Shown: positions 1 to 64,000, counted from the stretch's first letter. The stretch is DNA of 64,000 nt from Gammaproteobacteria bacterium (GCA_965222155.1 CBDCTH010000012.1:3392001-3456000); one strand, 5' to 3'. A program made the numbers and translations. Notes: generated by a model from the letters alone, not told the origin.

Positions 1-1
1 C

Positions 2-760
2 ACGCATGTTTCGGTGGTCTATTGCGAAACCACGTCGGGGATCGTGAATCCCATTGCCGATATCGCTGAGGTGGTTGCAAGGCACGGGCGCGGGTTGCTG
101 ATTGATGCCGTCAGCGCATTTGGCGCACTGCCGCTGAGCGCCGTTGACATACCGTTTGACGCACTGGCCGCCTCTGCCAACAAGTGTCTTGAAGGTGTTC
201 CCGGTATGGGGTTTGTTATTGCGGCAAGGGACTCCTTCCGGCACACCGAGGGCAATGCCCACTCGTTGAGTCTCGACCTTCATGCTCAATGGCAATACAT
301 GAAGACTAACGGTCAATGGCGGTTTACCCCTCCTACCCATTGTCTGCTGGCGCTGGACCAGGCCCTGCGGGAACTTGAAGAAGAGGGCAGTGTTCCGGGA
401 CGTCGCAGCCGTTACGAAGATAATTGCCGGGTGCTTGTCAATGGGATGCGTGATTTGGGTTTTCAAACGTTGTTACCCGATGAATTACAGGCGCCTGTCA
501 TAGTGACTTTTCTCACGCCGGGTGATAAGTCGTTCAGCTTTCCGGAGTTTTATCGGCGTTTAAATGCCCTCGGCTACGTGATTTATCCAGGCAAATTAAC
601 GTGCGCTGATAGCTTCAGGATCGGTTGTATCGGCCATATCGTTGCGGAACAAATGGCCGCCGCAGTAATCGCGGTTGAACAGGTATTGCGGGAGATGAGC
701 GTCGAGGATTGTGGCCCCGGGAACAATAATTCACCACTGCGCTCCAGCACGGGTCGTTGA
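2..760 (+). CDS. phnW: 2-aminoethylphosphonate-pyruvate transaminase, 5' end outside window
   Basis: THVSVVYCETTSG, IDAVSAFG, SANKCLEGVPG (PLP Lys), QWRFTPPTH and IYPGKLT motifs typical of PhnW; frame is open back to base 2. Confidence 0.9.
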   Translation, partial: THVSVVYCETTSGIVNPIADIAEVVARHGRGLLIDAVSAFGALPLSAVDIPFDALAASANKCLEGVPGMGFVIAARDSFRHTEGNAHSLSLDLHAQWQYMKTNGQWRFTPPTHCLLALDQALRELEEEGSVPGRRSRYEDNCRVLVNGMRDLGFQTLLPDELQAPVIVTFLTPGDKSFSFPEFYRRLNALGYVIYPGKLTCADSFRIGCIGHIVAEQMAAAVIAVEQVLREMSVEDCGPGNNNSPLRSSTGR

Positions 761-805
761 TGAATCAGGATTTCAGTTCACCTTCCAGACATCTCCTGTG
801 CGGAG

Positions 806-2347
806 GTGTTCGAAAAAATCACCTTTACCAAACTTATAATGATGCCTGATAACACTGGAAATTCACCCATTACAAATCCTGCCCAGTTACCGGCGTCGCC
901 CGGCACGAGACCGGCATGGGACATATCCGACCTGCCCGCTCCGCCCGATTTCAATTTCCGCAACATTGTCAGGATTATCGGGCCGGGCGCCATAGTCTTG
1001 TCCATGTCCATAGGCCTGGGGGAGTGGGTACTGGGCCCGCTGGTGGTTACGCAGTACGGATTCACCATGCTGTGGGTGGTAACCGTCGCCATTATTTTAC
1101 AACTCGCCCTCAACCTGGAATTTATTCGTTATACGGTCTATACGGGCGAACCGGTGATTAATGGATTTTTGCGGCTCGGCCCTCATCCGCTGTTCTGGGG
1201 AGGGGTATACATCCTGTTGACGTTGTTTCATGCCGGCTGGCCGGCCTGGGCTGCAGCTTCCGCGGCGCCGTTATTCGCCGGTTTTACCGGCCATTTGCCG
1301 GGACCGGGTGATGAATCGGTCATGCGCTGGCTGGGGATCATGAACCTGTTGATTTGCGCCGCTATAGTTGCAGTCGGCGGGAAGGTCGAGCGTACCCTGG
1401 AAATAATCAACTGGTTTATGGTGTTATTCGTGTTTGGTTTTTTACTTTTCGTATGTGTGTTGATCGTACCTGCGGAAACCTGGTGGGCGGGCCTCCTGGG
1501 CTTCTTCGGGATGACGCCCGGGTTTGAATTCCTGCTCATCCCGGAAGACGTCAGTTGGATACTGATCGGTGGGTTCGCCGCATTCGCCGGGGCGGGCGGC
1601 ATGGCCAATCTCACCGTAAGTAATTATATGCGGGACAAAGGGATAGGCATGGGTAGCAAGGTGGGATATATTTCGACGCTGATTGGCGGCAGGAAGGTTG
1701 CCGTATCGCCCATCGGCTGTGTATTTCCTGCGAACGAAGCCAACCTGCAACGCTGGCGGGTCTGGTGGCAGTATGTGCGTTGTGATCAAATCCTTGTCTG
1801 GGCCGCGGGTTGTTTCGTCGGCATGTTTCTGAACTGTATACTGGCGGCGCATATTATTCCTGCCGGGACGGAATTGAGTGGCTTGTCCATCGGCGCCTTC
1901 CAGGCTGAATATCTGGCCCGGAAGGAAGGCGCCTTACTGGGTTTCGTCACCCTGGTAAACGGTTTCTGGATTCTGTTCGGCAGCCAGTTGGTCACCATTG
2001 ACCTGATGGCGCGTATCAACACTGATCTTATCTGGAGCATGAGTGAGCGCGTCAGGCGCATTACCGGCAACGATATCCGGCGCCTGTATTATTTTCTGCT
2101 GATTACTTTTGTACTGTGGGGATGTATTGCCATCAACCTGGCACAACCTAAAGCGCTGGTGCTGATTTCCTCCAATGTCGCAGGGTTTATCCTGGTCGTC
2201 AGCGCCGTTCATATCCTGATACTCAACCACAAGGCCCTGCCGCGGGCCGTCAGAAGCCCCTGCTGGGCGAGGGGCCTGGTCGCCTGTACGGCTTTGTTTT
2301 ACGGATTCTTCTTTGTGCAGAACCTGCTTGAACTGTTGGGATGGTAG
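806..2347 (+). CDS. Nramp/APC-superfamily membrane transporter
   Basis: Many hydrophobic segments; GPGAIVLSMSIGLGEW and RYTVYTGE motifs; start may be ATG 839/842. Confidence 0.7.
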   Translation: MFEKITFTKLIMMPDNTGNSPITNPAQLPASPGTRPAWDISDLPAPPDFNFRNIVRIIGPGAIVLSMSIGLGEWVLGPLVVTQYGFTMLWVVTVAIILQLALNLEFIRYTVYTGEPVINGFLRLGPHPLFWGGVYILLTLFHAGWPAWAAASAAPLFAGFTGHLPGPGDESVMRWLGIMNLLICAAIVAVGGKVERTLEIINWFMVLFVFGFLLFVCVLIVPAETWWAGLLGFFGMTPGFEFLLIPEDVSWILIGGFAAFAGAGGMANLTVSNYMRDKGIGMGSKVGYISTLIGGRKVAVSPIGCVFPANEANLQRWRVWWQYVRCDQILVWAAGCFVGMFLNCILAAHIIPAGTELSGLSIGAFQAEYLARKEGALLGFVTLVNGFWILFGSQLVTIDLMARINTDLIWSMSERVRRITGNDIRRLYYFLLITFVLWGCIAINLAQPKALVLISSNVAGFILVVSAVHILILNHKALPRAVRSPCWARGLVACTALFYGFFFVQNLLELLGW

Positions 2348-2418
2348 TGTTCAGCGTGTTTCATTGCTGTCCGCTTATGGTGTATGCTTATGACAAAAAG
2401 TATGATCTTGCTCTGGTA

Positions 2419-2489
2419 CAGGAAAAAATGCAGCTTACATAAATATAATCAATAGGTTAGAATAGCTTTTAGGGTTTTTCAGGGACGAC
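2419..2489. mobile_element. Orphan end of the IS5-family element found at 58131-59687
   Basis: 71 bp closely matching 59617-59687, ending in the terminal IR GGGTTTTTCAGGGACGAC. Confidence 0.8.
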
Positions 2490-2745
2490 TAACTAGTTGT
2501 AGCTCGACCCCAACGCCGGATATGCAAAGAATGGCATCACAAGCATGCAGACAGTGGGGTTATCAGAGCGCCAGTCCTTTTGGTGGCTACAGGCAGATTC
2601 CCAGAGATGCTTATAATGGTAACATTGAAATCAGCTATCAATGCTTAGGGGACCTGGAAAAGTAACTAGCTCTGGTTGACGAGCACGCGTTGGAAAGCTC
2701 AAGACGGGAGCTTTATATCGTAATAAAACCAGAGGTAATCAGACT

Positions 2746-3054
2746 ATGGAATTATTCTTGTGGGCAGTAGTATTGGGCCTAATTCCAGCGCTTATTGCAC
2801 AGAGTAAAGGTAAATCATTTATTGGATGGTGGATATATGGTGCCCTTCTATTTATCGTTGCACTCCCTCATGCGCTTATAGTGAAGGCAGATCAAAAGAC
2901 GATTGAAACCAGGCAATTATCTGAAGGAATGAAAAAGTGCCCGTATTGTGCAGAGATGATCAAGCAGGAAGCTAATGTCTGCAGGTATTGTGGTAAGGAT
3001 TTGGCGGAAAACACCAAAACTGATTCAACGACAACAACAGGAGAATTATTATGA
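2746..3054 (+). CDS. Small membrane protein with C-terminal zinc ribbon
   Basis: Two TM helices, then CPYCAE-x-CRYCG; AGAGG RBS. Confidence 0.8.
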
Positions 3055-3215
3055 CTGAGAAAGAAAGACCCGACCTGGAAGAGATCATCAAAAGGGAAGA
3101 TATTGAAAAAAACACGCCGAGCGACGATCTTATAAAAGAGCAGGAGAGGTATAACCAGACCATCAGGGATACGCAACCACCGCCTGAACATGATCCTGAT
3201 GGTAAGCAAAAGTAG
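3051..3215 (+). CDS. 54-aa charged, Pro-rich small protein (not in ORF track)
   Basis: AGGAGA RBS, ATGA overlap with upstream stop; [11 protein letters not shown]...[14 protein letters not shown]. Confidence 0.5.
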
Positions 3216-3274
3216 TTGACAAATCAGCAATCTAGTGCTTTCTTAAGTTATAGCATGATATTAGGAATCCTGAA

Positions 3275-3820
3275 ATGACTGATCAAACAAAAGCCTATCG
3301 CGACTTGTTGTTCGGCATACGTCGTTCGGTGCGCTATCACAGCCGTCGGCGTCAGCACTATGAATTCTTCCATAAATCCGTTCTGTTCTTAGCGTTAGTA
3401 TTGGGGTTTGTAACAGTCGCCGCGTTTGCCGATGCCATCGGCGCTGAATGGGATACCTGGATGAAGGCCCTGCCGGCAGCGGCAGTCAGTGTCCTGGCTG
3501 CGCTGGATCTTGTAATCGGAACTACAACAAAATCCTGGCAGCATGCTGACCTGTTGCGTCAGTTCATTGAGCTCGAGCGGGATATGCAGCTTAGGTCTCA
3601 GGAACCTCTTGACGACCTGGTTCGTGAAATTACCGGCAGGCGTCTACAAATCGAAGCTTCCGAGCCGCCGGTGCTGAGGGTGCTGGATACGATTTGCCAT
3701 AACGAGCAGCTGCGCTCCATGGGCTACAAGCCTGAAGACGAGGTGAAGGTGGGCATATTTCAGCGCCTGTTTGCGCCCCTTTTTGATTTGGCGGAGTGGC
3801 GGTTGCATTCTAATCATTAA
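3275..3820 (+). CDS. Two-TM protein, SLATT-like
   Basis: Basic helix (RSVRYHSRRRQHY), TM hairpin, then H-x-x-L-x-x-x-F-x-x-L helical tail, as in SLATT effectors. Confidence 0.55.
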   Translation: MTDQTKAYRDLLFGIRRSVRYHSRRRQHYEFFHKSVLFLALVLGFVTVAAFADAIGAEWDTWMKALPAAAVSVLAALDLVIGTTTKSWQHADLLRQFIELERDMQLRSQEPLDDLVREITGRRLQIEASEPPVLRVLDTICHNEQLRSMGYKPEDEVKVGIFQRLFAPLFDLAEWRLHSNH

Positions 3821-3955
3821 GGGATTATTTCTCTCAAAGCTCGTCGGGTCAGCGTATATGGCGTGATCCGAACAGCGTAGCACCCAGCGACCACAGCCGC
3901 CGGCGAATGAATGGTATATTTGCGGGCGAAACTACAGCTTTAGGAGGCTGATATT

Positions 3956-4144
3956 ATGAAGGACTTTTTGAAATCAGTTTTACAGGATGATCAAGGTAAT
4001 CCATCATCAATGCGCCTTATGTCGCTTATTGCTTTATCCACTGCAATAGGGCTTGCTGTCGCCCCGTTTGTTTTCAAACACGAGGGCGATCCAATTCATG
4101 TGTTGTATTTTCTAACTGCCGCGTTCGCACCGAAGGCAGTATAA
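3956..4144 (+). pseudogene. Phage holin-like 2-TM protein with probable premature stop
   Basis: AGGAGG RBS; DDQGNPSSMRLMS...FAPKAV-TAA-KFAEK, consistent with CAA>TAA. Confidence 0.4.
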
Positions 4145-4175
4145 AAATTCGCTGAAAAAAGTAAGAATAGAGCGA

Positions 4176-4313
4176 TCAGGATATCTTCCCAATCATAACA
4201 AGCCCGTATAATGCGCCGATCACTGTTGCTGTAATAATTGCCCATTTTATTGCGTCAGCTATCCCTTGGTTTGCTGTCAACGAATAGCGGGGGACTTCTT
4301 TTGAATCATCCAT
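4176..4313 (-). CDS. 45-aa single-TM hypothetical protein
   Basis: C-terminal part of the 4176..4496 ORF, from ATG 4313; one hydrophobic helix. Confidence 0.3.
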   Translation of the reverse strand: MDDSKEVPRYSLTANQGIADAIKWAIITATVIGALYGLVMIGKIS

Positions 4314-4601
4314 GGGAGGATTGGTGATTATCCATACTCCCGTCTGTAAAGTCACCGCTTTCCACGGCCAGAACAGAATTGCCGCCGCTCCAGACCCAAA
4401 GCGGTTCGTCAGGCACTTTGATTTTTGCCCACTGACCCGGCAGCAGTTCAATCCCCGTTTCGTCAGTTGGGGCATTGGCTGCGTTATTTTTCGCAAGACT
4501 CTAGTAACGGACTGATTGCCTGAACGGTATACTTTATTAATTTTCCGGCTGTTTTATAATCAACAATCCCAATCATGATCAGGAGTTTAAGGAGACATGT
4601 T

Positions 4602-5183
4602 ATGACATTAAAACGTATTCTGTGTATCGCCCTGCTTTCTTCCACCTTTTTAGTGCTGAGCAGAGGCGCCGTTGCGGCTGAATATGAAATTGATATCGAA
4701 GGTATGCACGCGGCGATCCAGTTCCGAATCATTCACCTGGGCTACAGTGTTTTGACCGGTCGCTTTAATGACTTCGGCGGCAGCTTCAGCTGGGATAAAG
4801 ACAACCCGGGCGCCGCATCGATTAATGTGACGATTAAAACTGCCAGTTTCGATTCAAATCATGCGGAACGGGATAAGCACCTCCGGGAAGCGGATTTTCT
4901 GGACGTGGAAAAATACCCGGAAGCGACCTTCAAGAGCACGAAGTACAATGGCGATGCCGGCGGCGGCAAACTGGAGGGTATATTGACCCTGCACGGCGTC
5001 AGCAAACCCATCACGATAGATGTGGCATATATCGGCGAAGGGGATGATCCCTGGGGCGGTTACCGCGCCGGTTTTGAGGGTAAGGTAACTTTGCGCCGTT
5101 CGGATTTCGGCATGATGTATGAGCTCGGCCCCAGGTCGGATGAGATGGAACTGGACCTGTTTATTGAAGGAGTCAGGAAATAA
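4602..5183 (+). CDS. yceI: YceI-family periplasmic lipid/polyisoprenoid-binding protein
   Basis: Signal peptide; HLGYS..GRFNDF, RDKHLR..DF, LTLHGV and DPWGGYRAGFEG; AAGGAGA RBS. Confidence 0.92.
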   Translation: MTLKRILCIALLSSTFLVLSRGAVAAEYEIDIEGMHAAIQFRIIHLGYSVLTGRFNDFGGSFSWDKDNPGAASINVTIKTASFDSNHAERDKHLREADFLDVEKYPEATFKSTKYNGDAGGGKLEGILTLHGVSKPITIDVAYIGEGDDPWGGYRAGFEGKVTLRRSDFGMMYELGPRSDEMELDLFIEGVRK

Positions 5184-5190
5184 CAAAAAA

Positions 5191-5215
5191 GGGGACAGAT
5201 TTCAAATCTGTCCCC
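5191..5215. repeat. REP-like palindrome GGGGACAGATTTNAAATCTGTCCCC (copy 1 of 5)
   Basis: Perfect palindrome; other copies at 7474, 27751, 45828, 48747. Confidence 0.9.
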
Positions 5216-5290
5216 GGCGCTCCCGGCATTCGTCGGAATGACAGGAGCGCCGGGGAATAGGGTAATCTGTGGACAAATTCTGATGAAATC

Positions 5291-5848
5291 ATGGGCTGGT
5301 CCATGCTGATAAAAAATACACCCGCCCGTTTCGGCCTGTTCAGTAAACTGCTGCACTGGCTTATTGCCATTCTCATCCTTGGCCTGATCTGGTTGGGCTG
5401 GTACATGGTGGATCTGACTTACTATGACAAGTGGTATAACGATTCGCTGCATTACCATAAATCCCTGGGTATCCTGGCGCTGGCCCTGGCACTGGTCAAG
5501 ATCGGCTGGCAACAATATACGCCTGCGTCTGGACCATTAGCCGGCTTGCAATCATGGGAAAGGAGCGGGGCAAAGTTCATGCACTATGTTTTATGGGGCA
5601 TGATGTTATTAATTCCCGTTACCGGTTACCTCATTTCCACTTCCGCTGGAAAACCCATCCAATTGTTCAACTGGTTTGCACTGCCCGCCGTCATTGATGT
5701 GGATGAGGGACTCAGGGATCTCGCCATAACCGTCCACTATTACCTGGCATACGCCACCCTGTTCCTGGTTGTGGGGCACGCCGGCGCCGCGTTAAAACAT
5801 CACTTCATCAACAGGGACGACACTCTCAAACGCATGCTATGGAAATAA
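5291..5848 (+). CDS. Cytochrome b561 (YceJ-like)
   Basis: LHW, HKSLG, H and HAGAALKHHF heme ligands; adjacent to yceI. Confidence 0.9.
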   Translation: MGWSMLIKNTPARFGLFSKLLHWLIAILILGLIWLGWYMVDLTYYDKWYNDSLHYHKSLGILALALALVKIGWQQYTPASGPLAGLQSWERSGAKFMHYVLWGMMLLIPVTGYLISTSAGKPIQLFNWFALPAVIDVDEGLRDLAITVHYYLAYATLFLVVGHAGAALKHHFINRDDTLKRMLWK

Positions 5849-6024
5849 ACATGGATGCACAGGATGGACAGGATAAAATGAAATAGTCTGTTATTCTCGC
5901 CGGCCTGATGTAATGGTTACATTCCCGTTCAATGGACCATCAAACAAACGATAACATTCCGGAACATTATCCTTAATAATGACGTAAACTCCTGACTAAT
6001 CCTGTATATCCTGTACATCAATGT
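5849..6024. repeat. Element bounded by 26-bp imperfect inverted repeats built from ACAGGAT units
   Basis: 5849-5874 vs reverse complement of 5999-6024, 22/26 match. Confidence 0.75.
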
Positions 6025-6027
6025 GAA

Positions 6028-7404
6028 TCAACCCTGGCCCAGTGCCAGGTAACAGACCACCGTTATCACAACCGCCAGTATCAGGTTCAGCACGAATCCC
6101 CCCTGCACCATTTCCCGGATAGTGACGTAGCCTGTACCGAATACGATGGCATTGGGGACGGTAGCAACCGGCAGCATGAAGGCGCAGGATGCCGACATCG
6201 CGGCCGGGATCATCATCAACTCGGGGCTTACACCTACGGCCATCGCCGTTGCCGCAAAGATAGGCATCAGCAACGTGGTCGTTGCGGTATTGGAGGTAAT
6301 CTCGGTCAGGAATGTCACGCCCAGGCAGATGCACAGCAGCAGCACGGGTACGGGAAACATGGCCAGGACGGCCAGTTTTTGCGCGATCAACTCTGCCAGG
6401 CCGCTGGATGAAAATGCCTTGGCAATGGTTATGCCGCTGGCGAAAAGAATTAACATGCCCCAGGGAATGTCAACAGCCGTCTTCCAGTCCAGCAACCGGT
6501 CACCCTTGCCGGACGGCAATATAAACATGACAAGCACGGCAGCCAGCGCCACGGTGGCGTCGCCTACTCCGGGCGTTCCCAACAGGCCTGACCAGCCACC
6601 GAAGGGCTCAGAGCGCGTTATCCATAATACTATTGTGGTTCCGAACACCGCCAGAACGCGTATTTCATTCATCTGCCACGGGCCGGCTGTAGGCAGGTCC
6701 AGGGTTTCTTTCCAGGTAACGTTGCGAGTCAGCCACAATGCCATCAGGGGCAGACCGCATGCGACGACCGGGAGGCCGATCTTCATCCAGTCCACAAACG
6801 TGAATTCGAGGCCGGTAAACTCCGAATAAATACCTGAGAATATGATGTTGGGCGGTGTGCCTATCAGGGTTGCGACACCCCCCAGTGAGGAGGAATGGGC
6901 GAGACCGAGAACGACGGCAATCGCAAGTGCCTTGTTCTCCACCTGTTTGAGTACTGCCAGGGCAATCGGGATCAGAATCAGGGTTGTGGCCGTATTGCTG
7001 ATCCACATGGACAACGATGCCCCGGTCAACATGAAGGCAAACACGATGCGTTTCCCGCTGCCGCCGACCGTATGCAAAATCGCCAGGGCAAAGCGCCTGT
7101 GTACGCCGGATCTTTCCAGGGATTTTGCCAGCATGAAACCGCCCATCAGCAGCAGGATCACCGGGCTGCCCAGGCCCGCTGCCGCTTCCTTGTGGGTCAG
7201 GACGTTGGTCAGCGGGAAGGCAAAAAACGGGATCAGTGAGGTCGCCGGTATCGGGATGGTTTCCGTGACCCACCAGGTTGCGGTCAGCAGGGTTATCGCC
7301 GCGGTCATGGCAATAACGTACTCAATATCAAAATATTGCAGCAGGAAGAACAGCAGGACGGATGCCAGGGGGGCCGCAAATAACGTGATTGACTTGATTG
7401 TCAT
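6028..7404 (-). CDS. SLC13/DASS family sodium:dicarboxylate/sulfate symporter
   Basis: SMWISNTATT, IGTPPN, EITSNTAT and AFMLPVATVPNAIV motifs. Confidence 0.93.
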   Translation of the reverse strand: MTIKSITLFAAPLASVLLFFLLQYFDIEYVIAMTAAITLLTATWWVTETIPIPATSLIPFFAFPLTNVLTHKEAAAGLGSPVILLLMGGFMLAKSLERSGVHRRFALAILHTVGGSGKRIVFAFMLTGASLSMWISNTATTLILIPIALAVLKQVENKALAIAVVLGLAHSSSLGGVATLIGTPPNIIFSGIYSEFTGLEFTFVDWMKIGLPVVACGLPLMALWLTRNVTWKETLDLPTAGPWQMNEIRVLAVFGTTIVLWITRSEPFGGWSGLLGTPGVGDATVALAAVLVMFILPSGKGDRLLDWKTAVDIPWGMLILFASGITIAKAFSSSGLAELIAQKLAVLAMFPVPVLLLCICLGVTFLTEITSNTATTTLLMPIFAATAMAVGVSPELMMIPAAMSASCAFMLPVATVPNAIVFGTGYVTIREMVQGGFVLNLILAVVITVVCYLALGQG

Positions 7405-7473
7405 TCTTATAATTCCAGGTGCTCCCGCTAACTCGAAGTCAATACAGTGATTCTTGCCGGATTTGAAGACAGA

Positions 7474-7497
7474 GGGGACAGATTTAAATCTGTCCCC
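7474..7497. repeat. REP-like palindrome GGGGACAG family (copy 2)
   Basis: GGGGACAGATTTAAATCTGTCCCC. Confidence 0.9.
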
Positions 7498-7519
7498 CAG
7501 GAGTCACGGGCATTTTCCC

Positions 7520-7572
7520 CTGGGAGCGAGGGCGTCTCGCCCTCCACGAGGGCAGGATGCCATCGCTCCCGG
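7520..7572. repeat. REP doublet (GGGAGCGAGGGCGTCTCGCCCTC...GGGCAGGATGCCATCGCTCCC)
   Basis: Nested inverted repeats of the kind usually associated with RAYT transposases. Confidence 0.6.
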
Positions 7573-7764
7573 GAGTTAGCGGGAACTGCTGTTATTATTC
7601 CTGATATCTTGCCTGTTTTCTATTACATTATATTATCAGGGGTAGCATGAATACTTTATCCATAAATTATCAGGATGCAGGTCATGATACATCGATATCT
7701 GAAAGGCATTGGTTGAAATTCAACATAATTTCCCTTACACAAACACGGCCCGGGAGATATTAAA

Positions 7765-8979
7765 ATGCTGTTTACTCGTCGTGCATTTATAGGCGTAGCG
7801 TCGGCTGCCTCCGCGTTGCTGGCCGGCAGCGCAGCTGCAAAACCGGCTTCTTCATCACAGGATCCCCTCGGTGTCCGTGTTGATTTCCCCGGCGTAGAGA
7901 AAACCATATTTTTCGATTCAGCCTATACGGCGCTTTCACCCAGGCAGGCAGTCGGGGCGGCGCAGGCGTTTCTTGGTTCCATAGGTCACAACCCGCCAAA
8001 TGTGCCGGAAATGATGCATGAGTCAGAGCTGGCACGCGAACGTTTTGCAGGATTAATAGGCGCCGCACAGGAAGAGATTGGACTGCTCTATGCGACCAGT
8101 GATGGCGAAAACATCGTCTCACGGGCGTTGAACATGCAGGCAGGCGATAATGTGGTTATTGACGATCTTCATTACCAGTCCACCTATGTCCTCTATCAGC
8201 ATCTGAAAGAAAAACTGGGGATCGAGGTACGGATCGTGCGGAATATAAACGGAGCAACGCCGGCAGAAATGTTTGTGCCATATGTGGACGAACGCACACG
8301 ATTAATCTCCGTCTCCTGGGTGTCACACTTCAACGGTTATCGTCAGGACCTGCAGGCCCTGGCAGATCTTGTCCATGAACAGGGCGGCTGTCTGTATGCC
8401 GACGCCATACAGGGCATAGGTATGCTGGACCTGGATGTGAAAGCTGTTGATGTCGATTTCCTCACCAGTGGCAGTTATAAGTGGTTACTGGCGGGTTATG
8501 GTGTGGCGCCGTTTTATGTACGCAAAGAGCTTTTGGACCTGGTGAGCACGGACCGTTCCGGTGGTTTCCAGGCGGCCGAGGCGCTGGGCGATCATCAATA
8601 CAGACTCCATACGGATGGACGCAAATATCAGTACGCCACCATGTCATTCGGCGCCGTCTATCACCTCAATGCGGCGCTGGAATACATTCTTGGGATTGGC
8701 GTCACCAATATTGAGCGCCATACGGTCGGCCTGGCCCATCGGCTTCGCCAGGGTCTTGCGTCACAAGGATTTGAAATCAACACACCTGCCGGCAATGCAT
8801 CGTCCATTGTCACATTTCAACACGGGAGAGACGCCAAAGCGGTTCGACGTGATCTCAAGGCAGGGGGGGTTAAAATAAACATCAGCGACAACCAGTCCCA
8901 CCTTCGAGTCGGTATCGCACTTTATAATAATGCAGCGGAAATAGATCAATTTCTCAAGTTGACCGGCAACTGGAAGTAA
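7765..8979 (+). CDS. Class V PLP-dependent enzyme (cysteine desulfurase-like) with Tat signal peptide
   Basis: TRRAFIG followed by Ala-rich stretch and AAA cleavage site; DAIQGIG and SYKWLL PLP motifs. Confidence 0.85.
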   Translation: MLFTRRAFIGVASAASALLAGSAAAKPASSSQDPLGVRVDFPGVEKTIFFDSAYTALSPRQAVGAAQAFLGSIGHNPPNVPEMMHESELARERFAGLIGAAQEEIGLLYATSDGENIVSRALNMQAGDNVVIDDLHYQSTYVLYQHLKEKLGIEVRIVRNINGATPAEMFVPYVDERTRLISVSWVSHFNGYRQDLQALADLVHEQGGCLYADAIQGIGMLDLDVKAVDVDFLTSGSYKWLLAGYGVAPFYVRKELLDLVSTDRSGGFQAAEALGDHQYRLHTDGRKYQYATMSFGAVYHLNAALEYILGIGVTNIERHTVGLAHRLRQGLASQGFEINTPAGNASSIVTFQHGRDAKAVRRDLKAGGVKINISDNQSHLRVGIALYNNAAEIDQFLKLTGNWK

Positions 8980-8999
8980 GCATTACCCTTTTCCCTGTA

Positions 9000-9884
9000 T
9001 TGGTAGACGCAATGAATTACGTGGTCAAATTCATCCTGCTTACACAGTTGCTGACCCCGTACAATCCGCTCGCGGCAAGTCCGGAGTGTACGCTGGATGA
9101 ATTCCCCGAACATTACATCCGGGTCTACGAAAATCAGGGACTGCTTAACCCGTGCTACCATCAACTCATCGACAACCTGGATGATGCCCGGGCAGTCCAG
9201 GCAGACCTGGTCGGTCTGATGGCCGGCCGCTATCAGCAGGCTGGTTACAAAGTGGGCCTCACGGACAGGACAGCACAGGAAATGTTTGGCATACCTCAAC
9301 CGTTAGTCGGTGTCTTGTTCAGGGAAATGTTACTGCCGGACGGAGCTGTTATCGCGCTGGATTCCGCCACGTCGCTGCTGCTGGAACTGGATCTGCTGGC
9401 GCGGGTAAAATCGGCTGAAATCAATCAGGCCGTATCGATTGAAGACGTTGCCCCGCATATTGATGCAATCATCCCGTTTATTGAACTACCCGACGCGTTG
9501 TTCAGGCTTGATGGCGGCAGCGCGGCAGCGCTGTTACTGGCCGGCAACGTAGGCGCCAGGTGGGGTGTAACCGGTACTCCCGTAACAGTAGTTAATGCGC
9601 AAGACCTGGTCGAGTATCTCCCCGCCATGACGCTTCATCTGGAGACGGATACAGGCGCGCTAATACGCCAGGGGCAGGGAAACCAAATTTTGGGACACCC
9701 ATTAAATTCCGTCCTGTTTTTACTGAAGGAATTAGCCCTGAGAAATGAAATATTGAAGCCAGGGCACATAATCAGCCTGGGCGCTATCGGAGGACCGGTG
9801 AAGGCAGAGCAGGGCAGGCGTTATACGGCGAAGTATTCCGGTTACGGCGAGAAGGAATTCAGTGTATCCGTCACAATCCGGTAG
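9000..9884 (+). CDS. 2-keto-4-pentenoate hydratase-like (FAH superfamily) protein with N-terminal extension
   Basis: GYKVGLT, PFIELPD, NVGARWGV and LGHPLNSV motifs; likely start ATG 9012. Confidence 0.8.
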   Translation: MVDAMNYVVKFILLTQLLTPYNPLAASPECTLDEFPEHYIRVYENQGLLNPCYHQLIDNLDDARAVQADLVGLMAGRYQQAGYKVGLTDRTAQEMFGIPQPLVGVLFREMLLPDGAVIALDSATSLLLELDLLARVKSAEINQAVSIEDVAPHIDAIIPFIELPDALFRLDGGSAAALLLAGNVGARWGVTGTPVTVVNAQDLVEYLPAMTLHLETDTGALIRQGQGNQILGHPLNSVLFLLKELALRNEILKPGHIISLGAIGGPVKAEQGRRYTAKYSGYGEKEFSVSVTIR

Positions 9885-10008
9885 CCGTGGCGTGTTAAAT
9901 TATCCGTAACAGTTCTTCTGACGTCATTACCTGGGCCGTCCAGTCATCCAATATCTCGAAGTAGATTTCCGAATGGTTTCCCAGGGCGCCGAGCCAGTGC
10001 AAATAGAA

Positions 10009-11001
10009 CTACTTTATTGCAAACGGTCGGGCGGGTGAGCCGGTCGCGCCCTTGAACGGGATAGCGCCGAACACAAAAGCAAACTCGTAGACCTTATCCT
10101 GCAACAAGGCGCTGAAATCGATGTTTTCCATGATATAGATACCGTTTTCCACCAGGAATTTCTGGTGGTTCGGGGCAAACTGCGTCGGATCCGGTCCGGG
10201 TAAGGTCTCGACCCCCCAGTTGTCGGTTCCTACCAGTAGAACTTTTTTGTCTACTACCCAGTCGCCCGCTTTGTCCGTCAGGCCCGGTGTGCAACTGTTA
10301 AACTTTTGATTATCCGTTTTCCATAAGGTCCCCCAGCCGGTGTAATAGAACAGGGCGTCACCAGGTTGAACGGCATCTTCGCCCAGTCCCTGTTTTTTCA
10401 ATGCCGCTTTCAGGTCGGCAAGCGTGACTTCTTCGGTACATTCCAGCATGCGTCCCTTTAATCCGGCAACGTCCATTAGCACGCCTCGGGTAAATATGGG
10501 TGTAACATGTTCCACGCCCAGTTTGCTGAACCCGCGCCCGGTGCCGATGTCGGCATGGCTGTGGCCATTGTAGTAGCGCACCTCATTCAGGTCTCCCGGT
10601 TTGCCTGTGACCGTCGCCATGTGGCTGAGTGAATCGAATTGTGTGCCGTCCTGGGTGATATGACCGGAGATATAGTCTTCGTTCCAGGCCAGCCTGTTTT
10701 CGCCCATGGGGCCCCAGGAAGTTGCGCCCGGGACGGTCAACGAGTATTTTCGATGTTGCGGCGTCAGGCTGAACAAAGGCATGTCTTCCTCGAACACCCG
10801 GCCCATATCATAAATCTTTCCCTCTTGTATCAGACTGGCGGCAGCCAGTACCTTCGCCGGCGTCAACCGGTTCAGCGCGCCCAGCTGGTCATCCGCTCCC
10901 CACTCCGATGGCCACCATTTTTTCCCTGAATTGTCAGCGGAATAAGATATATTTGCCGTAACACAACAGCAGGCGATCAACATTATGATATTTCTAATCA
11001 T
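10009..11001 (-). CDS. Cyclase/kynurenine formamidase-like metal hydrolase with signal peptide
   Basis: WGADDQLGALN, GTQFDSLSH, TRGVLMDV, GIYIMEN and GATGSP. Confidence 0.88.
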   Translation of the reverse strand: MIRNIIMLIACCCVTANISYSADNSGKKWWPSEWGADDQLGALNRLTPAKVLAAASLIQEGKIYDMGRVFEEDMPLFSLTPQHRKYSLTVPGATSWGPMGENRLAWNEDYISGHITQDGTQFDSLSHMATVTGKPGDLNEVRYYNGHSHADIGTGRGFSKLGVEHVTPIFTRGVLMDVAGLKGRMLECTEEVTLADLKAALKKQGLGEDAVQPGDALFYYTGWGTLWKTDNQKFNSCTPGLTDKAGDWVVDKKVLLVGTDNWGVETLPGPDPTQFAPNHQKFLVENGIYIMENIDFSALLQDKVYEFAFVFGAIPFKGATGSPARPFAIK

Positions 11002-11097
11002 GATTGCTCCCCGGGTAGAGATGAATTCGGATTTTCACAGTATACTATTTGTTATTCAATCTGGAGTTTAGATTTTCAGGCATAAAGGACAGGTACA

Positions 11098-11856
11098 ATG
11101 GTTAAGCGTTTTCACAACAAAACGGTATTAATACTGGGGGGCGCCAGCGGTATCGGCAGGACTACGGCGTTGCGGTTTGCGCAGGAAGGCGCCAACGTGG
11201 TGATCGGTGGTCGCAACGCGGATAACGGCAACGAGGTGGTGCGTTCCATTGAGGCGATGGACGGCAATGGTCTGTTCGTGCAGACGGATGTCAGAGACCC
11301 GGATGCATCAGGCAATGCGGTGGATAAGACTGTCGCTGCATTCGGCGGATTAGACATAGCTTTCAATAACGCAGGGTTGGTCGGCACGGGGAATAAGACT
11401 GCTGATGAGAGTGAAGAAGACTGGTCGAACATGATCAATACCAAACTGAACGGCGTGTGGCACGGGATGAAATGCCAGATCCCCGCCCTGCTTGAAACCG
11501 GCGGCGGGGCTATCGTCAATATGGCGGGCAACTGGGGACTGATCGGATTTCCCGGTTACGCCGCCTACTGTGCCGCGGCCCACGGGGTAATGGGTCTGAC
11601 CAAGGCAGTCGCGCTGGAATACGCCGGCGCCGGTCTCAGGATTAACGCGGTGTGCCCCGGCGCGGTGGACGCGCCGATCCTGGATCGAATGACAGGCGGC
11701 AATGAAGATATCAAGAACAGTTTTGCCCAACAATTGCCTGTTGGCAGGCTCTGCAGCCCGGAAGATGTTGCCGAAGCGGTTTTATGGCTTGCTTCCGATG
11801 CCGCGTCCTACGTCAACGGTATCGGGCTGGTACTGGACGGAGGCGGAAGTCCTTAA
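11098..11856 (+). CDS. Short-chain dehydrogenase/reductase with atypical active site
   Basis: GGASGIG, FNNAG, RINAVCPG; YxxxK reads YCAAA. Confidence 0.9.
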   Translation: MVKRFHNKTVLILGGASGIGRTTALRFAQEGANVVIGGRNADNGNEVVRSIEAMDGNGLFVQTDVRDPDASGNAVDKTVAAFGGLDIAFNNAGLVGTGNKTADESEEDWSNMINTKLNGVWHGMKCQIPALLETGGGAIVNMAGNWGLIGFPGYAAYCAAAHGVMGLTKAVALEYAGAGLRINAVCPGAVDAPILDRMTGGNEDIKNSFAQQLPVGRLCSPEDVAEAVLWLASDAASYVNGIGLVLDGGGSP

Positions 11857-11875
11857 CCGGTTATTTATCTCTCTC

Positions 11876-11903
11876 TTGACACGGTTATCATTTATGATAA
11901 TCT
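11876..11903 (+). promoter_or_regulatory. sigma70 promoter with overlapping palindromic operator of the TA operon
   Basis: TTGACA at 11876; TTATCA-ttta-TGATAA at 11885-11900; ATG follows closely (probably leaderless). Confidence 0.6.
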
Positions 11904-11909
11904 TCTCAA

Positions 11910-12227
11910 ATGACCTGGAAGGTCACATTTTTCAATCTCAAGGTTAAGGAGGAGACTTTAAACTTCCCGGATGGGATATTGGCCAACCTTCTCCACATCC
12001 TGGAAATTATTGAAGAATTTGGTCCAAATGCAGGAAAACCATATACGGCTTCAATGGGTCAGGGTCTTTTCGAAATACGGGCAAGAGGAAAAGAAGGTAT
12101 AGGCCGCTCCCTGTTTTGTACTCTCAAAGGTAAAGAAATAATTATCCTGAATTCCTTTATAAAGAAAACGCAAAAGACTCCTAAAAAAGAGATCGATATA
12201 GCCCGCAAACGCATGAAGGAAATATAA
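11910..12227 (+). CDS. RelE/ParE-family (Gp49-like) toxin
   Basis: GLFEIRARGKEGIGR and FIKKTQKTPKKEI. Confidence 0.9.
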   Translation: MTWKVTFFNLKVKEETLNFPDGILANLLHILEIIEEFGPNAGKPYTASMGQGLFEIRARGKEGIGRSLFCTLKGKEIIILNSFIKKTQKTPKKEIDIARKRMKEI

Positions 12228-12228
12228 A

Positions 12229-12534
12229 ATGGCAAGACCAACGCTCAAATCATTCAAAGCAGAAGCATTTAAGAAAAAAGGAGTAAAAGAAGAGTATGTT
12301 GAACTTGCTCCTGCTTATGAAGTTCGCAAAAAACTAATTGCCTTGCGTCAAAAAGCCGGCTATACGCAAGAACAGATAGCAGAAAAACTCCATACCAGCA
12401 AAAGCAATATTTCTCGTTTGGAGAGCGTTAATTCTAATATTTCTCCAAAGCTATCCACCATTACAGATTATGCTGAAGCAATGGGCTACAAGCTGAAAAT
12501 AGATTTTGTTCCATCAAGGCGTTCCGATACATAA
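12229..12534 (+). CDS. XRE HTH antitoxin
   Basis: TQEQIAEKLHTSKSNISRLE..P.LST; 1 bp after the toxin. Confidence 0.9.
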   Translation: MARPTLKSFKAEAFKKKGVKEEYVELAPAYEVRKKLIALRQKAGYTQEQIAEKLHTSKSNISRLESVNSNISPKLSTITDYAEAMGYKLKIDFVPSRRSDT

Positions 12535-12546
12535 TAACCTGTTGTT

Positions 12547-13095
12547 CTACAGGTTTTGTTTTAAATCGTCGACCGGCTTCAGCCAGTCCTCATCCAGGCT
12601 GACCCGCGTCTTGCCCCAGCCTTCCTTGTAGTTGCAGAGGATCTGCTGGGTCAGCGCCGTGTGGGTCAGTTTCCATCCACCATTAATCCTGACCATCTCG
12701 TCGTCGTAGAAACCGGCGACCCAGACCGGGTCATACTCTTTGGTCCTTGAATTATGCACTGTGGCGGCTTCGAACAGGTACCAGCGCGCCGTGGCCGACC
12801 GGCAGTCATCGGCAACCTCTATTCTTATGGGTATCAGGCAGTGGAACATCCAGGTGAACGGATTGACCTCCAGGAATGAGCGGATTTCGTCACGCCCCTT
12901 TAAAACCGTATCCCAGTTGGTAAATTCCATGACGCCGTCCTCCGTATACAGGTCTACGAACATATCGATATCCATCTGGGGATCGGCAGCGACCGCAGAA
13001 CGCTGTTTCAAGTGCCTGATTTCCTCCATGGCTTCCAGTCTTTCCAGTCGTTTCGACAACTCGTCGATTTTGTGTGAATCACTCATGGCATTCAT
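12547..13095 (-). CDS. SnoaL/NTF2-like protein
   Basis: RLERLEAMEEIR, LYTEDG, GRDEIR, Y.DE...GGWKL. Confidence 0.85.
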   Translation of the reverse strand: MNAMSDSHKIDELSKRLERLEAMEEIRHLKQRSAVAADPQMDIDMFVDLYTEDGVMEFTNWDTVLKGRDEIRSFLEVNPFTWMFHCLIPIRIEVADDCRSATARWYLFEAATVHNSRTKEYDPVWVAGFYDDEMVRINGGWKLTHTALTQQILCNYKEGWGKTRVSLDEDWLKPVDDLKQNL

Positions 13096-13325
13096 CCATA
13101 TTCGCTACAACATATAAAATTCACGGAAACTATTGTATTTGTCTCCGGCAGAAATACTGTCAGTAACGTTTTTATAACACAGGCTGCAGCGTATCACCAG
13201 CAGACATAAATGCCAGAGGGATAACAGCGATTCTGCCCGGTTTGCGAATAGTTATTACCTGAACGAACTGATCGATCAGCGCACCATTATATCTTGATTT
13301 TACGAGTTAACACAACTATACTGTT

Positions 13326-13790
13326 GTGTTAATGATTCCTCAGTTGATTGATATTGGTAATGGGTGCCCTTGGCCTGTTTTACCCCCCGGGGTGCATAAG
13401 ACAACTTTAGGTGAGATTGATTCAAAATTTGCGTATACGCCCCACCGAAAGAAACTATTTACGGGCTTTCGTAATGCGGTATTAATTTTGAACCAGGCAG
13501 GTTGTAAGTCGATATACTTGGATGGCAGCTATACCACCGGAAAGAACCACCCAAATGATTTTGATGCCTGCTGGGATGCTTATGGTGTTGATCCGATGAA
13601 ACTCGACCCGATATTACTAGATTTTTCTAATAAACGAAGCGCACAGAAGAAAAAGTACGGCGGTGAATTATTTATTATCAGTACCTCCGCGAAACCTAGT
13701 ATTAGCTTTTTGGATTTTTTTCAGACTGATCGTTACACCGGTCATAGAAAAGGGATCTTGTTTTTGGACTTAAGTTTATCTACGCCATGA
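13326..13790 (+). CDS. DUF6932-like protein (pol-beta nucleotidyltransferase-like)
   Basis: LPPGVH, YLDGSYTT.K..PNDFD and FLDFFQTDR..RKGI. Confidence 0.75.
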   Translation: MLMIPQLIDIGNGCPWPVLPPGVHKTTLGEIDSKFAYTPHRKKLFTGFRNAVLILNQAGCKSIYLDGSYTTGKNHPNDFDACWDAYGVDPMKLDPILLDFSNKRSAQKKKYGGELFIISTSAKPSISFLDFFQTDRYTGHRKGILFLDLSLSTP

Positions 13791-13806
13791 ATGAAGAGAA
13801 CTTGCA

Positions 13807-15081
13807 ATGATTACAAATGAACGACAATTCAAGATCGCTAAAGCACAAATGGAGAAGTTCAAATTGTCAATTGCCACTTTCGATATAGAAGAACTTGTTG
13901 GATGTGGCACAGATCGCCTTATGGCACAGGCACAGTTAGATCAGTTACGGAGTGAATACGAGATACTACTTGAGCAAATTATGGACTATGAACGTCTATC
14001 TTCAGGCGAACAGAAAGAATTTGAGATGCGATCACTTCAGGATTTACCTGTCGCGCTCATCAAGGCTAGGATTGTAAGTAACTGGACACAAAAACAGTTT
14101 GCTGAGGTACTTGGTGTTAAAGAACAACAAGTTCAACGCTATGAAGCTGAAATGTATAAATCAGCAAATCTTACAACTTTGTCACGCATGGCTGAAATAC
14201 TTGGTTTAGATATACCCACTCACGTTGTAATGTCATCCGTTAGAGATGGGTCAGTTGTAGGTATTTCCAAGAATCTACCAATCACTGAAATGTATAAAAG
14301 AGGATGGTTTGAAGACTTCTCGGGAACCTTAAGAGAAGCGAAAAAAAGTTATAGAGAGTTGATTGAGCAGTTGTATATCAATTCTGGATATACTCATGAT
14401 CAAATTGCCTTGCATCGAAAAAAAGTAAGATTGAGTAGTAATATTAATGAAGATGCGTTAACTGCATGGCATATACGAATTCTTTGTTTAACAAACAAAC
14501 AAAAGCTGTCACGGACGTTCAATCATAATGTCATATCGCAAGACTGGTTCCGAGAATTAGCAAAACTCAGTCGTTTCCCGGAGGGTCCTTTACTGGCTAG
14601 GGACTGGTTGCTGGAAAGCGGGATTTACTTTGTTATCGAACCACACCTTCCGCAAACTTATCTTGATGGGGGTGCATTGAGACATCCTAGTGGTGCGCCG
14701 GTAGTTGCCCTTACTATCCGTTATGACCGGTTGGATAATTTTTGGTTTGTTCTCTTTCATGAGCTGTCTCACATCCATCTTCATTTTCAATCGGAGCAAG
14801 ATACTGATTTTTTTGATGACTCAGAAGTGAAGTCTAACGACATCGAGTTGGAAGCAGATGAACATGCACTCAGCGCATTGGTGCCCCCAGAAATGTGGGA
14901 TAACTGTTTATCGAGGTTTAGCTTAAATACAGAGACAGTTCGCATAGAAGCAGAACAATTCCAAATACATCCATCCTTAATTGCTGGCCGAATACGTCAT
15001 GAACAACAGAACTTTAGTGTTTTAAATGATGTGATTGGTTACGGTGAAGTGTCACGCAGTTTTGAGGGATGGATGCTTTAA
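13807..15081 (+). CDS. Helical hairpin + XRE HTH + ImmA/IrrE-type metallopeptidase fusion
   Basis: MITNERQ N-terminus; WTQKQFAEVLGVKEQQVQRYE HTH; LDNFWFVLFHELSH (HExxH); ELEAD. Confidence 0.85.
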   Translation: MITNERQFKIAKAQMEKFKLSIATFDIEELVGCGTDRLMAQAQLDQLRSEYEILLEQIMDYERLSSGEQKEFEMRSLQDLPVALIKARIVSNWTQKQFAEVLGVKEQQVQRYEAEMYKSANLTTLSRMAEILGLDIPTHVVMSSVRDGSVVGISKNLPITEMYKRGWFEDFSGTLREAKKSYRELIEQLYINSGYTHDQIALHRKKVRLSSNINEDALTAWHIRILCLTNKQKLSRTFNHNVISQDWFRELAKLSRFPEGPLLARDWLLESGIYFVIEPHLPQTYLDGGALRHPSGAPVVALTIRYDRLDNFWFVLFHELSHIHLHFQSEQDTDFFDDSEVKSNDIELEADEHALSALVPPEMWDNCLSRFSLNTETVRIEAEQFQIHPSLIAGRIRHEQQNFSVLNDVIGYGEVSRSFEGWML

Positions 15082-15113
15082 TGGCAGTAACGAAAAATAT
15101 ATAGCGTCTTGAT

Positions 15114-16181
15114 ATGTATGTACCCATACTGAAATGGCGTCAAGGTGAGTATTTGGCATTAGAGCGTCTACCTAATGATGTAAAAGAATGCGTAATGCCA
15201 CTAATTGAGGTGCCACCGTTGGAATGGGATTTTGAAAAAGGCCAATACGCAAAAAACATCGATGAACATTTGAAACTTTTTATAACAAGATTTATAAAGA
15301 AATGGGGAAAGAGAAAGGCTTTTATAGATCTCCACCTGATTGATCCTACTTCACGTATGGTCAATGGAGTGCATCCGCTAACGTATGTCTTCGTGGAGGC
15401 ACTTAAAAATGAGTTGGAAGTAATCCCGGTGACGGGTATAAACAGGGGCACCGATTACCAACGCGCAGTAAAAAAAAGCATTGGTCAATTCAGCAATGGC
15501 GTCTGCTTACGTTTATCCATTAATGATGTGCTCAAACTATCACAAATGAATCGTTTGGATACATTTACGCACTATCATTCAATAGAATTTAGTGAACTGG
15601 ATGTTGTGCTAGATTTGGAGGCCCCAGATTTTAATCCTATTACGCAATTTGCACGGTTATTGCACAATCAGATTCAAAATCTGTCAGAAATAGAACACGT
15701 TCGAAGTTTCACAATAATCGGGTCGGCTTTTCCAAAGTCAATGGATCAATTAAGTATAGGTGCTCAAATTATCGAACGCTCAGAATGGAATCTGTATAGG
15801 GAATATTGTGATCGATTGACATCAGTGGAGAGAAAGCCACAATTTGGTGATTACGCCATTTCCCATCCTGCCTTGTTACAGTTGGATATGCGATTAATCA
15901 AGCCGGCTGCAAGTTTGCGATATACAATTGACGGTGGATGGTATATCCATAAGGGGACAAACGTGCGTGATAATGGTTTTTCGCAGTATAGAAATATATG
16001 TTTAAAACTGATGAAGTCGCGACATTTCCAAGGCGGAACTTATTCACCAGGTGATAAATACATTAAGGAATGTGGTGAAGGGGCTGCGTCTACTGGAAAT
16101 TTAACGGTATGGCGATGGGTGGGAACGAATCATCACATTACAAAGGTTGTAGATGACAGCGCCAATTTTGGCGTTCTTTAA
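15114..16181 (+). CDS. Beta-family protein
   Basis: YVPILKWRQGEYLAL, PLIEVP, FGDYAISHP, LRYT, SPGDKYI and W.WVGTNHHIT. Confidence 0.85.
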   Translation: MYVPILKWRQGEYLALERLPNDVKECVMPLIEVPPLEWDFEKGQYAKNIDEHLKLFITRFIKKWGKRKAFIDLHLIDPTSRMVNGVHPLTYVFVEALKNELEVIPVTGINRGTDYQRAVKKSIGQFSNGVCLRLSINDVLKLSQMNRLDTFTHYHSIEFSELDVVLDLEAPDFNPITQFARLLHNQIQNLSEIEHVRSFTIIGSAFPKSMDQLSIGAQIIERSEWNLYREYCDRLTSVERKPQFGDYAISHPALLQLDMRLIKPAASLRYTIDGGWYIHKGTNVRDNGFSQYRNICLKLMKSRHFQGGTYSPGDKYIKECGEGAASTGNLTVWRWVGTNHHITKVVDDSANFGVL

Positions 16182-16719
16182 GCTTGTTACTTATAGTTGA
16201 TTGTAGCTCTTCTATGGTAAACAAATCAATTATGGTCTTATAAAGAATCTTTCTTGGCTTTCTAAGCAGTGTGCCGGTGTAGCCCGCTGCTTCTAGTAAT
16301 TCAACTGCTTCATCTCTCCACAAGAGGGTTGTTAGTACGTATGGGTCGATAAGGGGGTTGTTGTATGCCTCACGGAATTTGTGAAAATACGTTCCTCCAC
16401 GCGGTCCTCTGGTTGCAACAATAAGACCCCACCAATCAGAGATCAGATTAAGCGACCGTTCTAAATGTTTTTTTGTAATCACTAAAGAAAGTTGATTGAA
16501 AACGGAATTATAGAGTTTCACTTGAGAGGCTAACCGGGTCAGGTCATCAGTATCAGATTTTATTTCGATCCCACTTAATTTACCGTTTATCACAGCAATA
16601 TCGATTCTCGATTTACCATGATAGATCCCTAATTCATCAACTACAAGTGCATTACTATTCTGATGGTAATAGCGAATTAACTTTTTATGTACGGCATAAC
16701 GTATATCATTTTCGTTCAT
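16138..16719 (-). CDS. sce7726-family protein (PD-(D/E)XK nuclease-like)
   Basis: E.DIR, VVDELG, RIDIAVING, EIKSD.D.L.RL..Q...Y..VF, WWGL, LLWRDE. Confidence 0.85.
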   Translation of the reverse strand: MNENDIRYAVHKKLIRYYHQNSNALVVDELGIYHGKSRIDIAVINGKLSGIEIKSDTDDLTRLASQVKLYNSVFNQLSLVITKKHLERSLNLISDWWGLIVATRGPRGGTYFHKFREAYNNPLIDPYVLTTLLWRDEAVELLEAAGYTGTLLRKPRKILYKTIIDLFTIEELQSTISNKLKERQNWRCHLQPL

Positions 16720-16724
16720 AATTA

Positions 16725-17807
16725 TTAATTGGTATTTGTTAACCTCGGCATTAACTGATCAGCGAAAAGCTGTTGCGTCCGCAGCGCCTGTTCCCGTTTC
16801 AGGCCGCCGTAATGGCTGATGATGATCAACTCATCAAACCCGAATTCTTCATATAATTGCTCCAGCTTTTTGCCCACGGAATCCGGCGTCCCCACGTAAA
16901 CGATGTCATTTTCGATCAATTCATCATAGCTCATTTTGCCGATACTCGGCATGAAGTCCATGGTATAGAACTTGTAACCGGCGTTCACCAGGCGTTCGCG
17001 CTCGGCATCGTTTGACGGCATAATCGTCAATTGAGGGGAGACGTTGTAACGGACAAAATTCACTACGGCTTCCCTGGCTTCCGCATGGGCGGTTGCCTCG
17101 TCTTCGTGCAGGTAAATCGCCTTGATAAAACCCACGCTGGGGGTGGAGCCTGCTTCGGCGCAGGCGTTCCGGTAAACGTCTACAGGGTCCTTGAAAGCGG
17201 CGCTGGGCGCCGGGCCGCCCACGACAATACCCCATTCATTTTGCGCGGCCATGGTAAACCACTTGGCGCTGGTGCCTACCTGGAAAATTTTGGGATGGGG
17301 CTTTTGCACGGGTTTGGGAACGACCGAAACATCTTTCACGTTGTAATACTTGCCTTCATAAGAGAAGGGGTCTTCGGTCCAGGCCTTTTGCAGAATTTCC
17401 AGGCACTCTACGTAGCGCCCCATGCTTTCTTCCATGGGCACGTCAGCCGGGCCGCATAACCAGGGATGCCCCCGGCCTACACCACATTCGATGCGTCCCT
17501 TCGTCAATATGTCAACCATCGCAATCTCACCGGCCAGGATCATGGGGTTATGCAGTGGCAAGGTATGACACAGGGCGCGAAACCGCAGGTTTTCAGTACG
17601 TTCCGCCAAGTGGGTGAATACCGCCAACGGATTGGGGTTGATCGCAAATTTTTCATAAAACGGGTGTTCCAGCGTGGTAAATACATGGAAACCGGTTTTA
17701 TCCGAGTGTACGGCGAGGGCCAGGACGTCTTCGATCAATTCGGCGTGGTCATGTCCCGGGGGACACTGAAATTCAACGTAAGTGCCAAAGCGTAGGGGTT
17801 CAGTCAT
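16725..17807 (-). CDS. LLM-class (luciferase-like) flavin-dependent monooxygenase
   Basis: EHPF, LPLHNP..LAGEIA.VD.L..GR...GVGRG and PKPVQKPHP. Confidence 0.92.
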   Translation of the reverse strand: MTEPLRFGTYVEFQCPPGHDHAELIEDVLALAVHSDKTGFHVFTTLEHPFYEKFAINPNPLAVFTHLAERTENLRFRALCHTLPLHNPMILAGEIAMVDILTKGRIECGVGRGHPWLCGPADVPMEESMGRYVECLEILQKAWTEDPFSYEGKYYNVKDVSVVPKPVQKPHPKIFQVGTSAKWFTMAAQNEWGIVVGGPAPSAAFKDPVDVYRNACAEAGSTPSVGFIKAIYLHEDEATAHAEAREAVVNFVRYNVSPQLTIMPSNDAERERLVNAGYKFYTMDFMPSIGKMSYDELIENDIVYVGTPDSVGKKLEQLYEEFGFDELIIISHYGGLKREQALRTQQLFADQLMPRLTNTN

Positions 17808-17965
17808 AAGAATATTTTCCTTTTTTATTTTGTTTTCAATAGCTCCTGAGCACTCTTTTTATCCACTCAGGGATAGCTGCCGTATGTTATTATTTGAAAT
17901 TCATGGCATTGAAATTACCAGTTTTATTATACTATCAGAATAATTTGTGAAGTGAGGAGCAGGAT

Positions 17966-19171
17966 ATGTGTGCAGCCGTAATTGAAGGTCGTCGCTGGGC
18001 CAGGACTTACCCCTGGCTGGGCGAAGATCCCGTTCCTACCGAACCCTGTATTTCGGAAGATGTCTATCGCCGCGAGGTGGAGAAAGTATTCAAAAAAGTC
18101 TGGCTGCACGTAGGCAGGGTAGAGGAACTGCCGAAACCCGGATGCTACAAACTCAAACGGCTGGATTTTGCCAGTACCTCGGTATTGTTGATCCGGGGCA
18201 AGGACGATGAAGTTCGCGCGTTTCATAATACCTGTTCCCACAGGGGAAACACGGTCGTCGTGCCGGAGGGTGAGTGGGACAACTTCGGGCAGAAGGCGGC
18301 CTTCAGTTGCCGCTTCCATGCCTGGACCTATAACGATAAAGGCGAACTCATCGGCGCCCAGGAGGAAACCGGCATGCCGCCGTGTTTTCGCAAATCGGAG
18401 AACGGTCTGACGCCGATTAACTGCGACACCTGGGAAGGTTTCATCTTTGTCAACCTGGATGAGAACCCGTCTGTGGGACTGCACGAATACCTGGGGGAGA
18501 TGGGCAATCATTTCTCCGGCTTTCCCTACAACGAAATCACCCATAACTTTACCTATTACACCTATCTCAACTGCAACTGGAAGGTGGGACTGGACGCCTT
18601 TGCCGAGGCGTATCATGTAAACACCATCCATGCCGGCTCGTTCCCAGGCACGTTTTCGACCGGTCTGCAGATGATTAAACTGCTGGGCGACCACCGTACC
18701 ACCGCAGTCTGCTTCAACCCGCCTAGGGATACGCCGCCGGTCGCCGCGCTGGCCCAGACCAAGGCCAGGGGGTCATTGGTGAACAACGTCAGTGAGACGA
18801 TACTGCCGCCTACCCTGAATGATGAGAAGCGCGACGATTATGCCTTTGAACTGAGCGTATTCTTTCCGAACTGGTTATTGCACGTATCGGAAGGCATCTG
18901 GTTCACCCACCAGTTCTGGCCCATCGGTTATGATCGGTGCCTGTGGGAAGGGAAGTACAACGTCATGGAACCGACTACCAACAGCGAGAAATGGGCGCTG
19001 GAGCATGCCATGGTACTGCAACGCAACGCCTGGCTGGAAGATACGGCAACCATGGAAGGGACTTTCTTTTCGTTAAATTCCGGCAGCAAGAAATATATGA
19101 ACCTGCATGATGAGGAAATCCTCGTCAGGCACGGTTATCACGTACTGGAAAAGTATCTGAATGGTGATTAA
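17966..19171 (+). CDS. Rieske ring-hydroxylating oxygenase alpha subunit (paralog 1)
   Basis: CSH...CRFH cluster ligands; NWK...EAYHVNTIH and ED mononuclear Fe site. Confidence 0.93.
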   Translation: MCAAVIEGRRWARTYPWLGEDPVPTEPCISEDVYRREVEKVFKKVWLHVGRVEELPKPGCYKLKRLDFASTSVLLIRGKDDEVRAFHNTCSHRGNTVVVPEGEWDNFGQKAAFSCRFHAWTYNDKGELIGAQEETGMPPCFRKSENGLTPINCDTWEGFIFVNLDENPSVGLHEYLGEMGNHFSGFPYNEITHNFTYYTYLNCNWKVGLDAFAEAYHVNTIHAGSFPGTFSTGLQMIKLLGDHRTTAVCFNPPRDTPPVAALAQTKARGSLVNNVSETILPPTLNDEKRDDYAFELSVFFPNWLLHVSEGIWFTHQFWPIGYDRCLWEGKYNVMEPTTNSEKWALEHAMVLQRNAWLEDTATMEGTFFSLNSGSKKYMNLHDEEILVRHGYHVLEKYLNGD

Positions 19172-19180
19172 AGGTAATCG

Positions 19181-19522
19181 ATGAGTACACTATTACCCGA
19201 AGGTTTTGCTGAGCTGGAAACATGGGCAAACGAATGGGCCTTGCCCACTCAGAACAGCCGCTGGGATAAACGACTTGCTTCAACCAGGGAGGAGTTGATC
19301 GCCTTCTACAATGCCGTCCTGCCCCACTTGGCGCGCATCCTGGACCACGTCGATCAATATCCTTTGGGGGAACTGTCCGAACGATCTGCAAGGCTGTTTG
19401 ACCTGGCGCTCATGCACGCTGAAATTGCGCCTAATGTCGAATTGTATGGCGGCGCCCCGGACGTGCCCCACAGCTATGAGGAAAAACGCTTCATTGCCGT
19501 GCAGGGAGATGACCGACACTAA
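19181..19522 (+). CDS. Small helical protein co-encoded with the Rieske oxygenase (copy 1)
   Basis: Paralogous to 22486-22827 (WA.PT...R...R...FY.A.LP.L...L...D, AE.AP..ELY). Confidence 0.8.
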   Translation: MSTLLPEGFAELETWANEWALPTQNSRWDKRLASTREELIAFYNAVLPHLARILDHVDQYPLGELSERSARLFDLALMHAEIAPNVELYGGAPDVPHSYEEKRFIAVQGDDRH

Positions 19523-19524
19523 TC

Positions 19525-19998
19525 ATGACTCAAGACCTTGAACAACAGGTCGCCTGGTTAACGGCGACCGAAAACGTCAGAACTGTCATAGCGAAATATG
19601 CTAGGGCAGGGGACGATCAAAACAACCCGGAGCAGATGCGCCAATTGTTAGCGGAAGACGCGATCTGGGAAGCGAAGGGATTTGGAAAATTCACCGGCAG
19701 GGACATCATTGCCGAAGAGTTGTCGAAAATCGCTCAGGAAATGATCATCTGGTCGTTGCACTTCCCGGTTTCCCCCATTATCGATATTGCGGATGATCTC
19801 AATTCCGCCCATGCCTTCTGGTGGTTATGGGAACTGACGACTATGCGCGGGGACGCGGACGAAGAGGAAAGCAACTGGCTGGCCGCCACCTACGAATGTG
19901 ATTTCATCCGCGCCGCGGATGGATGGAAGATCAAGCACCTGATACTGGAAGTGAAAAAAGTCGTCCCGTATCAAGATGTACCCAGTGAGATAGTGTGA
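19525..19998 (+). CDS. SnoaL/NTF2-like protein
   Basis: YARAGD, AEDAIWE, GRD.I, Y..DF.R..DGWKI. Confidence 0.85.
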   Translation: MTQDLEQQVAWLTATENVRTVIAKYARAGDDQNNPEQMRQLLAEDAIWEAKGFGKFTGRDIIAEELSKIAQEMIIWSLHFPVSPIIDIADDLNSAHAFWWLWELTTMRGDADEEESNWLAATYECDFIRAADGWKIKHLILEVKKVVPYQDVPSEIV

Positions 19999-20094
19999 TG
20001 GGGTCAGGTCGCACATTGCACACGCTGCACATGTAACCGGGGTCAGGTCGCACATGCACTCAGCGTGTGCAATGTGCGACCTGACCCCATCACA
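19994..20094. repeat. REP-like element with perfect 34-bp inverted arms and an internal partial copy
   Basis: TGTGATGGGGTCAGGTCGCACATTGCACACGCTG at 19994-20027, reverse complement at 20061-20094. Confidence 0.85.
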
Positions 20095-20111
20095 GAGGAG
20101 ATAACACTGTA

Positions 20112-21239
20112 ATGACCGTTAAAGCCGACGAATACATCCGTATTGATCGTACCCGACAACTGGGTGAAGAACCCGAAACAGGACACAACCGCTGGCACCC
20201 GGATATCAAACCGGCCGCCGAGGTCGATCCGGGCCAGATTGTCGGCATGGAAACGCGGGATGCCTTTGACGGGCAATTGAACCCGGAAACCACGCCAGAA
20301 GAGGTGGCTGCCGCCAACCTGAACCTGGTGCATCCCCTGACCGGTCCCGTTTACGTCAACGGTGCGGAACCCGGCGATATCCTGGAGGTTAAAATCCATG
20401 AAGTGGTGCCGGAACCGTTCGCCTTCACCGTACAGATACCCGGTTTCGGCTTCCTGCGTGACCTTTTTTTGGAACCGTTTATCATCCATTGGGATATTGC
20501 AGACGGTTTCGCTGTTTCCGCGGACTTGCCCGGCGTGAAAATCCCGGGCGCGCCTTTCATGGGCGTCATGGGCCTGGCGCCATCCCATGAACTGCTGGAA
20601 GAGATCAATAAAAGGGAAGCCGACCTGCAGGCCCGCGGCGGCATGGTATTACTGCCCGATACGGCTGATGCCGTGCCCCGGGAACCGGGTATTGCCGCCA
20701 AAGCCGTGCGTACCGTTGCTCCCCATGAAACCGGCGGCAACGTGGATATCAAACAGTTGACCGCAGGCACCACGGTGAGGTTTCCCGTCTACACGCCGGG
20801 GGCCTTGTTCTCGGTAGGCGACTCCCATTTCGCCCAGGGGGACAATGAAAGCTGCGGCACCGCAGTGGAAATGAGCGCGACGTTTTATGGTTCTTTCAGC
20901 TTGTTGAAAGGGGAAGCGGCAAAACGCAATATAAAAGACATTCAGTTCTATCGCGATGATTACTTTACCTCGCCGGAGATGGCCGTCCCGCAACGATTTT
21001 TTGCGACTACCGGCCAATCCTGCCGCAAAGACGGCGTGGCGGAAGCGGAGGACACCACCCTGGCCGCGCGCAACGCCCTGCTCAACATGATTGAATACCT
21101 GGTCAGTGAACGGGGCTACAGCGAACAACAGGCTTACGCAATATGCAGTGTCGCGGTGGATCTGCGGATATCCGAAATGGTGGATGTCCCGAATTTTGTC
21201 GTCTCCGCCTTCCTGCCCCTGAATATCTTTACCGAGTAA
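20112..21239 (+). CDS. Acetamidase/formamidase family protein
   Basis: HNRWHPDI, HPLTGPVYV.GAEPGD, GGNVDI, GDSHFAQGD.E.CG.AVEM and VDVPN. Confidence 0.93.
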   Translation: MTVKADEYIRIDRTRQLGEEPETGHNRWHPDIKPAAEVDPGQIVGMETRDAFDGQLNPETTPEEVAAANLNLVHPLTGPVYVNGAEPGDILEVKIHEVVPEPFAFTVQIPGFGFLRDLFLEPFIIHWDIADGFAVSADLPGVKIPGAPFMGVMGLAPSHELLEEINKREADLQARGGMVLLPDTADAVPREPGIAAKAVRTVAPHETGGNVDIKQLTAGTTVRFPVYTPGALFSVGDSHFAQGDNESCGTAVEMSATFYGSFSLLKGEAAKRNIKDIQFYRDDYFTSPEMAVPQRFFATTGQSCRKDGVAEAEDTTLAARNALLNMIEYLVSERGYSEQQAYAICSVAVDLRISEMVDVPNFVVSAFLPLNIFTE

Positions 21240-21244
21240 ACGAC

Positions 21245-22480
21245 ATGGCGGCAGCAGTCGATCAGATTAAACAGGCAATGCCATTCACTACCCGCTATCC
21301 TGAGTTGGGTACGGGTCCCGTCGATGTCAGGCCGTTGATTGACCCGGAATTATTCGAACTGGAACGGGAACGTATTTTCAAACAGGTCTGGTTATGCGTC
21401 GCCCGGGGCGAAGAACTTGCTGAGCCCGGTGACTACAAGCTGCGGCGCCTGGACGTGGCAAATACCTCCGTGATTATCGTCCGGGATAAGAATGGCGAAG
21501 TGCATGCATTCCACAACATCTGTAGCCATCGCGGCAACAAACTCATCCCGGAACAGGACGCGCAGTCATTGGGCCATGCACAGACGCATACCTTCACCTG
21601 CCGCTTTCATGCCTGGACCTTCAATACGGACGGTACCTTGCGCGGGGTCGCGCGCCAGGAGAGTTTCGCCAACCTGGATAAATCCTGCCTGGGACTGAAA
21701 CGTATACACTGCGCCGAGTGGGAAGGGTTTATCTTCATCAATCTTGCGGAACAGCCGCGCCAGAGCCTGGTTGATTACCTTGACGGCATGGCCGGGCATT
21801 TCTCCGGTTATCCGTATCACGAAGCGACCTATCGATTGCGTTATTCAACCGTACTGAATTGCAACTGGAAGGTAGCCCTGTATGCTTTTTCAGAGGCTTA
21901 TCATGTTCCGACCATACACGCAGGCACGTTTCCCAGCCTGGCAACGCTGGAGCATGCCGAGTTCCGTTGTTTCGGCCCTCACAGTTCATCCGCTTTGTAT
22001 GTGCCGCCGGTAGCGGGGATGCAACCAACGCCGGTGACGGCAAATCTCGGAGGGCGGTTGAGAACGTCAGGCCGGCACCGACCCCACCTTGAGTTATTGC
22101 CGGAAAATATCAATCCGGACAAGCGGGAAGACTTCCAGTTTGAGTTCCCCGTGTTTTTCCCCAATTTCGTTCTCCACCTGTGCGCCGGTAACGGTTATCC
22201 TGGCATGGCCTATTTTCACCATCAATTCTGGCCCATCGCGGTGGACAAAACCCTGTGGGAAGGCACGAACTATTTCAGGCCGCCTGAAACCGTCAGCGAA
22301 CGGGTTGCGATCGCCCACACCAATGCCCTGCACCGCAATGCCTGGCTGGAAGACACCTCGACCATGGAAGATACCTACCAGGCGCTGGCTTCCGGTGTCC
22401 TGGAGGAAATGCTATTGATGGATGAGGAACTGATGATCAGGAACACCCATAAACACTGGCACGATTACATGGGCGTTTAA
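21245..22480 (+). CDS. Rieske ring-hydroxylating oxygenase alpha subunit (paralog 2)
   Basis: CSH...CRFH; EAYHVPTIH; RNAWLEDT shared with paralog 1; start moved to ATG 21245. Confidence 0.93.
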   Translation: MAAAVDQIKQAMPFTTRYPELGTGPVDVRPLIDPELFELERERIFKQVWLCVARGEELAEPGDYKLRRLDVANTSVIIVRDKNGEVHAFHNICSHRGNKLIPEQDAQSLGHAQTHTFTCRFHAWTFNTDGTLRGVARQESFANLDKSCLGLKRIHCAEWEGFIFINLAEQPRQSLVDYLDGMAGHFSGYPYHEATYRLRYSTVLNCNWKVALYAFSEAYHVPTIHAGTFPSLATLEHAEFRCFGPHSSSALYVPPVAGMQPTPVTANLGGRLRTSGRHRPHLELLPENINPDKREDFQFEFPVFFPNFVLHLCAGNGYPGMAYFHHQFWPIAVDKTLWEGTNYFRPPETVSERVAIAHTNALHRNAWLEDTSTMEDTYQALASGVLEEMLLMDEELMIRNTHKHWHDYMGV

Positions 22481-22485
22481 CCTGT

Positions 22486-22827
22486 ATGGCCCTGTTACAT
22501 GAACAATTTTCCCTGTTAGAACCCTTTGTTGAGCACTGGGCCTTCCCTACTGAGCTACAGCGCTCACAACAGCGCTGGAACGCCGGTCCGGATGATTACA
22601 GGCGATTTTATGAGGCTATGTTGCCGTTACTGGATCAGGTGCTGGAGTACCTGGACCGGTTCAAGCCGGGAGAAGTGCCGGCGCCGGCATTGCCGCTCTA
22701 TCACCTGGCGCTGGCCTTTGCCGAAGCAGCGCCTCATAACGAACTGTACGATTGCAGCAATACGGTCCCGAACAGTTTTGCCGCCCACCGTTTTGTGGCG
22801 GCTCACGGGGAAGTAATCGATCGCTAA
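22486..22827 (+). CDS. Small helical protein co-encoded with the Rieske oxygenase (copy 2)
   Basis: Same length (113 aa) and motifs as 19181-19522. Confidence 0.8.
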   Translation: MALLHEQFSLLEPFVEHWAFPTELQRSQQRWNAGPDDYRRFYEAMLPLLDQVLEYLDRFKPGEVPAPALPLYHLALAFAEAAPHNELYDCSNTVPNSFAAHRFVAAHGEVIDR

Positions 22828-22833
22828 AACACA

Positions 22834-23049
22834 ATTCCTGCGAAGCCTGCCCGTGCCTGCTGCAGGTAGGGGCAGGGATCCATAACAACACCAGCATCAA
22901 TTAGATTCCCGCTTGCGCGGGAATGGGGATCTGCGCATGAAACCCGGGGAACAAAACAACTTGGATTCCCGCGCGCGCAGGAATGGGACTATTACCATTC
23001 CTGCGAAAGTTTACCCCTGTATGCTGTTGAGCAGGGGCAGGAATCCAGT
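22834..23049. repeat. Cluster of ATTCC-N-GGAAT REP-like hairpins with nested GCCTGCCCC units
   Basis: Four related hairpins in alternating orientation between convergent genes. Confidence 0.75.
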
Positions 23050-23076
23050 AGAAAAATATTCCTTATTTACGCGCGA

Positions 23077-23559
23077 TTACTCTTCAAAATTACTCTTAAT
23101 AGTGGAAAGGCCACCGTCGTAGATACCGTTGATGACTTCCATGGCCTCATCACCTGTTGCGCCCTCGGCAAGGAATGTGGATGACCAGTTAATCGTTGTG
23201 CCTTCAGCATCTCCTTCGGCCTGAAAAGTTGAAGAGTAATCCTTGACCGGCAACGGGCCTTCGATGATTGTATAGGAATACCCGTTAGCCATATCGCCGT
23301 CGTGCCTTTCCTTGAGTTGTGCCCCATCTCCCAGAGTGAGAATCCGGTATGTGTCACCGTCCTCTTCGGTTATTTCGCAGGTTTCAACTGCGGGATGCCA
23401 GGTTGCTATAGCGCAAAAATCTCCTGCATAGCCCCAGACATCGTCGAGACCGGCATTGATAGTCATGGATTTGTTGACCTCGAGGCTTGTCGGTTCTTCG
23501 GTACCACAACCCGATATGATCAATATCATTGATGCTAAAATGATCGTGAATTGTTTCAT
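23077..23559 (-). CDS. SRPBCC/MxaD-like lipoprotein
   Basis: Lipobox IISGC; WHPAV, R.LTL.DG, YSY.I..GPLPV..Y. Confidence 0.85.
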   Translation of the reverse strand: MKQFTIILASMILIISGCGTEEPTSLEVNKSMTINAGLDDVWGYAGDFCAIATWHPAVETCEITEEDGDTYRILTLGDGAQLKERHDGDMANGYSYTIIEGPLPVKDYSSTFQAEGDAEGTTINWSSTFLAEGATGDEAMEVINGIYDGGLSTIKSNFEE

Positions 23560-23666
23560 GGCAAACTCCTTTAACGTTATGTTGTTGAGATAATTCCCCA
23601 GTGGCGGATTATAGGCCGGGAGAGGGGAGTATCATATAGGAATTTTCCCCGAATCCATAAGACAAA

Positions 23667-24950
23667 ATGGCATTGAATTTAAATAGACTCGATCTTGTTA
23701 CTGCCGCTAAGGGCATCGCCACAGGTGAATTCACCTCAGAGGAACTGGTGACAACCTGCCTTGAACGCATCCACGCAAGAGATGACCAGGTAAAGGCCTG
23801 GGCCTGGCTGGACTCGGAGCAAGCGCTGGCCCAGGCTGGCGCCTGTGATGAACGACCTGCAATAACACCTCTGCACGGAATACCCGTCGGTATAAAAGAC
23901 ATTATCAACACGGTGAATATGCCGACCTGTTACGGGTCACAGGTTTATGCCGGTCACTATCCCACTGAGGAGGCTGAGTGTATCCGCCTGCTGCAACAGG
24001 CCGGGGCGGTGATTTTGGGGAAGACAGTCACCACGGAATTTGCCTTTTATGCACCGGGCAACACCGCAAACCCCCATAACCTCGAGCATACGCCGGGGGG
24101 TTCGTCCAGCGGTTCCGCCGCCGCGGTGGCAGATTTTCATGTGCCGGTTGCCCTGGGCACGCAAACCTCGGGCTCAATTATTCGACCGGCGAGTTTTAAC
24201 GGTATCTTTGGTTATAAGCCGACCTATAATTCTTATTCGGTCTATGGTATCCACCCTTTGGCGCGGGAACTCGATACTCTGGGCGCGTTCGCCCGCTCTC
24301 CCGCGGATCTTTGCCTGCTGCACGGCGTGCTTTCAAAAAAGGCAATTCCGCTACCGGAAGCGACGCGGCCCAGCTCGGTTGCATTCGTCAGAACACCCGC
24401 TTGGGACGGCGCCGATACGCTGACGCAAAACAGCGTAGCCGACTTCGCCAGACGATTAAAACAGGCAGGCATTGAGGTCATTGAACCGGATGAGCGCCTG
24501 TTGTATGACCTGATGGAGGTTCAACAGGCGTATCTTGCCCGGGGCGCCAGCCAGTCACTGGGGCAGATTACGGATAGCCATCCTGACAAAGTCAAACCAC
24601 AAACCCGGGACCTGGTTGCAGAAGGCCGGAAGGTGGATGAGTCGTTCAACCCAAGACTGCAAGCTGCCCTGGCCAGGGGAGAGCGCTTCCTTTCCGAGGT
24701 ATTTTCCAAGGTGGACCTGATTATCACCCCCAGCGCGCCGGGAGAAGCGCCGGCGGGTCTGAGTAATACGGGTAACCCCATGTTTAACCGGATATGGACT
24801 TTTCTACAAACCCCCTGTATGAATATACCGCTGACAAAAGGCGAGAGCGGGTTGCCCATCGGCGTGCAGTTGGTCTGCAATAATCAGGAAGATGTACGAT
24901 TATTTGCCTATTGTGCGTACCTGCAAAATTTCGGGAATTGTAAAGAATAG
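23667..24950 (+). CDS. Amidase-signature family enzyme
   Basis: PLHGIPVGIKD, GGSSSGS and GTQTSGSIIRPA. Confidence 0.95.
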   Translation: MALNLNRLDLVTAAKGIATGEFTSEELVTTCLERIHARDDQVKAWAWLDSEQALAQAGACDERPAITPLHGIPVGIKDIINTVNMPTCYGSQVYAGHYPTEEAECIRLLQQAGAVILGKTVTTEFAFYAPGNTANPHNLEHTPGGSSSGSAAAVADFHVPVALGTQTSGSIIRPASFNGIFGYKPTYNSYSVYGIHPLARELDTLGAFARSPADLCLLHGVLSKKAIPLPEATRPSSVAFVRTPAWDGADTLTQNSVADFARRLKQAGIEVIEPDERLLYDLMEVQQAYLARGASQSLGQITDSHPDKVKPQTRDLVAEGRKVDESFNPRLQAALARGERFLSEVFSKVDLIITPSAPGEAPAGLSNTGNPMFNRIWTFLQTPCMNIPLTKGESGLPIGVQLVCNNQEDVRLFAYCAYLQNFGNCKE

Positions 24951-25070
24951 TTGACAGAAGACGCAACTACGCGACCGTGCGCGCTCATGGCGAAACAACG
25001 GATTCAGGAAGTACCGTTCCAGTCAGAAGATCCGGAACTCGCACCGGGCGCAACAGAATCTCTGTTTGTG

Positions 25071-25541
25071 TCACTGGCTCTGGTCAGGAATCATCGTGAA
25101 CTCGTTGATTTGGCTCGTGGATTGAGGCTTCATAGTGATATGGATGTGGCATTTGATCTGTGCGGTACGTCCAATCTCGAGCGGGCTTTTGGCCAGTGCG
25201 TGTACGATCAGCCGCCTCGGTATTCGTTGTCCACTGTTAGTCGTAATATGCTTCCGCATGGTCGTTCTGCAATAACTATCCGCACTAGAATTAGAAGGTG
25301 AGGGATCCTTGAACGCCCTTCCGCCCATTGTGGTCGTATCAAGGACATAACCCGGGTCAGCATTGATCACGCCCCGCTCGCTGCAAGACTTGCGTCCGGT
25401 CAGATCAGTTGCCTCGGTTGTACAACTTACCACCAACGATCTGGTCAATGTCCCTGCCTGCGCGCTAAGAGCGAACACGGCGCTCAGAGACATTATGCAC
25501 AGCATAACGAAGCATGTAGCGGCTTGTTTCATCAGTACCAT
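25071..25541 (-). CDS. Secreted Cys-containing hypothetical protein
   Basis: Signal peptide ending AQA; four Cys in the mature region; GGAGG RBS. Confidence 0.6.
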   Translation of the reverse strand: MVLMKQAATCFVMLCIMSLSAVFALSAQAGTLTRSLVVSCTTEATDLTGRKSCSERGVINADPGYVLDTTTMGGRAFKDPSPSNSSADSYCRTTMRKHITTNSGQRIPRRLIVHALAKSPLEIGRTAQIKCHIHITMKPQSTSQINEFTMIPDQSQ

Positions 25542-25871
25542 CCTCCGGTCGCAATAAACTTCACAGTCATTCCCGTGGAATAACCACCCATCCAGTATAG
25601 CACAGAGCGTGGTCTCTCATTTGACTTCCTCTTGACTATGCCAATCGATACTTGATTGTACCCTCCCGGTAGAGGAAGTCAGGGGCTTGTATGGGTTCAC
25701 CAGGCCAAATTGTAAGGTGGGCGCGCGGGGCGCGCCTGCTTTACAACATGTCAGAGGCTGTTCTGGAAACATTTTTGATCCAAGGGCAGGCATAGGAGGA
25801 GCCTTGTTGCATTGGATTCTGGTATTCATCAGAATGACGCTAAAATACGCAAGTAAAAATTTTAACGGAGT

Positions 25872-27221
25872 GTGGAGATGACAACCTTGACAACTAAAGA
25901 CGTTCCGCTGAGCCAAGCGCAGAAGCAGTGGTATGAAGCGGCCCGTGATAAAATTGACCTGGAGCGCCTGAAGCAACTGATCTTTGATTTGACTGCCAAA
26001 CACAGTCCAACTGGCGCCGAGCGGGAGGCTTGTGAATTCATGGCCGATTACCTGAACAGTGTAGGTATCAAGGCGCATTATCAACCTATCACGGATATTT
26101 CAGGTAACTGTTACGGCCGGGTAAAGGGATCAGGAGACGGCCCTACGCTGATGCTGTATGCGCCCATCGATACCCTGCTGGAAGGGGATCCGGAAAAAGA
26201 TACTCCCCATGCCGGTCCGCTACACCGGGCCGATATGCGGCCTGAGCCTTATATCGACGGCGACTTGGTTATCGGCCTGGGCGCTTCCAATCCTAAATCC
26301 ATGATTGCCCTGTTAACTGAGGCATTGACCTGCGTGGTAGAAGCGGCGGTGGACTTGAAGGGTGATGTGATCATCGCCACGGCAGGCGGAGGCATGCCCT
26401 GGATAGTGCCGGAGCGAAACCATGCCGGCATCAGTAACGGCGTGAACCACCTGCTTTCCCACGGTGTGACCGCGGATTTCGGTGTGATCTGTAAACCCTG
26501 GGATGATATTTACTATGAACATCCGGGCATGGTCTGGTTCAAGGTCACCGTCTGGGGAACCATGGGCTATGCCGGCATTCCGCGCGGGGTGCCGGGCTTT
26601 CGCAGTTCAATCATTCCCGCGGCAAAAGTCATCCTGGATCTGGAGGAATGGCTGGAGGAGTATCCGGACAAACATACCAGCGACCAGGTGAAACCGCAGG
26701 GCTGGATCTCCGCGTTACGTTGCGGCTGGCCGGATAAACCGGCATTTCCCGGCGCCGCGACCGAGCTCTGGCTTGACGTGCGCACCAGTCCCCTGCAGAA
26801 GGCGGCCCAGGTTGAACGGGAATTTGACCAGGTCATGAAGACCATACTGGACAGGCATGACGATGTGGAGGCGGAATGGGAAACTATCGTGACCTGTGAT
26901 GCGTCAGCAACCGATCCGGAGCACTGGGTGGTGCAGTCAGCGTTGCGCGCCTGGAGAGAAGTGCACGGCAAACCCTACCCCGGCGCTCCGCACATGGCAG
27001 GACAGACCGACGCTGCAACCATAAACCGCACCGGTTTTCCCCTGGTGCGCATCGGCTATACCTGGCTGGGCGAGAAGGAGATGCCGGAAGAGTTTACCGA
27101 AGGTCTGGGCGGCATGGGAGTTGCCTGTGTACCCGATTTGGAGAACTCCATCAAGGAAGCGATATATACTGTCATTGATTCCTGCACCCGTACCCGGGAA
27201 GAAGTCGGGTTGACGGATTAA
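25872..27221 (+). CDS. M20/ArgE-like protein with non-canonical metal site
   Basis: SPTGAE, GDGPTLMLYAPIDT, GLGASNPK and GQTDA in M20 layout. Confidence 0.75.
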   Translation: MEMTTLTTKDVPLSQAQKQWYEAARDKIDLERLKQLIFDLTAKHSPTGAEREACEFMADYLNSVGIKAHYQPITDISGNCYGRVKGSGDGPTLMLYAPIDTLLEGDPEKDTPHAGPLHRADMRPEPYIDGDLVIGLGASNPKSMIALLTEALTCVVEAAVDLKGDVIIATAGGGMPWIVPERNHAGISNGVNHLLSHGVTADFGVICKPWDDIYYEHPGMVWFKVTVWGTMGYAGIPRGVPGFRSSIIPAAKVILDLEEWLEEYPDKHTSDQVKPQGWISALRCGWPDKPAFPGAATELWLDVRTSPLQKAAQVEREFDQVMKTILDRHDDVEAEWETIVTCDASATDPEHWVVQSALRAWREVHGKPYPGAPHMAGQTDAATINRTGFPLVRIGYTWLGEKEMPEEFTEGLGGMGVACVPDLENSIKEAIYTVIDSCTRTREEVGLTD

Positions 27222-27227
27222 TAACTT

Positions 27228-27285
27228 AGCCCGGATTTCTCACAAGGTGAAGCGAGGACGCTTCACCTTGTGAGAAATCCGGGCT
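27228..27285. repeat. Perfect 27-bp-arm hairpin
   Basis: AGCCCGGATTTCTCACAAGGTGAAGCG-agga-reverse complement. Confidence 0.9.
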
Positions 27286-27304
27286 GGAACATGGGAGATT
27301 GATT

Positions 27305-27742
27305 ATGCCATTATCTGATCTGCATCATGTGGCGTTGAAAACACAGGATCTTGCAGCCAGCGAACAGTTCTATGTTGAAGTGCTCGGTATGGAAAAAGTG
27401 GGCCGGCCGGACTTTGATTTCCCCGGTGCCTGGTTACAGATGGGGCAGACCATGTTTCACCTGATGGCCGGGTACGCGGCTCAGGGCCCGAACGGAGAGA
27501 CTTACCGCGGCAGCGGGGCCGTCGATCACCTGGCGATCAAGGCGCAGGGTTTTGATGCGCTGCGCGAAAAATTTGAGAACTCAGGCGTCAGTTACAAGGA
27601 AAACGACATACGGGATTTCGGTATCTGGCAACTGTTCGTAAATGACCCGGATGGTGTCATCATCGAATTGAATTTTCACTGTGCCGACGAACCTGCAGGG
27701 TCCCGTGGACCAGGGCGAGCCACACTGAGCAAGACCACTTGA
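27305..27742 (+). CDS. VOC/glyoxalase family protein
   Basis: LHHVAL, FY..VLG, RPDFDFPGAW, DHLA, QLF..DPDG..IEL. Confidence 0.92.
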   Translation: MPLSDLHHVALKTQDLAASEQFYVEVLGMEKVGRPDFDFPGAWLQMGQTMFHLMAGYAAQGPNGETYRGSGAVDHLAIKAQGFDALREKFENSGVSYKENDIRDFGIWQLFVNDPDGVIIELNFHCADEPAGSRGPGRATLSKTT

Positions 27743-27750
27743 AAGAAAAA

Positions 27751-27775
27751 GGGGACAGATTTCAAATCTGTCCCC
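27751..27775. repeat. REP-like palindrome GGGGACAG family (copy 3), between convergent genes
   Basis: GGGGACAGATTTCAAATCTGTCCCC. Confidence 0.9.
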
Positions 27776-27780
27776 GGTTC

Positions 27781-28098
27781 TCATTCTTCAATTATTATAT
27801 AGATATACCCGTCTTCCCCCAGCCGGGTTTCGTACCTGTCCAGCGCCACAACGCAAGGAGGTTCGACGGGTTCTCCCGTCCTGATATCGAAGGTGCCTTC
27901 GTGATACGGGCAGACGATCTCGTTTCCCCTGACATCGCCATCGGACAGGAACGCCTGACCGTGGGTACACACATCGCTCGTGGCATAATATTCCCCTGCA
28001 AGGTTGTAGAGGGCAACCGCAGTGTCATCTTCCAGGTAGAATTGCCTAACGGAGTCGGTCTCCAGCTCGGCATGCATTATGGTTTTTACTTCAGCCAT
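27781..28098 (-). CDS. Rieske-type [2Fe-2S] ferredoxin of a ring-hydroxylating oxygenase
   Basis: CTH...LSDG...CPYH..FDIRTG. Confidence 0.95.
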   Translation of the reverse strand: MAEVKTIMHAELETDSVRQFYLEDDTAVALYNLAGEYYATSDVCTHGQAFLSDGDVRGNEIVCPYHEGTFDIRTGEPVEPPCVVALDRYETRLGEDGYIYIIIEE

Positions 28099-28238
28099 AT
28101 CAGTTTGAGGAATCGGAGATTTTTCATTATACAGCCGTCTTGATTACTCACTATATACTTAAATTCATTTGTGTTTACGCAGTCCAGTATAATACCTTAT
28201 CGAATAGTTCTGGAATCAGGATATCGGATTACTGAGAC

Positions 28239-28682
28239 ATGATTATTGAAGGTGAATATCAGCTGCCCTGCAAGGTTGCGGAAGCATGGCGGGCCTTGAA
28301 CGATCCTGAGACCCTGAAACTCTGCATTACAGGCTGTGAAAGTATCGAATTAACAGAGGAAAACAGGTATGAATGCCTGATAACTGCAAAGTATGGGCCG
28401 GTGAAAACCCGCTTCAAAACCGTCCTGAACGTGACCAATATCAATGAACCCTATTCGTATACGCTGACAGGCGAAGGAAAAGGCGGTGTTGCCGGTTTCG
28501 GCAAGGGTAAGGCAGACGTCCAACTGAGCCCGGACGGTGATGACACGCGGCTTTGTTACCAGGCGGAATTGTCCGTAGGGGGTAAGCTGGCACAGGTAGG
28601 TTCCAGGCTGATTGCCGCCACAACCAGGAAGCTGGCAAATGATTTCTTCTCCCGTTTCTCCGCAGAACTCACTGACAAATGA
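28239..28682 (+). CDS. coxG: CoxG-like SRPBCC protein
   Basis: W.ALNDP..L..CI.GC, GEGKGGVAGF and GGKLAQVGSRLI. Confidence 0.88.
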   Translation: MIIEGEYQLPCKVAEAWRALNDPETLKLCITGCESIELTEENRYECLITAKYGPVKTRFKTVLNVTNINEPYSYTLTGEGKGGVAGFGKGKADVQLSPDGDDTRLCYQAELSVGGKLAQVGSRLIAATTRKLANDFFSRFSAELTDK

Positions 28683-28701
28683 CAGCAAACGAATTAGTTA
28701 G

Positions 28702-28854
28702 GAAAACTCTGAACAAGTCCATCCTGAACTTGTTCAGAGTACGCAAAACAACAAGTGCGAATTTTGTTTTGCTCCCAAAATCAATGACATATAGTCATTG
28801 ATTTTGACGGTACATCCCTGTACCGTAGGAACCTCTGACTTAATCAGAGGTTTC
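28702..28854. mobile_element. 153-bp MITE with IS5-like ends and TTAG target duplication
   Basis: IRs GAAAACTCTGAACAAGTC / GACTTAATCAGAGGTTTC; TTAG at 28698-28701 and 28855-28858; five internal hairpins. Confidence 0.75.
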
Positions 28855-28945
28855 TTAGTATTGAGTTTAAATTAACTTTCTATTTAAATTCAATGACGAT
28901 GTTATACTCCAACGTAGTTAATCAAGCAATTGACGAGGTTTCGGT

Positions 28946-30235
28946 ATGAGCAAGTTCAATGAGATCGCGCTGGACCTGATGAAACGCACCGCAGCTTATG
29001 TCCCGGATTTTGATTTTGAGGGAGCAGTACCTGCGACGGCTGCAAAACCCTGGGGGAATTGGCTCAAGGCGGAACTGGGATTTCGTAATCACTGGTATCC
29101 GACAGAGGCCAGCCGCAACATCAGGGACGGTGAACATAAGGCGATCAAATTACTTGGGGAAGGCATCCTGTACCTGCGCCGGGCCGGACGCCTGTATGCG
29201 ATTGAAGACCGTTGCAGTCATCGCGGCACGCGTTTCTCCCAGCGACCTGTCTGTTATACGGACGATACCATCACCTGCTGGCATCATGCTTTTACCTTTA
29301 ACCTGGATGATGGCCGCATACGCTGTCTGTTGAACGATCCGGAATCGTCACTGGCCGGTCGCAAAGGGATAAAAAGTTACCCGGTGAGGGAGGAAAAAGG
29401 CGTGATCTTCACGTTTGTCGGCGATATGAATCCGCCACCGCCTTTAGAGCATGATGTACCCCCCGGTTTTTTTGATGAAGACGTGGCGATATGTGTGGCA
29501 GATCCGTACCTGGTGCAGGCAAACTGGCGCCTGGGTTCGGAAGGCGGTTATGACCCGGGTCATCATTACATCCACAACTGGTCGAAATTTTCCATCAATT
29601 CGCGTATACCCATGACCTTCGGCTGGGTATCGAAGAAGGAGGCCGTCCTGGAGACCAGCATTTATGAACTGATTAAGAACGGTCCGAAAGGGTTTACCCG
29701 GCTGGCGGCAGAAACCAATATGTCCATGACCGCAACAATACCCGGACGAAATGGCGAAGGTGATACGGACGTGATCCTGCCTATTGCCAAAGGCCAGTCA
29801 CCAAGAGAAATAGAGATACTGGGTCAGCATGCGTTTACCACTGAGGTCGGCGAGTGGTTGCCCTGTGGATTAAAGGTCGATCCGTGGCCGTTCCCGGGGG
29901 TGGTTCACAATGAATATTACGTCCCGCAGGACGCCAATTCCCATTATTATTTCCAGTGTGGCTGGAAACGAGTGGAAAATGAAGAAGAGGCGAAAGAATG
30001 GGTCGAAGGCGACCTGGGACAAGTGCGCTGGAAGGTCCCCGTAGTCGATGATTTTACCATTCAGGACGCCGAAGCCCGGGAACACATACATGAATTCTAT
30101 GCCAGTGAAGACGGCTGGAACCAGGAACAAACGGCCCGGTTTGATATTGAACTCCTGATGTGGCGCGTATTTGCCGGTGAGCATTGCCGCGGCATCCAGG
30201 AGGAAAGGCATACCAAGGGCCACTTCAAGAGATAA
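28946..30235 (+). CDS. Rieske oxygenase of the carbazole 1,9a-dioxygenase (CarAa) / 2-oxoquinoline 8-monooxygenase type
   Basis: A.LGFRNHWYP, DRCSHRG..FS..P.CYT..TITCWHH, NWRL..E.GYDPGHHYIH, WLPCGLKVDPWP, D..ARE. Confidence 0.88.
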   Translation: MSKFNEIALDLMKRTAAYVPDFDFEGAVPATAAKPWGNWLKAELGFRNHWYPTEASRNIRDGEHKAIKLLGEGILYLRRAGRLYAIEDRCSHRGTRFSQRPVCYTDDTITCWHHAFTFNLDDGRIRCLLNDPESSLAGRKGIKSYPVREEKGVIFTFVGDMNPPPPLEHDVPPGFFDEDVAICVADPYLVQANWRLGSEGGYDPGHHYIHNWSKFSINSRIPMTFGWVSKKEAVLETSIYELIKNGPKGFTRLAAETNMSMTATIPGRNGEGDTDVILPIAKGQSPREIEILGQHAFTTEVGEWLPCGLKVDPWPFPGVVHNEYYVPQDANSHYYFQCGWKRVENEEEAKEWVEGDLGQVRWKVPVVDDFTIQDAEAREHIHEFYASEDGWNQEQTARFDIELLMWRVFAGEHCRGIQEERHTKGHFKR

Positions 30236-30241
30236 TAATCA

Positions 30242-30877
30242 GTGATGAGCACGGTATTGCATATTGATTGCAGTGCTCGTACTGTCAATTCGGTCAGCCG
30301 CAGGTTATCTCAGGCAGTGGTTGATCAGCTCGTCAAGGTGGAGCCTTCAACTCAACTGATCCGGCGCGACCTGGGCGCTGCAGCGCCGGCGCCCGTTAAC
30401 CAGGTGGAAGCGGAAGCCTTTTTTACCCCACCCCCGGATAGAACCGGAGAACAGGTCAAAGCATTGGTTGATTCCGATACACTGACGGGTGAATTACTGC
30501 AGGCGGATACCGTGGTTCTGGGCACACCCATGTATAACTTCAATGTGCCGGCCAGTCTGAAATCCTGGATCGACTATGTGGTCAGGCCTGGAAAGACCTT
30601 TCGCCGAGTTGCCAATGGCAATCTCGAAGGTCTGTGCGGAGATAAAAAGGTCTATGTCTGCACGGCAAGCAGCGGTAAATCCAAAGGCACGGAAACGGAT
30701 CACCTGCGTCCCTACCTGGATGTGATTTTTGCCTTTATCGGGGTCACGGGAGTTGTTTATTTCGATGCGGAAGGCCTGGCCTGGGGAGAGCAGGAACGGG
30801 AAAGGTCAATCAACACGGCCGTTGAGAACATACAACACCATTTTGCAAAATACCGGCATTTTGTAGAAAATAGGTAA
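30242..30877 (+). CDS. azoR: FMN-dependent NADH azoreductase
   Basis: S.R...SVSR.L, PMYNF.VPA.LK.WID...R.G.TF. Confidence 0.88.
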   Translation: MMSTVLHIDCSARTVNSVSRRLSQAVVDQLVKVEPSTQLIRRDLGAAAPAPVNQVEAEAFFTPPPDRTGEQVKALVDSDTLTGELLQADTVVLGTPMYNFNVPASLKSWIDYVVRPGKTFRRVANGNLEGLCGDKKVYVCTASSGKSKGTETDHLRPYLDVIFAFIGVTGVVYFDAEGLAWGEQERERSINTAVENIQHHFAKYRHFVENR

Positions 30878-30881
30878 AACC

Positions 30882-31063
30882 GTTATTCCAGCTTCCACGA
30901 TGACGTCATTCCGGGCCTGACCCGGTATAACAAAGCCGGGCGTCGTCATTCCGGGCTTGACCCGGAATCCAGTAGGATAAAGAGCCGCCCCCGGCTTACG
31001 ACATGCCGGGGCAGGCTCCGGCGGAACATTGTTTAACAGGATTCCAGCCTGTGCTGGAATGAC
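30882..31063. repeat. Cluster of GTCATTCCGG..CCGGAATCC REP-like hairpins
   Basis: Direct and inverted copies; contains a GCCTGCCCC unit at 30989-31016. Confidence 0.8.
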
Positions 31064-31141
31064 GGATGGTTTAACCGGCAAAACAATATTGTCGGACTGA
31101 AATGCAGGTTTACAACATTCTCTGACAGGAGGAGAGACGGC

Positions 31142-32053
31142 ATGTCGAAAATCAAAGGTCTTGGTTATATCGGCTGTGAAGTCACCGACTTTGATGCCTG
31201 GGACAGTTTGCTGGATACCGTGTATGGGCTGGAGCGGCGCGGGAACAGTGGTAAATCAGTCCGGCAATACCGGATGGATGATAATCACCACAGACTGGCG
31301 CTGCACAAATCGAATAATAATAAATTGAAATACATCGGCTGGGAGGTGGAATTTCAGGGAGACCTGGATAACCTGGCTGCTGAACTGAGTGATAAGGGAA
31401 TAGAGGTACAAGCCGGCAGCGCGGCATTGCGCGAGCAGCGTTCCGTGTTGGATTTGTTTGTCATTAGCGGCCCGGACGATATTCGCCTGGAGATCTTCTT
31501 CGGCCCGGTGCAGGACTTTAGACCGTTTACGCCCAGGCGAGACATGGAAGGTTACAACACCGGTGACCTGGGCATGGGACATATTGTCTTAGCCACGGCC
31601 GACAGGTTGGCTTCGGTTAAGTGGTATGAAGATAACCTCGGCTTTCGCCTGAGCGATCATATTTTCTGGGATGATATCCAGGCGACGTTCCTGCATTGTA
31701 ACCCGCGCCACCATAGCCTGGCATTCATGAACCCCGTCGGCGACATGAAACCCGGCGACCTGGGTCATTTCATGTTTGAAAGTCTGTCGCTCAATGATGT
31801 GGGCCGCGCCTATGATATCGTCAATGAAAACAAGGTCCCGTTAGCCTTGACGCTGGGACGGCATACCAATGACCATATGATGTCGTTTTATATATATTCA
31901 CCCTCCGGCTGGTGGGTCGAGTACGGCCACGGTGCGCGTTTGATAGACGATGCGGACTGGGAACCGAAATTGTACAATTCCCCGAAGATCTGGGGGCACG
32001 AGATGCTGCCTCCTCCAGGAGAACTATCCCCTGGGGAACAGCACAAACGATAA
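31142..32053 (+). CDS. Type I extradiol dioxygenase (BphC/HsaC-like)
   Basis: LGYIG, GMGHIVL, FLHCNPRHHSLA, H.M.E, LGRHTND.M.SFY..SPSG..VEYG. Confidence 0.95.
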   Translation: MSKIKGLGYIGCEVTDFDAWDSLLDTVYGLERRGNSGKSVRQYRMDDNHHRLALHKSNNNKLKYIGWEVEFQGDLDNLAAELSDKGIEVQAGSAALREQRSVLDLFVISGPDDIRLEIFFGPVQDFRPFTPRRDMEGYNTGDLGMGHIVLATADRLASVKWYEDNLGFRLSDHIFWDDIQATFLHCNPRHHSLAFMNPVGDMKPGDLGHFMFESLSLNDVGRAYDIVNENKVPLALTLGRHTNDHMMSFYIYSPSGWWVEYGHGARLIDDADWEPKLYNSPKIWGHEMLPPPGELSPGEQHKR

Positions 32054-32060
32054 AAGAATA

Positions 32061-33229
<1,169 letters not shown>

Positions 33230-33297
33230 GTTGGATTAAGACATAGGCCGGAACGTCGGCCATTCCTTATAAGGATAATCCAACACAGGAGAGAACA

Positions 33298-34164
33298 ATG
33301 ACAAGTATCTGGAACCACCTCCAAGGAGTGGATTTTAAACAAACCTATTACAACGCCGGCGGCGTCAAAACCCGCGCCATCGAAGCGGGTGACGGGCCAC
33401 CGTTAATATTGCTGCACGGCACCGGCGGCCACGCAGAAGCCTACCTGAAAAATATCGAGGCCCACGCAAAGCATTTCCACGTTTATGTCATCGATATGGT
33501 GGGTCACGGTTATACCGATGCCCCGGATATCAGCTACGACATGCAATGCTACGTGGACTTTATGAAAGACTTCGTCGATGCTATCGGCGCGGATAAAGCC
33601 CATATATCCGGGGAGTCGCTGGGTGCAACGGTCGCTTCCTGGTTCGCTCTGCAACACCCGGACCGGGTTGGCAAGATCGTCATGAACACCGGCATGATGC
33701 TGCCGCCGGAGGAGGAAGGCGCAGAGGAATTAAAGGATTTGCTGGAACGCAGCCGCAAAGCCACCGGTTCCCCGGATCGGAATGCGCTCCGGCAACGTAT
33801 TCGCTGGCTGATGCACCGGGATGAGGACGTTACTGATGAGATCGTCGAGGTACGCTACCGAATCTATCAGCAACCGGGCCGCGCGGCGGTGATCAGAAAA
33901 ATTGCGGAACAGAGCATAGGCGCCCTGCTGGACCCGGTCGAGCAGGAAAAATGGTACAAACCGGAATTGCTGCAACAGTTGACCTGCCCCACCCTGGTGT
34001 TATGGACTCGCTACAATCCGGGACAACTGGTACCCCTGGCGGAGCAGGGCGCCGCATTGATACCCGACAGCGAACTGGTGATACTGGAAAATTCCGCCCA
34101 CTGGCCCCAATGGGAGGAACCTGAAGAGTTCAACAAGGCACATATCGAGTATTTGCTTAAATAA
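33298..34164 (+). CDS. Alpha/beta hydrolase, meta-cleavage product hydrolase-like
   Basis: LHGTGGHAEAY, GESLG nucleophile and HWPQWE. Confidence 0.88.
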   Translation: MTSIWNHLQGVDFKQTYYNAGGVKTRAIEAGDGPPLILLHGTGGHAEAYLKNIEAHAKHFHVYVIDMVGHGYTDAPDISYDMQCYVDFMKDFVDAIGADKAHISGESLGATVASWFALQHPDRVGKIVMNTGMMLPPEEEGAEELKDLLERSRKATGSPDRNALRQRIRWLMHRDEDVTDEIVEVRYRIYQQPGRAAVIRKIAEQSIGALLDPVEQEKWYKPELLQQLTCPTLVLWTRYNPGQLVPLAEQGAALIPDSELVILENSAHWPQWEEPEEFNKAHIEYLLK

Positions 34165-34411
34165 CACGTTAGTATATTTTTTGAAAACTGACATGAGTGA
34201 AATAACCCGAACGTTGTTGGAAGAAACCCAGGACTACGTGAAACAGGCCAAGGCCAAGGAGGCCCAGGCCAAAAAACCCTGGCAGGTCTGGCTTGACGCG
34301 GAGTGGTGGTTCCCTGATTACTGGTACCCGGCGGCGCTATGCCGACGTATTGCCTCTGCAAGAGGTTATGGCGTATATTGAGAACTTGATTTGATTTCAT
34401 GGTGCGGACCT

Positions 34412-34834
34412 ATGACTGATAGCAAAGCAAAAGTACTGAAAGGCAAGGCCACTCCCCGAGGCAAATATCCCCATGCCAGGCGCGCGGGTGATTACATCTT
34501 CATTTCCGGCACCAGTGCAAGACAGGCCGATAATACCATCATCGGCGCAGAAGCGGCGGATGAAATGGGCACGTCGAACCTGGATATCCGGGTACAAACC
34601 CGGGAGGTACTGAAAAATATCGCCGACATACTGGCCAGTTTTGACGCCACGCTGGCAGATCTCACCGAAATAACGGCTTTTATGGTCAACATGAATGATT
34701 TTGCCGGGTATAATGAGGTCTACGGGGAGGTGTTCGACTATGACGGTCCGGCCCGTACCACGGTAGCCGTCCACCAGTTGCCGCACCCGCAGTTAGCGAT
34801 AGAAATAAAGGCCATAGCCTACAAGCCCGAGTAA
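34412..34834 (+). CDS. amnD: 2-aminomuconate deaminase (RidA family)
   Basis: GKA.PRG.YPH, SGTS.R..DN, LDIR.QT and [12 protein letters not shown]; next to amnBA. Confidence 0.8.
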
Positions 34835-34850
34835 TCTCACAAGGCCATGA

Positions 34851-35771
<921 letters not shown>

Positions 35772-35783
35772 GTGATACACTAC

Positions 35784-35960
35784 CGTCATTTCGGCGAATG
35801 CTGCGTGGTTGATATGTATTCGTCATTCCAGCGAATGCTATCGTCATTCCGGCGAATGCTATCGTCATTCCGGCGAATGCCGGAATCCAGTCAAAAAAAT
35901 CATTCCTTGTTTATGAGGGAATAAATTGTTCACTGGATTCCGGCATTCGCCGGAATGACG
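35784..35960. repeat. REP-like element with 21-bp tandem expansion (CGTCATTCCGGCGAATGCTAT) and inverted copy
   Basis: Tandem units at 35821-35890; inverted arm at 35931-35960. Confidence 0.85.
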
Positions 35961-36027
35961 GAAGGTGAATCAGGTAATACTCAAAAACAATATTGATGGA
36001 CTACTACAACAGATAGGTGAAAAATAA

Positions 36028-36840
36028 ATGAGCGTCGTATCCGCTTTTCTGGTGCCCGGCTCCCCCTTGCCCTACGTACAGCGGGATAATCCGCCCTGGG
36101 GTGAAATTGCCGACGCCATGGAAACGGCCGGTAAGGCCCTGGCAGCCTCCGACCCGGACCTGATCGTCATCTATTCCACCCAGTGGATCGCGGTACTGGA
36201 CCAGCTCTGGCAGACTCGTGCTGACCTGCAAGGCTTGCATGTGGATGAGAACTGGCACGAGTATGGAGACCTGCCTTTCGACATGAAGATCGACGTGGAA
36301 TTTGCCGAACTGGCCCTGGAAAAGACCGCCGCAGCGGGCATCAAGGCCAAAGGCGTGGATTATGATCACTTCCCTGTGGACACCGGCGCCATCGTAGCAT
36401 CCAATTTCCTGAACCCGGATGGGAGCATACCCCTGGCCATCACTTCCAATAACGTCTATCACGACTGGCAGATGACGGAATCACTGGGCCGGGTCGCCGC
36501 TGAGTCTGCGGCTGAACTGGGCCGGAAACTGGCCGTCATCGGCGTAGGCGGCCTGTCCGGTTCCATTTACCGGCACGTAATCGACATCCGCGACGACAAA
36601 ATCACCGACCCCGCGGAGGATGAATGGAACAGGAAGATCCTGTCATTGATGGAGCAGGGTGACACGGAGACCTTGTTACAGACCTGCCACGACTATGCCG
36701 CCGCGGCCCGGGTGGACATGGGCTTCAAGCACTTCGCCTTCATCATGGGCGCCACCGGCAATCACTTCAACAGTGCCACAGTCCACGCCTACGGCCCCCT
36801 GTACGGCAGCGGCGCGGCGGTTATCGAATTCGATTTGTAA
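36028..36840 (+). CDS. amnA: 2-aminophenol 1,6-dioxygenase alpha subunit
   Basis: VVSAFLVPG.PLP, YSTQW.AVLDQ.W, HVDENW, FP.DTG and YGPLYGSGAAV. Confidence 0.92.
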   Translation: MSVVSAFLVPGSPLPYVQRDNPPWGEIADAMETAGKALAASDPDLIVIYSTQWIAVLDQLWQTRADLQGLHVDENWHEYGDLPFDMKIDVEFAELALEKTAAAGIKAKGVDYDHFPVDTGAIVASNFLNPDGSIPLAITSNNVYHDWQMTESLGRVAAESAAELGRKLAVIGVGGLSGSIYRHVIDIRDDKITDPAEDEWNRKILSLMEQGDTETLLQTCHDYAAAARVDMGFKHFAFIMGATGNHFNSATVHAYGPLYGSGAAVIEFDL

Positions 36841-36860
36841 ATCAGGAAATCAAATAGTTA

Positions 36861-36932
36861 AATCAGGGGTCGGACCTGCATAACCGCATATAACTATTTG
36901 TTTTTTTCAGATTAATATATCGATGGATGAGC
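36861..36932. repeat. Partial (left-end) copy of the 281-bp element
   Basis: AATCAGGGGTCGGACCTGCATAACCG...GATGGATGAGC matches 39814 and 40703. Confidence 0.85.
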
Positions 36933-36963
36933 CTTAACCCATAATATCATCCATCGATTCTCT

Positions 36964-37078
36964 AATCGACAATCTGCCGACCTTCAAAACGGCAATTAGA
37001 CGAAGTTAAAACCGACAATTAGTCGCTTTACTAACCGACAATTAGTCGCTATACTAACCGGCAAATGGCCGCTTACAA
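36964..37078 (+). repeat. Five tandem 23-bp imperfect repeats with internal dyad
   Basis: Consensus AACCGACAATTAGTCGCTTTACT, period 23, running into the start of the ATPase gene. Confidence 0.85.
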
Positions 37079-38312
37079 TTTCATGCTTCCTCGCTCGCTG
37101 GCACCCGTTATTCGTGAGGCGATGACGGATACCCCGGTGATTTGCCTGCTGGGTCCGCGGCAGAGTGGGAAGACTACCCTCGTCCGACAACTGGAACCTG
37201 AACGTGCGTATGTCAGTCTGGATGATAACAACTATTACCAGACTGCCACCTCAGACCCAGTCGAGTTCATTGCGAGCCTGCCGGATGTTGTCACTCTGGA
37301 TGAAGTGCAGCGGGCGCCAATGTTGCTTCCTGCCATCAAGCGAGCCGTTGATGAAGACCGCCGTCACGGTCGTTTCCTGCTTACCGGATCAGCCAACCTG
37401 CTACTGCTGCCGAAAGTGACCGAATCCTTGGCAGGACGCATGGAAATTATACAGTTACAGCCTTTGACAGAAGCGGAAAAAATGCGTCAGTCCGGTTCTT
37501 TCCTGAAGATACTGATGGATGGGGCTTTTAATTCTGCCATCCAACCCGGACGTCAAACGGGAGGACTGACATTGGCGGAGCGGCTGGTAACTGGTGGGTA
37601 TCCCGAACCGCTGACACGTTCACCATCCCGTGCCAGGCAATGGCGTAGACAATACATGCATACCATCATTGAACGGGACGTACATGATGTGGCCCGGGTC
37701 AAAGACAGTCGCGAATTATCCCGCGTGTTGGAATTATTGGCCGTTCGCAGCGCGCAACTGTTCAACGCCAGTAACCTGGCGAACAACCTTGGTTTACATA
37801 GAGAGACCGTAGATCATTATGTCAGTGTGTTGGAGCGGCTATTTCTCATACGCCGTTTGCCCGCTTGGCATCGTAACACCGGCAAACGACTCATCAAGTC
37901 CCCGAAAGTCCATCTGATCGATAGTGGACTCGCCGCTACCCTTTCCGATCTCAACGCGGATGACTGGCTCGCTAAGAGGGAGAGGATGGGACACCTCCTT
38001 GAGTCTTTCGTAGTTCAGCAGCTTATAGCCCAGGCTGCATGGACTGATCCAGATCTCAGGTTCTGGCACTATCGTGACAAGGATCAAGTGGAAGTAGACG
38101 TAGTTATTACCCGTGGTCCGAAGACCTGGGGAGTTGAAGTTAAAGCGGCCGCTACCCTGACGCCGAGAGATGGAATAGGACTCGCCAGACTCGCTGACTT
38201 ATGTGGTAAAGACTTTGAAGGCGGTGTCCTGCTTTATACCGGACAGGATATATTACCAATGAGAAACAAACGCATGCTTGCCATACCGATCAGCGAACTT
38301 TGGAATCAATAG
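37065..38312 (+). CDS. AAA ATPase with DUF4143 / PD-(D/E)XK C-terminus
   Basis: GPRQSGKTT, LDEVQ, LTGSA, GGYP, K.PK....DSG and YRD....EVD...VEVK. Confidence 0.92.
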   Translation: MAAYNFMLPRSLAPVIREAMTDTPVICLLGPRQSGKTTLVRQLEPERAYVSLDDNNYYQTATSDPVEFIASLPDVVTLDEVQRAPMLLPAIKRAVDEDRRHGRFLLTGSANLLLLPKVTESLAGRMEIIQLQPLTEAEKMRQSGSFLKILMDGAFNSAIQPGRQTGGLTLAERLVTGGYPEPLTRSPSRARQWRRQYMHTIIERDVHDVARVKDSRELSRVLELLAVRSAQLFNASNLANNLGLHRETVDHYVSVLERLFLIRRLPAWHRNTGKRLIKSPKVHLIDSGLAATLSDLNADDWLAKRERMGHLLESFVVQQLIAQAAWTDPDLRFWHYRDKDQVEVDVVITRGPKTWGVEVKAAATLTPRDGIGLARLADLCGKDFEGGVLLYTGQDILPMRNKRMLAIPISELWNQ

Positions 38313-38368
38313 ACAGATATCTTGCAGAAAAAACTATACATAAGGCTTGAGAAATTCGATTATTTTTT

Positions 38369-39137
38369 CCCGACTTCGACGGTTTATTTCTCTAAGTGAT
38401 TGATTTTTTTGAAAACGAGTTGACCCGTAGGCACTACAAATGCCGGGGATTGAATAGCGGATGGCAGACCGGGCTTATTTGAGTTCGTACGGCGTGCTTG
38501 AGTGGGTTAATCCCATCACTTTGTAGAGTTGTCTGCCCACCTCACTGATAGCAGAAGGGAGCACATAGCGGCGCTTTGTCTGTTGGTGTTCCAGCACGCT
38601 GTGCTGGCTATGCGTTAGCGCAGTGCAAATGACGTCGGGGGAGACCGGTTTGGCTTGCAGGGACATCCGGTATTGCAGGTGCCGGACACACAGCAGGGTC
38701 ATGAAGGCCATAGCGAGGTGGGCGCGGATGCGTCTGTGGGTCCAGTGGTAGATGGGTCGCACCTTGAGGTCGTGTTTACTCACCCGGAAGGTGTCCTCGA
38801 CCTGCCACAGGCCGCGATACTGGCTCATGGGGGTGTCGGTGGCCGCCGGCAGGTTGGTGATGACCCCGTGCAGGCCGTCCCAGCGCGCGGCGTCGGTCAC
38901 CTTGTCCTGATTGACGCTCAAGGTGGTCTCGCCGTCCACCTGCAGGTACTTCTTATAGCCGTAGTTGTTCAACAGGTCTTTGGGGTTGTTGCTGTTAGCC
39001 AGTTTCTTGCGCAGTGTGCGGATAGGCTGCTCGCGGTCGCGGCGGTCTTTTTCGGCCCGCACCGGGGCGTAGCTGACCACCAGCCGGCGGGATTGGTACG
39101 GCAGGGACAGCACGCGCGTCCCGTCCGCATCCTGCAG
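38369..39137 (-). mobile_element. IS1634-like transposase remnant (3' part plus probable end)
   Basis: WDGLHGVITN, Y..LWQVE..FR..K.DL..RPIYHW...RI.AH; N-terminal region missing; CCCGACTTCGAC at 38369 is a candidate end. Confidence 0.8.
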
Positions 39138-39193
39138 GGATTGATTCGGTATAGAGAAAAAGGAAACCTGTCTTATCTCCCGTCATTCCTGCA

Positions 39194-39412
39194 TCACTCA
39201 AATAATGAACGAGGTAACCCCGATTGCCGGATAATGGACATTAGTGTTCCGATACGCAGTTCTTTATGATCCGGTACAGGAACAGTCACCGTACTGTTTG
39301 ATATGACTTTTTGCATTACCACGTGACTACTTCGTCTTCTGATTTCTACGAATCCCTGACTGGTGAGTATTCGACAAACTTCATTTCCTGACAGGACTTT
39401 CAGTTTAGCCAA
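39194..39412 (-). CDS. hicA: HicA-family toxin
   Basis: LSG.EV..IL...GF, SH, VPVPDH.EL..GTL.SIIRQSG; usual GSH reads SSH. Confidence 0.85.
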   Translation of the reverse strand: MAKLKVLSGNEVCRILTSQGFVEIRRRSSHVVMQKVISNSTVTVPVPDHKELRIGTLMSIIRQSGLPRSLFE

Positions 39413-39626
39413 CAGCAACCTCAACGTATGTCACGTACACTTCATTGTGTAATCGCTGCTGAATTTCCGATGTTGACGCAGTTTCGAAAAACAGTTCTAA
39501 AGCTTCCTTGAGATTGACTCGCGCCTCATTTACTGTTGCCCCCTGACTTGCAACGTCTACCTCGGGACAGAGTGCAACGTAGCCGTTATCTTCACGTTCA
39601 ATAATTGCTGTTAATTGTCTGGTCAT
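39405..39626 (-). CDS. hicB: Short HicB-family antitoxin
   Basis: YVALCPE.DVASQG.TV.EA..NLKEALELF. Confidence 0.88.
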   Translation of the reverse strand: MTRQLTAIIEREDNGYVALCPEVDVASQGATVNEARVNLKEALELFFETASTSEIQQRLHNEVYVTYVEVAVG

Positions 39627-39811
39627 TTCAATCTCCCATTTGCAACCATATTCTCATATTGGCTGCTTGAATGGTAACAATATCTGACCCTGTTACCAGT
39701 GTCCGCAATAGCGGCCTGAAACAATGTTTGTCAAAATAGTGTGATATTAAACTCTCTGCCCAGATTCCAGGGCGGAATCAGGGGTCGGACCTGAATCAGG
39801 TAATCCAGGGC

Positions 39812-40092
39812 GGAATCAGGGGTCGGACCTGCATAACCGTATATAACTACTTGTTTTTTCAGATTAATATATCGATGGATGAGCTTTTTTCAGCTTTAGC
39901 AGACGTTTTTTTATTACGCAAACTGACATCGTGAGAAATATTACTTGTCAGCGTCTATTATTGCCTATCTTAGCCTGCTTATTTTCTCTGCCAAAAACGT
40001 CTTCTGAAGCTGAAATAACAGGTCATATTCAGTCGTTTACTAAGCATAATCAAAGGGTTATATTGGATTATATTGGTCCGACCCAGCTAACA
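39812..40092. repeat. 281-bp structured repeat, copy A
   Basis: Near-identical to 40701-40981; terminal IR GGGTCGGACC/GGTCCGACCC; left end duplicated at 39766-39793. Confidence 0.92.
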
Positions 40093-40119
40093 ACTGTCCG
40101 GGGCAGCACTTGTCAGTGA

Positions 40120-40410
40120 CCACCCCTCTCCCTCCAATAAAAAGGTTTTCTCCGATCATGGGCTACGGCAATAATCAGAATATGATCGTTTTCGTGTGTA
40201 AATTATTGAATAGGGAAAGCGTGAAACCAGACTGCGACGGAAATTCGCTTGGATAGTTTGCCCAATTTCAGGATGCGCTCGAATCCGATCAATCGAACGC
40301 TGAATATCGTCAAGATAATTCATCCCAAGACCGGGGCATTGTTCTTCATAGAACAGCGCTGCTTCGGTCATCTCTACTTCCGCAGGAAGTAGATACCGGT
40401 AGTCGGTCAC
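40120..40410 (-). pseudogene. RelE/ParE toxin, frameshifted near 40195
   Basis: A..FYE....GLG...RFPYSIIY; expected tail ILIIAVAHDRRKPFYW lies in another frame. Confidence 0.8.
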
Positions 40411-40637
40411 TTAATGCGTAGATGCGCCCGTCGCATTGCTTCGTCCCCCGGAACCACTTTGATTTTACCCTCCTGGTAAGCTTCGTAACGACGTTCCACT
40501 TCCTCAACCCATAATTTTTCCGAAGCTTTGTCATCCATATCATCCAAATCTTCAATCAAAGAGCGGATCAGGTACGCTTTTTCTTTCATGCTCAAGGAGT
40601 GAATTTCCTTTTCCAGTCTGTCAATATCAGTAGCCAT
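40407..40637 (-). CDS. Addiction-module antitoxin
   Basis: L...EKA.LI..L..., W.EEVERR......G.....PG.E. Confidence 0.88.
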   Translation of the reverse strand: MATDIDRLEKEIHSLSMKEKAYLIRSLIEDLDDMDDKASEKLWVEEVERRYEAYQEGKIKVVPGDEAMRRAHLRIK

Positions 40638-40700
40638 AACCTGATTATACCAGTTTCTGTAGCAAAATATTTTTGAACCGGTACATGATAAGCTTGGAAT

Positions 40701-40981
40701 GGAATCAGGGGTCGGACCTGCATAACCGTATATAACTACTTGTTTTTTCAGATTAATATATCGATGGATGAGCTTTTTTCAGCTTTAGCAGACGTTTTTT
40801 TATTACGCAAACTGACATCGTGAGAAATATCACTTGTCAGCGTCTATTATTGCCTATCTTAGCCTGCTTATTTTCTCTGCCAAAAACGTCTTCTGAAGCT
40901 GAAATAACAGGTCATATTCAGTCGTTTACTAAGCATAATCAAAGGGTTATATTGGATTATATTGGTCCGACCCAGCTAACA
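40701..40981. repeat. 281-bp structured repeat, copy B
   Basis: One visible mismatch vs copy A (AAATATCAC vs AAATATTAC). Confidence 0.92.
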
Positions 40982-41017
40982 GCCTTTACGTATTGGAGTA
41001 TCCCCTGTGTTTATCGA

Positions 41018-42070
41018 CTACGGTTCGACGTAGGTTTTCAACACATTCCATGCATGCCAGCCTTCCAGCAGGGCATCCGGATAACCACCAGCGGTTTCCT
41101 GCAATTCTTCAGGAGGAAGATACTTTCTTGGTAATGGAAAGGCCTCAACAACATCTTCATAGGCGACGCCGCTTTGCTTTAATCGATCCGTTTCCGAGAT
41201 CAGCTCGGCCAGGTACGTTTGAAATTTTATCATATGGGTTCTGATCCTGTTTTTCCCGACCAGTGCACCACCGTGACCGGGAATCATCACTTCAATGTCG
41301 AGCGCCTCGATGACCCTGGCCATGGTCTGAAGGTACTCCTGCGCGTGCCCTTCTATAACCCAGGGAATGCCCGTGGGGCCAAGAATGAGGTTCCCGGTCC
41401 AGGCGATTTTCTCTTTCGGCAGGTAAACGATGCTGTCACCAGGCCCGCAGCCCATTCCAAAATAGTGGAACTGGACAATTCGCCCGCCCAGGTCTAATTC
41501 CATGAACTCATCGAATACCTGATCAGGCAGTCTCTTGGGTGCGGCGGCGTAAACGGCGGGGTCATCCACCAGTGCAAGTAAAAATTTCTTCTCAAAATCA
41601 AAACGCGAATCTATCAAATCCCTGGTAATCCTGTGCGCAATTATGTGAGTTTCCTCTGGGAAGTAACCATTGCCGAAGGTGTGGTCACCATGATAGTTCG
41701 TGTTGAAAAGATAGTCGGGCACGTCGCGACCGGTGAGCGATTTCACGTTCGCCAGTATTTTCTTTGCCATATCCTCGTTGATGTGAGCATCTACCACAAG
41801 AATACTGTCGTCGCCGATAATAACACCTGAATTATCGACCGGCTTTCGTGTTGAGATCAATCCGTATACGCTAGGCGCGAATTCCTGAGGCCGTAATTCA
41901 ACCCCCTGGGGTTTGATTTTCACGCCATGTATTTGAGGTAAATTCGGCGGGATAATAATCATGTCCCTGTCTTTTGGATGTGCCGCTGTTGTGCCTGCAT
42001 CCTGCCCTGCCTGCGCCGTCGAAGTCAGTGCAAATACCGTAAAACACACGAAAGTTAAAAACAGTCTCAT
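41018..42070 (-). CDS. Secreted metallo-beta-lactamase-fold hydrolase
   Basis: Signal peptide from ATG 42070; NSG.IIG, NTNYHGDHTFGN and IPGHG. Confidence 0.85.
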   Translation of the reverse strand: MRLFLTFVCFTVFALTSTAQAGQDAGTTAAHPKDRDMIIIPPNLPQIHGVKIKPQGVELRPQEFAPSVYGLISTRKPVDNSGVIIGDDSILVVDAHINEDMAKKILANVKSLTGRDVPDYLFNTNYHGDHTFGNGYFPEETHIIAHRITRDLIDSRFDFEKKFLLALVDDPAVYAAAPKRLPDQVFDEFMELDLGGRIVQFHYFGMGCGPGDSIVYLPKEKIAWTGNLILGPTGIPWVIEGHAQEYLQTMARVIEALDIEVMIPGHGGALVGKNRIRTHMIKFQTYLAELISETDRLKQSGVAYEDVVEAFPLPRKYLPPEELQETAGGYPDALLEGWHAWNVLKTYVEP

Positions 42071-42188
42071 AAGCCCACCCCTGTGACAATCAACGAATAT
42101 AAAAGATACTACTCGGTACGATAACTGGCAAACGAATTGTTGCGCATATTGCCTGGTTTTTGTTGGCGGCAAAGACCGACTGCTTGGC

Positions 42189-42269
42189 AACAATCAGGGT
42201 CGGCAAACAATCAGAACAATAGAACAATCAGGGTCAGACCCAGCTAAGCGAGCCCTCGACCTGACCCCA
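42189..42269. repeat. Collapsed ends of the 281-bp element family
   Basis: AATCAGGGTC-AGACCCAGCTAA joins the left- and right-end motifs; short AACAAT tandem; GACCTGACCCC. Confidence 0.6.
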
Positions 42270-42299
42270 CACGCTGTACCTTCTATTACGCTAAATACG

Positions 42300-42624
42300 A
42301 CATCTTCTGTAGCGACGCCGTGAATGTTGGTACTGATCAGGCAGCAATTCAGTAATCCTATCTAATCTCCAAACCCGGAAACCGTGATAATTGCCAGTTC
42401 ATCAGCATGCACTTTTTCCGGGGTCAGGTCAGCAAGTAGCTCACTCTCGGTATAAGGAAAACAAAACCTGCCTTTTTTCCTTGAGGCAGGTTCGATAAGC
42501 AATCCCTCCTCCGTCACATCTGTAACGACTTTGCCGCCAGCTTTGATTTTGGGCAAGGTTCCCATTACACCAGTCACGCGCAAGGCCAAGCTATTACGTC
42601 TTCAATTTTTCCGGTTTGAGTCAT
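42300..42624 (-). pseudogene. Decayed MazE/AbrB antitoxin plus MazF fragment
   Basis: MTQTGKIE, frameshift, NSLALRV...YTESELLADLTP; downstream GLLNCCLISTNIHG..TE resembles an internal MazF segment. Confidence 0.65.
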
Positions 42625-42635
42625 CCGATTTTTGC

Positions 42636-43763
42636 TCAGGACTTGCCCTTGATCTGCTTTCTTATCCACGTTGAAAGTTCGGGATCTTCTATAAGCCAGG
42701 CGCCCGACCATCTATCGACGACGCTTAAACCTGTAAGCCTTCTCAGCGCCGTTTGCACTTTGTCAATTGATAGAGATTCGCCACCCAGCGATTGCCCGAT
42801 TGCCTCGCGCGTGGCTTTGGAAAACGGCTTTTCGGCGCCGGTTGCAAGTTGGACTAGCGTGGCGCGTTGAATATCCGTCAGTTTCAACCATAGCTCCGCA
42901 TAACCTAATTTCTCCGCCATTTGCTCGCGTAAGACGAGAAGGCCGTTACTGATAGACAGGTCAGGCCTCAAAGTCAACAGTTCGATCAATGCGCGGAAGA
43001 AATAGGGATTTTTATGCAACTCGTCAAATGCTTTCAGCGCGGCACTACGGTTTATTTTTCGTTGAGTTACATTCTTGAATACCTTGAGTTGGTGGTCGAC
43101 GAAGCGTTCGTCAAGCGGCTCGAAATCTAGGGAGGTTCCAAAATGAAATAAAGGCGCTTCGGCTTCGCTGAACATTTCCTGCAACCCTTCACGAGAGGAA
43201 CCGGTAAAAATTGCCTTCAGACCAGTATCCCGGACGTCCAGGCTGGTGCGAAGAGAGGCGATCAGGTCCCGGTTGTTTTTATCTTTCGCAAGTTCCTGAA
43301 TCTCATCAAACAGGAGCAAGGTTGGTTTTTTTCTATTTTCTACACGGGCGAGAAGATCGTCGAGATACAAGATGAGTTCAGCGGGCGGTTTCCTTCCGAG
43401 AGAGGAAAGATCGATTTCCGCTTCCGCTTTGGCCTTGCCGAGCGGCGCCGAAAGTTTCAGCTTTGGTTTCAGCCTGGATGCAGCGCTGCCGATGCGTCCC
43501 GCCATGGTTTTTGCTTCTAACGCGGTTTCAAGGCTGTGCAACAGGAGCGCGAGCGGCGCGAGCGGGGCGCGCCAAAAGCTTACATAGACTACCTTATGGC
43601 CTTTTTTTTCGGCATACGGAGCCAGATCTTTTGTCAGAAACTCAGTTTTTCCGGTACGGCGAGGCGCAAACAAGGTCAGCGCTTTGGCAGGGCCTTCAAC
43701 AAGCGCGTTAAATGTCCGAGCAGCCAGGTTCTCACGGGGATAATGCCACGGATGTTCTTTCAT
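42636..43763 (-). CDS. P-loop ATPase with probable C-terminal winged helix
   Basis: APRRTGKT, LLFDEIQ, FTGSS; C-terminal VQTALRRL. Confidence 0.85.
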   Translation of the reverse strand: MKEHPWHYPRENLAARTFNALVEGPAKALTLFAPRRTGKTEFLTKDLAPYAEKKGHKVVYVSFWRAPLAPLALLLHSLETALEAKTMAGRIGSAASRLKPKLKLSAPLGKAKAEAEIDLSSLGRKPPAELILYLDDLLARVENRKKPTLLLFDEIQELAKDKNNRDLIASLRTSLDVRDTGLKAIFTGSSREGLQEMFSEAEAPLFHFGTSLDFEPLDERFVDHQLKVFKNVTQRKINRSAALKAFDELHKNPYFFRALIELLTLRPDLSISNGLLVLREQMAEKLGYAELWLKLTDIQRATLVQLATGAEKPFSKATREAIGQSLGGESLSIDKVQTALRRLTGLSVVDRWSGAWLIEDPELSTWIRKQIKGKS

Positions 43764-44004
43764 ATAGGCACTTATAGCACATATATCCTATATAGGAAAG
43801 ACATGCTATAAATGCCTATAAACCGTTTATCAACTTATTTGTTTATAGTTTAAAAAGGTAAGCTTGTGCTGGACGAGGCAAGCAGAACTACGGGGACGGA
43901 CCACTGCTTACTACATGCAGTGCCTGCCCCTGCGGAAGCAGGGGGGCATGCTTAAATCCCCTTGCAGAAGTATGCGGTTGCTCTGTGAAGTCAAAATATT
44001 CCAC

Positions 44005-44032
44005 TTGCATTTTTCCCCACAATCACTATATT
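44005..44032 (+). promoter_or_regulatory. Putative sigma70 promoter for the leu leader
   Basis: TTGCAT-16 bp-TATATT; leader ATG starts 7 nt after the -10 box. Confidence 0.5.
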
Positions 44033-44038
44033 AAATAT

Positions 44039-44122
44039 ATGGGTTTACATTATTTCTCATATCCTGTTTCAGCCAGCTTGCCGGCAGTCGCTTCCCTGCG
44101 CCTGCTCCTCCTGCCCTGCTAA
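44039..44122 (+). CDS. Leucine-rich leader peptide of leuA
   Basis: MGLHYFSYPVSASLPAVASLRLLLLPC*; four consecutive Leu codons, stop 81 bp before leuA. Confidence 0.75.
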   Translation: MGLHYFSYPVSASLPAVASLRLLLLPC

Positions 44123-44203
44123 GGGCGCTTAAACTACACACATCACAACACTTGTATTTTCTTAATTTACAGGCAAGATTTATCCTGAATCAGGAGCAGG
44201 ACC

Positions 44204-45736
44204 ATGACAGACAAATTAATTATCTTTGATACCACCTTGCGTGACGGCGAGCAAAGCCCCGGCGCGTCCATGACCCGTAGTGAGAAAATGCGCATAGCCA
44301 AGGCGCTGGAGAAATTGCGGGTGGACGTGATTGAGGCGGGCTTCCCGATTGCCAGCGGCGGGGATTTCGAGGCCGTCAGGTCGGTGGCGGAAATTATCAA
44401 AGACAGCACGGTTTGCGGCCTGGCGCGTACCGGCTACCAGGACATCGACGCGGCGGCAGAGGCGCTGAAACCGGCGCGCTCTGCGCGCATCCATACGTTT
44501 ATCGCCACTTCGCCCATCCATATGGAGCGAAAGTTGATGATGCAGCCGGACGAGGTGGTCGAGGCTGCGGTAAAGGCGGTAAAAAGGGCAAAAAAATATA
44601 CCGATGACGTCGAGTTTTCACCTGAGGATGCCGGTCGCTCGGAGCTCGATTTCCTGTGCCGGATCATCGAGGCGGTCATCGCCGCCGGCGCCACTACCGT
44701 CAACATCCCGGACACGGTGGGCTACAGCATCCCCACCCAGTTCGGGGAAACTATCGGCAGTATTATCGAGCGTGTTCCCAATTCCGATAAAGCGGTGTTT
44801 TCGGTACATTGCCACAACGACCTGGGCCTTGCCGTAGCCAATTCCCTGGCCGCAGTCATGCACGGCGCCAGGCAGGTGGAGTGCACCATCAACGGGCTGG
44901 GGGAGCGCGCGGGGAATGCCTCCCTGGAAGAGATTGTCATGGCAGTGAAGACACGCAAGGATTATTTCCCTTGCAGCACCGGGCTGGATACGACCGAGAT
45001 CGTGAACTGCTCAAAGCTGGTATCGAACGTGACGGGTTTCCCGGTACAGCCGAACAAGGCCGTGGTAGGCGCCAATGCCTTTGCCCATGAGGCCGGCATT
45101 CACCAGGACGGCGTGATCAAGAGCCGGGAGACCTACGAGATCATGCGCGCCCAGGACGTCGGCTGGTCAACCAACCGCCTGGTTCTGGGTAAACATTCGG
45201 GCCGCAATGCATTCCGCACCAGGTTAAAGGAAATCGGGTTTGAATTCTCCAGCGAAAAAGAACTGAATGACGCCTTTATCAAGTTCAAGGACCTGGCAGA
45301 CAAGAAACATGAAATTTATGATGAGGACCTCCAGGCTATCGTTACCGATAACATGCAGGGCGAGGAAGAAAAAATCAAGCTGGTGTCACTGAGGGTGGTA
45401 ACGGAAACTGGCGAGACGCCCCAGGCCGAATTGACCTTGTCCATTGACGGCGAGGAAACGCCGGGCATATCCGAGGGAGATGGTCCTGTCGATGCGGTTT
45501 TCAAGGCCATAGAGACTTTAGTGTCCAGCGGCTGTGAATTACAGTTGTTCTCGGTTAACAATATTACCGGTGGGACCGATTCCCAGGGAGAAGTGACGGT
45601 GCGCGTGAACAAAGACGGCCATGTCATAAATGGCCGGGGTTCGGATACGGACATCGTCACAGCGTCGGCAAAAGCGTATATCAACGCGATAAACCGGGCT
45701 TATTCGATCAGCAGCAAAATTCATCCCCAGGTATGA
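44204..45736 (+). CDS. leuA: 2-isopropylmalate synthase
   Basis: [36 protein letters not shown] and the regulatory domain. Confidence 0.97.
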
Positions 45737-46497
45737 GGTTGACACCCCGGCAACATCATTATATTCAGGCCCTCGGCATCGAGGTATACAGGGTTCGAAA
45801 TACAGAGCATAAAGAACAGAGTCTAAAGGGGACAGATTTGAAATCTGTCCCCGGTCGTACACTGGATACCGGCGTGATTGACGAGGGCCATTCCGTTAGA
45901 GCAGGTGGGATTGCCGTGCAGCAGGGAGACGGGATGGCGCTTGACTGGGATGCATTGCGGCGTAAGGTGGCCGGGTGCCGCTTGTGTCAGCTGCATGAAG
46001 GCAGGACACAGACGGTGTTTGGGGTGGGTGACGTGAATGCGGACTGGATGCTGATCGGTGAGGCGCCGGGGGCCGAGGAGGACCGGCGCGGCGAACCCTT
46101 TGTCGGCAGGGCCGGAAAGTTACTTGATGCCATGCTTCAGGCGGTGGGTCTTGCCCGGGATGAGGTGTTCATTGCCAACATCCTCAAATGCCGCCCGCCC
46201 AATAATCGCGACCCCAGGCCCGAGGAAGTCCTGTCCTGCGAGAATTATCTCGTGCAACAGATAAACACCATTAAACCCAGGCTGATACTGGCCCTCGGCC
46301 GGGTTGCCGCCCAGAATCTGCTCAAGAGCGAAACCCCCATCGGAAAAATGCGCGGCAAGCGTTACCACTACGGTGATCCCCCCGTTCCGGTCGTGGTAAC
46401 ATATCACCCTGCCTACCTGTTACGTTCACCGCGGGAGAAAAAGAAATCCTGGCAGGATTTGCAGTTGGCAATGACGATATATAAAGAGCAATCGTGA
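45733..46497 (+). CDS. Family 4 uracil-DNA glycosylase with N-terminal extension
   Basis: C..C.L, GEAPG, PFVG.AG, KCRPP.NR.P, HPAYLLR. Confidence 0.93.
45828..45852. repeat. REP-like palindrome GGGGACAG family (copy 4), inside the UDG ORF
   Basis: GGGGACAGATTTGAAATCTGTCCCC, read as GTDLKSVP. Confidence 0.9.
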
Positions 46498-46961
46498 GCG
46501 CAGCGCTGAATGATGTCCAACTGGATTTGCGACCTATGGTGGAAACCGATTTAAGTGGTATATTGCAGATTGAGTATGCGGCGTATGCGTTTCCGTGGAG
46601 CAGGAACATCTTCAAGGGTTGCTTGCGGGATGACTATTGCTGCCGGGTCGTGGAACTGGATGGGGATTTAGCCGGTTATGCGATCATGTCCATGGGCAAG
46701 GATGAGGCGCATCTCCTGAATTTGTGTGTGGACCCCGGACGACACAGGATGGGGCTGGGGGGCTATTTATTGAATTTCATGCTTGACTTCGCCCGAAAGA
46801 ACAAAGCCGAAACCACGTTTTTAGAGGTGCGTCCGTCCAATACGGCTGCGCGGGGGTTTTATGAAAGGCGCGGTTTTGTAGAAGTAGGGTTGCGCGCCAA
46901 TTATTATCCCGCCATGTTCGGCCGGGAAGACGCCATCATCATGGCTCGGGAAACGGTGTAA
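46494..46961 (+). CDS. rimI: Ribosomal protein S18 alanine acetyltransferase
   Basis: FPWS, EAHLLNL, LEVRPSN, G.R.NYY, REDAIIM. Confidence 0.95.
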   Translation: MSAALNDVQLDLRPMVETDLSGILQIEYAAYAFPWSRNIFKGCLRDDYCCRVVELDGDLAGYAIMSMGKDEAHLLNLCVDPGRHRMGLGGYLLNFMLDFARKNKAETTFLEVRPSNTAARGFYERRGFVEVGLRANYYPAMFGREDAIIMARETV

Positions 46962-46965
46962 GGCA

Positions 46966-47883
46966 ATGTCTGCGATAACGTCAGCCGGTGGCGGGGATTA
47001 TCCGACTATCGACTCCAGCATCGGCAATACCCCGCTGGTAAGACTGCAACGCCTGCCCGGCGCTACCACCAATACCATCCTGGCAAAGCTGGAAGGGAAT
47101 AACCCGGCAGGTTCGGTCAAGGACCGGCCCGCGTTGAGCATGATCCAACGGGCAGAATCACGCGGCGAAATCAAACCCGGCGATGTGTTGATCGAGGCGA
47201 CCAGCGGCAACACGGGTATCGCTTTGGCGATGGCGGCTGCCATTCGCGGCTACCGGATGATCCTGATCATGCCGGACAACCTGAGCGGTGAGCGCAGACG
47301 CACCATGCGGGCCTTCGGCGCCGAGCTTATACTGGTTACCAAGAAAGAAGGCATGGAAGGCGCCCGCGACCTGGCTGAGAATATGGAAAAAGAAGGGAAG
47401 GGGAGGATACTGGACCAGTTTGCCAACCCGGATAATCCGTTGGCCCACTACGAAGGTACCGGTCCGGAAATCTGGCGCGACACACAAGGCAGCGTGACCC
47501 ATTTTGTCAGTGCCATGGGCACGACAGGGACAATTATGGGGGTATCGAGATATTTAAAGGAAAAGAATGACCAGGTGCAAATCGTCGGGGTACAACCGGC
47601 AGGCGATGAAAATATCCCCGGCATCCGGCGCTGGCCGAAGGCGTATCTGCCCAGGATCTTCCAGAAAGAGCGGGTTGACAGAATAATTGACGTCACACCG
47701 GCGGAAGCGGAAGACATGACCCGGCGACTGGCGGATGAGGAAGGCATATTTGCAGGTATTTCCTCAGGCGGCGCCATATCCGCCGCATTGCGATTGTCCG
47801 GCGAAATAGAAAACGCCATTATCGTAGTTATCATCTGTGACCGCGGTGACCGCTATCTTTCCTCAACAGTCTTCCCGGATTGA
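46966..47883 (+). CDS. cysM: Cysteine synthase B
   Basis: NPAGSVKDR, MGTTGTIMG, IPGIRRW and ICDRGDRYLS. Confidence 0.96.
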   Translation: MSAITSAGGGDYPTIDSSIGNTPLVRLQRLPGATTNTILAKLEGNNPAGSVKDRPALSMIQRAESRGEIKPGDVLIEATSGNTGIALAMAAAIRGYRMILIMPDNLSGERRRTMRAFGAELILVTKKEGMEGARDLAENMEKEGKGRILDQFANPDNPLAHYEGTGPEIWRDTQGSVTHFVSAMGTTGTIMGVSRYLKEKNDQVQIVGVQPAGDENIPGIRRWPKAYLPRIFQKERVDRIIDVTPAEAEDMTRRLADEEGIFAGISSGGAISAALRLSGEIENAIIVVIICDRGDRYLSSTVFPD

Positions 47884-47942
47884 ATACCCACCACCATACC
47901 GGCGAAAGCCGGTATCCAGTGAATAGGCTACCCACATGAACT

Positions 47943-48725
47943 ATGAATACCCTCGTATTTGACATCGAAACCATCCCGGATCTGGCAAGCGGCCGGCGTC
48001 TGTACAACCTGGACGGTCTTCCGGACAGGGACACCGCGGAAGTTATGTTCAAAAACCGCCGCCAGGAGACGGATAACACCTCTGACTTCCTGCGCCTGCA
48101 CTTACACCGGGTGGTGGCGATCTCAGTCGTGCTGGCGACCCGCGATAATGTCAGTGTCTGGTCACTGGGCGCGCCGGAATCCGAAGAGGCGGAACTGGTA
48201 CAGCGTTTTTTTGACGGCATCGAAAAATATACGCCGACGCTGGTTTCCTGGAACGGGCGCGGTTTTGACCTTCCCGTACTGCATTATCGCTCATTGCTGC
48301 ACGGCATTCAGGCGCCGAGGTACTGGGAGACCGGCGATGAGGATCAGAGTTTTCGCTGGAATAATTACATCAACCGCTTTCACCAGCGCCATACGGACTT
48401 GATGGATGTACTGGCGGGGTATGAGTTTCGCGCCGCCGCGCCGTTGACAGAAATCGCTTCCATGCTGGGGTTCCCCGGAAAAATGGGGATGGCAGGAGAT
48501 AAGGTATGGGACTGCTACCTGGCCGGTGATATCGAGGTGATCCGCGCTTACTGTGAAACGGATGTCCTGAATACGTATCTCGTCTACCTGCGCTACCAGC
48601 TCATCTGCGGGCGTTATTCCGATCAGACCTTCCAGGCAGAATGTGATCGCCTGAAACAGGTGCTGGCAGGCGAAAACAAAGCGCACCTGACGGCATTTCT
48701 CGAAGCCTGGGAAAGTGCTGAATAG
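47943..48725 (+). CDS. PolB-related predicted 3'-5' exonuclease
   Basis: FDIET, SWNG.GFD, YCETDVLNTY; usual neighbour of cysM/rlmD. Confidence 0.9.
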   Translation: MNTLVFDIETIPDLASGRRLYNLDGLPDRDTAEVMFKNRRQETDNTSDFLRLHLHRVVAISVVLATRDNVSVWSLGAPESEEAELVQRFFDGIEKYTPTLVSWNGRGFDLPVLHYRSLLHGIQAPRYWETGDEDQSFRWNNYINRFHQRHTDLMDVLAGYEFRAAAPLTEIASMLGFPGKMGMAGDKVWDCYLAGDIEVIRAYCETDVLNTYLVYLRYQLICGRYSDQTFQAECDRLKQVLAGENKAHLTAFLEAWESAE

Positions 48726-48746
48726 CCTGTACAGGCTCAGATATCC

Positions 48747-48771
48747 GGGGACAGATTTCAAATCTGTCCCC
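48747..48771. repeat. REP-like palindrome GGGGACAG family (copy 5), between convergent genes
   Basis: GGGGACAGATTTCAAATCTGTCCCC. Confidence 0.9.
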
Positions 48772-48782
48772 GATCAGCAATA

Positions 48783-49766
48783 TCAATAGCGGGGGTTCTT
48801 TTCCCAGTTGTAACTGGTCCTGATGATAAACTCCGGATCATCATAACGGGGCTGCCAGCCCAACGTTTCCCGGGTTGAACTGCCGTCCGCGACCAGTTGC
48901 GGAGGGTCGCCGGGTCTTCGGCCTGTTTCCATTACAGGTATGGGACGACCATGCACTTGTTCCACCGCCCGCACCACTTCACGGACGCTGTAACCATGAC
49001 CATAGCCGCAATTCAGGGTGATTGAGCCTCCACCTGCTTCCAGGTAACGCAAAGCCAGGGTGTGTGCGGTAGCCAGGTCACTCACGTGGATGTAGTCCCT
49101 GACGCCGGTGCCGTCCGCTGTCGGGTAATCCGTGCCGTAAATATACAGCTGGTCGCGTTTGCCCAGAGCCGTTTCACAGGCAAGTTTGATCAACAGGGTA
49201 CAATCGGGTGTCGACTGTCCGATGCGACCGTCCGGGTCGGCTCCTGCCACGTTGAAATAGCGCAAGGAGGCATAGTTCAGCGGCGCCGTTCTGGATAAAT
49301 CCCTGAGCATGATCTCAGTCATGAGTTTGGACATTCCGTAAGGATTCACGGGTTCAATGGGGCTTTCAAGGCTGACCAGCCCCGCCTCCGGGATGCCGTA
49401 AACCGCGGCAGTGGAGGAGAATATAAAGTGCCTGACGCCGCATTCCACACAGGCTTCCATCAGGTTGCGGGACTTGACGGTATTGTTCTCGTAATACATC
49501 AAGGGTTTTTCAACGGATTCCGGTACGATGGTGGAACCGGCAAGATGCAATACCGCGCCTATATCATGCTTATCCAGCAACGCGGTAACGAGTCCCTTAT
49601 CGCCGACATCACCCTGGACCAGCTCACAATCGGTGACCGCCTCGGCGAAGCCCTTGGACAGGTCGTCCAGTATGATGACCTCGTAACCCTCCATGAGCAG
49701 GTCCAGGGCAACGTGGCTGCCGATGTAACCGGCGCCACCAGTCAGCAATACTACTTTATCACCCAT
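48783..49766 (-). CDS. galE: UDP-glucose 4-epimerase
   Basis: GGAGYIGSH, FSSTAAVYG, YG.SK, LRYFN and RDYIHV. Confidence 0.96.
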   Translation of the reverse strand: MGDKVVLLTGGAGYIGSHVALDLLMEGYEVIILDDLSKGFAEAVTDCELVQGDVGDKGLVTALLDKHDIGAVLHLAGSTIVPESVEKPLMYYENNTVKSRNLMEACVECGVRHFIFSSTAAVYGIPEAGLVSLESPIEPVNPYGMSKLMTEIMLRDLSRTAPLNYASLRYFNVAGADPDGRIGQSTPDCTLLIKLACETALGKRDQLYIYGTDYPTADGTGVRDYIHVSDLATAHTLALRYLEAGGGSITLNCGYGHGYSVREVVRAVEQVHGRPIPVMETGRRPGDPPQLVADGSSTRETLGWQPRYDDPEFIIRTSYNWEKNPRY

Positions 49767-49846
49767 GACAATCTTTCATGAAATAATCCATCCCTGCGGG
49801 AGCAGGAATCCACTACGCGACATCCACCTTAAAAACATGAACTCCC

Positions 49847-50338
49847 TCACTCAAACAAAATTACTTCACATCCTACCGCAACCAACTCAAACAACTCGAC
49901 CACGTCGCGGTTGCGCATACGTATGCACCCGGCTGAACCGGGCTCACCCATGGTTACATCGTCGGGTGCTCCGTGTATGTAAATGTAGCGGCTATAGGTA
50001 TCTACCGATCCGTCCCGGTTGACCCCGGGTTCTTCTCCGTGCAACCAGATAATCCGGGTGAGTATCCAGTCACGTCCGGGGTATTGCCGGCGCAGTTCCG
50101 GATTATATAGCTCGCCGGTGGCTTGCCTGCCGACAAACACCGTATTAGGCACGCACCCTGCGCCGATCATCTTTGCGATGCTGTGTCTGCCCCGGGGCGT
50201 ACGACCACTGTCAAGCTCCTCACCGCTGCCGTTTTTTCCGGTCGACACAGGGTATTCGCGGCTGACGCCTGCAGTTCCATGCAGTTGCAGAACCTGTCTG
50301 GCTAAGTCAATATAAATCTTGTAGTCAGTATGTCTCAT
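49847..50338 (-). CDS. L,D-transpeptidase family protein
   Basis: YPVSTG.NG, TP.G, IYIHG...S.GCIRM. Confidence 0.92.
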   Translation of the reverse strand: MRHTDYKIYIDLARQVLQLHGTAGVSREYPVSTGKNGSGEELDSGRTPRGRHSIAKMIGAGCVPNTVFVGRQATGELYNPELRRQYPGRDWILTRIIWLHGEEPGVNRDGSVDTYSRYIYIHGAPDDVTMGEPGSAGCIRMRNRDVVELFELVAVGCEVILFE

Positions 50339-50350
50339 TGATTTTGTACC

Positions 50351-51673
50351 TTACTCAAACAAGGCGATGGATTCAACATGGGACGTGTGGGGAAACATGT
50401 CCATTACGCCAGCCGCTTTCAAGTATAAGCCTGCTTGTTTCACCAGGATACCTGCATCCCGGGCCAGGGTTGCGGGGTTGCAGGATACATAGACCAGTTT
50501 TTCCACCCGTTGTAAATCCAGATGTTCGATAATCTCCCGGGCGCCGCTGCGTGGGGGATCAAGTAAAACCTTATTGTAATCGCGCCCAAGGAGCACAACG
50601 CCGGCGTCCTGTCCTGACAAGTCACACACACTGAAATTGACGTTGGATAAGCTGTTTTTCTGCGCATTCCTGTTTGCGCGACTCACCAGTTCTTCCGACC
50701 CTTCAACCCCGGTTACGTAGTTTGCATATCTCGCTATAGGCAGGGTGAAGTTACCCAGGCCGCAAAACAGGTCAAGCACCGTGTCAGCGGCGGACAGGTC
50801 CAGTAATGAGATAACCCTGTCAACCAGCAAAGGGTTAAGATCAAAATTTACCTGGGTAAAATCAACGGGAGAGAATTCTATGCTGACATCGTGGTTGTCC
50901 AACCGGTAATACAGGTCTTGTTCATCCTGCTCGGATAAGCTGTGTACGCTGTCCAGCCCGGCAGGCTGCAGGTAAAACCTGACAGGATTTGTTTTCTCAT
51001 ACTCGGCCAGTACCCTCATGTCACTCTCGGTCAAAGGGGCTATATGCCGGATAATTATGGCAGCGAACGCATCGCTTATCGCCACCTCCAACTGGGGGAT
51101 GTGCCGGTAAGCCGACAGGCCGCGGATCAGTTCCTTCAGTTGGCCGATCGTTTCCCCAAGGAACGGATGCAGGACCTCGCAGGAATCAATATCGGCAATG
51201 AAACGGCTGTTCTTTTCCCTGAAACCCACCAGCACTTTTTCCTTCCCGGCGACGTATTTCACGCCCATTCTGGCTTTCCGCCGGTAGCCCCAGTGAGACG
51301 CTGACAGGGGCGGGATAACCCGCTCCGGCGCCAGCCCGCCAATGTGCTGCAACTGTTCCAGTAAAACCGTTTGTTTGTGTAAAACCTGCTGTCCGCTGTC
51401 CAGGTGCATCAGGCTGCAGCCGCCGCATAGCGCGTAATGCGGGCAGCGGGGTTCAACCCGCAGCGCCGATGATTCGACCACGTCAACCACCCGGCCCTCA
51501 TCGAATTGTCCGCGCTTGCGGGTATACTGAAACAGTACTTGCTCTCCCGGTAGAGCGCCGTCTATAAAAACGGTCTTGCCATTGATATGGGCTATGCCCC
51601 GGCCTTCATGGGAAAGGGATTCTACTGTTGCCGACATTGGTTCGGCAGGGAGTTTGCTACGTCCGCGGGACAT
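50351..51673 (-). CDS. rlmD: 23S rRNA m5U1939 methyltransferase
   Basis: TRAM domain, C.H...CGGC, DLFCG.GNF, DPPRSG, SCNPATLARD and DMFPHT. Confidence 0.96.
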   Translation of the reverse strand: MSRGRSKLPAEPMSATVESLSHEGRGIAHINGKTVFIDGALPGEQVLFQYTRKRGQFDEGRVVDVVESSALRVEPRCPHYALCGGCSLMHLDSGQQVLHKQTVLLEQLQHIGGLAPERVIPPLSASHWGYRRKARMGVKYVAGKEKVLVGFREKNSRFIADIDSCEVLHPFLGETIGQLKELIRGLSAYRHIPQLEVAISDAFAAIIIRHIAPLTESDMRVLAEYEKTNPVRFYLQPAGLDSVHSLSEQDEQDLYYRLDNHDVSIEFSPVDFTQVNFDLNPLLVDRVISLLDLSAADTVLDLFCGLGNFTLPIARYANYVTGVEGSEELVSRANRNAQKNSLSNVNFSVCDLSGQDAGVVLLGRDYNKVLLDPPRSGAREIIEHLDLQRVEKLVYVSCNPATLARDAGILVKQAGLYLKAAGVMDMFPHTSHVESIALFE

Positions 51674-51754
51674 TGACCGTACAAGGATTTTTATTTAAAC
51701 CATGTGTATCATACACGCTGATAATCGATAATTATCTGTTTTGAAGAGAGAATT

Positions 51755-51793
51755 TTGACGTATTAATTGATATAGTCTATATTAGACTATATC
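51755..51793 (+). promoter_or_regulatory. Promoter and operator of the phd-vapC operon
   Basis: TTGACG-17-TATATT; perfect IR GATATAGTCTA-tat-TAGACTATATC. Confidence 0.7.
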
Positions 51794-51809
51794 ATTAGTT
51801 GAAGGAGTA

Positions 51810-52094
51810 TTGACCGTGGACCATTCCAAACCATATCCAGTCTGGACAGTTGCCCAGGCCAAAGCGCGGCTTTCGGAAATCCTGCGCCTTGCCGAAAAGG
51901 AAGGGCCGCAACGCATCGGCGCCAGGAAGGCTTTCATCGTAGTGCCGGAACATACATGGCGGAGACAGACTTCACATCGTAAGCCCCTGGGCCGGTGGCT
52001 GGTCGACAACATGCCGCGTGGGACTGATCTTGAGGCAGCGGACCGTCACGAACCCGTACGCGAGATCTCATTCGTGTCTCAGGATGATGAATGA
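51810..52094 (+). CDS. Phd/YefM antitoxin
   Basis: WTVAQAKARLSEI...A..EGPQ.I. Confidence 0.88.
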   Translation: MTVDHSKPYPVWTVAQAKARLSEILRLAEKEGPQRIGARKAFIVVPEHTWRRQTSHRKPLGRWLVDNMPRGTDLEAADRHEPVREISFVSQDDE

Positions 52095-52510
52095 GCGGCT
52101 ATCTTATTGATACCAATGTGGTATCAGAACTGACGAAAACATTGCCGGACTCAGGGGTCGTTGCTTTTCTGTCAGAACACGATGATCTGTGGCTGTCGTC
52201 GGTCGTGCTGCATGAACTGGAGTTCGGATTGCTATCTCTTCCCGAAGGGCGTCGCCGCGATGACTTGCAGCAGGTTCTGTCAGATTTCATCGCCGAGTTT
52301 GACGACCGCATCTTACCCCTGGAGCGTATCGAGGCGGAGTGGGCCGCCCGACTGAGAGCAGAGGCCCACCTGTCAGGCCGAGTGCTGCACCTGGGCGATG
52401 CGCTGATCGCCGGAACGGCTAAGGCGCATGGACTCTCGGTCGCAACACGGAATGTAAAAGATTTCGACGGGCTGGATGTCAACGTCGCCAATCCCTGGCA
52501 AACACCATGA
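52091..52510 (+). CDS. vapC: VapC PIN-domain toxin
   Basis: DTNVVSE, E, DALIA and TRN.KDF. Confidence 0.93.
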   Translation: MSGYLIDTNVVSELTKTLPDSGVVAFLSEHDDLWLSSVVLHELEFGLLSLPEGRRRDDLQQVLSDFIAEFDDRILPLERIEAEWAARLRAEAHLSGRVLHLGDALIAGTAKAHGLSVATRNVKDFDGLDVNVANPWQTP

Positions 52511-52582
52511 TGGCCATCTCCGAATTCATTATCGGCGATGTTGTGCTTGATGAAATCAACCCGGAGCATAAGGATTAACCGG

Positions 52583-53752
52583 ATGAGTGGTCGCTTGAAT
52601 GTGCTTCACGTTACACCGAGCATGTCGCCTTCATGGGGAGGGCCGGCGGTTGTTGCTTCGGAATTGACAACGGAACTCGTTCGGAAAGGGGTACGATGCG
52701 AGATTGTGACGTCTCATGGGTACAGGGTGGGTACCGGTCAGGTGCCGGCACCCGGCGTGCCTGTTACCAGCTTTGCGACAGAACTACCGGCGCGGCTTTG
52801 GGTCGGTTATTCGAGAGAATTATCACGGTTTCTGAAGGACAGGGCGAACAGCTTCGATCTTATCCATATCCATGAGATATGGCATTACCCCGCCTTTGCG
52901 GCGTTTTGCGCCGCCAGAAAATACAGGATTCCCTATGTGGTGACCATTCATGGCGAACTCAGCGAGTGGTGCCTTCGACAGAAAGTGCTGAAGAAACGAA
53001 TCTACAGGCTGTGCCTGTTGGACAGGATGTTACGCGCTGCCGGCACACTTCACGCGATTACCGACGCTGAAAAAAAACAGATTCTCAATCTGGGTTATGA
53101 TACCCCTTTGGTCGTAACTCCAAACGGCATTGAACCGTCCAGGTTTGAGGCACTGCCCTCTCCCCGCAGTTTTATTCAACGCTTTCCAGAATTAAAAGGA
53201 AAACGTGTCGTTCTTTTTATGGGTCGATTACATCCCAAAAAAGGGCTGGATATACTTGCCCGGAGTTTTTCCATGATTGCCCGGCGTTTTGACAACGCTG
53301 TCCTGTTGGTCGTCGGCCCGGATAAATTCGGGACTAGGGCGTATATGCAGTCTATCCTGCATGCGGAAGGAATACTGGACAGAGCGGTGTTTACCGGTCT
53401 GCTGACAGGCCGGGACAAGCTGGCTGCGCTGAGTTGTGCCGACCTTTTCGTGTTGCCGTCACACTCCGATGTTCTGGGGATCGCCGTACTTGAAGCAATG
53501 GCCGCGCGGCTGCCTGTGGTGATTACTACGAAGTGTGAATTTCCCGAGGTCTCCGAAAACAAGGCGGGCCTCGTGGTCGAAACAGATGAGGCGTCAATTG
53601 CCGCAGCGATGAGCCGGTTGCTGGAGGATGCAGCGCTACGCAAGCGTATGGGTCAACAGGGATACAAACTGGTCACCGACCATTATACCTGGCCTGCCGC
53701 CGCCGTGATGGCCGACCTTTATAAGGGTCTTGCAGCAGGTCAGCATGAATAA
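52583..53752 (+). CDS. GT4 glycosyltransferase
   Basis: GGP, PNGI, FMGRLHPKKG, LEAMA..LPV; start set at ATG 52583. Confidence 0.92.
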   Translation: MSGRLNVLHVTPSMSPSWGGPAVVASELTTELVRKGVRCEIVTSHGYRVGTGQVPAPGVPVTSFATELPARLWVGYSRELSRFLKDRANSFDLIHIHEIWHYPAFAAFCAARKYRIPYVVTIHGELSEWCLRQKVLKKRIYRLCLLDRMLRAAGTLHAITDAEKKQILNLGYDTPLVVTPNGIEPSRFEALPSPRSFIQRFPELKGKRVVLFMGRLHPKKGLDILARSFSMIARRFDNAVLLVVGPDKFGTRAYMQSILHAEGILDRAVFTGLLTGRDKLAALSCADLFVLPSHSDVLGIAVLEAMAARLPVVITTKCEFPEVSENKAGLVVETDEASIAAAMSRLLEDAALRKRMGQQGYKLVTDHYTWPAAAVMADLYKGLAAGQHE

Positions 53753-55292
53753 TCATGATGCGGGCGGGATGAGCCTCAGCGCACGTACGCTCAGTGGGCT
53801 TGGCTGGTCTTATCTGGCTACCTCCATCAAGGCTTTGCTGTCATTACTGGTATTGGTTATCCTCGCCCGGCTGCTCGCACCGGTTGAATTTGGTCTGCTC
53901 GGCATTGCCTGGATTTTTATCATGCTGGGAGCCAGGTTCGGCCAAGCATTTATCGGACCGGCCGTAGTCCAGCGGAGCGAGTTGACCGACCGTCATATTC
54001 AAGTCGGTTTTACCCTATCAGTGATAATCGGTATCGCCTTGGCGGGGATTATCCTGTTGCTTACGCCGATTATCGGTGAATTCTTTAATGAATCGACGGC
54101 AGCGCGGGTTCTCCAAGCGTTATCAATAATATTCCTCATCAATGGCATTGGAAACGTACCCACCAACCTGCTGCGACGGGCTCTCCGTTTCAGAGAATTG
54201 ATGGTTGCCGACGTACTGGCCTATTCCGTCGGCTACGGGCTTACGGCAATAGCCCTCGCTCTCCAGGGCTATGGCGTATGGTCTCTTGTCTGGGGCGAGA
54301 TCATGCACAGGGTCATCCATACGATAATGGTAGTCCGCTATACACATATGCATCTTTATCCCCGCTGGGCACTTAGCGAGGCGACAGATCTCCTGTCCCG
54401 CGGGGCCGGCTTTTCGCTGGCCCGGTTTTTCGAGTTCATTGCCCGGCAAGGCGGCTACTTTGTTATAGGGCGCTGGCTGGGCGCCGCGTCACTGGGTTTT
54501 TACTCGCGGGCGGACAAGCTCATCCTGTTGCCGAGGAACTACGTCAGCCAGAGTTTGTTTCATGTACTGTTCCCGGTCATGGCACAGCGCCAGCAGAGGA
54601 CGGAGCGGCTTGCAGGCATTTACCTGCATGGTTCCGAGATATTATCACTGGTGGCATTACCGGTAAGTGCCTTGTTGTTTGTGGGGGCTCCGGAGATTGT
54701 ATCGGTGATCCTGGGAGGGCAGTGGGACCCGGTTGTCGATCTTCTCCGGATTCTTGCATTTGCTGTCCTGTTCCAGATGTGCGACATCCTGAATATCGCC
54801 GCCATCGGCGCGTTAGGCGCGGTTTATCGCCAGGCCTGGCGGCAAGGGTTACACGCTTTTCTTGTTGTCGGCGGCGCCTGGTTTGCAAGCCGGTGGGGTC
54901 TGGAAGGCGTAGTTATCGTTATTGTCGGCGCTCAGGTTATCGCTTATTTGTTGTTGACGCAGTTGACGGTTTCACTTCTGAATATGCGGTGGCGCCATTT
55001 AATCCGCAGTTGCCTGCCGGCATTATGGGTCGGTTTCTGGGCTGGCGCGGCACTGTGGCTGGCGGCAGGACTAGCGCGGGCCATGGCCTTGCCGGCGCTA
55101 CCGGCGCTGATTGTCGAGGTCCTTATCTGGTTCACGGCGGCGACCGCGGCGCTATACTTTGCCCCGTCTTGTGTACGGCCTTTCTCCCTGCACTGGACAC
55201 TGGGCAACGTTCCCTTTGAGGTACTGGGAACGCCGGGAAGTTACCTGAGAACAGGACTTGGATGGTTGTCACGGGAACGGGAGGATTGTTGA
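53745..55292 (+). CDS. WzxC-like polysaccharide flippase (copy 1)
   Basis: LARLL.P.EFG, G.GVWSLV, LG.YSRA; many TM helices. Confidence 0.9.
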   Translation: MNNHDAGGMSLSARTLSGLGWSYLATSIKALLSLLVLVILARLLAPVEFGLLGIAWIFIMLGARFGQAFIGPAVVQRSELTDRHIQVGFTLSVIIGIALAGIILLLTPIIGEFFNESTAARVLQALSIIFLINGIGNVPTNLLRRALRFRELMVADVLAYSVGYGLTAIALALQGYGVWSLVWGEIMHRVIHTIMVVRYTHMHLYPRWALSEATDLLSRGAGFSLARFFEFIARQGGYFVIGRWLGAASLGFYSRADKLILLPRNYVSQSLFHVLFPVMAQRQQRTERLAGIYLHGSEILSLVALPVSALLFVGAPEIVSVILGGQWDPVVDLLRILAFAVLFQMCDILNIAAIGALGAVYRQAWRQGLHAFLVVGGAWFASRWGLEGVVIVIVGAQVIAYLLLTQLTVSLLNMRWRHLIRSCLPALWVGFWAGAALWLAAGLARAMALPALPALIVEVLIWFTAATAALYFAPSCVRPFSLHWTLGNVPFEVLGTPGSYLRTGLGWLSREREDC

Positions 55293-55377
55293 CATCAGTG
55301 CTGGAACAGTCATACTTTGCAGGTCATTACACGATAATCGTGGAGAGTCCCCGCACCTGATATCTGGTTAAAAAAGC

Positions 55378-56025
55378 GTGAAAGAAAGCACTGATGTATG
55401 TGACGGATACAAGCGCGTCTTCGATCTGGCGATAATAATTATCGCTTATATATTGTTTTTTCCGGTATGGCTGATTATTTGGTCCATAGTGCCCGTTGCC
55501 ATCTGGCTGGAAGACCGGGGCCCGGTTTTCTATGCGCAGGAACGGGTTGGCCGACGCGGTAAGCATTTCAATGTCTTCAAGTTTCGTACCATGATCCAGA
55601 ACGCCGAAAGTCTGACGGGACAGGTCTGGGCAACGGAAGATGATCCCCGGCTGACCCGGGTCGGGAAGATATTGCGCAGGTTTCATCTTGACGAGATACC
55701 GCAAGTAATCAATATCGTGAGGGGTGAGATGAGCCTGGTGGGGCCGCGCCCCGAGCGCCCGGTCCTGGCACAACAGTTCAACCGCGAAGTGCCCGGATTC
55801 TCCCAGCGCCTGAGGGTCAGGCCGGGTATTGCGGGGCTGGCCCAGGTGCGCGGCAGCTACTGGACAGATCCGGGTTACAAACTGAAATATGACAACCTGT
55901 ACATCGAAACAATGAGTCCCTGGTTGGATTTAAAGCTGCTTTTTCTCGCCGTCTGGGTCGCCATCAAGCGTGTCTTTTGTGGTCCGGACGCTTCCGTTGC
56001 AGATAACGGCGCTGAAAAGGATTAA
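55378..56025 (+). CDS. Bacterial sugar (polyprenyl phosphoglycosyl) transferase (copy 1)
   Basis: KRVFD, KFRTM, DDPR.T.VG, DEIPQ..N..RGEMSLVGPRPE. Confidence 0.95.
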   Translation: MKESTDVCDGYKRVFDLAIIIIAYILFFPVWLIIWSIVPVAIWLEDRGPVFYAQERVGRRGKHFNVFKFRTMIQNAESLTGQVWATEDDPRLTRVGKILRRFHLDEIPQVINIVRGEMSLVGPRPERPVLAQQFNREVPGFSQRLRVRPGIAGLAQVRGSYWTDPGYKLKYDNLYIETMSPWLDLKLLFLAVWVAIKRVFCGPDASVADNGAEKD

Positions 56026-56846
56026 ACCTGATGACGCGACGAAACAGGTAGGCAACCATTTGGAAACCGGGCATAAGAAGGCACAGCAGGTCACCGTTTC
56101 AATTATTATCCTGACCTGGAATTCCGAGCAGCAGGTCGGTGCCTGTTTAACCTCACTGGATCAGGGGTTGAATTCGTTTTCGTCCGAAGTCATTGTGATT
56201 GACAACGGTTCACAGGATCGGACCTGCAGCATCGTCAGGGAAACCCGGCCTGGGGCGCAGTTGCTATGCAATCCGAAAAATCGTGGCGTTGCCCCGGCTC
56301 GCAACCAGGGAATACGACTTGCCCAGGGCGAATATGTACTTATCCTGGATGACGACACGATCGTGCAGCCCGGAGCATTGGACCGTCTTATCCGTTACAT
56401 GGAGGATCAGCCCGAGGCAGGACTATGCGGACCCAAACTGACTGACGCTGCCGGCGAGCTACAGTTATCGTGCCGGCTGTTTCCGACCCTGATTGATAAA
56501 CTGGCCCGGCGCTTGCCAGGCGATTCGCCACAGCGCTTTACGGGAGGTGGGCCTGTTTGACGAGCGTATTTTTTATGGCCCGGAGGACATCGATATGTGT
56601 CTGCGCCTGCAACTGGCTGGCTGGTCGGTAGTGTATAACCCTGAAGCTGTGGTTATGCACGAGGAACGCAGGATGACCCGCTCCCTGGGATCCGGCCTGG
56701 TGTGGAAACACGTTTGCGCTCTGGGCTATTATTTCTGGAAGCATGGCTATTTGCTGTCGTGTCAACGGTTGTATTCGCAGCTCACACACCCAGGGCAGCC
56801 TTTCAGTCAAGGACAGAAATCCAGTCAATCATCGACCCAGGAATGA
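55970..56846 (+). pseudogene. GT2 glycosyltransferase (copy 1), frameshifted by a 95-bp deletion
   Basis: Colinear with 62989-63915 except for the segment between two CGGCGCTTGCC repeats. Confidence 0.9.
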
Positions 56847-57535
56847 TCAGCTTCGTAACCCAGATCTATCAGTGCCTGTCCGGCATAATGGTCAAATACT
56901 TCCCTTGCCTCCCGCGTGAAGTGGTTCTTCCAGTCCCCGACGATACCTTTGCGAACAAAGCAGTACGCATTTTCATTACCCGGTTTACGACCTGTGACGT
57001 TCTCAAAAGAGAATTTTGAAATACACGCGCCAAGCTTCGCATCATCAACACTGTATACCGACAGATACTCGAGGATTTTTTTCAATTCTCGTCCAGGATT
57101 CTCCCGCATGGATTCATAACTGGTTTCCACGTAATTAGTCCGATTTTTCCAGGTTTTTATGAAACTGGTCCAGGTCATATTGAATGGTGGCCCCTCTGTG
57201 AAGCAATAATCGATGTACCTCGGTAAGTATTGTTGTATATCCTGGGCATCTTTAATCCCAAGTCGTTCCTGCTGCGATTCCGCCCAGCCCGGCATAACCG
57301 TACGTCTGTGAAACAAGTGATAGTAATAGTGGGACACAACCACATCTCTTCCATCGCGCCACATGACAATAGTATCGTTTGAATCGGCGACGTCCAGGTA
57401 GTGCCCATGCAGGATACAACGGCTGCGCGGCGGCAACGATCGCGCGTATTTGGCATGTCCAGGTACTCGGCAATCATTTGGCACACCCAGGTTCCGCCGG
57501 ATTTTGGATATTCCGTCAGCACAACCATATTGCAT
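56825..57535 (-). pseudogene. Sulfotransferase with frameshifted N-terminus
   Basis: YPKSGGTW (5'-PSB) in one frame; RDGRDVVVS and RKGIVGDWKNHF in another. Confidence 0.8.
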
Positions 57536-57617
57536 TTAGCTTATTCCTCCTTAAACTGTACACATACTCGTTGCCAGTTGTTGATTGTTCCAGCTTTAAT
57601 ATCCATCCATAACAGAA

Positions 57618-58079
57618 TTGAACCAAACTAATCCAGTAGATTTTCTCGTAGTCGGCGCCGCAAAATCAGGTACAACGACATTGTTCGAGACTCTGGGCAA
57701 ACACCCTGGGATATATATTCCCCAGCGCAAGGAGTGCCGTTATTTTTCTTGCACGCTTGGCGAATTTGCTGAGCCCGGGCCGCAATATGCAAACAATGTA
57801 ATTCGAACTCTGGAAGAATATCGGGCTTTATTTAAAAAGGCAAAACCAACTCAGGTTTGTGGAGATATCTCATCGGATTATCTCTATTATTATCGAAATG
57901 CCGTTCCCAAAATTCTTGAAGAAAAGAATGCGCAGACCCCGATTGTCATTGTTCTGCGTAATCCTATTGACCGGGCTTATTCGAGTTATCTCTATCATGT
58001 TCGCGATGGGCGGGAGAAGTTGAGTTTTGAAGATACCTTGGATGCGGAAGAAGAACGTCGTACCGCAAATTGGGCCTAG
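57618..58079 (+). pseudogene. Truncated sulfotransferase
   Basis: GAAKSGTT, KE..YF, LRNPIDRAYS; stops at TAG about 50 bp before the IS, C-terminal half absent. Confidence 0.8.
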
Positions 58080-58130
58080 GGCTGCAAATCGACGCCACGT
58101 AGCGGGCTGGGCTTTGCTGCCGGCTATTTA

Positions 58131-59687
58131 GTCGCCCCTGAAAAACCCTGTTTCAGGCCGCCATTGAGGTCGCCGGCAGCCATGACAAACAGCGCGGTGC
58201 GCTCCACAGACGCAGCCAAGCCAGTATAAGTATCCTTTTTTTGAGACAAAAAAACCTGAGCCGCCTCAGGATCAAGCGCAGGTTGTGGCCGGCACAACTC
58301 AACAGGACATTTAATTGGTCGCCGTCTGTCCCGTTCAGGTGATTGCGCCCTAACAGCCCATCGGCTTTCAAATGACCGATCACCGGTTCAATCGCCTGGC
58401 GGCGTTTGAGTGACTGTTTTAACCGCTGTGTCTTAATACCGCGCTTCTGCCCGGAGATGTACACCGTGGACTCGGTTTCATCATGCCCCCGATAGCCCCG
58501 GTCCACAAACGCCTCATCAATACTCGTCCCGGTCAAGCGCCGTACCTGCTCCAATGCTTGTTTCAAGGTGTGCCCGTCATACGGGCTGCCCGGCAAGGCC
58601 ATACCCCCCACCACAAAGTTACTCTTGTTCGTGGTGGCAATGCTCGCCTTCACCCCGAATTCATAACGTTTAGCCACCTTACCCTTACTGATACATTCCA
58701 CCTCCGGGGCATGCAGGCTGTACAGCTTGTGTTTATCCTGTTTCTGCTGCGCCAGCAGTCGCTTGGCTAAGGCCAATTCATCGGCAAAGATACGCTGCTG
58801 TGCCGGATTGCCCGCGGTGTTACGCTCACTGTCACGCACCACCCGGCCCAGAGCCTGCCCCTGTATGGCGTTGAGCAGGGGGAGGTGCGTAACCGCTTCA
58901 CCTCGCGCCGCAGCCGCCGATACTGTTTGGCATGACCGTAGCGGTTCGCCTGCTGCAACGCCCGCGGCCCCTTGCGGGCAGTGCTCTGGCGTAACACCAC
59001 CCCCTGTTTGTGACATAACCGTACCCACCGCACCCGGGACCGATTCAGCAACTTGCTGTCGGTCGGATAACTCACCGCTTATCTCCTGTACCGTGGTGTC
59101 CACCGTCACCCGTTTGAAGTCCGTCGTCTTCACTGCCTTGCTCTGCACCCCCAGCGCCACCGTCACCTGTAAAATCCGCGCACACCCCGACTCCCCAATG
59201 CGTCGGCGAAAGCGCGTCAGACTGCTCGGGTCGACCGGCACCTCGTGCTGAAAGTACACCGCCCCGCAGACGTACTGCCAGTACGGATTCTCCACCCAGC
59301 CCGACACCACCGCCTCATCGGATAACCCATAACAATGCTTCAGATAGTGCAACCCCACCATTAACCGGGTCGGTTTCCCCGGACAACCGTTATCCGGGCA
59401 GTACAGCGCACCCGAACTGCCTTATCAAACACCGACTAGTCCACCCGGTCGGCCAGGCGATATAAGGCATGGCGTTGATTGAGCATAGTGTCCAGGCGTT
59501 CGCGGAACAGGTCGGTTGAGGTGCGGGTTGCGGCGTCAGGTTGTCTGGGGGTCATTTTTTCCTCCGAAATTGCAAGAAAATGAAGGTCCATGATACCAAA
59601 ACCGGCACTATCAGTCCAGGAATAAATGCAGGTTACATAATTATAATCAATAGGTTAGAATAGCTTTTGGGGTTATTCAGGGACGAC
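58131..59687 (-). mobile_element. IS5-family insertion sequence with degenerate transposase
   Basis: 18-bp IRs GTCGCCCCTGAAAAACCC / GGGTTATTCAGGGACGAC; TATTTA duplicated on both sides; ENPYWQY, VDTTVQ, YEFGVK, DRGYRG and RRQAIEP split over frames. Confidence 0.92.
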
Positions 59688-59872
59688 TATTTACATGATA
59701 CATCGGGTTGTGCAATTTTCAGATTCTCAGCCAGGGCTGGCTGATTTCGGCCCCTGGCTTTTTTTCCCTCAGCGAGCGACATCTTCGCGACGATGTCCGC
59801 GGCTTTAGCCTTCGCAGCAGCCCGCACCTCCGGCTTAATGTTTTCTCTATGTTCATTCAGTGGCTTGGCCAT
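59687..59872 (-). pseudogene. XRE HTH antitoxin truncated at the IS
   Basis: Q..LAE.L.IAQP.VS then a stop at the IS boundary. Confidence 0.7.
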
Positions 59873-59885
59873 GATGTCCCTCCGC

Positions 59886-60245
59886 CTATTTGAACCCTTC
59901 ATTATCCAGGTGATTTAAAAATTCATTCTCCGCCAACGGGATCATCCGATCATAAAATCGCTTATCCTTTTTACCGTCTTTACGTCCACCGCATAGCAAG
60001 ACAGCACGTCGTTTTGGATCAAAGGCATAAAAGACGCGGTAGGGTTTCCCGGCATGCTGAATTATCAACTCTTTCAGGTTCTTGACCGTACGTGTACCTT
60101 TCAAGGTATCCGCATAAGGTCGTGCCAGCCAGGGACCTGTCATCTCCAATACTTCAACCATTGCCAGTACGTCTTCCTGTTCCCCGTCCGTTAAAGCCAG
60201 AAACCACTTTTCATACTCCTCAGTGACCAGAATTTTCCATGTCAT
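59886..60245 (-). CDS. RelE/ParE-family (Gp49-like) toxin
   Basis: GP.L.RPYADTLKG, NLKEL, RVFYAFDP.R.AVLL.GG.K. Confidence 0.9.
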   Translation of the reverse strand: MTWKILVTEEYEKWFLALTDGEQEDVLAMVEVLEMTGPWLARPYADTLKGTRTVKNLKELIIQHAGKPYRVFYAFDPKRRAVLLCGGRKDGKKDKRFYDRMIPLAENEFLNHLDNEGFK

Positions 60246-60761
60246 ATTGCATGCTCCCTACTCCATGGATAGAGCATACATTTAACATATATATTGTCAA
60301 ATTATTGTCAGGGAATTGTCAGGCACTGTAGATAGCGCACGGGGCGAGATCATACTTTTGTCGTAAACAATAGGGTTTGAAGCCAGGAGCGGAGTACCTT
60401 GCCTTGCGTTGAATCTCGACGTTCTACCAATAGCACACCCGTTTCAAGTTCCAAAATTGTAATAACCGACAAGAAAAGACTCGTGGTTGAAACTTCATTG
60501 GACAAACCACGTTTTTTCTATCAAGCCAAAAGGCTCAATAATGAAAACGGTATCATGTATCTGGATACAAATGAGGATAAACTAACCATACACAATGCTT
60601 TACCAGACAGGTGGTTTAAGCTATTAAACTGAACTATCATCCGGAAACAGATTCACTTGCAGTGGCAGAACTGACGTCGGAGTTTTCCCGGCAAGGTATA
60701 TGCTGTGAGGTCGTAACGATTCGTCGTTGTTATACGCCAACATAGAGCAAAGCAGATCAGC

Positions 60762-62297
60762 ATGAATAGTAATGATGCGCGTGAGACCAGCCTGAGCGCG
60801 CGCACGCTGAGCGGGATTGGATGGTCTTATCTGTCTACTTTCATCAAGGCATTGTTGTCGTTGCTGGTCCTGGTGATCCTGGCCCGGTTGTTAACGCCGA
60901 TTGACTTTGGGTTACTTGGTATTGCCTGGATTTTTATTATGTTGGGGGCTAGGTTCGGTCAGGCAGTCGTCGGTCCCGCAATAGTTCAACGGAGCGAGTT
61001 GACCGATCGTCATATTCAGGTCGGTTTTACGCTCTCAATGCTTATCGGCATTGTCATAATGGGTATAATCTGGTTGCTTGCGCCGCTTATCGGTGAGTTC
61101 TTCAAGGAAGCAATGGCAGCGCAGGTCCTCCAGGTGTTATCAGTGGTATTTGTTATTAATGGAGTGGGGGCTATACCTACTCACCTGCTGCGCCGTAATC
61201 TCCAATTTAGGCAATTGATGGTGGCTGACATCCTGGCGTATTCGATTGGCTACGGATTTATAGCAGTAGTTCTGGCTTTTCAGGGATTTGGTGTATGGTC
61301 CCTGGTCTGGGGCGAGATCATGCACAAGGTGATCCATACAGCCGTGGTAATCCGTTATTCTCCAGAGCATCTCCGGCCCCGCTGGGCGATTCGTGAGGCA
61401 ACTGAGCTGCTCTCGCGTGGGGCCGGGTTTTCGTTAGCCGGGTTTTTTGAGTTCGTCGCCCGGCAAGGCGGTTACTTCGTCATCGGGCGGTGGCTGGGTG
61501 CTACCTCTCTCGGTTATTACACTCGGGCTGACCGACTAATTCTTCTGCCGAGAAACTACGTCAGTCAGAGTTTATTCCAGGTCCTGTTTCCAGCCATGGC
61601 ACAGAGACAGCAGGGAACAGATCGTCTGGCAATCATTTACCTGCACGGCACCGAGATATTGTCATTGGTGGCATTGCCGGTTGGCGCCATGCTGTTTGTA
61701 TGTGCCCCCGAGATTGTCTCGGTCATTCTGGGAGGACAGTGGGGTCCGGTTGTTATTCTGCTCCAGATTCTTGCATTTGCTGTTCTGTTCCAAATGTGTG
61801 ACATCCTGAATATTGCAGCAGCAGGCGCAATCGGTGCAGTCTATCGTCAGGCCTGGCGACAAGGGGTACACGCTTTTCTTATTGTCGGCAGCGCCTGGTT
61901 CGCAAGTCGTTGGGGTCTGGAAGGCGTAGTGATTGCTATTGTCGGCGCCCAGGTTGTCGCTTATCTACTGTTGACACAATTGACAGTGTCGCTTTTAAAA
62001 CTGCACTGGCGGCGTCTCCTGCGTTGCTGTCTGCCGGCGTTATGGGTCGGCGCCTGGGTTGTCATGACGCTGTGGCTGGCCGCCGGCCAGGTACGGGCTA
62101 TGCACCTGTCTGCCGGGCTATCGCTGTTAATCGAGGTACTCATCTGGTCCGCGACAATTATAGCGGCGGTATATTACGCTCCATCATTCGCTCGTCCCTT
62201 GTCCGTTCCCTGGGCAATGACGAATATACCCTTTGAGGTTTTGGGAACCACCGGACATTACTTTAAAAAGGGACTGAAATGGCTGTCACGAGATTAA
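60762..62297 (+). CDS. WzxC-like polysaccharide flippase (copy 2)
   Basis: Full-length paralog of 53745-55292. Confidence 0.9.
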   Translation: MNSNDARETSLSARTLSGIGWSYLSTFIKALLSLLVLVILARLLTPIDFGLLGIAWIFIMLGARFGQAVVGPAIVQRSELTDRHIQVGFTLSMLIGIVIMGIIWLLAPLIGEFFKEAMAAQVLQVLSVVFVINGVGAIPTHLLRRNLQFRQLMVADILAYSIGYGFIAVVLAFQGFGVWSLVWGEIMHKVIHTAVVIRYSPEHLRPRWAIREATELLSRGAGFSLAGFFEFVARQGGYFVIGRWLGATSLGYYTRADRLILLPRNYVSQSLFQVLFPAMAQRQQGTDRLAIIYLHGTEILSLVALPVGAMLFVCAPEIVSVILGGQWGPVVILLQILAFAVLFQMCDILNIAAAGAIGAVYRQAWRQGVHAFLIVGSAWFASRWGLEGVVIAIVGAQVVAYLLLTQLTVSLLKLHWRRLLRCCLPALWVGAWVVMTLWLAAGQVRAMHLSAGLSLLIEVLIWSATIIAAVYYAPSFARPLSVPWAMTNIPFEVLGTTGHYFKKGLKWLSRD

Positions 62298-62396
62298 CCC
62301 GATTATTGACATCAATGCCGGAACAGTCATACTTTGTATCTCATTACGTGGTGGTCGTGGAAAGTCTTGATACCTGAATCATCTGGTCAAAAAAGC

Positions 62397-63044
62397 ATGA
62401 ACGAAAGCATTGTCGTGCGTGACGGATATAAACGCGTCTTCGACCTGGCGCTTATTATTATCGCCTATATCCTGCTGTTTCCCCTGTGGCTGATCGTTTG
62501 GGTTGTGGTGCCCCTTGCCATCTGGCTGGAGGATCGCGGGCCGGTTTTCTATGCGCAAGAACGGATCGGCAGGCAGGGAAAGCATTTCAAAGTCCTCAAG
62601 TTTCGCACGATGATACCGGATGCCGAGAGTCAGACCGGGCAGGTTTGGGCGGCGGAAGACGACCCGCGCTTAACAAAAGTCGGAAAGTTGTTACGCAGGT
62701 TGCATTTTGACGAGATACCGCAGGTCATAAATATCGTGAGGGGTGAGATGAGTCTGGTGGGGCCGCGCCCCGAGCGCCCGGTCCTGGCACAACAGTTCAA
62801 CCACGAAGTGCCCGGATTCTCCCAGCGCCTGAGGGTCAGGCCGGGTATTGCGGGGCTGGCCCAGGTGCGCGGCAGCTACTGGACAGATCCGGGTTACAAA
62901 CTGAAATATGACAACCTGTACATCGAAACAATGAGTCCCTGGTTGGATTTAAAGCTGCTTTTTCTCGCCGTCTGGGTCGCCATCAAGCGTGTCTTTTGTG
63001 GTCCAGACGCTTCCGTTGCAGATAACGGCGCTGAAAAGGATTAA
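62397..63044 (+). CDS. Bacterial sugar transferase (copy 2)
   Basis: Paralog of 55378-56025; start set at ATG 62397. Confidence 0.95.
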   Translation: MNESIVVRDGYKRVFDLALIIIAYILLFPLWLIVWVVVPLAIWLEDRGPVFYAQERIGRQGKHFKVLKFRTMIPDAESQTGQVWAAEDDPRLTKVGKLLRRLHFDEIPQVINIVRGEMSLVGPRPERPVLAQQFNHEVPGFSQRLRVRPGIAGLAQVRGSYWTDPGYKLKYDNLYIETMSPWLDLKLLFLAVWVAIKRVFCGPDASVADNGAEKD

Positions 63045-63915
63045 ACCTGATGACGCGACGAAACAGATAGGCAACCATTTGGAAACCGGGCATAAGAAGG
63101 CACAGCAGGTCACCGTTTCAATTATTATCCTGACCTGGAATTCCGAGCAGCAGATCGGTGCCTGTTTAACCTCACTGGATCAGGGGTTGAATTCGTTTTC
63201 GTCCGAAGTCATTGTGATTGACAACGGTTCACAGGATCGGACCTGCAGCATCGTCAGGGAAACCCGGCCTGGGGCGCAGTTGGTATGCAATCCGAAAAAT
63301 CGTGGCGTTGCCCAGGCTCGCAATCAGGGAATACGACTTGCCCAGGGCGAATATGTACTTATCCTGGATGACGACACGATCGTGCAGCCCGGAGCATTGG
63401 ACCGTCTTATCCGTTACATGGAGGATCAGCCCGAGGCAGGACTATGCGGGCCCAAACTGACTGACGCTGCCGGCGAGTTGCAGTTATCGTGCCGGCTGTT
63501 TCCGACCCTGACTGATAAACTGGCCCGGCGCTTGCCTTCAACACTGGGTCAAAAAGTGGCCCGTAAAGCGGAAATGGCGGACTGGGACCACCAGACTATT
63601 CGGCCGGTAGATTATGTGATCGGCGCTTGCCAGGCGATTCGCCACAGTGCTTTACAGGAGGTGGGCCTGTTTGACGAACGTATTTTTTATGGCCCGGAGG
63701 ACGTCGATATGTGCCTGCGCCTGCAACTGGCGGGCTGGTCGGTGGTGTATAACCCTGAAGCTGTGGTTATGCACGAGGAACGCAGGATGACCCGCTCCCT
63801 GGGATCCGGCCTGGTGTGGGAACACGTTTGCGGGCTGGGCTATTTTTTCTGGAAGCATGGGTACCTATTGTCCCGTCAACGTCTATACTCGCAGCTTAAT
63901 CAATCCAGGTCTTGA
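62989..63915 (+). CDS. GT2 glycosyltransferase (copy 2, intact)
   Basis: IILTWN, DNGS.D, ARNQG, LDDD, GACQ, FYGPED.D; exact start uncertain. Confidence 0.92.
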   Translation: MSFVVQTLPLQITALKRIKPDDATKQIGNHLETGHKKAQQVTVSIIILTWNSEQQIGACLTSLDQGLNSFSSEVIVIDNGSQDRTCSIVRETRPGAQLVCNPKNRGVAQARNQGIRLAQGEYVLILDDDTIVQPGALDRLIRYMEDQPEAGLCGPKLTDAAGELQLSCRLFPTLTDKLARRLPSTLGQKVARKAEMADWDHQTIRPVDYVIGACQAIRHSALQEVGLFDERIFYGPEDVDMCLRLQLAGWSVVYNPEAVVMHEERRMTRSLGSGLVWEHVCGLGYFFWKHGYLLSRQRLYSQLNQSRS

Positions 63916-64000
63916 AACTGAAGGCTACGATTTGAATCTGCTTATTGTTATGTTGAACCAATACATATTGTTTTGTCCTGTCTGAAATACAACACCCGTA

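Follow-up and report, generated by a model that had tools for sequence, protein, structure and literature searches.

A four-gene cassette with a nucleotidyltransferase-like first gene as a probable member of the Beta family of phage-defence systems

Introduction

Is the AT-rich four-gene block at positions 13326-16719 of the DNA analysed here (the window, 64,000 nucleotides from a gammaproteobacterium) a new kind of anti-phage system, or does it belong to a family already known? A first-pass annotation had called it a candidate undescribed system. That label is not supported, since genes 2 and 3 match the experimentally tested B and C components of PD-lambda-2 and the architecture is set out in a preprint (bioRxiv 10.64898/2026.10.19.760177). 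Judged from its sequence, the cassette is a variant of a known defence family and not a new kind of system, because it is an intact relative of PD-lambda-2 and gop-beta-cII with a nucleotidyltransferase (NTase)-like first gene. Membership of the Beta defence family is very likely. We also consider it probable, with less assurance, that the block, with its four genes, belongs to the Beta ('TIM-B') toxin-antitoxin (TA)-like abortive-infection phage-defence systems and works by the mechanism proposed below. What is new here is a conserved palindromic operator candidate at gene 1 and a model of contact between the product of gene 1 (P1) and an arm of the product of gene 2 (P2).

Results

The cassette and its insertion site

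The locus and its flanks comprise the following features.

12547-13095, minus strand: SnoaL_4 gene (flank)
13096..16724, no strand: segment between SnoaL and LLM, extra relative to the empty site of congeners (congener loci comparison)
13294..13332, plus strand: promoter-like site, with -35 TTGATT at 13294-13299, a 17-nt spacer and -10 TATACT at 13317-13322
13326-13790, plus strand: gene 1 (P1) ORF, 154 aa, opening at GTG 13326
13332..13790, plus strand: likely coding sequence of gene 1 (P1), from the likely start ATG 13332
13807-15081, plus strand: gene 2 (P2), 424 aa
15114-16181, plus strand: gene 3 (P3, Beta), 355 aa
16138-16719, minus strand: gene 4 (cII/sce7726), 193 aa
16138..16181, both strands: tail-to-tail dual-coding overlap of genes 3 and 4, 44 bp, at their convergent 3' ends
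16725-17807, minus strand: luciferase-like monooxygenase (LLM) gene (flank)

All four ORFs are intact. Genes 1 and 2 are separated by 16 bp and genes 2 and 3 by 32 bp; these spacings and the 44-bp convergent overlap, as first annotated, were found at the same coordinates in our ORF listing. Because homologues of P1 begin 'MIP', gene 1 probably starts at ATG 13332 and not at GTG 13326. The ATG of gene 4 lies 5 nt past the LLM stop codon. GC content is 0.37-0.44 over 13000-16750 (about 0.40 in the cassette), against 0.52-0.58 in both flanks, in agreement with the earlier description of a block richer in AT than its surroundings. That description also had the block splitting two co-oriented genes, and rightly so: LLM and SnoaL both lie on the minus strand and are directly adjacent, leaving an empty site, in 6/9 congener loci, which identifies the block as an insertion. 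The empty site consists of the LLM stop codon, about 5 nt and the SnoaL ATG in five loci, and carries about 70 extra bp in another; in 1/9 congener loci the site is occupied, and the same cassette adjoins LLM. The cassette-specific portion is taken as approximately 13212-16724, because the sequence from 13096 to about 13211 is common to longer intergenic variants in two congeners.

The cassette is a horizontally acquired, intact copy. Across related loci, cassette GC is lower than flank GC in 47 of 56, and integrase domains occur in 6 of the 108 nearest flanking ORFs. The island in the window has neither an integrase nor further defence genes. At a distance of 800 bp from the cassette there is a HigB/HigA-like pair of the classical type.

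Families of the four proteins

Profile matches agree with the families first assigned to the proteins (NTase-like, HTH with M78/ImmA peptidase, Beta and sce7726), and the three motifs reported as intact are invariant in homologues of genes 1, 2 and 4. P1 belongs to Pfam DUF6932 (5.7e-33), and its motif G67-S68...K73..P76.D78.D80 (GS...DxD) is invariant in 24 sequences. The sole PADLOC match to P1 was PDC-M63A (1.7e-11); PD-Lambda-2_A was absent even at E<=10, and none of the RmrT models matched. The AF2 model of P1 has a pLDDT of 93, and its top Foldseek matches, which are weak (E 0.07, TM ~0.3), were MNT antitoxins, among them those of the MNT-HEPN pairs 7aer and 6m6u, and Pol beta. Atlas feature matches to NTP_transf_2/Polbeta clusters at 0.81-0.83 serve as a lead only. 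P1 is a putative Pol-beta-type minimal nucleotidyltransferase-like protein.

P2 opens with a helical arm at its N-terminus (approximately residues 1-75), has an Xre-type HTH at 87-136 and, after a middle region, a metallopeptidase of the M78/ImmA type. Pfam recognised HTH_3 (9.5e-10) and, below its cut-off, Peptidase_M78 (0.0021), and the PADLOC model PD-Lambda-2_B matched residues 133-420 over model positions 109-397 of 402 (4.4e-80). P2 also matched capP (4.3e-8) and, weakly, several RmrA models (1.4e-9 to 1e-6). The HExxH motif is H318-E319-x-x-H322; its residues H318, E319 and H322, together with H326, do not vary among 23 sequences. In the ImmR/ImmA, CapH/CapP and DdrO/IrrE switches, an HTH repressor has an M78 metallopeptidase as its partner; in P2 the two are fused.

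Gene 3 encodes a Pfam Beta_protein (5.4e-78) that matches PD-Lambda-2_C at 1.2e-51 and the PADLOC 'beta' model of phage P4 at just 2.1e-5. There are 45 invariant columns in 21 Beta sequences, with many invariant polar residues. The AF2 model (pLDDT 91.7) has a TIM-barrel-like predicted fold, and Foldseek returned generic TIM barrels (E ~2e-4, TM <=0.38), with no transglycosylase listed in the top 50. A structure comparison in bioRxiv 10.64898/2026.10.19.760177 relates Beta to deazaguanine (tRNA-guanine) transglycosylases; when hhalign was used to align the Beta profile with 24 bacterial TGT sequences, the probability was 0.1%, no better than for unrelated controls.

Gene 4 matches NCBIfam sce7726_fam (1.8e-48), PADLOC 'cll' (6.7e-26) and, with an Atlas score of 0.97, Phage_P4_cII clusters. 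Across 27 sequences there is no variation at E29, D40 or E52-I53-K54. The protein is a cII/sce7726-family PD-(D/E)xK nuclease-like protein and a homologue of phage P4 cII. The equation of sce7726 with P4 cII, put forward in the first-pass annotation, is borne out by the PADLOC match, by RefSeq, which calls phage P4 cII a 'sce7726 family protein', and by the Pfam name Phage_P4_cII on the Atlas clusters.

Recurrence of the layout and variation of the first gene

All four genes occur in the same order in 61 of the best 80 Beta loci, spanning about 11 phyla, a recurrence that places the layout far beyond chance; one further locus was recognised by inspection as the 62nd, and 8 of the 80 end too early for gene 1 to be judged. 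The first-pass annotation had stated that its proposal would fail if the two gene pairs seldom occurred together elsewhere, and the 61 loci show that they do occur together. Pairwise identities of the four proteins are correlated (Spearman 0.73-0.85, 59 loci plus the window, kin being non-independent). In an unbiased phylum sample, a peptidase-type gene lies immediately upstream of Beta at 8/12 Beta places.

The first position is occupied differently in other Beta loci. In one, HigB comes first (PD-Lambda-2_A 4.4e-27, matching four A models) and is followed by a B gene (3.9e-184) and Beta; four others have 2TM proteins and a small M78 peptidase, and two have still other genes in first place. 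Small M78 genes adjoining Beta match capP strongly (8.9e-32). It appears from these loci, and from section 33 of bioRxiv 10.64898/2026.10.19.760177, which lists the same alternatives, that the first gene is exchangeable among Beta systems. DUF6932 in its turn is a conserved first gene before differing second genes: a P2-like gene follows it in only 5/25 loci of the phylum sample, and a second DUF6932 gene in the same genome forms a two-gene pair with an unrelated, unknown 333-aa protein.

The promoter region and the 3' overlap

A perfect 10-bp inverted repeat, TTAACACAAC-N6-GTTGTGTTAA, at 13307-13332 encloses the -10 box, and its last base is the A of the gene 1 ATG (13332). Of 50 loci that could be assessed, 40 have the core ACACAA-N6-8-TTGTGT with its end 1-4 nt upstream of the P1 start; exact matches number 50 over the 80 loci (903,159 bases) and one, at 13310, in the 64-kb window. 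We infer that the palindrome is a candidate operator for the HTH of gene 2, and the operon appears to be autoregulated. The position of promoter and palindrome at the gene 1 ATG would imply a leaderless gene 1 mRNA.

At the other end of the cassette, the overlap codes for Beta residues 342-355, including invariant D348, and on the opposite strand for cII residues 180-193, among them R183 and W186, both invariant. cII is convergent with Beta and overlaps its 3' end in 79/79 loci with downstream sequence, by 32-119 bp (median 77).

A predicted complex of P1 and P2

The structure model of P1 with P2 scored 0.83, compared with 0.02 for the best control; that mark is attained by 58/80 solved complexes and 2/110 mismatched pairs, counts that apply only roughly here because our own alignments were used. 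Model runs share at least 92% of contacts, with partner pLDDT of at least 85. The predicted interface on P2 comprises residues 6-53 and 107-119, a region that is the portion of P2 outside the PD-Lambda-2_B match, and invariant S49 falls within it, with invariant Y61 nearby. On P1 it lies beside the catalytic loop, with residues 73-75 in contact; D78 and D80 are absent from the listed contact residues. The model supports binding of P1 to the N-terminal arm of P2.

Comparison with known systems

PD-lambda-2 of E. coli (Nat Microbiol 2022), catalogued in PADLOC and DefenseFinder as 'PD-Lambda-2', is an experimentally tested abortive-infection system in which, as reported, B is toxic, A is its antidote and C (Beta) is required for A-B-C defence (PMC9519451). 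It shares with the window a same-strand three-gene operon whose B and C are matched by genes 2 and 3 (4.4e-80 and 1.2e-51). In contrast, A is HigB-like whereas gene 1 is DUF6932/NTase-like and does not match the A model, so rule-based callers may miss the locus. The B model has a HigA-like N-terminus that the N-terminal ~130 residues of P2 do not match, and a genome of the canonical PD-lambda-2 type has no sce7726 match, unlike the window with its convergent cII. The first-pass annotation had named agreement with a catalogued system as grounds for refuting it, and such agreement is therefore partial: of the three PD-lambda-2 components two are matched, and gene 1 is the exception.

Phage P4 (NC_001609) and the window agree in that a convergent cII/sce7726 gene comes after Beta and a gene of toxic or effector type immediately before it. 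This order, gop-beta with convergent cII, agrees with the earlier view that the gene 1-gene 2 pair takes the position of gop. The gop protein of P4, of membrane type and 133 aa long, has no significant Pfam match and resembles neither peptidases nor NTases; PADLOC listed no gop match for the window genes, and the families of genes 1 and 2 are different ones. P4 lacks an HTH-peptidase, its beta and cII are 27 bp apart instead of overlapping, and its cII is longer (264 aa against 193 aa). gop-beta-cII protects against lambda and phage P1 (PMC9122126) and is reported to be triggered by phage orf184 (10.1101/2023.04.06.535777). The cassette would combine a PD-lambda-2 B/C core with a P4-type convergent cII, DUF6932 apparently replacing HigB or gop.

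The window fits gene for gene the 'TIM-B systems' described computationally in section 33 of bioRxiv 10.64898/2026.10.19.760177. Their core is Beta/PF14350; their effectors include 'the Pol-beta effector', HigB, GNAT, sirtuin and 2TM proteins; between effector and TIM-B comes a metallopeptidase, which may or may not carry an HTH; and a convergent REase overlaps. The section also raises an antisense idea and likens the system to DdrO-IrrE. P1 and the Pol-beta effector are compared here by description only: the words DUF6932 and PF22014 are absent from the available text of the preprint, and section 33 as available mentions no operator, leaderless promoter or P1-P2 interface.

In RosmerTA (RmrT/RmrA), the first gene is small and variable, and the second encodes an 'antitoxin' with an HTH and a Zn-peptidase (bioRxiv 10.1101/2022.05.11.491447). 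RosmerTA has two genes and neither Beta nor cII, whereas the window has four genes, and the RmrA matches to P2 (1.4e-9 at best) are far weaker than PD-Lambda-2_B. P1 weakly resembles the MNT antitoxins of MNT-HEPN type VII TA systems by fold, but Pfam and PADLOC found no HEPN family among genes 2-4. The PADLOC candidate PDC-M63 meets P1 through its A model (1.7e-11), with no PDC-M63B match in genes 2-4.

Discussion

Proposed mechanism and alternatives

In the mechanism that we propose, the HTH of gene 2 would repress the operon through the conserved palindrome around the -10 box, from which gene 1 would be transcribed as a leaderless mRNA. P2 is predicted to hold P1 through its HTH and the helical arm at its N-terminus, with contacts beside the P1 catalytic loop. 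From the genes that vary and those that stay constant among the loci, P1 would serve as an exchangeable effector and nucleotidylate a target in the cell, P2 would be an antitoxin-like switch whose M78 peptidase frees or activates P1 on infection, and Beta a conserved enzyme-like regulator or sensor needed for defence. The cII nuclease may form a second arm, with the obligatory 3' overlap tying its expression to the operon. Granted family membership, the case for P1 as the effector is evenly balanced, and that for P1 as neutraliser of a toxic P2 is tentative. A more elaborate version strikes us as improbable when taken whole. In it, a protease-gated switch would centre on the DUF6932 enzyme as the component under control: P2 would clamp P1 by a variant-specific arm, and P1 would either nucleotidylylate that arm, as a type VII-like lock on the protease, or, freed by P2 self-cleavage, nucleotidylate a cellular target. 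The leaderless, operator-embedded promoter would drive the whole operon and be preserved with hardly a base changed in about 11 phyla; owing to the 3' overlap, the operon and the cII nuclease would exclude each other, each serving as a back-up arm.

The roles could instead be reversed, which we consider unlikely. P2 would then be a toxic executor like PD-lambda-2 B and P1 an MNT-like neutraliser, acting by binding or by type VII TA-like nucleotidylylation of the P2 arm, and infection would remove P1 or its modification. PD-lambda-2 B is reported to be toxic alone and rescued by the first gene (PMC9519451), which argues against the first gene as effector. The best fold matches of P1, including the antitoxins of 7aer and 6m6u, are MNT antitoxins and not NTase toxins, which points the same way. 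The reversal is also favoured by a predicted interface that flanks the P1 catalytic loop and covers the P2 segment with S49, close to Y61, by the varied second genes behind DUF6932, and by the second genomic copy with its unrelated partner. Nonetheless, the Foldseek matches are weak, genes 2-4 offer no HEPN partner, and D78 and D80 lie outside the listed contacts. Moreover, the first position in Beta systems holds classical toxins (HigB, 2TM proteins), which suggests an effector slot.

Two uncoupled modules lying side by side, a RosmerTA-type DUF6932/HTH-peptidase TA pair and a Beta-cII pair, seem very improbable. Each half does occur by itself: HigB and HTH-peptidase pairs without Beta are found on plasmids, full-length PD-Lambda-2_B-type genes occur in seven sampled genomes with no Beta match, and Beta-cII pairs without genes 1 and 2 occur in seven related loci and in phage Rac-SA53; the weak RmrA matches to P2 also favour this view. 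Against it are the fixed order and tight spacing in 61/80 loci, the correlated divergence of the four proteins, the peptidase-type gene immediately before Beta at 8/12 places, and the need of the E. coli A-B-C operon for Beta in defence (PMC9519451). We give least credence to a selfish addiction or stabilisation module, a plain toxin-antitoxin with no anti-phage role. It would account for the TA-like architecture, the apparent autoregulation, an island without other defence genes and the HigB/HigA-like pair nearby, and PDC-M63AB, the only tested DUF6932-containing candidate, gave no defence in its native host according to the available text of 10.1101/2024.12.20.629700. But the closest tested relatives, PD-lambda-2 and gop-beta-cII, both protect against phages (PMC9519451, PMC9122126), and gop-beta-cII responds to a phage gene, orf184 (10.1101/2023.04.06.535777). 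Furthermore, the flanks of related loci, which hold mostly ordinary genes, include scattered Gabija, RM, CBASS-effector and other defence matches, some of them adjoining the cassette as RT-helicase or integrase genes also do; a Rhizobium plasmid carries the cassette with an RT-helicase pair on one side and an integrase on the other.

Gene content and protein families

The cassette comprises four genes, with products P1, P2, P3 (Beta) and gene 4/cII, between a SnoaL_4 gene (SnoaL) and a luciferase-like monooxygenase gene (LLM):

12547-13095, minus strand: SnoaL_4 gene, one flank of the cassette
13326-13790, plus strand: P1, DUF6932 nucleotidyltransferase-like, 154-aa ORF
13807-15081, plus strand: P2, HTH plus M78 peptidase, 424-aa ORF
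15114-16181, plus strand: P3 (Beta), 355-aa ORF
16138-16719, minus strand: gene 4/cII, cII/sce7726, 193-aa ORF
16725-17807, minus strand: LLM, other flank of the cassette

The first-pass annotation had described these four ORFs as an AT-rich block, and an ORF list and GC scan agree with it in positions, gaps, convergent overlap and base composition. Gaps of 16 and 32 bp separate P1 from P2 and P2 from P3, P3 and gene 4 converge with an overlap of 44 bp, and GC content is 0.37-0.44 inside the block vs 0.52-0.58 on each side. In the window the overlap encodes Beta residues 342-355 on one strand and cII residues 180-193 on the other, and invariant residues fall in both stretches.

The homologies proposed for the genes are supported by Pfam, NCBIfam and PADLOC matches, and the three motifs noticed in the sequence are present and invariant in alignments of relatives (P1, n = 24; P2, n = 23; gene 4, n = 27). 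P1 belongs to Pfam DUF6932 (5.7e-33), with the candidate PDC-M63A as its sole PADLOC match (1.7e-11); the PADLOC model PD-Lambda-2_A did not match it even at E ≤ 10. Its AF2 model (pLDDT 93) gave Foldseek matches to the PDB that were weak (best E 0.07, TM about 0.3) and consistently of Pol-beta fold, MNT antitoxins leading, and Atlas features point, as a lead only, to NTP_transf_2/Polbeta clusters (0.81-0.83). Given these leads and an invariant G67-S68...D78-x-D80 motif, we regard P1 as a Pol-beta-type nucleotidyltransferase that is probably active. P2 carries an Xre-type HTH (9.5e-10) and a weak, sub-threshold Pfam match to Peptidase_M78 (0.0021); in PADLOC it is PD-Lambda-2_B (4.4e-80), residues 133-420 corresponding to model positions 109-397 of 402, and H318-E319-x-x-H322 and H326 are invariant.

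P3 is Beta_protein in Pfam (5.4e-78) and PD-Lambda-2_C in PADLOC (1.2e-51). Its AF2 model (pLDDT 91.7) is TIM-barrel-like and drew only generic Foldseek matches (triosephosphate isomerase, aldolases, glycosidases, phospholipase D; E about 2e-4, TM ≤0.38). The barrel-like model, together with 45 invariant alignment columns, many of them polar (D246, R260 and H340/H341 are among the invariant residues), fits an enzyme better than a passive antitoxin. Gene 4 matches NCBIfam sce7726_fam (1.8e-48) and the PADLOC model 'cll' of gop_beta_cll (6.7e-26), with E29, D40 and E52-I53-K54 invariant. That sce7726 corresponds to cII of the satellite phage P4, as the first-pass annotation had suggested, is correct, because RefSeq calls phage P4 cII a 'sce7726 family protein' and the Atlas clusters that hold relatives of the gene 4 product carry Pfam Phage_P4_cII. 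Profile searches with P1, Beta and cII against PDB sequences returned nothing below E 0.1. The search term 'DUF6932' was absent from the literature library searched, and papers found with 'sce7726' were, by title and abstract, genome descriptions.

Recurrence and modularity of the cassette

Beta relatives numbered 276 at E ≤ 1e-3 among 1679 candidates. One genome per species was scanned with a 21-sequence Beta alignment, giving 243 encoding loci, of which the best 80 were fetched and their genes tallied by ORF calling and jackhmmer seeded with the window proteins. The four-gene layout recurs: all four genes, in the order and orientation of the window, were present in 61 of these best 80 loci. 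The others held P2, P3 and gene 4 (8 loci), P3 and gene 4 (10) or P2 and P3 (1). Eight of these 19 incomplete loci lie too near a contig end for P1 to be judged (L017, L028, L029, L030, L034, L047, L055, L073). In L050 a long, masked ORF conceals a P1-like sequence. The rest differ in real gene content: the first slot of L016 is taken by another gene, of 214 aa, P2 is shorter and P1 absent in L062 and L068, and L072, L074, L075 and L077-L080 have Beta and cII alone. In 79 of the 80 loci cII is convergent and shares 32-119 bp (median 77) with the 3′ end of Beta; the single miss, L068, has just 21 bp of downstream sequence.

By record title, complete loci occur in Gamma- and Alphaproteobacteria, Chloroflexota, Verrucomicrobiota, Planctomycetota, Fibrobacterota, Spirochaetota, Myxococcota, Sumerlaeota, Hydrogenedentota, Actinomycetota and Desulfobacterota; we take the 61 to span about 11 phyla, assigning names to phyla from general knowledge. 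Pairwise identities of the four proteins correlate across 59 complete loci and the window (Spearman 0.73-0.85, related loci not being independent), and because of this correlation the data fit inheritance of the four genes as a unit. The cassette is also found on RefSeq plasmids; on p4 of Rhizobium lentis, for example, hypothetical, XRE, beta and sce7726 genes lie between an RT-helicase pair and an integrase.

An unbiased sample of 401 genomes from the window's phylum contained DUF6932 in 23 genomes, Beta in 10 (12 places) and sce7726 in 14 (10 over the cut-off). An adjacent convergent sce7726 gene was found at 7 of the 12 Beta places and a peptidase-type gene directly upstream at 8, while a P2-like neighbor accompanied only 5 of 25 DUF6932 loci; within this sample the DUF6932 four-gene form was confined to the window's own genome. 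One canonical HigB-type PD-lambda-2 locus (L120) has component A (4.4e-27), component B (3.9e-184) and then Beta, and sce7726 had no match in its genome. Four further loci, two of them with a convergent cII, share this arrangement:

L114-L117 (genomes G262, G031, G120, G060): predicted membrane protein (2TM) of 110-226 aa with an N-terminal hydrophobic stretch, then an M78 peptidase of 165-182 aa, then Beta

Their small peptidase matches Peptidase_M78 (8.2e-24) and capP (8.9e-32), and they form an intermediate between phage P4 gop-beta-cII and PD-lambda-2. Partial sets also occur elsewhere: plasmids carry HigB and HTH-peptidase pairs without Beta, and phage Rac-SA53 carries a Beta-cII pair, with a 41-bp overlap, without upstream partners.

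Several side observations concern related genes. In L118 (G389:C6), where an HTH-peptidase-Beta pair has neither a DUF6932 gene nor cII, a DUF4917/PADLOC PDC-S21 gene (4477-5532; 6.3e-119) precedes the pair by 106 bp; this gene may be a further alternative for the first slot, or simply an independent neighbor. An Acinetobacter pittii plasmid (NZ_CP014478.1, 66713-68620; L083) carries a cassette copy in a Tn7-like element, with a small first gene, an ImmA/IrrE-type gene and a third gene cut down to a 200-bp ORF, followed by an IS30-family transposase and blaNDM-1. The window's own genome has a second DUF6932 gene of 159 aa (G000:C12:945127-945564; L089:1468-1947), overlapping by 4 bp a 333-aa gene (L089:1944-2945) with no Pfam or PADLOC match; the two look like a two-gene DUF6932 type of module.

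Comparison with known systems

PD-lambda-2 is described as having three components: a HigB-like protein, an Xre HTH protein that resembles HigA and carries a peptidase at its C-terminus, and a relative of a P4 antitoxin (PMC9519451). The gop-beta-cII system is reported to protect against phages lambda and P1, gop being toxic without beta (PMC9122126, the latter citing Ghisotti 1990), and phage orf184 to trigger its toxicity (10.1101/2023.04.06.535777). In the RefSeq record of phage P4, gop occupies 247-648, beta 651-1718 and cII 1746-2540 on the opposite strand. As the first-pass annotation had proposed from synteny, the P1-P2 pair of the window stands in the place of gop. A reading of phage P4 gop as a small M78 peptidase homologous to the P2 C-terminus, which would have brought the systems under one scheme, was rejected, since gop is of membrane type, 133 aa long, and has no significant match in Pfam.

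The suggestion that the system was undescribed did not hold. Section 33 of a preprint of 22 Oct 2026 (10.64898/2026.10.19.760177) names PF14350 'TIM-B' and lists as effectors Gop 2TM, HigB, REase, 'the Pol-beta effector', GNAT, sirtuin, RES, caspase and 2TM-B; it describes a convergent overlapping REase gene, for which transcript-level antagonism is proposed, and proposes TIM-B as a transglycosylase-like negative regulator. Because the window fits that section's description gene for gene, the architecture is already on record as comparative genomics; the term 'DUF6932' does not occur in the preprint text, and the exact layout may already be drawn in PMC9519451 (Fig. 5a) and in the preprint (Fig. 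6B). As to the transglycosylase proposal, no tRNA-guanine transglycosylase was among the top 50 Foldseek matches of Beta, and the hhalign probability for Beta vs TGT was 0.1%, equal to negative controls.

The cassette is a predicted new member of a known and only recently described kind of defense system; it opens no new category, and its gene content would not surprise a specialist who knows the TIM-B section of the 2026 preprint. The survey suggests that the E. coli and phage P4 models are atypical; the four-gene form, with NTase-like first gene and overlapping cII, is dominant among the 80 nearest Beta loci. What the present analysis adds is modest: a conserved putative operator with an apparently leaderless promoter, and a predicted P1-P2 interface.

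Putative operator and predicted P1-P2 complex

Upstream of P1 are a -35-like TTGATT at 13294 and a -10-like TATACT at 13317-13322. The latter is the loop enclosed by the arms of a perfect inverted repeat of 10 bp (13307-13332), and the repeat ends on the A of an ATG at 13332. Its core, ACACAA-N6-8-TTGTGT, was counted 50 times across the 80 loci, which total 903,159 bases, against a chance expectation of about 0.2 (reckoned from 12 fixed bases and three spacings), and once within the 64 kb of the window. Among 50 assessable loci, the core ends 1-4 nt ahead of the P1 start in 40; by eye, 6 more have a one-mismatch version at the same position, L003 and L023 have it about 115 nt upstream, and in L004 and L035 no core was found. 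The palindrome is best read as a putative operator of the P2 HTH that overlaps the P1 promoter, and the P1 mRNA would be leaderless. No conserved promoter or operator was seen upstream of cII across lineages.

Structure modeling of P1 with P2 scored 0.83, vs 0.02 for the best control. Of 80 solved complexes 58 score that high, as do 2 of 110 mismatched pairs, counts that are rough here given our own alignments; at least 92% of contacts are shared between model runs, and partner pLDDT is at least 85. On P2 the modeled interface covers residues 6-53 and 107-119, the N-terminal part that the HigA-like N-terminus of PD-Lambda-2_B does not match, and on P1 it covers 13-16, 73-75, 85-104 and 116-139, beside the catalytic D78/D80 and not including them. 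The models support binding of P1 to an N-terminal arm of P2. Because the predicted interface is the part unlike the PD-Lambda-2_B N-terminus, the P2 N-terminus appears to co-vary with the first gene, the peptidase half staying PD-lambda-2-like.

Proposed mode of action

Anti-phage activity is proven for PD-lambda-2 and for gop-beta-cII, and to our knowledge no mechanism is known for either. From experiments on these relatives we take it that phage defense in this family is abortive and of toxin-antitoxin type, and that it requires Beta. In the scheme we favor, P2 would autoregulate at the palindrome and hold P1 through its N-terminal arm, as modeled, its peptidase would provide the release step, and cII would act as a second arm coupled through the overlap. 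The first gene would be an exchangeable effector, because across the family HigB or 2TM proteins occupy its slot, as do GNAT, sirtuin and RES according to the preprint. The main rival reverses the roles within the same family, with P2 as a toxic protease and P1 as an MNT-like neutralizer; it is suggested by toxicity data from E. coli PD-lambda-2 and by the MNT fold matches of P1. The cassette offers three handles, namely the sharply conserved putative operator/promoter, the confidently predicted P1-P2 interface and three intact catalytic centers, and with these the cooperation of Beta, peptidase and nuclease could be tested on the four-gene form.

Insertion site and genomic context

The cassette is an insertion between LLM and SnoaL. 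A search for congener LLM loci returned 10 of 20 matching places, one of them the window's own. LLM is directly followed by SnoaL in 6 of the remaining nine (L126, L127, L128, L129, L131, L132), with about 5 nt between the LLM stop and the SnoaL ATG at the empty site; L130 has a different insert of about 680 bp, L133 has no SnoaL within reach, and in L134, from the same genome as L001, Beta and cII adjoin LLM as in the window. Compared with the empty-site congeners, the window diverges after ...ATGCCGAGGTTA in the LLM 3′ end, and the last LLM codons therefore differ (TNTN* vs QKR*): the insertion altered the LLM C-terminus. At the junction (16720-16760) the cII ATG lies 5 nt after the LLM stop, so that any separate cII promoter would have to lie within LLM. 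By eye, no target-site duplication, integrase or tRNA was seen at the island borders in the junction alignment.

In 47 of 56 related loci the cassette has a lower GC content than its flanks. Among the 25 commonest families of the 108 nearest flanking ORFs, a phage-integrase domain occurs in 6; matches at single loci are to Gabija GajA, type II/III methyltransferase, type IV restriction, a CBASS phospholipase effector, MzaA, AriA and DrmD, and many neighbors are ordinary genes. Because integrase and defense genes are a minority of these ORFs, the defense-island context of related loci is suggestive rather than strong.

The insert in L130 (G415:C5) holds a small minus-strand ORF, and L128 has about 70 extra bp; small cargo may have landed repeatedly at the LLM-SnoaL spot. 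A second AT-rich islet of the window (11910-12534, GC 0.38-0.43), between SDR and SnoaL genes, encodes a Gp49/HigB-like toxin (Pfam Gp49, 1.2e-26) together with an Xre-HTH antitoxin; the pair is present in L126 at 94% identity and was not found with the same queries in the other loci long enough to cover it (L127, L128, L129, L131 and L132). In L001, an Mrr_cat restriction-endonuclease-like gene (171-1097, minus strand; 6.5e-7) lies upstream of P1, where the window has SnoaL, and the island in that genome may be larger.
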